Positions 1-39,310 of a DNA stretch of 39,310 nucleotides are shown in pieces; the stretch's first letter is position 1, and each line of letters opens with the position of its first letter. Under the pieces are notes generated by a model. That model searched no databases. It saw only the letters and a program-made list of their open reading frames with translations, and was not told the origin of the DNA. The position numbers and the translations under genes are program-made. The stretch lies in IMG/VR virus record IMGVR_UViG_3300013712_000001, positions 1 through 39,310 of that record. The stretch is one strand, 5' to 3'. The DNA is from a virus.

Positions 1-115
1 AAAGAAATGCACCTGAAGGCGCTACGCATTATAGAAAAATATTCTGGTTTAAACAGTATTTTATGAAGAATACAGATAATGGCTTTTGGTATCATTACGC
101 AAATCCTTTCTGGTT
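1..115. repeat. Terminal direct repeat, left copy (identical to 39196-39310)
   Basis: Read directly: 1-115 matches 39196-39310 base for base. The repeat lies inside a small ORF, which fits a circular or permuted-genome assembly overlap. A true short DTR cannot be excluded. Confidence 0.95.
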
Positions 116-158
116 CTTTTATGACTCAGAGAAGCCAATGTTGATCAAGCCCCTTTAA
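3..158 (+). CDS. C-terminal part of a 60-aa aromatic-rich small protein that starts at 39171 and continues through the terminal repeat
   Basis: The frame continues from ATG 39171 (SD GGTGA 4 nt upstream) across the repeat to TAA at 156-158. Joined product: MNISEKKIKRNAPEGATHYRKIFWFKQYFMKNTDNGFWYHYANPFWFFYDSEKPMLIKPL. Confidence 0.5.
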   Translation, partial: RNAPEGATHYRKIFWFKQYFMKNTDNGFWYHYANPFWFFYDSEKPMLIKPL

Positions 159-166
159 TGGGGCTT
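147..166 (+). terminator. Hairpin AAGCCCC-TTTAAT-GGGGCTT followed by TTTCTTAT, at the convergence point of the two arms
   Basis: 7-bp GC-rich stem with a U-rich tail on the plus strand. It contains the stop codon of the 60-aa ORF. An identical 20-mer occurs at 39123-39142. Confidence 0.6.
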
Positions 167-169
167 TTC

Positions 170-778
170 TTATAGTGCTTTTAATGCCTTATAAAATACT
201 TCAGCATATCTAGCAATGCGCTTGGCACGATCCGTACCGTTCACAATTCCACGAGCATTAACAAAATCAATCTTAGACTGATAAATATAATCCGATAATT
301 TTTTACCGGTATATAGGCCCACTTTCATTGAATAGATAATCACTTTAACAGAGTATTCTCGCTGTAAAAGTAATTCAGGATGATTCAGGAAATCAATGCC
401 AAAAACCTTGGATAGTTTTTCGTAATTATCAAACCAGGTATTTTGTGCATCACCGCGACCATAATATAAGTGCGGATATTCATCAAACGTATAAACCGTA
501 TCTTTACGGCCATTCTTATAACAGTATTTAACGCCTTTGCTATTGATAAGCCATGTGCCGTATGGCCGACCTTTACCTTTGCCGTATTCTTCAATCGGCT
601 GCATTTTAGTATCTGTTTCATGCCAGATAGTTGCCAGAATATAGGCAGCTTGAGCATAAGACAGGGATTTATCCTGATCCATGACAGAAACACGATATTC
701 AATTTCATCAACTTGGCTTTGAGTTAAACGCCCAAACCTTGCGCGTAAAATATTATATCCGGCTTTCGTGAGTTTCAT
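170..778 (-). CDS. Endolysin, glycoside hydrolase family 19 (chitinase-like) type
   Basis: 202 aa. Motifs AAYILATIWHETDTKMQPIEE, YYGRGDAQNTW and ARGIVNGTDRAKRIARYAEVF resemble the GH19 endolysins of Acinetobacter phages (LysAB2 type, from memory). SD GGGGA upstream. Last gene of the lysis cassette. Confidence 0.9.
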   Translation of the reverse strand: MKLTKAGYNILRARFGRLTQSQVDEIEYRVSVMDQDKSLSYAQAAYILATIWHETDTKMQPIEEYGKGKGRPYGTWLINSKGVKYCYKNGRKDTVYTFDEYPHLYYGRGDAQNTWFDNYEKLSKVFGIDFLNHPELLLQREYSVKVIIYSMKVGLYTGKKLSDYIYQSKIDFVNARGIVNGTDRAKRIARYAEVFYKALKAL

Positions 779-1039
779 TTAGACATATCCCCTTTTACTT
801 GCCTTAACTGAGGTATACAGGGCAAAGCCTGCAACCCCAACCCAAATAACGGCGTTAGAAAATGGTACAAATTTTGGCGCGGTCCATGTTGCAACCGCGC
901 CCAGCAAGATAAAGCAAGACCAAGCCTTAGCCCAAGGGCTTACTTTGATCCGCTTATTCAGGAGATTAAACCAGATACATACAAACGTAATGATCAAGCA
1001 TATATTCACTATGGCTGTGTAATAAGAGATGAAATTCAT
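779..1039 (-). CDS. Membrane protein with ~3 TM segments in the lysis cassette (holin/antiholin candidate)
   Basis: I prefer ATG 1039 (MNFISYY...), which has SD GGAG 8 nt upstream and an ATGA overlap with the upstream stop. The product has three hydrophobic stretches. The ORF-track start at 1069 is further upstream. Confidence 0.55.
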   Translation of the reverse strand: MNFISYYTAIVNICLIITFVCIWFNLLNKRIKVSPWAKAWSCFILLGAVATWTAPKFVPFSNAVIWVGVAGFALYTSVKASKRGYV

Positions 1040-1362
1040 TCTGAATCTCCTGTCTTTTCCTTTACCCACTTAGTAGCATATTTTTTGAACGCCATTTGTA
1101 TAAGTTCAGGCAAGAATTGTCCACTTGTGCAAAGAATTACCGTGATTAAAACCAGTCCAGCAAGATTGTCATGACCGATATAAACCCAGGTTGGGTAAGC
1201 AGTCACCAAGGCAATAAAAGCACCTTGTAGGCCGCCCCTGATCCGGCTTTTAATCGGTTCATTTGTAGAAGTGAGATAGATAAAAAATGAAAAAAAAGTT
1301 ACAACTAAAACAAGCACTATCTCAATAGTCTTTTCATTAAGTATCTGAATAAGTTTATCCAA
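1036..1362 (-). CDS. Holin candidate (~3 TM segments), TTG start
   Basis: 108 aa with hydrophobic helices IEIVLVLVVTFFSFFIYL, AFIALVTAYPTWVYI and LAGLVLITVILC. The only start in frame is TTG, with SD GGAAGGTG 7 nt upstream. It lies directly upstream of the endolysin cassette. Confidence 0.6.
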   Translation of the reverse strand: MDKLIQILNEKTIEIVLVLVVTFFSFFIYLTSTNEPIKSRIRGGLQGAFIALVTAYPTWVYIGHDNLAGLVLITVILCTSGQFLPELIQMAFKKYATKWVKEKTGDSE

Positions 1363-1541
1363 TTTGGTACACCTTCCAGGCTTTTTAAGTATGGTATCAG
1401 AAATTGGAAGTAATCATAAAAAAGTCATTTAAAACCAGATAAAGCACAAATATTCTTATTAAATAAAAATAACTCCCACGTATGGAGGATATTAAATGTT
1501 TATATTTGTGGTGTGGTTACGCTGGTTTTTGTGAAATAGAA

Positions 1542-1557
1542 AAGCCCCGAAGGGCTT
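1542..1557 (-). terminator. Rho-independent terminator after the tailspike gene (AAGCCC-UUCG-GGGCUU then UUCUAUUU on the minus strand)
   Basis: Perfect 6-bp GC-rich stem, UUCG tetraloop and U-rich tail, 16 nt downstream of the tailspike stop. Confidence 0.7.
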
Positions 1558-1572
1558 AATCTACTTTCTGCA

Positions 1573-4131
1573 TCAACTGTAGTTTTTAATAGTTACAGGT
1601 AGATATTCAAAAGATAAGCTAATATTATTCTGCTGTGCTACTGTTCCTGTTGGAACTAACCGTAAACGCATTCGCTCACCACGCTTGTAATACAGGCGTT
1701 GAGATGCATTCGGTACAGTTGATTCTTGAAAGATTCTCTTAGCTGTTAGTGCTGTTAAGCTATCCGCATCATTTTTCCAAATATCAAAGTATGAGCCACT
1801 CGATGTATTTCTGTCTAATCGGAAGGTTAGATAGTTGCTTGAACTTGCTGATAATCCTGTTACCTTAATAATATCTACGGCACATAAGTACATATCTTCT
1901 GGCGCTAACCATGCAACATCATAAGAACCGTCAGGATTTGTTGCTGCAATATCAACCTTGAAGGATTTTAAACCTGTGAATACACCTGATGAGTAGTTAC
2001 CCCATATGAATTGAGAAAAGCGTTGTAGTGCCTGTCCACCCATGTCAACTATCAGCTTACTCATTGCTGTATCACGAGATAAATACCTGTTTGTGGATGC
2101 TGATGCAACAGATGGCGCGCTTCCCAACACCAGATTGACTTTTCCAGCAGATATTCCATTTCCTGAAAGTGTTGGATTCCCAGTGTTCCCACAACCATTT
2201 AGCGTTATATTATCAAAATATACATTATCTATATTTAGTGTGTCATATGCTACTGTGCTCAAGAGATATAATCCACCCAAAGAGCCTTCGGCAGTTTTGC
2301 TACTTAGGTTTATCTGATTAAAATTAATATCTTTAATGTTACCTTTTTCACCACCCTCACTAGCATGATAATTGTGTATATGCGCAACAAAGCTACCGTT
2401 AGAACCTAACCAAGTCTCATTGCACTGTACTGCACCAGTAACATTACTAATGTTAATATCAGATATAGTACCACCATAAGAAGCCCATAGACCAACAACA
2501 GCACGAAACTTATCGCTATCAACAGTGATGTTATTGATATTAACATCGTATATTTTACCACCGTAAGTATTTGAAGATGGATTGGATGCAGTATCCCCGC
2601 CAGACTTAATGAGTGCTACATATCGACAGTTCTTAACATGCCCTGTATTAATTCGAATGTTATGAATAGGGAAATCTTTATAAACAGCTCCTCCAAACGA
2701 TACAATCCCGCTTAAACCCTTAGCTGTAATGTTAGTAATCTCTACATCATCAATTTCGCCCGACCCACGACCATCACTAAATCTTTGTGTTTTCAAGCAC
2801 ACAGCATCGTCAGGTTCATAATCACCATAGAAATCATAGTTAATGCTTCGATAGCGAAAGCGCTTACCACCTAACTGCTGAAACTGACCATAACCACTAA
2901 TGAACATATCGGAAAATTCAATATCCTCGCACTGTCTATTCGCCCCGTTCTCAATCCAGTTAGTACCAGACTGTTCAAGATACGAGTAGATAAACGCAAG
3001 GGTGTTGTTTGTATTGTTAGCGAACCTTACATGACGAGTACCCTTAAACCCTGCGGATTTACTGCACTCTATACGCAACCCAAACCGCTTCTTAATCACA
3101 GGCATAAGCGTATCTCTGAACTCCCCTTCTCGGAAGTAACAGTTATCTACATTAACTATTCTAGGGATGGCGTTTTCGAATATGGATTTACCTGAGATTA
3201 AATCAACATTGGATTTTAAATCAAGCAACTGCCCTTGATTTTCTACAACACTCGACAAGATGTCCTCATCCGTAAAAACATAGTGATACGCACCGTCAGC
3301 CCGCAATTCCCCACCACCATTTTCAGCAGTATAAGCAATAGCCTGATTGATTGCAGCATAGTCAATTGTTTGGCGCAAGTTTGTAATTGTTGCAAGAGGG
3401 AAAGCTGCTTGAGCATCCGCTATTGTTGTATACTTTTCTGATAACCAGTGTGCAGTGCCGTCACCAATCGCTCCGAAATCAATTACATGTGAAGTCTTTT
3501 TATTTAATATGTCGTTAATCTCTTGCTGACTCTTACCGCTTGCATCAAAAACAATACTTGCAGGAAATTTATTCTGATTGACTTGATTTAGTGCATCTTG
3601 CCACTGCTGGTAAAACTCCCGAAAAATATTATTAAATGTTTCTTCTGCAATATCAGGAAATTCCTGCATTACCCATGATTTTAATTCTGAATAACGCTGA
3701 TCAGTGACATTAATAACATTGGCATCACCCAAAATACGCTGTCTACGTTCTTCAGATAGTCCGCTGATCCATTCCTGAATCATGGCAACAACAACATCCA
3801 AAGCGGTTTCAATAGATTCAGCAGAGAAACGGCCATAGTTCGCAAGGTTTAATTGCTGTGTAACTGGCGTATTACCGGCGATATAAATAACTGTTCCGGC
3901 TTCTGGCGCGGTATTAAATAATACATATCCGCCTACCATGTCGCTATTATTAAAAACCTCATATTGAGAAGGCAATATCACTTCATAATCAAGCTCTAAT
4001 TGTTTCCTTACCTCTATTCCCTGATCTCCACTGTTTTCATCATAGAAAGAACGAAATGGAAAATCGAATCGCCTTTGCACCCCATCGGCTGTATATAATT
4101 GTGATTTTCTTTCACTGTATGGCAATGTCAT
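1573..4131 (-). CDS. Tailspike / capsule depolymerase with a pectate-lyase-like beta-helix
   Basis: 852 aa from ATG 4131 (MTLPYSERK...; SD GAGGGA 8 nt upstream). The motif VIDFGAIGDGTAH...AINQAIAYTAENGGG is typical of the pectate_lyase_3 N-terminus. The central region is a long Asn/Gly/Ile-rich repeat-like stretch. It sits after the ejection-protein genes, where T7 has gp17. Confidence 0.85.
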   Translation of the reverse strand: MTLPYSERKSQLYTADGVQRRFDFPFRSFYDENSGDQGIEVRKQLELDYEVILPSQYEVFNNSDMVGGYVLFNTAPEAGTVIYIAGNTPVTQQLNLANYGRFSAESIETALDVVVAMIQEWISGLSEERRQRILGDANVINVTDQRYSELKSWVMQEFPDIAEETFNNIFREFYQQWQDALNQVNQNKFPASIVFDASGKSQQEINDILNKKTSHVIDFGAIGDGTAHWLSEKYTTIADAQAAFPLATITNLRQTIDYAAINQAIAYTAENGGGELRADGAYHYVFTDEDILSSVVENQGQLLDLKSNVDLISGKSIFENAIPRIVNVDNCYFREGEFRDTLMPVIKKRFGLRIECSKSAGFKGTRHVRFANNTNNTLAFIYSYLEQSGTNWIENGANRQCEDIEFSDMFISGYGQFQQLGGKRFRYRSINYDFYGDYEPDDAVCLKTQRFSDGRGSGEIDDVEITNITAKGLSGIVSFGGAVYKDFPIHNIRINTGHVKNCRYVALIKSGGDTASNPSSNTYGGKIYDVNINNITVDSDKFRAVVGLWASYGGTISDINISNVTGAVQCNETWLGSNGSFVAHIHNYHASEGGEKGNIKDINFNQINLSSKTAEGSLGGLYLLSTVAYDTLNIDNVYFDNITLNGCGNTGNPTLSGNGISAGKVNLVLGSAPSVASASTNRYLSRDTAMSKLIVDMGGQALQRFSQFIWGNYSSGVFTGLKSFKVDIAATNPDGSYDVAWLAPEDMYLCAVDIIKVTGLSASSSNYLTFRLDRNTSSGSYFDIWKNDADSLTALTAKRIFQESTVPNASQRLYYKRGERMRLRLVPTGTVAQQNNISLSFEYLPVTIKNYS

Positions 4132-4153
4132 AATGTTATCCCTCAAATAAAAA

Positions 4154-4170
4154 GCCAGCATTACACTGGC
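4154..4170 (-). terminator. Hairpin GCCAG-N7-CTGGC followed by UUUUUAUUU, between the giant-protein gene and the tailspike gene
   Basis: 5-bp stem, 7-nt loop and a U-run on the minus strand. It falls inside the ORF-track N-terminal extension of the tailspike, which supports the downstream ATG 4131 start. Confidence 0.5.
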
Positions 4171-4182
4171 TTATAGTTTACA

Positions 4183-7100
4183 TCAATTACCGCTTGCCAA
4201 GCCCCTAGCCACATCAGCGGCATTTCTTGGCTCTTGATCTTCATCAATTAAAACATCAGCAGCATAAGTAGCTGGGCGCTGTACCAGACTAAATGGAATG
4301 CCTGTAACAAATGTAGAAGCCTGGATTATTCCCTTGGTTAATGCAGAATAATCTACTTCCTTTTCCTCCTTGGTTGTATCAATAATCCGCTTGCCGGTTT
4401 TGGTCAGGTTTTCCATCATGCTAATTAATGGCGATACTGAATAACGGTCTGAATAAACAGTTGCATTAACGGAAGTTGTATAAATTGGATTGATGATTTC
4501 CCTTGCAAAAGGCAACATACCGAAAATCATTTCAGCCTGTGACTGAACGCCGATATTCACTAGATCAGCCTGCCAATCTTCTTCATCCTCATTATCAAAT
4601 AGTTCGCCGTTAAATGTGAGTGTAAGTGCTTTAGATAAGATTGCAGGCAAGGCCAGCATCATGCCATAAAGATAAGCGTATCTACCGTATTTTGCTGCAC
4701 CAGTTAGATTCTCATTGGCAAGCTTGGTCTGGGTAAAGAATGTATTGCTTACCATGTTGAACCAGCCGTAAAACATGAGCATAGCTCTTACTAATGGACT
4801 GCCACGCTCTACCGATGATATGCCTTCAGGTGTCATGTCGTTAAGGTACTGGCGAATAACACCATCGGCATACTTCACCGCCTGATCATCACCCAAGCCT
4901 CGAGTTAAAGCCTGGTTATATGCTGCATTCCATGAAATCACTTCTAAAGGAACTTGTAGTACCTGTTGAACAATATAAGCATTGTTCTTAATAAAATCTG
5001 ATCCACGCTTAACGATGCTTGGATTGATTGCTAGATTCTCTAGCTGATAGCGATACTCATTTGAAGTGTTATCAAGCCTGGTATCCATAAATGGTGATAA
5101 TTCCCGAACCTGTTTAGTCATGCTTTCAGAAGCAAATGCATTCGAGAAATATTTGGCCGATGATAAGGCCATATCTTTCGCATTTACTTCAACAAGGACT
5201 TGCGGAATTGAGGTCCATGCTTCAACTGCGTTTTTGAAGTTACCAGCCATTAGCACAATGCCTGAATTTCTTTTTAGATTTTCAACAATCCTGTCGCCTA
5301 GATTGGATGACGTTGGTTTATATGTCTGCTGTGTGGCAACTGCACTTAACCAGTCACCAAGGATATTTTTAACATACGGCGCTACAGATTCTAGTTCGCG
5401 GCGAAACTCCCGATTTCTAAGCAGGGAATCAACCTGTTTAACTTGCTGTTCCAAGTGAATATATCGAAGCTCTCGATCCAGGTGTAACGGTAACCTGGTT
5501 AAATCAAGAAGCAGAATATCCCCTTTATAGTTTGCGGCGCGTGACTTGGTGAAGTTTGCGCCAGTTGTAGCAGAAGCAATGTTGTCTTTTTCAAGATCAG
5601 CCCTGTTTTTTTCTGAACGAATGTCTGCTTCAGCAGAACGAATCGGATCATAATCAGCAGGAATATAGCCCCCCTTAAATGTGCCATAAGGTGTGATTAA
5701 TGGCTGTGAAGGTAATTCTTCAAAGTATCTACCGTTCATACGCTTATGGACCGCTTGCGCCTGTTTCTTGTAGCCTTCGAACATATCCCATATCCGCTGT
5801 ACGGCATCCATATCTTTTTTCGTAATAGTGCCATTGTTCATAGATTCAAGAAGGTAGGCATCCCATTTTGAAAAGTCTACTGTTCCATCCGGCAGTTCTT
5901 CACCCCATTTATAGCCGTAAACCAGACGTTGCTTGTTTGACAGATTTCCAGAATGCAATACAGCATGTAAAAGCTCTTGTTTTGAGTTAAACGTATGATC
6001 CAAGCTTTCCGCATAAATCTTACCTTCAGATTTGTCGAACTGCGTATAAATATCTAGCAATTCTTTCATCATGGCACGTTGCTCTATGCGGTACTGTGCC
6101 AATGATTCCTGAATAGGATTGAAGATATATTTATGAAAAACACCGGTAGGCTTACCACCATCCAACCACGTTACAAACTGTTCGGCACGGCGCAAACTTG
6201 CAATAAAGCTTTTAAACTGGCTGCCGACTTTTTGGATTGCCCTGTTTCCTGAACCTGGACCGTTATAGACACGCGAACGAACCGGCTTGGTATTTAACTG
6301 GCGAGTAAGATCATCAATAACAGCCTGTCGTTCTAGCTTCTCATTACCCAAAACAAATTTTTTAGTTTCCTTGGATAAGTGCCATATCTGGCGAATCGTA
6401 TCATCTATTACTTGGAAATCTTTATACTCAAGCTGTCTGTAGTCCTGAATATCAGGAAGATTGTCAATTAGGTCCTTTAATTCAGCCCATGCAATCGGAT
6501 CATACTCACGGATAGATTTAAGCTCATTGACAAAATTAGCCTGTCTATTTGATATGCCATAGGCAGCCAGAACATACCGAGCAATTGAAACATAGTTAAA
6601 GTCACGCGCTTTAGCTAGTCTTTCGTCTGAGCCATTAACTTTTTTCTCAAGCTCTTTTAACTTTCCAATCTGGTCCTGAATTGCATAAGCTTTTTTGGTT
6701 GAATGGAAATTAACAAGCTGATTTCGCTTGATCCTCACTGCTTCAGTAGTATCACCAGACTTCAAAGCTTTGTCATAAGCTCGAGCAAGTTTTAATTCAG
6801 TCGCAGAATATACCGAAGGCCGAATGTCTGAAATTATGGTGCTGTTAATTAGGTTGTTAGATATATCAATGGCCGCTTGATTCATTTCTGAATGTCGGCC
6901 TGATAATTTAGAAATTGCGGCCAGTTCACGGCTTAACATTTGTGCGCGTATGTCGTTATGTACGGCTTCATCAATTGCCTGCTCTACAGAAAGAGAATCG
7001 AACAATTCAGAATGTTCAGCCTGCACCAGATCAGCAGCACGTTCATCAATCAATTCTTTTGGCGCTGGCGCTTCAACCATTTCACGAATCATCTGATCAG

Positions 7101-10100
7101 CAGAAGTAAAGCCAAAACGCTCAGCAATCATTTCGGGATCATAACCATCTTTAGAAGTGAAGCCATATTTTCCGGCTTTCGGAATAGCCTTGTAAATTTC
7201 AGAATCTTCGCCGTATTTTGCCTTGAGCCATTCCAGATTTAACTTTGCTGCATCAGGAAATTGATCAATATCAGCCATGGCAATACTGTAATCATCGGCA
7301 TAATTTACTAATTCATAATCAGCATACATAGAGTAATGTTGAGCGCCTGATAGTGAATCAGTGAATAAATCTTCAAATTGCCTTGTATCAAATTTTCCTG
7401 ATTCATCTTTATCAAGATAACCATCTTCGGCCAGACGTTCAGCAACCGTTTCAATAGATAATCCATTCTTACGTGCAACTTTTTTAACACGGCCTACGTT
7501 TACTTTATAACTCTCTGGCTGATCAATACCCCAAGTAGATTCAATTTCAGCAGCATCTATGCCGCCCATTTTCGCTATAGCTTCGATCATGGTGTCACGC
7601 GAACGGTCAATCACGTTCGGATCACGCTTAACCTTCTCAACTGCTTCTACAGGCTGGCGTAAAAATGCCATTGCTTGATAAACTGGCATCTGTGCAACTT
7701 CTTTTGCTACCTTTTCACGCGCTTGCTGTCTGACACGTTTTGCCTGCTCATTAAATGCCTTGATGTGCTTGTTCCGCATATTGCGATACCAAGCTAAATC
7801 TTTTATTGTTTTCTGCTCAAGCTCATTGATTGCCGCTTCAGTTGCTTCAAGATGATTTTCTTGTATTTCCAGATATTCTTTAAATGGAATGCCAAGCTTT
7901 GTTGCTAGTTCTGGCGTAATCATCATTTCAAGATTGCGCTGACGTTGGACCTGATCAATAGCATCCTGACTTGCAAGCATACGATCCATTACCGCCGTAA
8001 TCTCAGGATTAAGATCAGCACGTTTGTTTATACCTAGGAAACGGCCCATGTTTTTATACACGGCGGCCATGAAGGAACGGAAACGCGAAAATACCTGTCG
8101 TAGTGCATTGCTAGGTGCTTTACCTGTAAACATATACTGCTCAAAAGTTTCCGCAAACTTTTCATGTACTTCGGTTTTTTGTTCAGGCGTTAATTTGTTC
8201 CAGCTTGATAAGTCATCAGGCAGATTAGCCCACTTTAAAACAGTATTCATATCTTGTTTAAGTTGCTCAGGTGCTTCAGGTGAGCGAGCAAAAGCCATAT
8301 TTAGCTCAAGAAAATGATGCCCCATTTCATGCGAGAAGGTAGAGAAATTGGCATTTTTACCCAGGATAATAACAGCGCCTTTTTTATCCTTTCTAAAAAT
8401 AATCTGGCCGCGTGTTTCATTTTCAAAGTTTTGGTTATAGGAATCCTGGGCATCCCGATACATTGCTTCGGAAACAGAAAAATCCTTATTCCTACCTTTG
8501 TTTTCTACAAAGCCATACCTTTTATAAAACTCTGTTAATCGTTTTTTATTGCCACCAAAATCAGAACTTGGCGTTAAGGAAATTCGCTTTTTATTAATAT
8601 CAGCATAATTAATAATTTCCTGCATAACCTTGCTGCCAATGCCTGAATTTCTAGCAGAAGCAGGAACAACTATTTTTGCAAGGTTAAGGTCGTTGCTACC
8701 AGTTATTGATAATTCAATATCATATTTATTTTTTAAATAATCCTTAAATTCTGATGTGGTTTTATTATAGTTATCATTTGACTGATTAAATGCTTCTGTA
8801 GCAGCTTCAGGATTCCCATCCATTCCCTGTATTAAGTTTTGTGCTTCAGCACGATCCGAAGCCAAACGAACAGGCATGGCATTGTATAAGTCACGCGCCG
8901 GAATTTTCATACGGTTGGCTAGTGTTTCGTAGAATGCCCCCACAAGAGTAGTGGCCTGCCGGTTAAAGTTATCACTAAAGCCATTTTTCAGATTTTTTAA
9001 GTCATCTGAAATAAGTTGTTCAACAGTAGCCAATTCATCTTGAGCCTGTCTAATTTGTGCATAAGTTTCGGTAATCTGCTTTACATCCTGCTTCATTTCT
9101 TCAGCAGTTTTTTTAATAGACAGTTCTGCTTCAATTGCAGTTGGAGCAAGAGGATCAGAACGAAGGTTATTCACAATATCCCGAAGTAATGGATCATTAT
9201 CTATCTTGTAAGACAATGACAGTAGTTCATCCAGAGGGATTCTAATAGTTCCATCAATATCTTCAACCTTGGTCCATTGCCGCGCCAGTTCAGGAGATAA
9301 TTCAAATAAATCCTCTAAGGGAACATTATATTTCTCTAGCGTCTGGTTAAATGATTCAATGTCAATATATGCAGCATCAACAGCACCACTATCCTGCTGA
9401 ACCTGGTTGATAAACTCCCTTAGTGTTTCTTCTGAGCGTCCTGCTGTTTTTGACTCCTTGACACGCTGAATCAGATTGCCGATAACACCAGAAAAATAGC
9501 CAGCCTTGGCGTTTTGATCATCTTCTTGCGCTGCCTTTTGTGCCAGTGCTGATTCAATCAATCCGCCTTCAATTTCTTCCATCAGGCGTTTTCTGCTGAT
9601 TGTTTCGCCCGCACCCACCGCAATCACTTCAGGTAATGCAGTAATGCCGCCTATAATCGCGTTTAAGGCTGCTTCACTTGGATTTAGTTCCTCACCTACC
9701 GCAGCAGCACCAGCCGCAGCAGAAGTATACCCTGACAGCGATTGTATGCCAGATTGACCTACCGCTGTTCTCAAGGCTGAGCCAAACTCAAGTGGCAAAA
9801 ATGCGCCGCCCAATCCAGAAATGCCAGCTTGAGCCAAGGAACGGCGCAAAGAGTATTCAATGGCATCACCCATTGACTTACCTTGATTGTACGCGCTTGA
9901 ATATTCAGCGCCGGCTGATCCTGCAAAATCTGTAGTAAAGCCGATAGTAGCGCCCTGAATAGCGCCGCCTGCACCACTGGCAAAACGTGACAAGCGAACC
10001 GGATCAACCACTTCACCAGCCCGACTAGCTAGAGCGCCAGCACGACCAGCAACAAAACGCTCAGCAGCAGCGCCGGCAGTTGCGCGAGCCGCAGCGCCAG

Positions 10101-11028
10101 AACCGAAGCCAAGGGCAAGTGATGGTACAGTTTCAGCCAGAACCTCCCCCAAGTCACCAGCAGAACCATTAGACGCAATATATTTAACCGCAGCCCAAAA
10201 ACTGCTATCTCCTTGCTGTTCTGCCTGCTTTCCTGCAAAGTCTGCACCTTGCATCAAGTTATTCAGGCTGTCACTTGTTCCATATTTTTCTTTTTTCAGT
10301 TCCTCCATTGCCATAAATAATTTATTGGTAGTCGGCTGAAGGGATGAATTAATTGGAGTGCCTACAGTATCACCGCCTAGAGCTTCGGCAGTTCGCTCAA
10401 AGCCTAGATAACCAACATCGTGCAGCAAGGCTACTGTCTGATAAATATTGGCTGCACCGCGTTTCACGGCGTTGGTATAGCGATTCCCCTGTTCATTAAC
10501 TGGTTCGATACGCTGTTCAGGTATTTTAGGCAAATTAAGCGAGCGATTACTTTGTGAAGTAGTAATTAATGATTGCGCCGTATCAATAGCATAAGGCTTA
10601 TTTTTCTTGGTTTTGGTTTCTTGGTATTTTTTTGCAAGATTGGCATTCTTTGGAGCAATCTTAGGCACAATGCTTAAAATTCTATCTTCAAGCTCGGCAT
10701 TGGATAGGGATTTAAAGTTTAATGCCCCAACACCTGTACCAATCGCACCCAGGTTATCAGCATCATCAAAGACCAGCTTTGCTTTTGTTTCATCCTGAAT
10801 AAAAGGATTTAATACTTCCTGATTTCTGTTAAATGACTTCTGTACTTTTGCCAGTTCTTCTTTTCTTTTTAGTTCCTGTTCATCCCATAGCGATACTTCA
10901 GGATCAAACTGAAAATCTTTAATAAACTTTTGACGCAATGCAGCGTCATCAGCAATTTGAGTAGGGCTTTTATTTTCTGCTGATTCAAAAATTTCAGCAA
11001 CCGAAAGCGGATTATTATTGATAGGCAT
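4183..11028 (-). CDS. Giant (2281 aa) internal virion / DNA-ejection protein of the polyvalent type, with GNAT-like and zincin (HEMGH) modules
   Basis: Occupies the T7 gp16 position. Gly/Ala-rich hydrophobic region around aa 290-480. GNAT motif-A-like ARNSGIGSKVMQEII...LTEFYKRYGFVE (nt ~8450-8700). HEMGHH at nt 8314-8331 (aa ~900). Hydrophobic helices near the C-terminus. Confidence 0.8.
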   Translation of the reverse strand: MPINNNPLSVAEIFESAENKSPTQIADDAALRQKFIKDFQFDPEVSLWDEQELKRKEELAKVQKSFNRNQEVLNPFIQDETKAKLVFDDADNLGAIGTGVGALNFKSLSNAELEDRILSIVPKIAPKNANLAKKYQETKTKKNKPYAIDTAQSLITTSQSNRSLNLPKIPEQRIEPVNEQGNRYTNAVKRGAANIYQTVALLHDVGYLGFERTAEALGGDTVGTPINSSLQPTTNKLFMAMEELKKEKYGTSDSLNNLMQGADFAGKQAEQQGDSSFWAAVKYIASNGSAGDLGEVLAETVPSLALGFGSGAAARATAGAAAERFVAGRAGALASRAGEVVDPVRLSRFASGAGGAIQGATIGFTTDFAGSAGAEYSSAYNQGKSMGDAIEYSLRRSLAQAGISGLGGAFLPLEFGSALRTAVGQSGIQSLSGYTSAAAGAAAVGEELNPSEAALNAIIGGITALPEVIAVGAGETISRKRLMEEIEGGLIESALAQKAAQEDDQNAKAGYFSGVIGNLIQRVKESKTAGRSEETLREFINQVQQDSGAVDAAYIDIESFNQTLEKYNVPLEDLFELSPELARQWTKVEDIDGTIRIPLDELLSLSYKIDNDPLLRDIVNNLRSDPLAPTAIEAELSIKKTAEEMKQDVKQITETYAQIRQAQDELATVEQLISDDLKNLKNGFSDNFNRQATTLVGAFYETLANRMKIPARDLYNAMPVRLASDRAEAQNLIQGMDGNPEAATEAFNQSNDNYNKTTSEFKDYLKNKYDIELSITGSNDLNLAKIVVPASARNSGIGSKVMQEIINYADINKKRISLTPSSDFGGNKKRLTEFYKRYGFVENKGRNKDFSVSEAMYRDAQDSYNQNFENETRGQIIFRKDKKGAVIILGKNANFSTFSHEMGHHFLELNMAFARSPEAPEQLKQDMNTVLKWANLPDDLSSWNKLTPEQKTEVHEKFAETFEQYMFTGKAPSNALRQVFSRFRSFMAAVYKNMGRFLGINKRADLNPEITAVMDRMLASQDAIDQVQRQRNLEMMITPELATKLGIPFKEYLEIQENHLEATEAAINELEQKTIKDLAWYRNMRNKHIKAFNEQAKRVRQQAREKVAKEVAQMPVYQAMAFLRQPVEAVEKVKRDPNVIDRSRDTMIEAIAKMGGIDAAEIESTWGIDQPESYKVNVGRVKKVARKNGLSIETVAERLAEDGYLDKDESGKFDTRQFEDLFTDSLSGAQHYSMYADYELVNYADDYSIAMADIDQFPDAAKLNLEWLKAKYGEDSEIYKAIPKAGKYGFTSKDGYDPEMIAERFGFTSADQMIREMVEAPAPKELIDERAADLVQAEHSELFDSLSVEQAIDEAVHNDIRAQMLSRELAAISKLSGRHSEMNQAAIDISNNLINSTIISDIRPSVYSATELKLARAYDKALKSGDTTEAVRIKRNQLVNFHSTKKAYAIQDQIGKLKELEKKVNGSDERLAKARDFNYVSIARYVLAAYGISNRQANFVNELKSIREYDPIAWAELKDLIDNLPDIQDYRQLEYKDFQVIDDTIRQIWHLSKETKKFVLGNEKLERQAVIDDLTRQLNTKPVRSRVYNGPGSGNRAIQKVGSQFKSFIASLRRAEQFVTWLDGGKPTGVFHKYIFNPIQESLAQYRIEQRAMMKELLDIYTQFDKSEGKIYAESLDHTFNSKQELLHAVLHSGNLSNKQRLVYGYKWGEELPDGTVDFSKWDAYLLESMNNGTITKKDMDAVQRIWDMFEGYKKQAQAVHKRMNGRYFEELPSQPLITPYGTFKGGYIPADYDPIRSAEADIRSEKNRADLEKDNIASATTGANFTKSRAANYKGDILLLDLTRLPLHLDRELRYIHLEQQVKQVDSLLRNREFRRELESVAPYVKNILGDWLSAVATQQTYKPTSSNLGDRIVENLKRNSGIVLMAGNFKNAVEAWTSIPQVLVEVNAKDMALSSAKYFSNAFASESMTKQVRELSPFMDTRLDNTSNEYRYQLENLAINPSIVKRGSDFIKNNAYIVQQVLQVPLEVISWNAAYNQALTRGLGDDQAVKYADGVIRQYLNDMTPEGISSVERGSPLVRAMLMFYGWFNMVSNTFFTQTKLANENLTGAAKYGRYAYLYGMMLALPAILSKALTLTFNGELFDNEDEEDWQADLVNIGVQSQAEMIFGMLPFAREIINPIYTTSVNATVYSDRYSVSPLISMMENLTKTGKRIIDTTKEEKEVDYSALTKGIIQASTFVTGIPFSLVQRPATYAADVLIDEDQEPRNAADVARGLASGN

Positions 11029-11061
11029 GGCATACAGTTCCCAAGTAATTCATGCCTATCA
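11019..11061 (-). promoter_or_regulatory. 11-bp perfect inverted repeat (TGATAGGCATG / CATGCCTATCA) whose 3' arm contains the start codon of the giant gene
   Basis: Read directly: 11019-11029 is the reverse complement of 11051-11061, with a 21-nt loop carrying GGGAA. AUG 11028-11026 lies in the stem. Confidence 0.4.
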
Positions 11062-11073
11062 TAGCATGTTGAC

Positions 11074-13350
11074 TTATGAGCGCCGGCGATACCATTGAAA
11101 ATAATATTTCATATAGACAGAATCAGGAACTTTGTCTATATCAGTGTAACCTTGGCCGCGCACACTGTTGAAAATATACTGCTCTACCGGCTTTGGAACG
11201 TCTGAGCGTTTGAATGTGGTTGGGCTATACACCTGTCCTTTTACTTCACCATTCTGCTTGATCAGAGCATTATCCAGATATGAATTAACAACATTGTCAA
11301 TTTGAGCCAATGTAAGGTTTCTGCCTTGCCGCCGTTCCAGTTCTCTTGTGCGCGCCGTTAAATCATTGATAGTTTCAACCCAGAAAGCCGAACCTTTTTG
11401 TGTAGCCTTGCTTGCTATCTTGTTTGAGCCTTTAGGCGCAGCACCAAAACCAATAGCGTTAGCATTGCGGTTTAAGACCTTGGTTATATTTTCAGTCGTA
11501 ACCAGTGAAGTTTTAGGCGCACCGCCTTGCTTTGCTTTTTCTGCATCAGCAATAGTTCTATTGTTTGCTTCGGCATATTTCTTGGCAACATCGGCCCTTG
11601 CATCTGGCGGAATAACAGAAAGCAACTGTTTAAAATCTGCATTCTTCATACCGATTAAACTAGAAGAGTTCATTAGCACTCCTAAGTAAACATCATTGTT
11701 ATATTCTCCCAGGTTTTTAGCCTTCAGCGTGGATTCAATATTTTTTTGCTGTGATGCAGTTAATAGGCGCTTTCCTTCAGTATCAATATCAGCCAAAGAA
11801 GTAACACGGCCATTATCAATAGAATCTATAACGGCTTCATAAAAGTTTTCACTTTGCTGTTTTTTGGCATCTTCTTTCTGTTTCAGTGCGGCCCGATGTG
11901 CTGAAATAACTTTAGCTTGCCTTTTAGGTGACAGGCCAGCCAACAAATTAGGATCAAGCTGATCCCCGATCATTGCACGATTGATATAATCACTGTAGCC
12001 ACTACCTGATAGAAATGAATTAATGCGCTTAACATAGTTTCTATTTTCTGCATTGCTGATTGCATTTGCACCGCCTTTTTTTAACTGGCCGACATACTGG
12101 CCGCCACCGTTATAATAAGATGCAATGATATTCGGGTCCTTAGTGTTGTACTTTTTACTGATCCAGTCCACGAATTTATATGCACCCCATATTGCTTCAT
12201 CTGGATTAGTCGGATCAATCGTTTTTCCGGTAATACGGCGCACCTGTTCAATTGCGATTGGCGTAAACTGCATTACCCCTTTCGCTTTCGCCCCTGATAC
12301 TTCATTATTATTTGACTTTTCACCAGCAACACGGATTGCAGTCAAGATAGGTTTAGCCCAATCCATGCCAAGCTCACGGCCAATCAGTTCATTTTTAGCA
12401 TCTAACCGAACATCGTTATAGCGCAATGTCGGCAATTCATAAGGCTTAATTGAGCCAGAAAGTTGTTTTAAAAGTGTCGGATCAGAAGAATTGAATGCAG
12501 GATTAGAACCTGGACTTACACCAAGGTTAATATTATTAATAAGCTGATTGGCTGCATAATCTTCTTTTAGATCAGTGATAGCAGAGGTATAGGCATGACG
12601 ATTGATTTCTGGTATTTGTGCTGAATATTTCTCTAAATAAGATTCAGCCAAAGTGAAGTTTTTATCTTTGATAATTCGCTGAAGGTTGGCATTGTGAATC
12701 TCAGCATAATACTCTGCCTTTTTGTTTGTCACTTCCGCAGCAGACCAGCCAAACTGTTCACCTAGCTCGCTTATGGCAGCATTACCAGTTGTCAGGCTTT
12801 CATTCAGTGCTTCAATATCCTGATATGATCCCATTGCCTTACGTGCGGCCAGTTCCGCCGTATTATTTAAAACTGATTCCTTATATTTAAAACCCTGGTT
12901 GACTTGATGACGGCGCAATTGCTCGGTCCAGTTCTGTGAATCCTGATCAACCATTTTTCTAAAAACTGTCTGCTGATCAGGTGTAAGCTGAAGCTGTGTA
13001 ATGGTATCTTCAGCAGCACTTCGATAACGCTCTGTATAGGAGGTTAAAAAATCTCGACCATCATCATCCTTGAACAGAATGGCATTTTCACCAAGCTTGT
13101 TCTGATAGCCTTCCTTCTCGTCAAGCTGCAACCGTGTCTTATGGCCTTCCATAACGTTTTGGGCTTCAATTAGTCGCACACGGTCAAATTTTACTTTTTC
13201 GTCTATAAAGTAATCCTGTGCAATATTAGACACAAAAGAAGCGGCGCGGCCTATGCCACCATCCGCATTAGCCGCCTGCTCTTGTGTAATATTGACCGAT
13301 CCACCAGTGACGTTGATTGAATCTTTTTGAATGCTTGGCAATTGTGGCAT
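11074..13350 (-). CDS. Internal virion protein with a lytic transglycosylase (SLT) domain
   Basis: 758 aa. GEKSNNNEVSGAKAKGVMQFTPIA...ASYYNGGG matches the SLT pattern ES...S.AGA.GLMQ...AYNAG (nt ~12080-12330). Occupies the T7 gp15 position. Confidence 0.8.
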   Translation of the reverse strand: MPQLPSIQKDSINVTGGSVNITQEQAANADGGIGRAASFVSNIAQDYFIDEKVKFDRVRLIEAQNVMEGHKTRLQLDEKEGYQNKLGENAILFKDDDGRDFLTSYTERYRSAAEDTITQLQLTPDQQTVFRKMVDQDSQNWTEQLRRHQVNQGFKYKESVLNNTAELAARKAMGSYQDIEALNESLTTGNAAISELGEQFGWSAAEVTNKKAEYYAEIHNANLQRIIKDKNFTLAESYLEKYSAQIPEINRHAYTSAITDLKEDYAANQLINNINLGVSPGSNPAFNSSDPTLLKQLSGSIKPYELPTLRYNDVRLDAKNELIGRELGMDWAKPILTAIRVAGEKSNNNEVSGAKAKGVMQFTPIAIEQVRRITGKTIDPTNPDEAIWGAYKFVDWISKKYNTKDPNIIASYYNGGGQYVGQLKKGGANAISNAENRNYVKRINSFLSGSGYSDYINRAMIGDQLDPNLLAGLSPKRQAKVISAHRAALKQKEDAKKQQSENFYEAVIDSIDNGRVTSLADIDTEGKRLLTASQQKNIESTLKAKNLGEYNNDVYLGVLMNSSSLIGMKNADFKQLLSVIPPDARADVAKKYAEANNRTIADAEKAKQGGAPKTSLVTTENITKVLNRNANAIGFGAAPKGSNKIASKATQKGSAFWVETINDLTARTRELERRQGRNLTLAQIDNVVNSYLDNALIKQNGEVKGQVYSPTTFKRSDVPKPVEQYIFNSVRGQGYTDIDKVPDSVYMKYYFQWYRRRS

Positions 13351-13351
13351 T

Positions 13352-13903
13352 TTACTTCTCCTTAGCCGCGCTTAATTCTTTATAACCGCTATAAAGTGTC
13401 TTGCCGCCTGCTATTAACGCAGTCACAAAAGGATTAGTTTTGCTTAGCTTCGCATTTCTGGCTAGTTGTCTTTGATTCAGTTCGGCAGCCTGATAGCCGA
13501 ATGCGGCATTCATAGCGTTGTACCTGGTATTGTAGCGGTCCATTTCATTAACTTGCTTCAGTGAATCCAGATAGGACTTTGCTGATCCGTAATTCACATC
13601 CACCCCAGCATAACTTAATTGGTTCCTTGCCCTGCCTTGTTCCATTCGACCTTGAACGCCAAGCCATGCATTTTGATCTCTGCCGCGCTCAATCGTATCT
13701 CTGGCCTTTAAATCGTAAGCATCTGCATTAATTAAAAATGCTGCCTGCTGTGCCTTGATCAGTGCATTATTACCCACTGTTTGAGCATAGCCGCCAATTG
13801 TGGCAGATATGGCATTACCACCGACTGCCAGTTCTGCCGCGCCATCCTTGCTTGTTGCATAGTTCTGCAAGCTGTCTGCATTCTCAAAATTAGGAGTACA
13901 CAT
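13352..13903 (-). CDS. Small internal virion protein (T7 gp14 position)
   Basis: 183 aa, Ala/Gln/Asn-rich, with SYAGVDVNYGSA, which resembles podovirus internal proteins (from memory). The call rests mainly on synteny. Confidence 0.45.
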   Translation of the reverse strand: MCTPNFENADSLQNYATSKDGAAELAVGGNAISATIGGYAQTVGNNALIKAQQAAFLINADAYDLKARDTIERGRDQNAWLGVQGRMEQGRARNQLSYAGVDVNYGSAKSYLDSLKQVNEMDRYNTRYNAMNAAFGYQAAELNQRQLARNAKLSKTNPFVTALIAGGKTLYSGYKELSAAKEK

Positions 13904-13906
13904 AAC

Positions 13907-14359
13907 TTAAACCCCCATCATGTAAAAATGTCTAAAGTTATGCTTTAGCTTACCATACGGCGTAGGCTGTTCGACTGTGAAGCCTAATCTCTCAAGATAC
14001 GATATAGCAGCCCAATTCCCTTCATATACATAATTTCGCATAGGCTTAGAATTCCTATGCGTCATTAAAAGGTTCTTTGTTTCACGGTAAAAGGCCAGCT
14101 TATGATTTTTAATTTCGTTAGTGCCGACAGCCCAAACCACATTGAAAGGACCTTTATAGATAATTCCACATATACAAAGAATCTGATCATCTGCAAAAAT
14201 TGAATACGATCTTGAGCTTTCCATCTGTATTCCATCAAGAATTGAATCCTGATAGTCCACAGAACCAGTAACATAATAAAATTCAGCCTGATCACATTGC
14301 CGCATGTTCTTTACCAGCGGCGTTACATGGCTTTCTTCGGCAGGGATTGTTCTTATCAT
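13907..14359 (-). CDS. Small virion-module protein (T7 gp13 position) with a weak GNAT-like C-terminal motif
   Basis: 150 aa. The C-terminal NWAAISYLERLGFTVE resembles the GNAT beta-alpha motif, but no clear R/QxxGxG/A is present. TAATG overlap with the upstream gene. Confidence 0.35.
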   Translation of the reverse strand: MIRTIPAEESHVTPLVKNMRQCDQAEFYYVTGSVDYQDSILDGIQMESSRSYSIFADDQILCICGIIYKGPFNVVWAVGTNEIKNHKLAFYRETKNLLMTHRNSKPMRNYVYEGNWAAISYLERLGFTVEQPTPYGKLKHNFRHFYMMGV

Positions 14360-16437
14360 TATTTAAACTCCATGTGGATAGCCTGAATCGTAAGTGGCAA
14401 TGGTTTTTTCTGGCTAACTTTAACCTGAATATCACGTTCAGCAGTACCGTAAACCGGAAGATTAATAAGCCCTGTATATAAATCTGGTGCTGTATTATAC
14501 GGCTCATCAAGTCTGGCTTTTGTTTCAGTTTCCTTGCCCTTGAATTTACCAATCTCGGTAAGACTCATGCTTGAATACCACTGGCCGCCAAAAACAGAAG
14601 TAGACTTAAATACGCGCAAATAAAGCTCATTAAGTGTTTTTGGTTTAAGTGGATTAAAGCCGGCTTGTGTTTTTGATTTAAGTGAATTAGAGCCGGCATA
14701 AGCCTGGTAAAGCGGCAAGCTTACGAAATATCCTTCATAGGGAATGCCAATTATGAAAACTTTACTTTCATTCTGTATTTTGACAATTCCATTTTCTACC
14801 AGATAATCTTCAGCTTCCAAGGTACCATCAGCAACCACAGAAACACGCTTGCCATTCAGCCAGTCCAAGCCTACAACTTGCTTGGTAGCTTCTGAAAATT
14901 CTTTAATCACAGAGCAATCAAGATGATTTTCATAAACCTTGTCGAAGGTACGGCGCATCCTGAAACGCTCTACAAAGCGTTGCCCCTGCCGGCTAATGCC
15001 TAGATATAGGCTGGATTGACCTTCTTCCGGTATTACTGCAACAGTTTCAATCTCACCATCGGTTTCATGCTTGTGAAAGCCAAATACCTGCTGTGATGGA
15101 TCATAAGTAAGCCCTATCATTTTTCCATCATCACGCACAAAAAAAGCACAGGTAAAAGGATTTCGGGTAATTGCCTGATCCACAATCTTAAAACCATCAA
15201 ATAATTGCGGACACATTAAAGATAGCTCTATGGTCTGATATGCGCCGTTACGGTTTGCAGCTAGTGACAGTTCATGTATGCGACCTGTTTGATCAGAACT
15301 AAAGATACATACGTTATCTGCAAGCAATGGTGTGCATTGATTGGAGCCGGTATTTGATTGCGGATAAACCATAAGATCAGTTGGAGTTAAGGCACCTGCA
15401 CCAGATACCTTCCAAGCTGAACCCGAAGTTAAAACAAGAAGATCATTCATAGGTACTAGATGCTGTATGCCGTTTCCATCACGTCCGGCAATACGGATTG
15501 CAATAGCATCATCATCTTGACCAGGAACAGAATAGGTAAAAATATCCTCCGTACCTGATCTGGAAAACTGTAATGTTTGTGGAGACTTTGCACCTCCGCC
15601 GTAAACTTTTCTCTGCTGTATATAGCTCACTGCTACAGGAAAATCACCAGTAGAAGAATCATATAGTTTTCTGGTAATTGGTGGCGTTAAGAAGGTGTCA
15701 GCTTCAATATAGGTATCTTCTAAAAATAAATCTGTTGTTTCAGCAATTCGGCCAAATACGCCAGACTGTTTTTTATATACTCGGTATCTTTCCGCACCAG
15801 ATACAGCAGACCACTCAATTTTATTAAAATTTGGCTTTACCGTTAAATCGTTTTCACACTCTACTATTTCACTTTTTTCGGATTCCTCAGAACCTTTAAC
15901 CGCAGTAACCACATATCTGTATTTTGTGATTTGATTATTTTCAGTATTTGGCCTATTTGCAGTAGCAGTAACGCCAGTAGGGGGCAATACTGAAGGTAAA
16001 GCAAAAACATTTAGAGAAATCCAGCTTGTGGGTCCTGTTCTCGAGATACGTCGCGGAGGATACTTAATATGCGTAAGAGTAACCACATCACCGCTTTGCG
16101 TGTAGCGTATGCCGCCTAAATCCTCTGGCTGATAGGGTATGCTTACCCTTAGCCACTGCCCAAACGTATCTAATAGCATCTTGCCAAGAGTAGAAAAATA
16201 CGCATACGGCGGACAAAGAATGATGATGATTGCCTGTTCATCTGAATACGTGAATGGAATAAGTCTGAATGGCCTTGGCATAGTGGTAACGTACTGGAAG
16301 CCATTACGATAATCTAATGCACCATGCGGCAAAACAAGCATATTGCTTGCATCAGCAATTCCAGATTGGTACTTGGCTTGATCAAAACGGCCATACATTT
16401 CAGGCGAAATAATGCCGCCATTAAAGTTATTCTGCAT
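14359..16437 (-). CDS. Tail tubular protein B / nozzle-like protein
   Basis: 692 aa. The N-terminus FNGGIISPEMYGRFDQAKYQSGIADASNMLVLPHGAL resembles podovirus tail/nozzle proteins (from memory). Occupies the T7 gp12 position. Confidence 0.6.
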   Translation of the reverse strand: MQNNFNGGIISPEMYGRFDQAKYQSGIADASNMLVLPHGALDYRNGFQYVTTMPRPFRLIPFTYSDEQAIIIILCPPYAYFSTLGKMLLDTFGQWLRVSIPYQPEDLGGIRYTQSGDVVTLTHIKYPPRRISRTGPTSWISLNVFALPSVLPPTGVTATANRPNTENNQITKYRYVVTAVKGSEESEKSEIVECENDLTVKPNFNKIEWSAVSGAERYRVYKKQSGVFGRIAETTDLFLEDTYIEADTFLTPPITRKLYDSSTGDFPVAVSYIQQRKVYGGGAKSPQTLQFSRSGTEDIFTYSVPGQDDDAIAIRIAGRDGNGIQHLVPMNDLLVLTSGSAWKVSGAGALTPTDLMVYPQSNTGSNQCTPLLADNVCIFSSDQTGRIHELSLAANRNGAYQTIELSLMCPQLFDGFKIVDQAITRNPFTCAFFVRDDGKMIGLTYDPSQQVFGFHKHETDGEIETVAVIPEEGQSSLYLGISRQGQRFVERFRMRRTFDKVYENHLDCSVIKEFSEATKQVVGLDWLNGKRVSVVADGTLEAEDYLVENGIVKIQNESKVFIIGIPYEGYFVSLPLYQAYAGSNSLKSKTQAGFNPLKPKTLNELYLRVFKSTSVFGGQWYSSMSLTEIGKFKGKETETKARLDEPYNTAPDLYTGLINLPVYGTAERDIQVKVSQKKPLPLTIQAIHMEFK

Positions 16438-16997
16438 TATCTTACTCCCATTAGCGAAGGCTGATACTCAGGAATATCCGGCATTTCCAGATTTTTAATA
16501 TCAGACAGAGTGACTTCCGATATAAGCTGTGCGGATAGCTGCTGCATCTGGCTCGCAAGAACAGCATCCTGCTTTAAGATAATTGCAAGCTTTGATGCCA
16601 GAATAAACTGTATTGCAGTAATTGCTTTGGGTGGCATCCAGGCCATATCTGTATCATCAAGAATATAAATAAGTGTGGGAACGCCGCTTTCAGTATAAAG
16701 CTTGTCACGTTCAATAAAGTATTTGCTTCTAGGATCATTGGCCAGAGATACCGGCTTGATCATATCTGTTGGTAATTGATACCAGTTAGGCATATTAGAG
16801 ATTGCGGCCAGTGTTTTTCTGGTTGTGGCAAAACTAAAAGGATGATCAGAATCAAGAAATTCACGTCTTGATTGCGGCAATTGCAAGCGGCAAGCCCTAG
16901 CTTGTGGGCTTTCCTCCTCAAATGAATCAATAGAGTATCCGCTTCCGACATATATCAAAGCGGCGTTACAGATTTGAATAGGCGAAAGCGGATTCAT
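16437..16997 (-). CDS. Tail tubular protein A / head-tail adaptor-like protein
   Basis: 186 aa. Position (T7 gp11 equivalent) and size. ATGA-type overlap with the downstream gene. Confidence 0.5.
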   Translation of the reverse strand: MNPLSPIQICNAALIYVGSGYSIDSFEEESPQARACRLQLPQSRREFLDSDHPFSFATTRKTLAAISNMPNWYQLPTDMIKPVSLANDPRSKYFIERDKLYTESGVPTLIYILDDTDMAWMPPKAITAIQFILASKLAIILKQDAVLASQMQQLSAQLISEVTLSDIKNLEMPDIPEYQPSLMGVR

Positions 16998-17000
16998 TAT

Positions 17001-17594
17001 TTATTCTCCCTGGTTGCCAAGAGCTTCTTTAACCATGTTTAATTTGTTAAGCAATACATCTTTATGATCTGACTTAACAAAATCCTGAACGCCTAGTTCT
17101 TCAAGTTCGGCAATAATTTGTGCCTTGGTTGGCACTTTTTTAACTTCATCTTCATCAGGTTCATTAGTTGTGCCTTGCGCCGTACTTTCGCTCTGCTGTT
17201 CTGGCTGGCCTTCACCTGATGCCGGCTGTGTTTCAGAAACTCCCTGTTCTTGTAAGGACTCTGAAGCTGATAGCTCATTGCTTGCGCCAGCTTCTTTATC
17301 ACCTTTAATGACTTCTTGAATGGCAGCAGAATTAACGCTTTCAGCATAGTTAAGATTCCCCACATTTGGATTAGGTCCTTCGCTAGTTGTGTCGATATTA
17401 ATAGACTTTGTTCCCACTGATGCAGCAGCAATTTTCACAGCTTCACTCTCTGCAACATCATCAAACCAGCCAGACTTAGTTTGTGGAATACTTGCCGGAA
17501 GCTTTAATACTTCACCAGATTCATAAACACGGCCATAAAAGCCCTGCATTCCACTACGCACCTTAACGGTTTTCATCTTCTCTTGAGTAGTCAT
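17001..17594 (-). CDS. Acidic low-complexity protein with a C-terminal HeH/SAP-like motif
   Basis: 197 aa. Long Glu/Ser/Gln-rich stretch. The C-terminal KAQIIAELEELGVQDFVKSDHKDVLLNKL resembles the helix-extension-helix DNA-binding motif. Sits between the head and tail modules. Confidence 0.4.
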   Translation of the reverse strand: MTTQEKMKTVKVRSGMQGFYGRVYESGEVLKLPASIPQTKSGWFDDVAESEAVKIAAASVGTKSINIDTTSEGPNPNVGNLNYAESVNSAAIQEVIKGDKEAGASNELSASESLQEQGVSETQPASGEGQPEQQSESTAQGTTNEPDEDEVKKVPTKAQIIAELEELGVQDFVKSDHKDVLLNKLNMVKEALGNQGE

Positions 17595-17630
17595 GGTTTT
17601 TTCCTCTACTACGGTTAAAAGAAATTAATA

Positions 17631-17660
17631 AAAAAGGCTGAACCATCGGCCAGCCTTTTT
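17631..17660 (-). terminator. Strong bidirectional-looking terminator after the capsid/decoration genes (AAAAAGGCTG-N10-CAGCCTTTTT)
   Basis: GC core stem flanked by an A-run and a T-run. On the minus strand it is followed by UUUUUUAUU. The placement is analogous to the T7 terminator after gene 10. Confidence 0.7.
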
Positions 17661-17689
17661 AGGTTACAAAATCATTTTACCCGACTTTG

Positions 17690-18076
17690 TTAGCGATTCA
17701 CCGGATAGATTGAAGGAGATTCAACCTGATTTGTGATAAATGCAGTAATTGAACCACCTGAAACCGTACCGGCCACCGCATAAGTCAACTTAGTGAATCG
17801 ACGTAACGGACGAGCAAGGGCAATAGCGCACTGGCTAGAATTAAGAGCATTAATATCGTTAAATGTTTGAGTTTCACGATCTCGCCATGTGCCACCGTCA
17901 TCGGAATCTTTTACCGTTACAGTAATGCCAGTAGCCCCAGCCACTTGATGCCCGATTAGTTGAATAAATCCGCCTGTGCCGTTGTACTTATACTTAAAGT
18001 CAATTGTATTAGTAGAATCACCGGCGGCCAATGTTTGCTTGTCTGAATAAATCAGTTGTGAATCAATCATACCCAT
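17690..18076 (-). CDS. Capsid decoration / cement protein candidate (Bbp16-like)
   Basis: 128 aa from ATG 18076 (SD GGGAG 8 nt upstream). MGMIDSQLIYSDKQTLAAGDSTNTIDF resembles the N-terminus of BPP-1-type cement proteins (from memory). Immediately downstream of the capsid gene. Confidence 0.5.
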   Translation of the reverse strand: MGMIDSQLIYSDKQTLAAGDSTNTIDFKYKYNGTGGFIQLIGHQVAGATGITVTVKDSDDGGTWRDRETQTFNDINALNSSQCAIALARPLRRFTKLTYAVAGTVSGGSITAFITNQVESPSIYPVNR

Positions 18077-18114
18077 GTTTTTTACTCCCAAAAAGTTATG
18101 ATGAACGCGCCGTA

Positions 18115-19122
18115 TTAAACGACGCGGACCTCAGTATTAAGTAAAGTTTTAAGAGCGCGAATCGGGTAGCCGCCGTATGTAAGCACCTTACGATTTTTGC
18201 CATATAAATCTTCTGCCTGCATGGTAAAGCCGGTTTTCTTCTCTACCTGGCTACGCAGAATAGAGCGTACCTTACGTGTCATGTACCAAACCGGACGCAT
18301 ACTATCAGCATTATCGCTGATCAAGTCGGTTGCCTGATCCATCAGTGCCGGCAAGTCTGGACCAGATGACAAGTCACCTTTCAGCAATGTAACGTCAATG
18401 TTGGCAATACGAACAACGGCGGTCCAGTCCTGAACAGACAAGCCTACGTTAATTTCAAAGTAAGTCACCATAGCTTCATAGCTACGGTTATTTTTATCCT
18501 TAACGGTCAACTGGCCTTTATTCTGCACTTGCAAGCCAGCTTGAGTACCTTGCGGATAGAACAGCGCAACAGTACGCGGCGACCAGCCCACCAGCCAGAT
18601 ACTTGAGTTTGTCGCACCAGTACCACCAGCATCAATGACGTTCTCAGAAGAAGCTACGGCACTGTTAAGCGTATTGAACCGGTTAGCCAAGCCAGTGAAT
18701 GCACGGCTGTTATCGTTAATATCGCCGTAGAATACGGTTTTAAGAACGTTCTGCATCATGCCTTCATAGAATGCAGCATCTTCATTAGCACGCCAGTTAC
18801 GAGCATTAGCACCCATACGGTCATATAATGCTTTATCGACATTACTGTAATCGGTTAATTGACCTGAACGGTCAGACACGTTGACATGAGTAGAGCGAGA
18901 AGGATCAACACCTTCATAAAGTGCGCGCCATGTACCTTGCGGCAAGCCGGTACGGACCGAAGCATCATGGTTAGAACCGTTGTTCGCTTCAATCCAGGTA
19001 ATATCATCCCAAAACTGGGAAGCATAGTTTAAAGCTTCAATCATTACCGCAGGGCCGGACATGCGCGGCAACTGATCAGCAACATCGGCTAGAGTCGGGT
19101 TATTTACTGCATTAATTGGCAT
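18115..19122 (-). CDS. Major capsid protein
   Basis: 335 aa with a strong SD (GGGGG). Lies between the scaffold-like gene and the decoration gene, and its size is typical of an HK97-fold coat protein. Confidence 0.8.
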   Translation of the reverse strand: MPINAVNNPTLADVADQLPRMSGPAVMIEALNYASQFWDDITWIEANNGSNHDASVRTGLPQGTWRALYEGVDPSRSTHVNVSDRSGQLTDYSNVDKALYDRMGANARNWRANEDAAFYEGMMQNVLKTVFYGDINDNSRAFTGLANRFNTLNSAVASSENVIDAGGTGATNSSIWLVGWSPRTVALFYPQGTQAGLQVQNKGQLTVKDKNNRSYEAMVTYFEINVGLSVQDWTAVVRIANIDVTLLKGDLSSGPDLPALMDQATDLISDNADSMRPVWYMTRKVRSILRSQVEKKTGFTMQAEDLYGKNRKVLTYGGYPIRALKTLLNTEVRVV

Positions 19123-19138
19123 ATCTTTGCCCCCTTAA

Positions 19139-19906
19139 TTAGTTTTTGCCATACAGCGAATCTAGCTTGGCTTGATCCGTTGCGTTAGTGTTTGCAGGGC
19201 TACCACCGCGCACACTGTCATTTTTAACGATATTACCATAATGATTTAAGAACTTGACGACTGCCGGATGATTCTGTAATCCGGTCTGCTTTAAAATTGA
19301 TGCAAACTCACTGCCACCAGGGGCAGATAAGGCATTGTTTACATTCTTCATTGTCTGTTGAATATATGCTCCGCCTATATCTGGATCATTGATAGTGGCC
19401 TGCCGCCAAGATTCAATTGTTTCCTTCGCCGTAGCTAGTTCCTGCTGCTTTAACGCAATATGCTTTTCAACAAACTGTTTTGCTACTTCTGGCTTAACAT
19501 TGTTTTCCTTGGCTATCTTGATCAGGTCTGTTTTTACATCATCACCAAGATCAAAACCTTCAGGCATATCGAAGGAATAATCAGCATCACTTAACGGCGC
19601 TTCTTCTGCATTCTGATTAAGCAGGCCCTTATCATCATCTAGTGATAAACCTTCGCCACCTTCCTGCTTTGCTAAACCATCACCACCTTCGCCACCTTCA
19701 GCACCAGTAGCAGCAGCGCCGTTATTCTGTTGGCCTTGTGAGCCTGGATCATCATTCAAATAATCAGCATTACCCATACCGGCAGGCGCATTATTATTTG
19801 CTGCACCACCTTCACCACCAGCAGGGGCAGCAGCACCGCCACCAGCTTCACCGCCGCCAGCTTCATTCATCATCATTGAGCCGTAAAGCATTTGCCATAG
19901 TTTCAT
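19139..19906 (-). CDS. Scaffolding protein candidate
   Basis: 255 aa. Gly/Ala/Glu-rich disordered N-terminal third, helical charged remainder. Directly upstream of the capsid gene. Confidence 0.6.
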   Translation of the reverse strand: MKLWQMLYGSMMMNEAGGGEAGGGAAAPAGGEGGAANNNAPAGMGNADYLNDDPGSQGQQNNGAAATGAEGGEGGDGLAKQEGGEGLSLDDDKGLLNQNAEEAPLSDADYSFDMPEGFDLGDDVKTDLIKIAKENNVKPEVAKQFVEKHIALKQQELATAKETIESWRQATINDPDIGGAYIQQTMKNVNNALSAPGGSEFASILKQTGLQNHPAVVKFLNHYGNIVKNDSVRGGSPANTNATDQAKLDSLYGKN

Positions 19907-19917
19907 AATGTTTTTCC

Positions 19918-20202
19918 TTATTCCGCAATCTCATAAGTTGCTAAAAATATGTCTGGCTTACATGGGTAAAATTCACCCTGCACACCCTTGATAATGTAGT
20001 CACCAATGCTGGCAAGCATCAATCCTTCCAAGGTTTTTATATGCAAACCTGAAGGGTTTTTATGGTCTAGGAAGTCAATCTCATTATTGTAGTGTCTGTG
20101 CGTGTCACAGCCCAAACCTACAAAATTTTCAACCTGATTGAAACTATCTTTCGTTAATTGAATAGCTTCAACAACTACCGGCTTTTTTCTGTACTTAGCC
20201 AT
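19918..20202 (-). CDS. Hypothetical small protein (94 aa)
   Basis: I prefer ATG 20202 ([16 protein letters not shown]...; SD AAGGTGA 5 nt upstream) over the GTG at 20211. The C-terminal [25 protein letters not shown] is a motif I recall from many uncharacterised phage proteins. Confidence 0.6.
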
Positions 20203-20203
20203 A

Positions 20204-20575
20204 TCATTCACCTTGATTGAAAAGCTTTTCTTTCAGCAAATAACCTTCAAGCATCCAGATTTTATTACGTGCATTCTCATACGCCACTTTGCGGCCAATC
20301 TCTGGATCAAAGTTCTCAGGACTTGCACACGCTGATTCACCTGTAACCGTGAAACCGTTTTTAAGAATAAGGACGCAAAAGGTCAGTGTCTCTAATTGTT
20401 TGTGCATTCCAATTAACGCTGTTGTATTTGGATCAGCACCCCATTGAGCATTAGCTGCTGTAAAGTAGTATTTATCTACAATCACCGCATCAACATCAGC
20501 AGGCGTTAAACGTGGAGCATTTAATCCTTTTTCTTGAATCTCTTTTTCAATAGATTTTTCACTTTTCATAATCAT
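20204..20575 (-). CDS. N4 gp49 / Sf6 gp66 family protein
   Basis: [53 protein letters not shown] matches the conserved core of that family as I recall it. Alternative start at ATG 20569. Confidence 0.7.
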
Positions 20576-20859
20576 TCACCTTTTTGGTTTTTAAGATAAA
20601 TCTCATTGTCCTTGTAAATTACATCAGCATAAATACTTGATGTAAGAACCGGATCAGCAAGAGCCATCTTATTATATATGTAAATGCCACAGTTCCTTTG
20701 CCCATCCCGATATGAAATATCAGCAATGTTGTTATTCTGCCCGAAGGCATAAACAGGAACAGTTACAGCGAATTTAGCCAAAAGGTCCTTGAATACCTCT
20801 TGGCCTGCTACTGTGCCTAATACATCACGATAGGCATTAATTAAAGCTTGGTCCTTCAT
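20572..20859 (-). CDS. Small protein, possibly Bbp19-like
   Basis: 95 aa. INAYRDVLGTVAGQEVFKDLLAKF...YRDGQRNCGIYIY resembles the Bbp19-type phage domain (from memory). ATGA overlap with the portal stop. Confidence 0.45.
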   Translation of the reverse strand: MKDQALINAYRDVLGTVAGQEVFKDLLAKFAVTVPVYAFGQNNNIADISYRDGQRNCGIYIYNKMALADPVLTSSIYADVIYKDNEIYLKNQKGE

Positions 20860-22583
20860 ATTGGTGCTACCGTATTGGGATTGTCTGGAAGATCAGATAC
20901 AGCTTTAGCAGCTTGAGCGCCGTTATTGGCCGCTTGTGCTGCATCAAGCATAAGCTGTTGCTGTGCTGCTGCCTGTTGAGCCTGTGCCCGATCATTGCGT
21001 ATTTTATTGACAGCTTCATCACTACGCAGAACATCAGCAGGAACGCCGTTCATATCGCAGTAAATACGAGCAATAGCATCAAAATCAACACGATCAGCAA
21101 CATCAGGGGATGCTTGAGCCATTTGTCCTAAAAACGCCGTTGCTCGTTCTAGGTTGGCTGATCCTGCTGCCTTCTGTGCTTGTGCTAAAATAGACACAAA
21201 TTCTATTGTGTAAGGCTGCTCACTAAATTCAGTGTAACGCTGTACCAGTTCTGGATAACGCTCCTTCATCTTCAGCACACGTTCTACAGCCATTTCAATA
21301 ATCGGCTCTAACAGTTCAACGTTCTGTCTTTCCAGAATAGAACCAAGCATCAGCATTTTTTCTGATTTCCTTTCTGCGACTTCTGTTGCTGTCATTCTCC
21401 CTTTATCGAAATTGTCAAGCATTAAAAACAAATCAGTAAAGAAGGTCTGTCTGATCCTTTCCCTAGCTGCCACCTGCTCATTAGCTACACCAGAATAGTC
21501 AAGCTGAATCTGTACAGCAGGCTTAACCGTATCCGCAGCAGAACCGGCAACAATTTGCGGTTCATAAAAAATACGGCCACCTGGATTAAGTTGTGCTAAA
21601 TCATTCCTCATTGTGGTTGGAATCAACATAGGCGGTCTAATTGCCCGATCAGTACCTTCCATCATCTGCAAATGTGTTTTCTGCAATTCCTTAAAATCAC
21701 CAGAACATTGAGAAGCAGGGGACTCACCGTACCGATCATTACCCAAAACTTCCCAACGTGCCACAACCGCAGGGAAACGGTCAAAACCAGAAATACTTAA
21801 AAAGTTTTCTTTTTCCTGATCCAGAAACCAGTACGAAACAAACGGCTTTTTAACTTTAAGAACGCTATCACTCAATTCATCTTCACGGCGTTTCTCAATA
21901 ACATGAGCAACCTTAAAGACTTCATTGTATTTATCGGCATCCTTGGCAGTCTTAACCTTTTCTGGATATGGAAATTCAGCTCTTTCAGGAAAACGCTTTA
22001 ACAGTTCCTCCAATGTCATTTCTACATAATGATAAAGTGCAGTCACGCGGTTCTTATAATCAACATCAATTGCATAAGTACCAAACGGCTGATGAATCAG
22101 ATCAAGAGCCGCAGCATCCATATCACCCGAGTCAGGTTCATCATCAATTAATGAACAGGCCGTACCCATTGCGCCCTGATCCTTAAACATAAGATTAAGG
22201 ACCTGATAAACATTTGAAGCAGCCAGCTCCTTATAAACTACGCTTTGCAATTCCTGTAAAAAGGAAATCATTGCAGTATCTTTGCCAGCACTTAAAACAT
22301 TGTTTGCACCCAGGGAAAACCAAGGGCGCGAAGGCGAAGCAATACCGGTCTGCATTCCTGCTGCCAAAGTTGTCAGGCAATACTTTCCGATATTATTGAC
22401 AATCTGCGACTGGCTGGCTCTGTCGTGCTTTTCCTGCTCCATTAAAAAACGTTTAGTTTGCGGATAAACATGATCAACAATTTCTTTTAAATGCGTATCA
22501 TAATTATCCTTTCGATATTGCCAAGAAGCCGACATTCTGGCCTGAATCTTCTTGAGCAATTCAGTTTCTTTTTTATCAGCCAT
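20856..22583 (-). CDS. Portal (head-tail connector) protein
   Basis: 575 aa, directly downstream of the terminase genes. The Ala/Gln-rich C-terminal tail is typical of podovirus portals. Size and position support the call. Confidence 0.85.
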   Translation of the reverse strand: MADKKETELLKKIQARMSASWQYRKDNYDTHLKEIVDHVYPQTKRFLMEQEKHDRASQSQIVNNIGKYCLTTLAAGMQTGIASPSRPWFSLGANNVLSAGKDTAMISFLQELQSVVYKELAASNVYQVLNLMFKDQGAMGTACSLIDDEPDSGDMDAAALDLIHQPFGTYAIDVDYKNRVTALYHYVEMTLEELLKRFPERAEFPYPEKVKTAKDADKYNEVFKVAHVIEKRREDELSDSVLKVKKPFVSYWFLDQEKENFLSISGFDRFPAVVARWEVLGNDRYGESPASQCSGDFKELQKTHLQMMEGTDRAIRPPMLIPTTMRNDLAQLNPGGRIFYEPQIVAGSAADTVKPAVQIQLDYSGVANEQVAARERIRQTFFTDLFLMLDNFDKGRMTATEVAERKSEKMLMLGSILERQNVELLEPIIEMAVERVLKMKERYPELVQRYTEFSEQPYTIEFVSILAQAQKAAGSANLERATAFLGQMAQASPDVADRVDFDAIARIYCDMNGVPADVLRSDEAVNKIRNDRAQAQQAAAQQQLMLDAAQAANNGAQAAKAVSDLPDNPNTVAPI

Positions 22584-22586
22584 AAC

Positions 22587-22880
22587 TTAGCTTCCTAATG
22601 TACGATTGCCCACACCATTGCCTAAATTAAGCTGGCTGTTTGCAATACCACCAGCACCGGTCAAGAATGTATTGCCAAGGCCAGAAGGTGCGCCAGAAGA
22701 TTCATCAATATTATTAAATGATCCCTCCATTTGCGTTCGTTGGGCCGCCTGTTGCCGGCGTAAAGTTTCTTGTTCCTCCTGATCTCGTTTAGCATTTCTT
22801 TCAGCCTTATTTGCTGAATAAATTTGAGAACCAGCAGAAAGGGCAGCTCCCACCAGGGGAATTAAAACAGGTGCACACAT
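22587..22880 (-). CDS. Hypothetical small protein between terL and portal
   Basis: 97 aa. Hydrophobic N-terminus MCAPVLIPLVGAALSAG, charged helix, Gly/Asn-rich tail. SD GGAG upstream. Confidence 0.5.
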   Translation of the reverse strand: MCAPVLIPLVGAALSAGSQIYSANKAERNAKRDQEEQETLRRQQAAQRTQMEGSFNNIDESSGAPSGLGNTFLTGAGGIANSQLNLGNGVGNRTLGS

Positions 22881-22898
22881 AATATTTACTCCATAACA

Positions 22899-24392
22899 TT
22901 ACAGGGGGTTCAGCGGATTGTATTCCTGCGGATTGTATTGATAGTTGTCCTGAATGATTCTATCACGCTTACGAACAGGTCTAGCGAACGTAAGAGCAAG
23001 AGCGTCCCCTTTGTTTGGAGAAAAGCCCAGGCGCTTCTTAATCGATTCTTTTGGCTCAAGCTGAATAACACCATCAGCAGTAGGCAGCGTTTCAGGAGCT
23101 TTTAAGTCATCACGAAGCTGATTATCCGGTTCAATTGCGCCGCCTGCTTTAAGCCATTCGCGCATTTCACCCCATATTTGAGCGCGCTTATTTCGATATG
23201 CCGGACTTGATGACTTGCCAGCAAACGGCACTAGCTCCCAATTTCTACCCCAAGATTTACCAAATGAATAAATCCCTGTTCCATGCCCCAAGTCAATAAA
23301 TACGGCATCTGCATTATATTCATCTTCATAACGTGCAATCTTTTCCGCAGGAATGGCATCATTATCATTCTTGGGCATAACTTCAAGTATCTTTGAATAA
23401 AGCCCCTGACGCATACAGATAACAAGCTCATCATCACCAGTCCATGCCGGATCACAGCTTATAATTACCGGCGCATGTTCATATTGACCAGGCAGCAAAT
23501 TACGACCAAAAGCTTCATCAATCAGGTGCATTTCAATAAACTGCTTTGCTGATGAAGAAGGGAAAACACCACGTACACGCACTTTTACAAAGTCTGAATT
23601 TTCGCCGTAATCTTTTACCCAGCGATTTAACAGTTCTTTGTTCGTACCTTCAACGGTCCTTGAATCAATCTGGTAAGTAATCCAACGATGCCGAAACTTG
23701 TGAAAGCATTCATAAAATCGTCCGCTTGGCCGTGTCGGGTTACCAAATGCCAGCCAGATGATTTCTGTATCTTCATCTGTTAAAGCACCTTCAGCAACCT
23801 CCCATACCTTGTCAGCAATTGCAGAAGCTTCATCGAAGATTAAGACAATGCGTTTTTTCTTGTTGTGAAGGCCTGCGAATGCTTCTGTATTATGCTCAGA
23901 CCAAGGCACAGCATCCAGCCGCCACGTATCAGCATGGCCGTCTACATTGGATTTTATGCTTGTTGCATTATCACTAAACCAGTGGCTTGTCAGGGAAAGG
24001 CGAAACCACTTTTTTAACTCAGGAAATGTTTTGGTGCGAAGCTGTGTTTCAGTGTTTGAAGTCAGAACAATCTTTGTATCAACACACGTATCAAGCGCCC
24101 ATTTTGAGAACATGGAAATAAAAGCTGATTTACCGATACCATGCCCCGATGCCACTGCAATCATAATCGGTTGATTTCGCTTGACTGGATCATTTAAGGC
24201 ATCAGTTACATCTTTAAAAATCTGGTCCTGCCATTGCTTAGGCCCATACGAATCTTCAAGATCAGTGCCTTCTTCTCCCCAAGGAAAACAATAACGAGCA
24301 TACGACCTTGGATCAGTGACGAAATTACTTATATCATCAGCAAGGCGCTGTTCTTCTTCAGCAGGCAGGGACCAGACATTTCTTTTATTCAT
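22899..24392 (-). CDS. terL: Terminase large subunit
   Basis: Walker A-like AVASGHGIGKSAF, Walker B IVLIFDEASAI and nuclease-domain acidic motifs (ISCDPAW, VFIDLGHG). I prefer ATG 24392 (SD GGAAG 6 nt upstream; ATGAATAA overlap with the terS stop). The ORF track extends to 24413. Confidence 0.9.
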   Translation of the reverse strand: MNKRNVWSLPAEEEQRLADDISNFVTDPRSYARYCFPWGEEGTDLEDSYGPKQWQDQIFKDVTDALNDPVKRNQPIMIAVASGHGIGKSAFISMFSKWALDTCVDTKIVLTSNTETQLRTKTFPELKKWFRLSLTSHWFSDNATSIKSNVDGHADTWRLDAVPWSEHNTEAFAGLHNKKKRIVLIFDEASAIADKVWEVAEGALTDEDTEIIWLAFGNPTRPSGRFYECFHKFRHRWITYQIDSRTVEGTNKELLNRWVKDYGENSDFVKVRVRGVFPSSSAKQFIEMHLIDEAFGRNLLPGQYEHAPVIISCDPAWTGDDELVICMRQGLYSKILEVMPKNDNDAIPAEKIARYEDEYNADAVFIDLGHGTGIYSFGKSWGRNWELVPFAGKSSSPAYRNKRAQIWGEMREWLKAGGAIEPDNQLRDDLKAPETLPTADGVIQLEPKESIKKRLGFSPNKGDALALTFARPVRKRDRIIQDNYQYNPQEYNPLNPL

Positions 24393-25188
24393 CGTCATCT
24401 TCCGCAGATTCAAACGCTTTGCTTATCGCTTTATTAGCAATATTCGCAATAGCTCGCTTTCTAGCCTTATCAATTGTTGTGGCATGGTCCACACGGCTAA
24501 CTTCAACCTTATGCACCAGGAAGCCCATCAATTCTGAAACATGCTTTAGCATTCCATCCTGATCACGGTATTTGATAACAATATTTCCTTGCTTGTCATA
24601 AGAAGCACCGGCAAATAAAGGATGACTGGCCGCGTCTGGATGAACATAGATTTTGTCTTCACCCTGGCCGCCACACTCAGGGCAACTTTCATGCGGTTCA
24701 GCCCAAGGATTAAAACCAAAACCACCATCTAAAGCAGGGGGAATAAAACCTTCATCTTCTAGCCGATCCTGCGTTATACGCGCGTCCTTTATATCTCTTG
24801 CAAATTTAAACTCTTTAATCTGCCTGTTAAGTTCTTTTCTATACTCCTTTTCAGTCCATTGGTATTCATGATTAACGCCATGACAATAACGGCAATTTAC
24901 TTTTAACGTTTCAGCTATTTCTTTCGGATCACCGTAGGCAATAGAACATACATATTCAAAGTGTTTTTCAAAAGTGATGCCTGCTTTATCAAATGCAGGC
25001 CGCATAGCATGGTTTAAGGCGCGGCGTACATTTACAGCCCTGAATGGGTCCATGCCGCTATACTGCAAGCCAGCGGCTTTTCTGGCCTTGGTTTTATCGC
25101 CAGTTTCAAGATAGGTCGTTACAAGTATTTTTTGCTGTGCTGTTAATAAATCAAATGGATTAACAACAAGGCTTCGCTCTTTGCTCAT
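24385..25188 (-). CDS. terS: Terminase small subunit with a predicted Cys4 zinc-ribbon insertion
   Basis: The N-terminal LTAQQKILVTTYLETGDKTKARKAAG is a TerS-type HTH. CRYCHG ... CPECGG are two CxxC pairs. ATG 25188 has SD GGTG 5 nt upstream, whereas the track start is GTG 25194. Confidence 0.75.
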   Translation of the reverse strand: MSKERSLVVNPFDLLTAQQKILVTTYLETGDKTKARKAAGLQYSGMDPFRAVNVRRALNHAMRPAFDKAGITFEKHFEYVCSIAYGDPKEIAETLKVNCRYCHGVNHEYQWTEKEYRKELNRQIKEFKFARDIKDARITQDRLEDEGFIPPALDGGFGFNPWAEPHESCPECGGQGEDKIYVHPDAASHPLFAGASYDKQGNIVIKYRDQDGMLKHVSELMGFLVHKVEVSRVDHATTIDKARKRAIANIANKAISKAFESAEDDDE

Positions 25189-25199
25189 TGTCACACCTT

Positions 25200-25228
25200 A
25201 AATAAAACTTTCATTAAAATTGATTATA
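25200..25228 (-). promoter_or_regulatory. Candidate late promoter -10 (TATAAT, 25228-25223) followed by copy A of the 16-nt near-palindromic element (25200-25215)
   Basis: Perfect TATAAT on the minus strand, 7 nt upstream of AATGAAAGTTTTATTT, which abuts the terS SD. The -35 is weak. It lies just downstream of terminator 25272-25299. Confidence 0.45.
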
Positions 25229-25271
25229 CACAAGTTAAATGAAGGTATCGGCGCGATTTTAAAGACAATAA

Positions 25272-25299
25272 AAAAGGCTTACCAAATAGCAAGCCTTTT
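25272..25299 (-). terminator. Rho-independent terminator separating the early region from the packaging/structural genes
   Basis: AAAAGGCTT-N10-AAGCCTTTT. On the minus strand the 9-bp stem is followed by UUUUUUAUU. Confidence 0.7.
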
Positions 25300-25497
25300 C
25301 AACTTAACAACCCCACTGTATTTCTGCCCTCGCCAAAGTTTAAAAATAAAGTGAGATTCCAGGACTAATTGATTGGCAAGTTGCGAACTCTTGCTTTTAC
25401 ACCTTCGTCGAATTTCACGAGTCTACAGCATAATTATTTCTTTACGTATCGCCTACGGATTCAATCAACAGGAAATATATAACACAATAGTCAAGTT

Positions 25498-25755
25498 TTA
25501 TACTCGACTGTTTAGCATAGCTTCCCGTTGCTTATCTTTGGTGGTTGTTAAATCCCAAGGCAAAGCAACCCAACCAAGACCGCCATTAGGTTCGACATAA
25601 ATGCGATCTTCGACTTGTGCATTTGAGATTTGAAAATCAGTTAAGTCGCCTGTAGAAACAATACGATGACCATCTACAAACTTTTTCATAAAATCTAAAG
25701 CACCATCAGATACAACATTGTTTTTCATCTTAATGATTCCACACAATATTCCCAT
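25498..25755 (-). CDS. Hypothetical small protein (85 aa, or 76 aa from ATG 25728)
   Basis: ORF with no recognisable motif. A TTGATT-16-TAAAAT promoter-like sequence overlaps the first ATG, which favours the second ATG (MKNNVVSDG...). Confidence 0.5.
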   Translation of the reverse strand: MGILCGIIKMKNNVVSDGALDFMKKFVDGHRIVSTGDLTDFQISNAQVEDRIYVEPNGGLGWVALPWDLTTTKDKQREAMLNSRV

Positions 25756-25827
25756 TTTAGATCATAACATGAATCAATCAATTACACACGATATTCCTAA
25801 GAGCCCATAAATTTAACTCAATAAAAA

Positions 25828-25849
25828 ACCGCCTGATTACTCAAGCGGC
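25828..25849 (-). terminator. Weak terminator candidate after the RuvC-like gene
   Basis: Minus strand GCCGC-N12-GCGGU followed by UUUUUAU. The stem is short, with one G-U pair. Confidence 0.4.
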
Positions 25850-25895
25850 TTTCAATGTTTAAAGGTGAATTATATGGCTGTAGAATCAATATATA

Positions 25896-26342
25896 TTAAT
25901 AATGCCCATGAATCAACATACCAGCATCACGTTTTTCCTGGTTTGTTTTTACTGATTCCGGCCATTTGGTCATTCTGCAAAATTCCTCATGGTTCTTTTT
26001 TGAAGCATAAGGCTTAACAGCAATATAAGAGATATTTAAGCGCTGTAATGCTTTTTCTATCTGCTGCCCTACAGAATGATTTCTACCAACATCATAAGCA
26101 TTTTTTTGTCTAGTAAGACTATTTTTATTTTTCCCTTCATGCCAGTTAGACTTTTTAATCAACCAGGAAGCTTCAAGATACACCTTCTTAATTACAGAAC
26201 GGTTTTCTAAAAAGAAATCGTAAAGATCAAATAAATCCATACACTCAAGCCTTACTACCTTTCCATTCATACCGAATGCAACTCCAGATTTATCTATATC
26301 AGGATCAATACCCATGATAAATGATAGATCACTACTGCTCAT
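25896..26342 (-). CDS. RuvC-like Holliday junction resolvase (RNase H fold)
   Basis: 148 aa. FIMGIDPDIDKSGVAF (first catalytic Asp), KVYLEAS (Glu) and the C-terminal EKRDAGML are consistent with phage RuvC-type resolvases. Confidence 0.65.
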   Translation of the reverse strand: MSSSDLSFIMGIDPDIDKSGVAFGMNGKVVRLECMDLFDLYDFFLENRSVIKKVYLEASWLIKKSNWHEGKNKNSLTRQKNAYDVGRNHSVGQQIEKALQRLNISYIAVKPYASKKNHEEFCRMTKWPESVKTNQEKRDAGMLIHGHY

Positions 26343-26674
26343 GTGGCCTCCTGTGCTTCGCCAAAAATATCAGGTACATTTTCAACTTTTCCAAGTTGTA
26401 TCGAATAACATAAATATTTGTTTAACTTTTCTATTTTGTTAATTTTCGCGGCACAATCTTCTTTAAAGCCAAACTGTGCCCAGCTATTCAATTCATCAAC
26501 CACAGCAAGAAGATCATTTAATTCCAAATGAATGCGCTCTTTATTATTCAGCGGTAGATCAGGATGTTTTTCTGTCATCCCAAATTGAGCTGTTTTAAGA
26601 GCAATCTGAGCAATTTCACTTGCTTCTTCAGCAAGCTTCATTAGTAGGAATTGTTCATGTGTCATTTTATTCAT
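26339..26674 (-). CDS. MazG-like all-alpha NTP pyrophosphohydrolase
   Basis: 111 aa. KLAEEASEIAQ ... ERIHLELNDLLAVVDEL matches the EExxE ... ExxD metal-binding helix pattern of the MazG family. Confidence 0.6.
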   Translation of the reverse strand: MNKMTHEQFLLMKLAEEASEIAQIALKTAQFGMTEKHPDLPLNNKERIHLELNDLLAVVDELNSWAQFGFKEDCAAKINKIEKLNKYLCYSIQLGKVENVPDIFGEAQEAT

Positions 26675-26680
26675 GTCAAT

Positions 26681-27277
26681 TCACCCTTTAGAAATAAAAA
26701 CCATAAATGTCAAAAAACCAAGCAAAATACATATCTCCCAAATACCTGATATTTGTCTACATTTTTTAGCCCTCTCCTCCTCTAATTTCTTGATCTGGAC
26801 TTCAAGTTCCTCAATTTCCTTGCTAAATTTTGGCTCGCTTTTCCATTCCCCAAACTTAGCGGAATGATCCTCTATTTTCTCTACTTCATAAAATACAATG
26901 CTGTTAGGTTTAAGAACTAGCTTTAGATCAGACAAAGCCAGTACATAAATCTTAAAACCTCCTTCAAGCTGACAAGCCACATTTGCCTTATCGCCATCCA
27001 AGCTTAAAATCTTGCCTTTTAATACTTTCTTATCAAACCGGACCTCATGGAATGCTTCTGGTCCATATCTGCGGCGCAACTCATCTAAGTACCAGTTATC
27101 AGCCCTAATAACATTACCGATATAGCCGTTCATCATTTGCGGCTGTTCCGTAGGGCCTGTATCTCTTGTAACAAAACTCACATCCATTCCAATTTTATAA
27201 ACTGGCTTATAACCCACAGGAATTGAATGCAGATCATCTTTAGGCTTAGGAATACTAATTTTCGGAAGACCAACCAT
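26681..27277 (-). CDS. Tail-anchored membrane protein of unknown function
   Basis: 198 aa. Beta-rich N-terminal region, coiled-coil KEIEELEVQIKKLEEERAKK, and a single C-terminal TM segment ISGIWEICILLGFLTFMVFI. Confidence 0.55.
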   Translation of the reverse strand: MVGLPKISIPKPKDDLHSIPVGYKPVYKIGMDVSFVTRDTGPTEQPQMMNGYIGNVIRADNWYLDELRRRYGPEAFHEVRFDKKVLKGKILSLDGDKANVACQLEGGFKIYVLALSDLKLVLKPNSIVFYEVEKIEDHSAKFGEWKSEPKFSKEIEELEVQIKKLEEERAKKCRQISGIWEICILLGFLTFMVFISKG

Positions 27278-27278
27278 A

Positions 27279-27902
27279 TTATTTATCCTCTGAAGTATCT
27301 GTATATGATTCCAGCATTGTATTGTTTTTCTTAACTATAGCTTCGCACTCTTGTTTTGTTCCAACAAAGAAATTGGCTTTCTCGGTTGGATTTATTGCTT
27401 CTGCAAACCATGTACCAAAAAGTTTATCTTTTTTAATACTTGCTTGAGTGATTTTATTAATCTCCATAATTTCACCAATTTCAATACAATCACCAAGACA
27501 GTTAAAATCAGCTTCACTTGAGCAAAAATTTTCAGGTTCATCATTATCTTGATAAAAATAATAAATACTGTTTTTCGGGACTAAAACCAATTCACCAGTT
27601 GCTATACGAAGCATATCAGCAGGAGAAACAATTGGTTTTATAGGATCTCTGATTTCATTTTCATAAAGACGCTGTGCAGCACCAATAACAGTTGACCACT
27701 TAATACCTTTTTGAAAAATACCGCCACCAACACGCGCCGGAGCATCCAGAACCATTTGCCCTTCATCCAGATCATCTTTAAGAGATTTAATAAACTCAAC
27801 CACAGCCCCAGCATCCAGAACCATAGTTTCATTCACTGCATCAAGAGAAGAAAACTGATTAATCGAAATCCAGTTTTCCAGTTCATTAATTTTGTTTAAC
27901 AT
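27279..27902 (-). CDS. Hypothetical protein (207 aa)
   Basis: I prefer ATG 27902 (SD GGAG 8 nt upstream) over the GTG at 27911. No recognisable motif. Confidence 0.55.
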   Translation of the reverse strand: MLNKINELENWISINQFSSLDAVNETMVLDAGAVVEFIKSLKDDLDEGQMVLDAPARVGGGIFQKGIKWSTVIGAAQRLYENEIRDPIKPIVSPADMLRIATGELVLVPKNSIYYFYQDNDEPENFCSSEADFNCLGDCIEIGEIMEINKITQASIKKDKLFGTWFAEAINPTEKANFFVGTKQECEAIVKKNNTMLESYTDTSEDK

Positions 27903-27904
27903 TT

Positions 27905-28603
27905 CTAACACTCCAGTTTTTTAAATAATTCAACAAAAATCGTATTAAATTCTAGCCCTTTGGAAATACTGAATTTTCCAGTTTTTAAGTATCGTCGAAT
28001 CTGGCTTTTAATCTGCCGCCAGTGACTAGCAGTAATTGTTTCTTCACAATTTAAATATCTTTCCAGTGGCCCAAGCATTACGCCGCTTTTATGGCTAAAT
28101 GTCTTTTTATCTAAATCATTTCTTGATAAAAAATCAGCCAGCAGCACATTGCGGTCCAGGTTATAAATAATGGGTACTGGCTGAATATTGTTATCCATTT
28201 TTTCTTGAATACATAAACAGCACTTATAATTTATGCTTTGCGAACCATACACATTAAATGAGCATGTACCATGCCGCATACAATCACCTGTAAACTTTTT
28301 CTCGCCAGAAAAATTAGCTTCAAGCGCGCGGCTCATGTTTAAACGATCCCGAATAACAAACACGGTATATTTTCCGCAAGTAATACTATCCCCTAAATAC
28401 CTCTCAGCCTGCTTTCTGTATTTTCCAGAAATGTACTTTTCAAGCTGGGAAAGTAAAGGAAACTCCATATCGTTCTTTAGATGACCGATAGCCATGCGTA
28501 GAGCATAGTTATTCACTTCTGCCCCTGTATCGTTACCAAGCTGGATAATCTCAACTCTGGCTTGATCAGGACTTAAATAAGAAACAAAATCATATTTATT
28601 CAT
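27905..28603 (-). CDS. Hypothetical Cys-rich protein with a possible C-terminal HTH
   Basis: 232 aa from ATG 28603 (ATGAATAA overlap with the HNH stop). Cys cluster CMRHGTC...KCCLC. LDKKTFSHKSGVMLGPLERYLNCEE loosely resembles an XRE-type HTH. Confidence 0.45.
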   Translation of the reverse strand: MNKYDFVSYLSPDQARVEIIQLGNDTGAEVNNYALRMAIGHLKNDMEFPLLSQLEKYISGKYRKQAERYLGDSITCGKYTVFVIRDRLNMSRALEANFSGEKKFTGDCMRHGTCSFNVYGSQSINYKCCLCIQEKMDNNIQPVPIIYNLDRNVLLADFLSRNDLDKKTFSHKSGVMLGPLERYLNCEETITASHWRQIKSQIRRYLKTGKFSISKGLEFNTIFVELFKKLEC

Positions 28604-29117
28604 GATGGAATCCCTTATGTGCTGCCTTCTTGATTTCCAGATATGCCATGTGCGCTTCAACTGCTGAAGCATAAGAGCCTATATTTTTGGTTTCTCCACC
28701 TATCCGTATTCTGGCGCGAAACTTATTTCCCTGTCTGCTTACACCAATAAAACCAACCAGATTATTTTTATTGCACTTCTGGCGATTTTCAGTATTTTGC
28801 TGCGGATCAAGCAATCTTAAATTTTCAATCTTGTTATCTGATCTATTGCCGTTTTTATGATCTATGATCATTTCTTCAGGTATATAGCCAAAATGCATCA
28901 TCCAAATAAGACGATGTGCATAATATTTTTTCCCACGTATATCTATGCGTATATAACCCTTTTTAGACTTATCACAAACGCCAACTACTTTTTTTAGCTT
29001 CTTTGATATTAAGCATCCATCTTTATAAATATAAAGTTTATGCAGTTCTTCTACGGAAACATGATTTTCCTGCTGTGCAATCCAGCCTATTGTTTCCTTG
29101 TCTTTTCTCTTAGCCAT
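28596..29117 (-). CDS. HNH endonuclease fused to an AP2 DNA-binding domain (homing-endonuclease type)
   Basis: HRLIWMMHFGYIPEEMIIDHKNGNRSDNKIENLRLL is the HNH motif. GVSRQGNKFRARIRIGGETKNIGSYASAVEAHMAY is the AP2 motif. Confidence 0.85.
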   Translation of the reverse strand: MAKRKDKETIGWIAQQENHVSVEELHKLYIYKDGCLISKKLKKVVGVCDKSKKGYIRIDIRGKKYYAHRLIWMMHFGYIPEEMIIDHKNGNRSDNKIENLRLLDPQQNTENRQKCNKNNLVGFIGVSRQGNKFRARIRIGGETKNIGSYASAVEAHMAYLEIKKAAHKGFHHE

Positions 29118-29137
29118 AAGATTAACCTGTAAAAAAA

Positions 29138-29161
29138 GGATATGTTTAAAATAACATACCC
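29138..29161 (-). terminator. Terminator between the 279-aa gene and the HNH gene
   Basis: Minus strand GGGTATGTT-N6-AACATATCC (8 of 9 pairs) followed by UUUUUUU. An A-run on the other side makes it look bidirectional. Confidence 0.65.
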
Positions 29162-29169
29162 TTTTTATT

Positions 29170-29187
29170 AATGAAAGTTTTATTTCA
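29170..29187. repeat. Copy B of the near-palindromic element (AATGAAAGTTTTATTTCA), overlapping the stop codon of the 279-aa gene
   Basis: 18 nt identical to 30040-30057. 16-17 nt identical, in inverted orientation, to 25200-25215. Confidence 0.85.
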
Positions 29188-30024
29188 CTTGTTTAGTGCA
29201 AGATTAATTAAAGTCTTTTGTATATCAGTAAATTCATTTCCCAAAATCTGCCCTATCAGATTCATGAAATCAGAATCTTCCATAGTGTTATTTTCTGTTT
29301 TATTCTCAACCCGAATGCTAACCATTTTTTTATGCTGCTGGGCGGCTTCTTCACGTTGCCACAAAGCAAACTCATGTCCTTTTAATTCTCCTGCATACCA
29401 TTCCCAAGAATAACGGCTTTCCTCATTTGCGAAATAATAAGTATCACCAATCTTTTTAAGGAAAAATTCATTATCATCTTCCCCTTTCCTGTATTGGTAA
29501 TAACCTTCACTCCCTTCAGGCACTTCAATCCAATGCGGTAATGCATGTACCGCAGTTACTAAGCTGTAACCATCTTCGGGGTCTAGCCATTCTTTCATCT
29601 TTTCAATTTTGATTGGTTTTAATTTAGTGGTCTCGAAACTATGTTGTTCTGATTTAAACCACTTTAAATCAAAATAGCTCCAGAAGTATTCAACCCCATC
29701 GGAACTTAAAAACCCCATCCTATTGTGTATGCTATTGTCCTTATGCGTAGCATCATTAATATCATTACGATGCAAAACAACTAAATCACGCAGTTGGTAT
29801 AGGTTTAGCTCTTTATAATCATTGGAATTAAATACTTGATCACTATTTGAGATTGTTAAATCTGAATCAACATGGGCAAATAAGTAATTAAAATCAAACT
29901 CATTGCTTATTAATTTGTGTGAAGTACATCCCTCAAAGCCATAACCCAATTGAAAAAAATGTTCTTGAGCCTCTATCCCTTCTTTGCGTGTATTAACTTT
30001 AATCTTGTATCTATCTTTAGACAT
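29185..30024 (-). CDS. Hypothetical protein (279 aa)
   Basis: ATG 30024 has SD AAGGTGG 5 nt upstream, whereas the track start is GTG 30033. No recognisable catalytic motif. The aromatic-rich segment VPEGSEGYYQYRK...YYFANE is noted in the findings. Confidence 0.6.
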   Translation of the reverse strand: MSKDRYKIKVNTRKEGIEAQEHFFQLGYGFEGCTSHKLISNEFDFNYLFAHVDSDLTISNSDQVFNSNDYKELNLYQLRDLVVLHRNDINDATHKDNSIHNRMGFLSSDGVEYFWSYFDLKWFKSEQHSFETTKLKPIKIEKMKEWLDPEDGYSLVTAVHALPHWIEVPEGSEGYYQYRKGEDDNEFFLKKIGDTYYFANEESRYSWEWYAGELKGHEFALWQREEAAQQHKKMVSIRVENKTENNTMEDSDFMNLIGQILGNEFTDIQKTLINLALNK

Positions 30025-30039
30025 TCCAACCACCTTTTA

Positions 30040-30085
30040 AATGAAAGTTTTATTTCATATTATTTGCATTATGAATGCATGTCAA
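30040..30085 (-). promoter_or_regulatory. Strong sigma70-like promoter TTGACA-17-TAATAT (30085-30057), with palindrome TGCATTcatAATGCA in the spacer and element copy C (30040-30057) at the transcription start
   Basis: Read on the minus strand: perfect -35, 17-nt spacer, 4/6 -10. It lies between the dnaC-like stop and the 279-aa gene. Confidence 0.6.
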
Positions 30086-30091
30086 GAAATT

Positions 30092-30841
30092 TTATTTTGC
30101 TACTGTTCTGGCATCAGTCCAGTTAAACCGAACAACACTATCACCGCCTTGGTTTAATCTGGACCATAAGCGCGAGCCTAAATCATCTTGAAGTTTTTCT
30201 TCGCTTAGATTTGAAATAAGAATCGTAGGTCGTTCAAGGTCGTAACGCTGATACATGACTTTATGAACCTGATCCGTTTTTTTATCCCGATCATGCAGGC
30301 CGTATTCATCTATCACCAGAAGATCATAATCCGCATATCTGGCAATCACAGATTGTTCATCATCACCATTGCGCCCCCATGCGCTCATAAGCTCGTTTGC
30401 AAGGTCAAAGCTAGTGATGTACCTAGCAGACTTAAAATTGCGTAATACGGCGCGAATGACAGCGCAGGAGAGGTGTGTTTTCCCTGTGCCTGTCGTGCCG
30501 CATAAAATCAGGCTAGAATTTCCACCATTAACAACCTGTTCAGCAAAATCCACGCATTTCTTTACTGCTGTTTGCTGTGCGACATGATCAACCTTAAAGG
30601 TCTGGAATTTACAGTTCACATGACGACTAGGCATCATTGAAGCTACAACACGATTCCTAATAAGCCGTTCACTTAAAGACTGGCTATGCTCCTCCTCATT
30701 TTTCTTCATAAATTCTTCAGAACATTTTTCACAGGTAAGGCGGCCAAGAACGGAAAGCATGTTGGTGTTATGTACAGGGCATACCTTATTGGTTTTCTGG
30801 ATTGCAAAACGTAACGGATTAGGTGCAGGCTTAGTATTCAT
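30092..30841 (-). CDS. DnaC/IstB-like AAA+ helicase loader with an N-terminal zinc ribbon
   Basis: Walker A LILCGTTGTGKTHL and Walker B DLLVIDEYG. N-terminal CPVH...CEKC. Directly downstream of the initiator gene (TAATG overlap). Confidence 0.8.
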   Translation of the reverse strand: MNTKPAPNPLRFAIQKTNKVCPVHNTNMLSVLGRLTCEKCSEEFMKKNEEEHSQSLSERLIRNRVVASMMPSRHVNCKFQTFKVDHVAQQTAVKKCVDFAEQVVNGGNSSLILCGTTGTGKTHLSCAVIRAVLRNFKSARYITSFDLANELMSAWGRNGDDEQSVIARYADYDLLVIDEYGLHDRDKKTDQVHKVMYQRYDLERPTILISNLSEEKLQDDLGSRLWSRLNQGGDSVVRFNWTDARTVAK

Positions 30842-31623
30842 TATTCAAAATTCCTATAGTCTAGTTGATCAGTAGCCGGCTGATAGGCTTCATCAGGAAG
30901 CGGCTGCCAGTGCTGGTTCACATTTCTGTCGTTAATCAAGCTATCTGCTCTTATTTCATCTTCCCAGCGTTCGCCGTTAATCCAGGTAGAAGCCATTGGC
31001 ACATATCGTCCATTTTCTTTCTGCCAGTCAAAAGACTGCTTTTGTTTTTCAAGGAAAGCTATGATCTTCTCAAATGGATTTTTCTTGAAATCAATTTTAT
31101 GAAACTTCTGTTCAGCACGTTTTTTATCTTTCTTGTTAGGGTAAGCTTTCCAGAAAATCTCAAACTGTTCTGCACGTAAGTTAGTGTCTTTTGATTTAGT
31201 GTTTTTTGATAGTGTATTTTGTGGGTAAAAATTCTTTACTAGCAGTAGTAAAATTTTTTTACTAGGGTAGTAAAAATTCTTTACTAGTAAAAATTTTTTA
31301 CTAGGGAATTTTAGCTTGATTCCTGATATATCAAATGCTGTATTTATTGCATAAGTATTGCCGTAAATAGTCGGAGGAAGCTCCACGATTAAGCCAAGCT
31401 CAATCAACTCATTAATACACTTTATAACCGTTGGCCGGCTTTTCTTTGATAACGATTCAAACTGTGTTAATGAAATAGAATCTTGATCTTTCCACCAGCC
31501 GCGAGTTTTCCGAAGTATGAGCATGTACAGCTTAAAAGCTGCATCACTCATTTCAGGCATTAATTCATCAATTACCACGTTAGGTACTTGGAGAAAATTT
31601 GGCTCTGGTATTCTTTTGCTCAT
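30841..31623 (-). CDS. Replication initiator / replisome organiser (lambda O-like architecture)
   Basis: 260 aa. N-terminal winged-helix-like region (AAFKLYMLILRKTRGW..., VIKCINELIELGLI) and C-terminal FEIFWKAYPNKKDKKRAEQKF motif. Iterons are embedded in the linker-coding part. Confidence 0.7.
   Translation of the reverse strand: MSKRIPEPNFLQVPNVVIDELMPEMSDAAFKLYMLILRKTRGWWKDQDSISLTQFESLSKKSRPTVIKCINELIELGLIVELPPTIYGNTYAINTAFDISGIKLKFPSKKFLLVKNFYYPSKKILLLLVKNFYPQNTLSKNTKSKDTNLRAEQFEIFWKAYPNKKDKKRAEQKFHKIDFKKNPFEKIIAFLEKQKQSFDWQKENGRYVPMASTWINGERWEDEIRADSLINDRNVNQHWQPLPDEAYQPATDQLDYRNFE
31225..31304. repeat. Four ~18-bp iterons (GTAAAAWTTYTTTACTAG): candidate origin of replication inside the initiator gene
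   Basis: Copies at 31225-31242, 31248-31265, 31270-31287 and 31288-31304. Each is an internal dyad (GTAAA...TTTAC). They translate to the repeated LVKNFY peptide. Confidence 0.7.
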
Positions 31624-31699
31624 AATTATTCACCATCAGACAATTCTTTAAAGTATGATTTTTTAATAGTCACACTATTTAATTTATATAATTTAAAAA

Positions 31700-31888
31700 T
31701 CACGGCCCGATCTCCTTTAGCTTTTTTTCTGCTGCTAGTAATTCCTGCATACGCTCAGGTAAAACTACATACGCCTTTATATCTCCATATTTTGTAATTG
31801 CAGCAGGAACATCACAGCCAAGAAGAATGTTAGGATTTTTCTTAATATCGCTAAACTTTAGTATTGCAGTAACCATTAGGCGCTCCAT
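31700..31888 (-). CDS. Small protein with a Phd/YefM antitoxin-like sequence pattern
   Basis: VTAILKFSDIKKNPNILLG..VPAAITKYGDIKAYVVLPERMQELL follows the Phd/YefM N-terminal pattern. The start is probably the second ATG at 31876 (SD GGAG 8 nt upstream). No toxin partner is adjacent. Confidence 0.4.
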   Translation of the reverse strand: MERLMVTAILKFSDIKKNPNILLGCDVPAAITKYGDIKAYVVLPERMQELLAAEKKLKEIGP

Positions 31889-31907
31889 AGTATTTAATTT
31901 AGTGCTA

Positions 31908-31952
31908 ATTATAGTACCAAATAATAATATTTAAAAGAATTTTTAGTGTAAA
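31908..31952 (-). promoter_or_regulatory. Promoter candidates for the replication operon (TTTACA-17-TATTAT, plus a downstream perfect TATAAT)
   Basis: Minus strand: -35 TTTACA at 31952-31947 and -10 TATTAT at 31929-24. A second TATAAT lies at 31913-08. Immediately downstream of terminator 31957-31972. Confidence 0.45.
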
Positions 31953-31956
31953 AAAA

Positions 31957-31972
31957 ACTCCCCGAAGGGAGT
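31957..31972 (-). terminator. Rho-independent terminator after the clamp-like gene (ACUCCC-UUCG-GGGAGU followed by U8)
   Basis: Perfect 6-bp stem, UUCG tetraloop and an 8-U tail on the minus strand. Confidence 0.8.
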
Positions 31973-31986
31973 TATAAAATCACAAA

Positions 31987-32580
31987 CTAGAAACGCATAG
32001 GCATAACAAGGCCGTGATAACGATCATCACCAAGAGGGAAATACATAACTTCATTTGATCCGTTAAACAGAACATTGATGCCACCTATTTTACTGCCTGT
32101 TAAAATCTGCTTAACCTTAGCCATTGTTTTTAAGTAGTCAATCTGGAACATTGGCGCAACATTCTGGCTTTCTTCTGGAATTTTCAAGACACGCATCACA
32201 TCAGGAAATTTTCCATCTATTGGATTAAAAACCTCATAAGCACTTGTGCGATCTGTCTTAATTGACATGATGTATGAATTATCACTAACCGTATCGCCTT
32301 TAATCTTTTCTATTGCCACCATATCTGATAAAGAGTGCTTAGCTCCAACTTTCTTCATGAGCCACAGTATTTCATCACGCGGTATAATCATTTCAGGAAT
32401 ATCCTTTAAATTTTCATCCTGGATAATTACAGCGCAATAGCCATTTGTTCCGGCAACTATACCGTTGCCAATTTTCACACCCATCAGATAAAAACGAACA
32501 TCATTTACCGCAGTAACTTGCACACATGCAGCCAGATAGTTATAAGGAACTTCAATGATTGTATTTTCTTGATTAGCCAT
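31987..32580 (-). CDS. Truncated DNA polymerase III beta sliding-clamp (DnaN) homologue: domain II plus a shortened domain III
   Basis: 197 aa from ATG 32580 (SD GGTGA 5 nt upstream). DVRFYLMGV, GTNGYCAV, MIIPRDEILWLMKKV, IDGKFPDVMRVL and the C-terminal GLVMPMRF align with E. coli beta DVRYYLNGM, ATDGHRLAV, VIVPRKGVIELMRML, VDGRFPDYRRVL and YVVMPMRL (from memory). Confidence 0.8.
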   Translation of the reverse strand: MANQENTIIEVPYNYLAACVQVTAVNDVRFYLMGVKIGNGIVAGTNGYCAVIIQDENLKDIPEMIIPRDEILWLMKKVGAKHSLSDMVAIEKIKGDTVSDNSYIMSIKTDRTSAYEVFNPIDGKFPDVMRVLKIPEESQNVAPMFQIDYLKTMAKVKQILTGSKIGGINVLFNGSNEVMYFPLGDDRYHGLVMPMRF

Positions 32581-32594
32581 ATTTTTCACCTTGA

Positions 32595-32750
32595 TTAAAT
32601 TAGTTTGTATCGAACAGTGGTAGCGTTATTAATTACAGCAACAAGCCTGAATTTCTGGCCTTGCCACTCAACTTCAGGACGATGAAACCAGACTTCTTCT
32701 TGTCCTAAAATATTCTCGTCATGGTCCAGATAGACCGCAGTAAAATTCAT
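32595..32750 (-). CDS. Unlisted small ORF (51 aa)
   Basis: The ATG follows the upstream TAA directly, with SD GAGGGA ~7 nt upstream. It fills an otherwise unexplained 160-nt gap. Product: MNFTAVYLDHDENILGQEEVWFHRPEVEWQGQKFRLVAVINNATTVRYKLI. Confidence 0.55.
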   Translation of the reverse strand: MNFTAVYLDHDENILGQEEVWFHRPEVEWQGQKFRLVAVINNATTVRYKLI

Positions 32751-33677
32751 TTATTTTCCCTCATTTTTAGCCAGGAACGCTTTGTATATTTCTGGATAGT
32801 CAGGATTAGATTCCTTGATGAAAACGCCATTAAATAATAAACCCTTACGATCCTTAATTTCGTTGTAAGAGAATTTAAGACACTCACTCAGGTTTACATT
32901 GTAGTGGTCCGCAATCAGTGCAAGCCAAACCATGCATGACTTGAAATAGTTTGTTAGTCGGACCTTGTAAGTAATCTGGTCGTCTGTATGGCCTTTTTCT
33001 TCTGCATTCTTGTATAAATGCGCCGAAAGACAGAACTGGCTTAACTCAATTTGGTAATTCAAAAACATTTCTTCAGGTGTAGTAATACGTTTTTTAAAAG
33101 TGTCATCACTGTTAATAATAAATGCACGTTCAATATCGTCGAACTGCTGAACATATAGCGGATTAAAGCGGATACCACACATACCCAATATGATTGTTAT
33201 CACCACCATATTATCTCCAATGTCATCCGCTACAACTGGCAATGATTGACCTGCATTAATGACAGAAGCTTGGCCGCTACCAATATTGTCTGAAAGCTCG
33301 CCAGATTCAGAAAATAATTTCATAGCCTGTTTAATCGGGCTTGATCCATCTACAATATTTCGATCCTCAGCCCACTTTAAAACCGAGTTAGGCAAAACAG
33401 GATCAATACTCAAAACGCTTTTAGACATGATTAAATGCTCTACTGTTAAAAAATTAGAATGGTCCACAGCATTAATTTTCAAGCCGCAGACTTCGCCGAT
33501 TGAATCACCGCTCAAACATGCTTGCGCTGACAAAAAGTAATTCACCATATTGCACTCTAGCGCCCATTTTCTTAGCTGGTGCAACTGGATTTTTCCGAGA
33601 TTTACCGCATTGGGCGAAACGGCATGGCTGCATGAATATGCATAAGCAGCCTGCTCAATCTGTTGAATAATATTCAT
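32751..33677 (-). CDS. Two-domain protein: unknown N-terminal domain plus a MazG-like NTP pyrophosphohydrolase C-terminal domain
   Basis: 308 aa. KWAEDRNI..., KLFSESGELSDNI, VADDIGDNMVVITIILGMCG and ECLKFSYNEIKDRKG follow the phage MazG-like pattern (F..R...KL.EE.GEL...D.IGD..V.L..., aYneIkdRkG). Confidence 0.65.
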   Translation of the reverse strand: MNIIQQIEQAAYAYSCSHAVSPNAVNLGKIQLHQLRKWALECNMVNYFLSAQACLSGDSIGEVCGLKINAVDHSNFLTVEHLIMSKSVLSIDPVLPNSVLKWAEDRNIVDGSSPIKQAMKLFSESGELSDNIGSGQASVINAGQSLPVVADDIGDNMVVITIILGMCGIRFNPLYVQQFDDIERAFIINSDDTFKKRITTPEEMFLNYQIELSQFCLSAHLYKNAEEKGHTDDQITYKVRLTNYFKSCMVWLALIADHYNVNLSECLKFSYNEIKDRKGLLFNGVFIKESNPDYPEIYKAFLAKNEGK

Positions 33678-33688
33678 ATTGTCACCTG

Positions 33689-34273
33689 TTAAAATGGTAA
33701 ATCTAAAGTAACAAGAGAATCCTTTGCACTAACAAGGCATACTTCGTTAAAGCATTCGGCAATTTTTGTATTTGGATAAGGTGAGAACCAGACCTGTTTT
33801 TCTTCATCAAACTGCATACGCTCGGTACTTGACACAAATATTTTATTGTTGTGCATAAACTTTGCAGTAGCCCAAGCTGGGTAACTATTACCCCTGTAAA
33901 AAACAGGATTTATATCTGGATTCCCTTCAGGATAAATGCAGCTAACATTATATTTATCCTCAATGAGAATTTTATATTTAGCAGGGGTATCATTATCAAA
34001 GTATGAAAACAGCACACAACCTGAATTATTTACTTCAATCTCACATAATCCATGAGGATCAGAAAGGTCCTTAATTTTCGCAGTACGCGTACTTTTATTA
34101 ATTTCGCTGCGTCTTTCATCAAGTTCTTCATAAAAAGCAGCAGCAGAAGCAATACAGCCATTCGCAATTTTTTTTGAATTTACAGCACCGCCAAGCTTTT
34201 CAGCATGTTCAATATACAAACGCTTTGCTAAATCTTCCACTTTGGCATCCCAAAGAAAGTTAGGGTTATGCAT
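33689..34273 (-). CDS. Hypothetical protein (194 aa)
   Basis: ORF with an ATGCATAA overlap to the upstream gene. No recognisable motif. Confidence 0.55.
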   Translation of the reverse strand: MHNPNFLWDAKVEDLAKRLYIEHAEKLGGAVNSKKIANGCIASAAAFYEELDERRSEINKSTRTAKIKDLSDPHGLCEIEVNNSGCVLFSYFDNDTPAKYKILIEDKYNVSCIYPEGNPDINPVFYRGNSYPAWATAKFMHNNKIFVSSTERMQFDEEKQVWFSPYPNTKIAECFNEVCLVSAKDSLVTLDLPF

Positions 34274-34520
34274 TCTTATTCACCTTATTTTTCTGGATTA
34301 AAAACACGCGGTAAAACTTTTTACCTTTTTCGTCCTTCAATCCTGTCGCTGATAATTTACGGCCCTGGTTGCGAACCGCACTAGAGTTAAATCGGCATAC
34401 CGCCAGATAAATCTGATTTTCATAGTCGTAATCTTTAACATCAACATAATCACCAACTTTTTTAATTGAAAGAAAAAGATCATCGAACTTAGATTTAACT
34501 GTCATATTTAATATATCCAT
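34266..34520 (-). CDS. Hypothetical small protein, first gene of the minus-strand arm (start uncertain: 34538 TTG, 34520 ATG or 34505 ATG)
   Basis: The ORF-track start is a TTG only ~7 nt from the predicted transcription start. Neither ATG has a good SD. Confidence 0.45.
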   Translation of the reverse strand: MDILNMTVKSKFDDLFLSIKKVGDYVDVKDYDYENQIYLAVCRFNSSAVRNQGRKLSATGLKDEKGKKFYRVFLIQKNKVNKNA

Positions 34521-34580
34521 GTGAAAGAAAACTTGCAACTACTTTATCACTTTGATATGGTATATGCAATACAAGGTCAA
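34521..34580. promoter_or_regulatory. Overlapping divergent promoter pair with an imperfect palindromic operator
   Basis: Minus strand: TTGACC (34580-75)-17-TATCAA (34557-52). Plus strand: TTGCAA (34533-38)-17-TATGGT (34556-61), preceded by GTGAAAGAAA (34521-30). The two -10 hexamers overlap. Confidence 0.45.
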
Positions 34581-34594
34581 TAAGCGGCGAATAT

Positions 34595-34744
34595 ATGAAA
34601 TGGCAATATGCAGTATCAGGATTAAGCTTAGGCGTTGTTTTCTTCTTCTTAATTCTGATTGGAGTGTTTTGTGGTGAATATGGTTTTTTCGGTAGTATCA
34701 AGCACATTGTTGGCGTTTTTATTAGTGGGCCTGCCGGTTCTTAA
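34595..34744 (+). CDS. Possible 49-aa hydrophobic peptide at the start of the plus-strand transcript
   Basis: ATG...TAA ORF encoding MKWQYAVSGLSLGVVFFFLILIGVFCGEYGFFGSIKHIVGVFISGPAGS. It has a TM-like core but no convincing SD. Confidence 0.3.
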   Translation: MKWQYAVSGLSLGVVFFFLILIGVFCGEYGFFGSIKHIVGVFISGPAGS

Positions 34745-34776
34745 ATTATTGTTTTTAATTGGTTGAAGGTGAAATT

Positions 34777-35106
34777 ATGAAAGCGACTGAGTTTGTGAAG
34801 AAGTTTGGACTGGATGAGGCTAAAGAAATCGTTGATGGGCTTCCTGAAAAATTCAAATACAAACCATTAGGCATGATTTGCTGGGATAACAATTCATATA
34901 AATACTCAGACAGGTTTAAACCCAGACGAAGTTTAGTAAATATGGCTGATCTAAAACGCCTTGTTGAGAGTCATGAGAATCTATTTTTAATATGGCCCAC
35001 ATTAGAAGAAGCTAAAAAGCAGGTGCGCGAGAATGGGAGCAATGATGATCCAGAAATAGTGGAGATATATAAGTCTTGGATTAAGGATGTAGAAGCCTGT
35101 CAATAA
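34777..35106 (+). CDS. Hypothetical early protein (109 aa)
   Basis: ATG 34777 has SD AAGGTGA 5 nt upstream, whereas the track start at 34759 is upstream. Motifs FGLDEAKEIV and ADLKRLVESHE recall small Acinetobacter-phage proteins (from memory). Confidence 0.65.
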   Translation: MKATEFVKKFGLDEAKEIVDGLPEKFKYKPLGMICWDNNSYKYSDRFKPRRSLVNMADLKRLVESHENLFLIWPTLEEAKKQVRENGSNDDPEIVEIYKSWIKDVEACQ

Positions 35107-35146
35107 AAACCAACCGACAACGATTTAAGCTAAAAGGAAATAAAAC

Positions 35147-35410
35147 ATGAAATTTAAAAACCTGAAAATCGCAATAATAGACGAGCAGCATTTAACGGCT
35201 GTTTGTGAAGTTTTGGAAAGTATGGGCTATCAAAAGCAGGCATGGTTTACAGATAGTCCGAAATATATCTGGTGTAATCTGAAGGGTGGAATGTCTGGAT
35301 TTATCCATGAACCTTCAGGACTGGATGAATATCTTGAAACAGTAACACTTCGAGACCTCATGCAAATGCGTGATGAAAAAGTAAAGGAGAAGATCAATGG
35401 ATTTAATTGA
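35147..35410 (+). CDS. Hypothetical early protein (87 aa)
   Basis: ATG with SD AAAGGAA. No recognisable motif. Confidence 0.6.
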   Translation: MKFKNLKIAIIDEQHLTAVCEVLESMGYQKQAWFTDSPKYIWCNLKGGMSGFIHEPSGLDEYLETVTLRDLMQMRDEKVKEKINGFN

Positions 35411-35714
35411 ACAGTTGGGCGGATATGATTCTGCTAAAGCCAAGTGTGATAGAGCAAAAAAGGAAGGTTATTTATTATTGAGCGTACCGGTTGAGAATGG
35501 TTTTGGTGATATTTACGTCTACAAAGTTGAAGCCGCCCTTCTCGAATACCGCCGCGCCAATAATATTTTTGAGGTTGGGGATGCAATGATTATCCCTAGT
35601 CGCGGAAATGGAATATTTTATTTTAATGCCCTGTTTTCTGATAGCGATATTGCAGAAGCAAGACACGCCACAGATGCAGAAATCAAAGCAGGTAAAAGAT
35701 CAGAAATAACGTGA
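35397..35714 (+). CDS. Hypothetical early protein (105 aa)
   Basis: ATG with SD GGAG 8 nt upstream. 14-nt overlap with the upstream gene. Confidence 0.6.
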   Translation: MDLIEQLGGYDSAKAKCDRAKKEGYLLLSVPVENGFGDIYVYKVEAALLEYRRANNIFEVGDAMIIPSRGNGIFYFNALFSDSDIAEARHATDAEIKAGKRSEIT

Positions 35715-35751
35715 AAGAAATATTGCAGCAATAATTCTTTCACTATATAAT
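35711..35751 (+). promoter_or_regulatory. 33-bp near-perfect palindrome (35711-35743) containing a TTGCAG -35, followed by TATAAT (35746-35751). Second copy of the GTGAAAGAAA-NN-TTGCAR box. Could also act as an RNA hairpin or terminator
   Basis: GTGAAAGAAATATTGC-A-GCAATAATTCTTTCAC has 15 of 16 arm positions complementary. The spacing GTGAAAGAAA-2-TTGCAG-17-TATAAT is identical to that at 34521-34561. Confidence 0.5.
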
Positions 35752-35787
35752 CAATATGCAGCACCAAACAATATAAGGTATTAAGCA

Positions 35788-36561
35788 ATGACAAGCGAAA
35801 TCAAAAACAATCCAGTAAATAATATGGAGCTTTGGGAATTGGTTTATAACACCGATCCAAAGCAAGTAAAGGCAATCACAGGCAAATCATACCAAGGAAA
35901 TTCCCCTAAGCCTTACTATATCGTCCGCAAAGCTACAGAATTATTTGGCCCGATTGGTATTGGCTGGGGCTATGAAGTGGTTGAAGAAAGGTATATTGAA
36001 ACAGTCGTTGAATCTATTCAAACGATAGGCAATGGGCAAAGCTTTGTTATTAAGCAAACCAATATCAATCATACGGCGAAAATATCATTCTGGTACAAGT
36101 GGAATGGCGTTAAAAGCGAACCAATACAGCAAACAGGCGGAACAACAGTAGCGTATAAGACAAATGCCGGAAAACAGATTTTTGATGAAGATGCTTCAAA
36201 GAAATCTATCACGGATGCACTAATTAAATGTATGTCCTATCTTGGCTTTGCTGGCGATATTTTTGAAGGCCGCTGGGATGATTCAAAATACTTTCAGGAG
36301 AATATGCAAAACTTTTCAAAGAAAGAGCAGCAGGAACAACAAGCAAAACAGCAAGAACAGGAAGCAAGTTATCAAGAACAGCAGCAACTGGAACTTAATG
36401 AAAAAGTAGACCAGACGTTGAAAAATATTAATGCCGCTACATCAACTGCAACACTAAAAGCAATCCTGGCTAGCTGGCATGGTTATAAAGGCCAGCCCAT
36501 CTATGAAACTATTAAAAAGCAAGTTATAGCTAAATCAGATATGGAAGGGTGGAGCAAGTGA
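35788..36561 (+). CDS. Candidate single-strand annealing protein (Rad52/Sak superfamily)
   Basis: 257 aa. KAITGKSYQGNSPKPYYIVRKATELFGPIGIGWGYEV resembles the Sak/DUF1071-type N-terminal core (from memory). Gln/Glu-rich coiled region. In the same arm as ssb, four genes upstream. Confidence 0.5.
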   Translation: MTSEIKNNPVNNMELWELVYNTDPKQVKAITGKSYQGNSPKPYYIVRKATELFGPIGIGWGYEVVEERYIETVVESIQTIGNGQSFVIKQTNINHTAKISFWYKWNGVKSEPIQQTGGTTVAYKTNAGKQIFDEDASKKSITDALIKCMSYLGFAGDIFEGRWDDSKYFQENMQNFSKKEQQEQQAKQQEQEASYQEQQQLELNEKVDQTLKNINAATSTATLKAILASWHGYKGQPIYETIKKQVIAKSDMEGWSK

Positions 36562-36941
36562 GAAGATTCTTTGTAAAGGTCAATAGCGGCTTTGGTGTAA
36601 ATGCTTGGCTTCGGCCAGATGGTAACTTTATTGATGCTGATTCAAATGAAATTAAAAATGTATTGGATCACACTTATATCCAATGTACTGATATGACAAT
36701 TGATCAATTTCATTTTGAATGTCATTTAAAAAAATATACGAATCGCGGAGATTTTTCAAAAAATTATCGCCGCATGTATAAAGATAATTTCATGGCATCA
36801 ATTTATAAAGTGTGGCGAGAAGCAAAAGGCATGCCGGTTGATGATCCAGGTTATTACGAATTATCTGAAGAAGATCAGAAGAAATTACAAGGCTGGGTAG
36901 ACGCCCCTGTTTATAACAAAGGTAAAATTAAAGGTGATTAA
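36558..36941 (+). CDS. Hypothetical protein (127-130 aa)
   Basis: GTG 36558 overlaps the upstream stop (GTGA). The ORF-track start is GTG 36549. No recognisable motif. Confidence 0.55.
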   Translation: MRRFFVKVNSGFGVNAWLRPDGNFIDADSNEIKNVLDHTYIQCTDMTIDQFHFECHLKKYTNRGDFSKNYRRMYKDNFMASIYKVWREAKGMPVDDPGYYELSEEDQKKLQGWVDAPVYNKGKIKGD

Positions 36942-36942
36942 T

Positions 36943-37524
36943 ATGAATGCGAGTAACGATGAAGGTAAGTCAGAAGCAATAATGAAAGATGAATATAACG
37001 AGTTTTATAAAATAGAAAACCCCAAAACCATAGCCCAAATATATCAGATTCGAGAAAAGCGTAATAATTGGTTTAAGCAGTGGAAGCAGGAGGCTGAGTG
37101 GCGCGGCTTTGATACTTTCTCAAGCAGAAATTATGGCGGCAGTTTATACGGAATGTTCTCTCAGCTTTTCGCCGGATTCTTTATCAAGGATGAATCAACT
37201 GTAGATAAATCTGTTTATAAGCGTGTTGGTAATAGCCTTTATGAAGTCAGAAAAGGCAATAAAAAAGAATATAAAAAGTTTAAAGAATTTTATGATGCTG
37301 TAGGCGGGTATACCAACCTGAACGAGCTAGGTGATTTATTATTTGGTATGGAGCCAAGAACTTCGCCACATCAGAATTATCCAATCGGAACTATTGTATG
37401 GGATGCACAGGGCTGTTTTCTGGTTCGGGCGGTATGGTTCGCCAGAACACGGCAGGAATGCAGGTTACATCCAGACATGATTAGAATTAAAGAATCTGAA
37501 TATTTGGCACTACAAGGCAAATAG
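36943..37524 (+). CDS. Hypothetical protein (193 aa)
   Basis: ATG 36943 has SD AAGGTGA 5 nt upstream, whereas the track start is GTG 36934. Confidence 0.55.
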   Translation: MNASNDEGKSEAIMKDEYNEFYKIENPKTIAQIYQIREKRNNWFKQWKQEAEWRGFDTFSSRNYGGSLYGMFSQLFAGFFIKDESTVDKSVYKRVGNSLYEVRKGNKKEYKKFKEFYDAVGGYTNLNELGDLLFGMEPRTSPHQNYPIGTIVWDAQGCFLVRAVWFARTRQECRLHPDMIRIKESEYLALQGK

Positions 37525-37562
37525 CTATTAAGCCCTATTCTAAAAAATGTTGAGGATAAAAA

Positions 37563-37736
37563 ATGAGTTATGTAATTATTTTGTTTGTCGCCCTGAATAA
37601 CGGCGACTACTACAATGAACTTGTGAGCCATTCACGTTTTTCAGATAAACAGGAATGCGAATATATTGCACACCAGTTAAATGAAAAAACCGAAGCTACT
37701 GATCAAAAATTTTATTACTGTGGAGAAACTAACTAA
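37563..37736 (+). CDS. Unlisted small ORF (57 aa)
   Basis: SD GAGGA 7 nt upstream of the ATG. The stop overlaps the next start (TAATG). Product: MSYVIILFVALNNGDYYNELVSHSRFSDKQECEYIAHQLNEKTEATDQKFYYCGETN. Confidence 0.6.
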   Translation: MSYVIILFVALNNGDYYNELVSHSRFSDKQECEYIAHQLNEKTEATDQKFYYCGETN

Positions 37737-38257
37737 TGAAAAATGAAATCAGCTTTGAGGAATCGGCGGCAAAAGTTGTATCAATGCTTGAGCCGCGAAT
37801 GCAGACATTAAGTGTTGAGCTTTGCTCACTTAATATTGTTCAGTGCTTTGGACGTATTGCAGAAACAATTAAAAGTGAAAACCCATCTACTGATCTGGTC
37901 CAGTTGATGTTAGGCCGTATCTTGATTAATACAATTGCTCAAGCACTGGCATCGAACGGAATTGCTGCCGAAGCTTACAAGCTTACCAATGAGCGCGTAT
38001 TGTCCTTTGGTGGAGCAGTCACAGGATTAATGCAATCAACCTTCTGCCAGTACCGCTCTCATGCGGCAAGCCATGATTTAGAAAAAATGGTCCAAGGCTT
38101 GAACCCAATGACTGAAGAACAGTTTAAGGCAATCAGTCATGAGCGCGCCGAATCACTAGCCAATCTTTACCAGTCGCTTAGAACTATATCGCTTGAATTC
38201 AATCTAAGCCTTGAAGAATGCATTACCTACGCACTAGAAGAAGGAATAAAAATATGA
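37736..38257 (+). CDS. Hypothetical all-helical protein (173 aa)
   Basis: ORF translationally coupled on both sides. No catalytic motif recognised. Confidence 0.55.
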
Positions 38258-38748
38258 GAGGTGTGAACCGCGTAATTTTAATTGGCACGTTAGGGAAAGA
38301 CCCTGAAAGCAAAACCTTTCCGAACGGCGGCCAGATATGTACTTTCAGCATTGCTACTAACGATAGCTGGACTGATAAAAATACAGGGGAGCGTAAAACT
38401 TCTACGGAATGGCATAGGATTGTTTTGAATGGGAAGGTTGCTGAAATTGCACAGCAGTATGCCAGAAAGGGTAATCATGTTTATGTCGAAGGATCAATTA
38501 AGACCCGACAATATACGGATCAAAACGGTATGGAGCGAAGTGTTACGGAAATAAACTGTGTAAATTTTCAGCTTCTTGATAGCCCAAACCAGAACCAGCA
38601 GGCAGATAATCATAACCAGCAAGGCAGAAGCTACGGCGGCAATGGTGGAAATATAGGGCAATACGGCCAGTATGATAAGCACTCTAATGATCATGGCTCT
38701 TTCTCAAACAATGGTTATCAATATAATCCAGGCTTTACCAGCCGATAA
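38254..38748 (+). CDS. ssb: Single-stranded DNA-binding protein (OB fold) lacking the canonical acidic C-terminal tip
   Basis: [18 protein letters not shown]...[37 protein letters not shown] is a classical bacterial-type SSB core. ATG 38254 overlaps the upstream stop (ATGA). The Gly/Gln/Asn-rich tail ends ...NPGFTSR. Confidence 0.9.
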
Positions 38749-38821
38749 ATGAATAAACGCGGACATATTCTATCCGCATTTCAAAGTAGAAATGATTTTT
38801 TTTGATTAAGGATTTTAGATT

Positions 38822-39115
38822 ATGAACACAGCCACGATTATATATTTAGCAGGATTGTCAGAGAATTTAGCTGCTGTTGCTTTAGTTTCCGCTTTTTTTC
38901 TAATCCTTATTGGTATTGTCTTATCCATTGATAGGGAAGAGGTTCAGAAAAGAATATTTGTATGGGCATTTATAGTTGTTTTTCTGGCTGCATTAATGCC
39001 ATCCAGGACGACGGTATTAGCCGCATATATAGTTTCAGATAACCGAGTTCAGAATATTACCGATCAAACCCTAGATTTAATAGAAAAGAAATTAGAGGAT
39101 ATGCAAGAGGAATAG
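38822..39115 (+). CDS. Small membrane protein (2 TM segments plus an acidic helical tail)
   Basis: 97 aa. Hydrophobic stretches LAAVALVSAFFLILIGIVL and IFVWAFIVVFLAALM. C-terminal LDLIEKKLEDMQEE. Confidence 0.55.
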   Translation: MNTATIIYLAGLSENLAAVALVSAFFLILIGIVLSIDREEVQKRIFVWAFIVVFLAALMPSRTTVLAAYIVSDNRVQNITDQTLDLIEKKLEDMQEE

Positions 39116-39122
39116 AAATATT

Positions 39123-39142
39123 AAGCCCCTTTAATGGGGCTT
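39123..39142 (+). terminator. Second copy of hairpin AAGCCCCTTTAATGGGGCTT (weak U-tail here)
   Basis: 20 nt identical to 147-166. It follows the stop of the 97-aa gene and precedes the 60-aa ORF. Confidence 0.45.
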
Positions 39143-39170
39143 ACTTAATCAATTTTTTAATGGTGAATAT

Positions 39171-39310
39171 ATGAATATTTCAGAGAAAAAAATTAAAAGA
39201 AATGCACCTGAAGGCGCTACGCATTATAGAAAAATATTCTGGTTTAAACAGTATTTTATGAAGAATACAGATAATGGCTTTTGGTATCATTACGCAAATC
39301 CTTTCTGGTT
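39171..39310 (+). CDS. N-terminal part of the 60-aa small protein that runs through the terminal repeat and ends at position 158 of the circular map
   Basis: ATG 39171 with SD GGTGA. The frame is open to the window end and continues at 116-158. Confidence 0.5.
   Translation, partial: MNISEKKIKRNAPEGATHYRKIFWFKQYFMKNTDNGFWYHYANPFW
39196..39310. repeat. Terminal direct repeat, right copy (identical to 1-115)
   Basis: Read directly. Confidence 0.95.

Follow-up and report, generated by a model that had tools for sequence, protein, structure and literature searches.

A phage family of 1.5-domain beta-clamp derivatives that appears to retain the clamp-binding-motif pocket

What a phage could do with a sliding clamp of about half the usual size, and whether such a protein is a clamp at all, is the question raised by one gene of the window, the whole 39,310-nt stretch of viral DNA analysed here (IMG/VR record IMGVR_UViG_3300013712_000001). 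The initial annotation described the 197-aa product as a homologue of domain II and the end of domain III of the bacterial beta clamp (DnaN), without domain I, in a phage encoding no polymerase. Beta itself (E. coli 1MMI/2POL, A. baumannii 6AP4) is ~366 aa long and consists of three tandem domains, whereas the half-clamp, which has the same fold, consists of one full domain and a half, aligned in register with domain II and, for domain III, with its last half.

Homology, domain content and family

The half-clamp ORF spans 31987..32589 on the minus strand, and the ATG at 32580, which yields the 197-aa product, follows the Shine-Dalgarno sequence AAGGTG at a spacing of 6 nt. Another possible start, GTG at 32589, falls within this Shine-Dalgarno sequence. 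The gene had been credited with a terminator of its own, and a hairpin followed by a T run was indeed found directly 3' of the stop codon (AACTCCCTTCGGGGAGTT at 31973..31956, a 7-bp stem with 4 G-C pairs, then TTTTTTT). The features of the locus are collected in Table 1.

Table 1. Half-clamp gene, its domains and pocket motifs, and neighbouring features of the window (conservation counts are out of 155 sequences)
Feature	Coordinates	Strand	Details
Half-clamp CDS	31987..32580	minus	ATG start; 197 aa; stop codon 31987-31989
Intrinsic terminator-like hairpin	31956..31973	minus	13 nt past half-clamp stop; then T run
Residues 1-132: complete domain II equivalent (two beta-alpha-beta-beta-beta units) and II-III linker IDGKFPDVMRVL	32185..32580	minus	model, Pfam
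Residues 133-197: single half-domain, ~ beta 314-366, ends LVMPMRF	31990..32184	minus	sub-profile, Pfam, model
DVRFYLMG, residues 27-34 = beta D150-G157; pocket R152, L155	32479..32502	minus	R152 154/155, L155 147/155, Y154 146/155
GTNGY, residues 44-48 = beta A171-H175; pocket T172, G174, H175	32437..32451	minus	T172 141/155, G174 154/155, H175 133/155
PDVMRV, residues 126-131 = beta P242-V247; subsite I	32188..32205	minus	P242 154/155; R/K 145/155
FQIDY, residues 145-149 = beta F319-Y323; subsite II N320, Y323	32134..32148	minus	Y323 129/155; N/D/Q 138/155
LVMPMRF, residues 191-197 = beta V360-L366; pocket V360, M362, P363, M364, R365	31990..32010	minus	alignment
51-aa ORF directly 5' of half-clamp	32595..32750	minus	stop 14 nt before half-clamp ATG; function unknown
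MazG-like pyrophosphatase gene, half-clamp operon	32751..33677	minus	PHROG 1992, 2e-41
Protein A, 194 aa, same early operon	33689..34273	minus	C-terminal ...SLVxx(D/G)LPF-COOH invariant
Downstream replication operon, separately transcribed	30092..31623	minus	O-like initiator and DnaC-like loader
O-like initiator	30841..31623	minus	PHROG 18020, 4e-39; Pfam Phage_rep_O
DnaC-like helicase loader	30092..30841	minus	PHROG 50, 1e-58

Used alone, the 197-aa query matched weakly, the A. baumannii beta clamp 6ap4 being found with an E-value of 0.017 and PHROG 947 ('processivity factor') with 4e-5. It matched PHROG 3007, a profile of ~190-aa phage proteins, over its full length (E=7e-31, residues 8-196 on profile positions 2-185 of 190). 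A Pfam scan of the query alone gave no match, and the NCBIfam and PADLOC scans gave nothing informative: in PADLOC only a sub-threshold methyltransferase fragment (E=0.002) was seen for the window protein, and three relatives had no match. TIGR00663 (equivalog cut-off 137.65 bits) was not matched by the window protein, and half-clamp relatives scored 20-53 bits, far below this cut-off and at profile positions 121-255 only. The family had to be assembled before the homology was detected by profile, and the resulting 72-member profile matched E. coli beta with an E-value of 3e-26. The five sequence blocks that had been compared by eye with E. coli beta were all in register in the HMMER alignments, residues 27-35 corresponding to beta 150-158, 44-51 to 171-178, 64-78 to 193-207, 121-132 to 237-248 and 191-197 to 360-366. 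The claim of DnaN homology is thus upheld by the family profile, the fold matches and the block alignment, at ~15-25% identity to cellular clamps. A genome scan for diverse DnaN gave nothing less than 93% identical to E. coli beta and served only to verify the E. coli beta sequence used.

An AlphaFold2 model built from the 72-sequence alignment reached a pLDDT of 93.8 and a pTM of 0.90. In a Foldseek search of the PDB with this model, all 50 among the matches listed were beta clamps (E=6e-10 to 3e-8), and these alignments extended over ~260-278 columns each for a query of 197 residues, consistent with a large internal deletion. This model superseded one from 7 sequences (pLDDT 68), which gave noisy fold matches; its top 17 PDB matches were beta clamps, and PCNA structures were matched weakly, with E-values of at least 6e-3. 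PCNA was not among the 50 best Foldseek matches listed for the confident model. A non-clamp fold, which would have spoken against homology, is contradicted by this confident match to beta clamps. The model comprises ten strands and three long helices, corresponding to one full domain and one half-domain.

The architecture is that of a whole domain II followed by just one beta-alpha-beta-beta-beta unit of domain III, the second, and the profile, Pfam and the model agree on the domain content initially proposed. In the model, the two units of domain II are formed by strands 9-12, 34-38, 41-45 and 49-54 with helix 13-20, and by strands 64-67, 87-92, 103-108 and 113-118 with helix 68-78; the half-domain contains helix 148-161 and strands 179-182 and 188-192. 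PF02767 was matched by 54 of the 72 family members (best E 8e-17), most or all of the profile being covered in the members whose coordinates were inspected. PF02768 was matched by only 4 of the 72, in one inspected member over its last 50 positions; member P0090 combines PF02767 positions 11-116 of 116 with PF02768 positions 72-121 of 121. The C-terminal sub-profile preferred beta 310-366 (23.4 bits) to beta 250-313 (4.0 bits), a margin that becomes small when the last strand is left out (7.5 vs 4.0 bits). A long HMMER alignment reaches beta 252-301, where I159/L160 would match I272/L273; on the sub-profile scores and the PF02768 coordinates, we rejected this reading, in which the final helix and strand would belong to the first half of domain III.

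Domain I and beta ~250-313 have no counterpart in the half-clamp. PF00712 was matched by neither the query nor the 72 relatives, and a tblastn search of the window with E. coli beta gave no trace of domain I. The dimer-interface residues of beta are I78, F106, I272, L273, R103, E298 and E304 (PMC11139829), and all seven fall in the missing regions (beta 1-125 and ~250-313), so that both sides of the canonical interface are lost. Unlike beta, the half-clamp therefore has neither side of the head-to-tail contact, and a six-domain dimeric ring is impossible.

The gene is a member of a large phage and mobile-element family of such 1.5-domain beta-clamp derivatives. At E<=1e-3 the search gave 1933 cluster representatives, of which 168 reached E<=1e-10; the resulting ~1,900 clusters are an upper figure, which may include some cellular full-length clamps. 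Among the best 150 of the 1933 representatives, nearly all are 172-246 aa long with the same ends, as are in length 149 of the 154 collected relatives, which comprise close homologues and representatives chosen at 50% identity. Short length is thus a trait of the whole family. Bcep781 gp15, AH2 gp20, BcepNazgul gp21, Obolenskvirus Cato_36 and Pantoea LIET2, as well as Frankia AICE genes with only DNA_pol3_beta_2, belong to the same family or fold; these short 'DNA polymerase III beta' proteins of phages and mobile elements (175-240 aa) do not differ in kind from the half-clamp and are annotated but uncharacterised, and our literature searches turned up no work on the function of short phage clamps. 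Identity between the window protein and the phage relatives that tblastn detected is 23-52%, and the protein belongs to a small clade of Acinetobacter phages (Ab9-like) with its own operon context.

Two deflating explanations were weighed against these data. The gene might be a decayed, functionless fragment of a once full-length phage dnaN, as the pseudogene alternative of the initial annotation had it; Bcep781 gp15 was first annotated as 'DNA Pol III b subunit fragment', and the window protein lies below Pfam detection. However, size and ends are conserved family-wide in the best 150 representatives, key residues are invariant despite a mean column identity of ~22%, the model is compact and confident, the Shine-Dalgarno sequence, start codon and terminator are all intact, and the missing parts have left no remnants in the window, so that decay seems extremely improbable and is refuted as far as sequence data allow. 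The family also goes by different names in databases, 'Pol III beta subunit' or 'RusA-like resolvase', the latter being the label of PHROG 3007, propagated to Ab9, Anchaing, Bas81, Bcep781 (RefSeq), PhiXhv-5, XM1 and C7. This label is wrong: PF05866 was unmatched by the query and the 72 relatives, profile and fold both indicate a beta clamp, Bcep781 has a separate Holliday junction resolvase (Rus, gp22), and the window has another resolvase candidate at 25896..26342. We give the RusA-like Holliday junction resolvase practically no credence, and the present result corrects a misleading name that is spreading through annotation pipelines in phage records.

Conservation of the clamp-binding-motif pocket

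The pocket of the beta clamp docks clamp-binding motifs of the type QLxLF or QLxLxF. It is a hub for polymerases, mismatch repair, Hda and the clamp loader, and is an antibiotic target. What the half-clamp keeps of beta, domain II with the second half-domain of domain III, is the contiguous stretch that bears this pocket; the residues of its subsites I and II are listed in PMC11139829. In the half-clamp, the pocket between domains II and III appears to be retained. Thirteen pocket-residue equivalents are conserved in 102-154 of 155 sequences, an unselected set made of the 154 collected relatives and the query, and these are the most conserved positions in the set. In the C-terminal block, M362 is kept in 144/155, P363 in 142/155 and R365 in 126/155, with R or K in 138/155; the other counts are given in Table 1. 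In the family alignment A2, 9 of the 14 columns conserved at >=90% are pocket positions, of which M362 and P363, like the near-conserved R365, are partly guaranteed by the choice of A2 members; the 155-sequence count is free of this bias. A C-terminal hhMPMR strand ends both beta and the half-clamp, and deletion of the last five residues of E. coli beta destroys its clefts (PMC2685083).

The window protein itself carries four pocket substitutions (H175 to Y, R176 to C, L177 to A and N320 to Q), and its specificity may thus differ from that of beta. The H175 equivalent is Y48; the close relatives P0001, which is 92% identical, and L094 retain the histidine.

Genomic context and candidate partners

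The half-clamp is the last gene of a short early operon. As the initial annotation had noted, it lies just upstream of an initiator/loader operon, whose gene identities are confirmed by PHROG and Pfam. The 51-aa ORF that precedes it is conserved at the same position in Ab9, L007, L008, L094 and L095 with 35-53% identity; its product looks all-beta, with no helix, when inspected by eye, and is unlikely to supply the missing half-domain in trans. The MazG-like gene is also present in L094 and is missing from Ab9, L007, L008 and L095.

Protein A, further upstream in the operon, has 13 homologues, all ending in LPF; the last 12 residues in the window are AKDSLVTLDLPF. Its gene invariably lies one or two positions upstream of that for the half-clamp, and protein A is a candidate ligand of the pocket. 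As protein A occurs only in this phage clade, its synteny with the half-clamp is inseparable from common descent.

The description of a phage without a polymerase holds for this contig and fails for the family. PHROG and Pfam scans found no polymerase among the sufficiently large ORFs of the 39.3-kb contig, in which a 2281-aa ORF corresponds to phrog_9880, a PHROG of unknown function. Half-clamp relatives are found in phages with and without their own polymerase: members occur in Bcep781 (Pol I), in Burkholderia phage AH2 and at locus L011, where PolA is encoded two genes from the half-clamp in a replication module. The gene position varies, within tail genes in Cato, within head genes on the opposite strand in Bcep781, nearest one genome end in the T7-like Anchaing, and beside Dam and SSB genes in PVP-XSN. 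This variation, the occurrence irrespective of a polymerase and the terminator of its own were counted in favour of an accessory or early gene, which sets this phage-encoded protein apart from beta.

A strict clamp-binding motif was found in no protein of the window. The N-terminal QLELF of the L011 PolA, a perfect consensus, was discounted because this stretch is the conserved Exo I strand (EHLLFLDFE in the Bcep781 Pol I). The C-terminal aromatics of the O-like initiators (...QLDYRNFE in the window, ...FNYFDN in L007, ...FSFFK in L008 and ...ARFGN in Ab9) were considered too loose to be a motif.

Possible modes of action

Since the pocket is kept and the canonical ring-closing contacts are lost, the half-clamp is more likely to capture clamp-binding proteins than to serve as a normal clamp. 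The reading that we tentatively prefer, and hold to be plausible without being firm, is that of a soluble pocket module binding clamp-binding-type peptides early in infection, as a decoy or an adaptor. Made from the short early operon, it would be a free-standing receptor for such peptides and would capture either host replication and repair proteins whose normal docking site is the host clamp, or a partner from the phage with such a tail; clients would then be withdrawn from the host clamp (decoy) or brought to phage DNA (adaptor). The strong pocket conservation would fit a decoy or receptor role. The best functional analogy is engineered monomeric beta (I272A/L273A), in which the ring cannot close and the pocket is still presented, although this is a three-domain laboratory mutant and the half-clamp a natural, conserved truncation. 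Monomeric beta binds the clamp-loader delta subunit ~50 times tighter than the dimer (PMC11139829), and a free pocket module could thus compete effectively.

Several points weigh against this reading, among them the pocket substitutions of the window protein and the lack of a strict clamp-binding motif in the proteins of the window. Pocket conservation is equally expected of a true ring clamp. The phage depends on host Pol III, so that an indiscriminate decoy for alpha or delta would hurt its own replication. Hydrophobic core is normally exposed in a half-domain that has lost its partner half, a reason to expect some oligomer or partner. A semi-conserved basic residue is found on each of the three helices (K/R in 49% at position 17, 69% at position 76, 80% at position 155 and 48% at position 158), which hints, from the alignment, that the surface facing DNA has been kept. 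An assembly on DNA would account for this better than a pure decoy.

These last features are what a true DNA clamp of non-canonical build, tethering a polymerase or another enzyme through its pocket, would draw on. Each protomer would be a 90-degree arc of three half-domains, and four would close a ring of twelve half-domains (4 x 1.5 domains, that is six domains) through two contacts, both true two-fold, one between half-III and half-III' and the other between the free edge of domain II and its twin; two copies could alternatively sit as a half-ring on DNA. The half-domain should expose the face that packs on the partner half in beta, and the internal pseudo-two-fold symmetry of the clamp fold, reportedly described by Kong et al. 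in 1992, makes such like-with-like contacts geometrically conceivable. The L011 gene lies two genes from PolA in a replication module, and the window gene adjoins the initiator/loader operon. Yet a dedicated loader is missing, as are the canonical interface residues, the gene is often an isolated accessory distant from replication genes, and we know of no use of beta-type clamps by T7-like or Pol I-type phage polymerases. We regard a clamp of this kind as unlikely, and its specific form as a D2-symmetric ring of four protomers with docking pockets on both faces as quite unlikely; if true, the latter would be a new sliding-clamp building block, as no known clamp is so built. The PCNA-like trimer that had been suggested is disfavoured, since it needs two full domains and the model has 1.5. 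PCNA and T4/RB69 gp45 (228 aa for gp45) are built of the same beta-alpha-beta-beta-beta units and have similarly small subunits, but these contain two complete domains, with ~16 strands and four helices instead of ten and three, and in sequence the half-clamp resembles bacterial beta rather than PCNA or gp45. Also disfavoured is the suggested poisoning heterodimer with host beta, and co-assembly in general, in a mixed ring or an open, capped clamp that would poison or retarget the host clamp, seems very unlikely. Common ancestry, a best single-sequence PDB match to the clamp of Acinetobacter baumannii and the existence of other phage proteins that target the host clamp, from the Staphylococcus phages Twort and G1, speak for it. 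Against it, domain I with I78, R103 and F106 is absent, and so is the half of domain III that holds I272, L273, E298 and E304, one of the two being required; ~15-25% identity makes a recently derived dominant-negative unlikely, and the half-clamp has no clamp-binding motif of its own for docking on host beta.

A less radical proposal than the tetrameric ring is that the pocket may have been retargeted to the ...LPF-COOH tail of protein A or to SSB-type tips. The phage would then possess a private clamp-client pair, orthogonal to that of the host.

Whichever client is bound, a widespread phage family (up to ~1,900 matching clusters) that keeps the pocket on a minimal scaffold would be a natural means of rewiring or titrating the client network of the host clamp. 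It may also provide a minimal pocket domain for structural and inhibitor work, and a test case for the evolutionary cutting-down of clamp domains. Twort gp168, G1 ORF240 and SocB are phage or toxin proteins that target the host clamp pocket. Phage Mu MuC recruits the clamp (PMC12867686). All of these intervene in clamp-client contacts during infection or stress, as is proposed here for the half-clamp, but those proteins have the motif, or a mimic of it, and attach to the clamp of the host, whereas the half-clamp would act in reverse, as a copy of the pocket offered to the clients.

Homology to the β clamp and domain content

Searched as a single sequence, the 197-aa product (hereafter the half-clamp) gave no Pfam match. 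With phmmer against PDB sequences it retrieved the Acinetobacter baumannii clamp (E=0.017), and among PHROGs it matched PHROG 947, 'processivity factor' (4e-5), and, over its full length, PHROG 3007, labelled 'RusA-like resolvase' (7e-31). From this one sequence the similarity to clamps is marginal. A first HMM, built from the query and six homologues and searched against 1.84 billion cluster representatives, recovered 1933 proteins at E≤1e-3, with 168 at E≤1e-10. Used as a profile against the PDB, the 72-member family alignment matched E. coli β (3e-26) and 45 other clamp sequences; the E. coli match was reproduced locally with a β sequence 100% identical to genomic dnaN, the numbering of which agrees with the literature residues. 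The Pfam comparison proposed in the initial annotation, fruitless with the query, succeeded with its relatives, since DNA_pol3_beta_2 was individually matched by 54 of the 72 members (best E 8e-17). The AlphaFold2 model calculated from this alignment (pLDDT 93.8, pTM 0.90) adopts a clamp fold. Foldseek returned 170 PDB matches at E≤1e-3, the best 50 of which were all β clamps (best E 6e-10 and query-normalised TM 0.59-0.68 among the matches listed), and a BFVD fold search gave many phage proteins of ~160-270 aa with comparable TM scores. Once relatives are added, the clamp homology first noticed by eye is unambiguous.

In the model, residues 9-118 form two β-α-β-β-β units, after which come the conserved linker IDGKFPDVMRVL, a single helix (148-161) and a short strand run ending LVMPMRF, so that the protein is predicted to comprise one and a half clamp domains. 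Profile alignment placed residues 9-132 on β 137-248 (domain II and linker), and HMMER placed the remainder on either β 252-301 or β 314-365. A sub-profile of residues 136-197 scored 23.4 bits against β 310-366, dropping to 7.5 bits when the last strand was omitted from that segment, and 4.0 bits against β 250-313. Independently, the relative P0090 matched the central-domain model at full length and then DNA_pol3_beta_3 only at profile positions 72-121 of 121. Because of these scores and coordinates, the tail was assigned to the second half of domain III and the placement on β 252-301 was rejected. The missing parts are domain I and β ~250-313, much as the initial annotation had described; the length of the Foldseek alignments (~260-278 columns for a 197-residue query) is in keeping with a net loss of ~58 residues combined with small insertions. 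The half-clamp is made of the same parts as DnaN, but it lacks the three domains and the dimer interface of DnaN and does not reach the TIGR00663 cut-off. With 1.5 domains in the model it also fails the two-domain test of PCNA and gp45 clamps, which speaks against the PCNA-like ring once suggested.

The short length is a family feature: 149 of the 154 collected relatives measure 172-246 aa (188-214 aa for the closest ones), and tblastn with E. coli β detected no domain I remnant anywhere in the window. Within the limits of sequence data, a dead dnaN fragment or pseudogene is therefore excluded, and a RusA resolvase is excluded to the same extent by profile and fold, which both identify a β-clamp derivative. 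The functional label of PHROG 3007, of which the half-clamp is a full-length member, is wrong. As 'RusA-like Holliday junction resolvase' it has passed from PHROGs through annotation pipelines into many phage records, including PP763254 (Ab9), NC_054891 (Anchaing), PQ850630 (Bas81), NC_004333 (Bcep781), PV764598, PP580404 and NC_070824. Phage genome annotations have listed short 'Pol III beta' genes from Bcep781 onwards, and our literature searches found no description of the architecture of their products and no functional study. The family is a large one, as yet uncharacterised, and lends itself to direct tests.

Loss of the ring interface and conservation of the pocket

The dimer interface of β involves I78, F106, I272 and L273, with R103, E298 and E304, and its docking site for clamp-binding motifs (the pocket) comprises subsite I (R152, L155, T172, G174, H175, R176, L177, P242, R246, V247, V360, M362) and subsite II (H175, N320, Y323, V344, M362, P363, M364, R365) (PMC11139829, a 2024 review). 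All these interface residues fall in segments missing from the half-clamp. In the family alignment, 9 of the 14 columns conserved at ≥90% are pocket equivalents; as the members had been chosen partly by C-terminal motif, the count was redone on the 154 relatives plus the query (n=155). Equivalents of R152, G174 and P242 were each conserved in 154, L155 in 147, M362 in 144, P363 in 142, T172 in 141 (+10 S), H175 in 133, Y323 in 129, R365 in 126 (+12 K), R246 in 121 (+24 K) and N320 in 102 (+26 D, 10 Q). In these alignments, pocket residues are the best-conserved positions of the family. The window half-clamp deviates at four of them (H175 to Y, R176 to C, L177 to A, N320 to Q), the histidine being retained in the close relatives P0001 and L094. 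The half-clamp is thus a compact clamp-derived protein which has kept the peptide-docking pocket and lost both canonical ring-closing surfaces.

Tails of at least 7 residues past the MPxR strand occur in ~60 of the 154 relatives (mostly 7-39 residues, three >70; P0073, P0079, P0088, P0093, P0094, P0100, P0108, P0118, P0121, P0129, P0139, P0143, P0149 and others). At least 15 of these carry P[ADE]W[FLVAY], which resembles the YP[ADE]W of protein A, a product of the early operon, and could act as a linear motif for self-binding or clamp binding.

Candidate ligands and possible modes of action

The C-terminus SL[VI][ST]x[DG]LPF-COOH is invariant among protein A and the 12 homologues recovered, although overall identity is 23-67%, and HTYP[ADE]W is common to all 13. 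An SSB tip has this LPF-COOH form (Ab9 SSB ends SLDDDLPF), which also agrees with the final three residues of the hexameric clamp-binding motif, exemplified by Hda QLSLPL (PMC11139829); the tail is a possible ligand of the half-clamp pocket. The protein A gene shares an operon with the half-clamp in every relative, and, because protein A is confined to the window phage clade, this linkage may reflect descent or function inseparably. The clade SSBs (window, L094, L095, L007) end in GYxYNPGF(TS)R, without the acidic DDDLPF tip of Ab9 SSB; the window SSB ORF as listed apparently starts ~12 codons 5' of the likely true start (MRGVN...). A perfect QLxLF consensus, QLELF, in the PolA of locus L011 (beginning MQLELFLDLET) belongs to a conserved Exo I strand and is probably due to chance.

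The half-clamp would bind peptides of the clamp-binding type and might, as a soluble receptor for clients of the host clamp or for a partner from the phage, serve as a decoy or an adaptor, a reading to which we tentatively give a little less than an even chance. Since monomeric β binds the δ subunit ~50x tighter than the ring does (PMC11139829), a free pocket can compete well. Four points speak against a simple decoy: the phage needs host Pol III, a pattern search found no strict clamp-binding motif in any window protein, semi-conserved basic residues are retained on the half-clamp helices, and a half-domain on its own would be expected to have an exposed core. They all keep alive a non-canonical assembly, in which four copies of three half-domains would supply twelve, as many as a normal ring contains. 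Kong and colleagues are said to have described in 1992 a pseudo-two-fold symmetry of clamp domains, which makes like-with-like contacts conceivable; we consider such an assembly unlikely. A ring mixed with host β is very improbable, since the half-clamp lacks both halves of the native interface.

The gene, its neighbours and its distribution

As read from the sequence, a 6-nt spacer separates the half-clamp ATG from an AAGGTG before it, and the alternative GTG at 32589 falls within this Shine-Dalgarno sequence. The product length, the terminator and the adjoining initiator/loader operon all agree with the initial annotation. The 51-aa ORF (35-53% identity) lies directly 5' of the half-clamp gene in all close relatives and has no family match; by eye, its make-up seems all-β.

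Coordinates of the features discussed (window positions unless a locus is named)
Feature	Position	Strand	Remarks
Half-clamp ORF	31987..32589	-	ATG at 32580, 197 aa
Terminator-like hairpin, then T run	31973..31956	-	3' of half-clamp stop codon
51-aa ORF	32595..32750	-	stop codon 14 nt before half-clamp ATG
62-aa ORF		-	next transcription unit after half-clamp
O-like initiator	30841..31623	-	same unit as 62-aa ORF
DnaC-like loader	30092..30841	-	same unit as 62-aa ORF
MazG-like gene	32751..33677	-	308 aa; between protein A and 51-aa ORF; window and L094 only
Protein A	33689..34273	-	194 aa; same early operon as half-clamp
Protein A homologues	L001:5252-5821, L007:5190-5816, L008:1-693, L094:5001-5555, L095:5001-5651		
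Phage SSB	38218..38748	+	
Other clade SSBs	L094:437-931, L095:1677-2144, L007:1800-2294		
Second NTP pyrophosphohydrolase gene	26339..26674		
2281-aa ORF	4183..11028	-	phrog_9880, function not assigned; among internal virion protein genes
PolA of L011	L011:2415-4481		

The window is an entire contig of 39,310 bp with a GC content of 39.8%. Among characterised phages, Acinetobacter phage Ab9 is the one closest to it (half-clamp identity 52%). PHROG and Pfam scans of its ORFs identified terminase, portal-like, capsid, tail, internal virion and lysis genes, together with HNH, resolvase, MazG-like, exonuclease and SSB genes. The 2281-aa ORF contains a weak GNAT acetyltransferase-like stretch (residues ~780-860), and the MazG-like protein has a ~95-residue N-terminal extension without profile match. 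The order small ORF, protein A, (MazG-like), 51-aa ORF, half-clamp, initiator operon is common to the clade (window, Ab9, L007, L008, L094, L095).

Elsewhere the family gene occupies widely differing sites. In Obolenskvirus Cato, a phage without a polymerase, it is flanked by the tube-initiator and baseplate genes. In Bcep781 it has head genes on either side but is encoded on the opposite strand, and in the T7-like Ralstonia phage Anchaing no gene lies closer to one of the genome ends. It follows a ParB-like gene in Bas81, adjoins the Dam and SSB genes of Vibrio phage PVP-XSN, and is two genes away from PolA in L011. It behaves as a mobile accessory or early gene. The scans found no DNA polymerase gene among the window ORFs large enough to encode one, as initially stated, but this setting is not a family property, since members coexist with phage polymerases in Bcep781 (Pol I), L011 and Burkholderia phage AH2 (gp20, 209 aa; PMC3483164). 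In integrative elements of Frankia, one gene encodes the central clamp domain alone (PMC3218068). Phage relatives of ~250-270 aa were also seen in BFVD (A0A6J5PNH4, 250 aa; G9FGZ4 of Rhodococcus phage REQ2, 266 aa; A0A0A0RQG5 of Escherichia phage Seurat, 246 aa), a length sufficient for two full domains, and phage clamps seem to exist with 3, ~2 or 1.5 domains. In Seurat-like phages, such clamps are found near 7-deazaguanine modification genes (PMC7472734).
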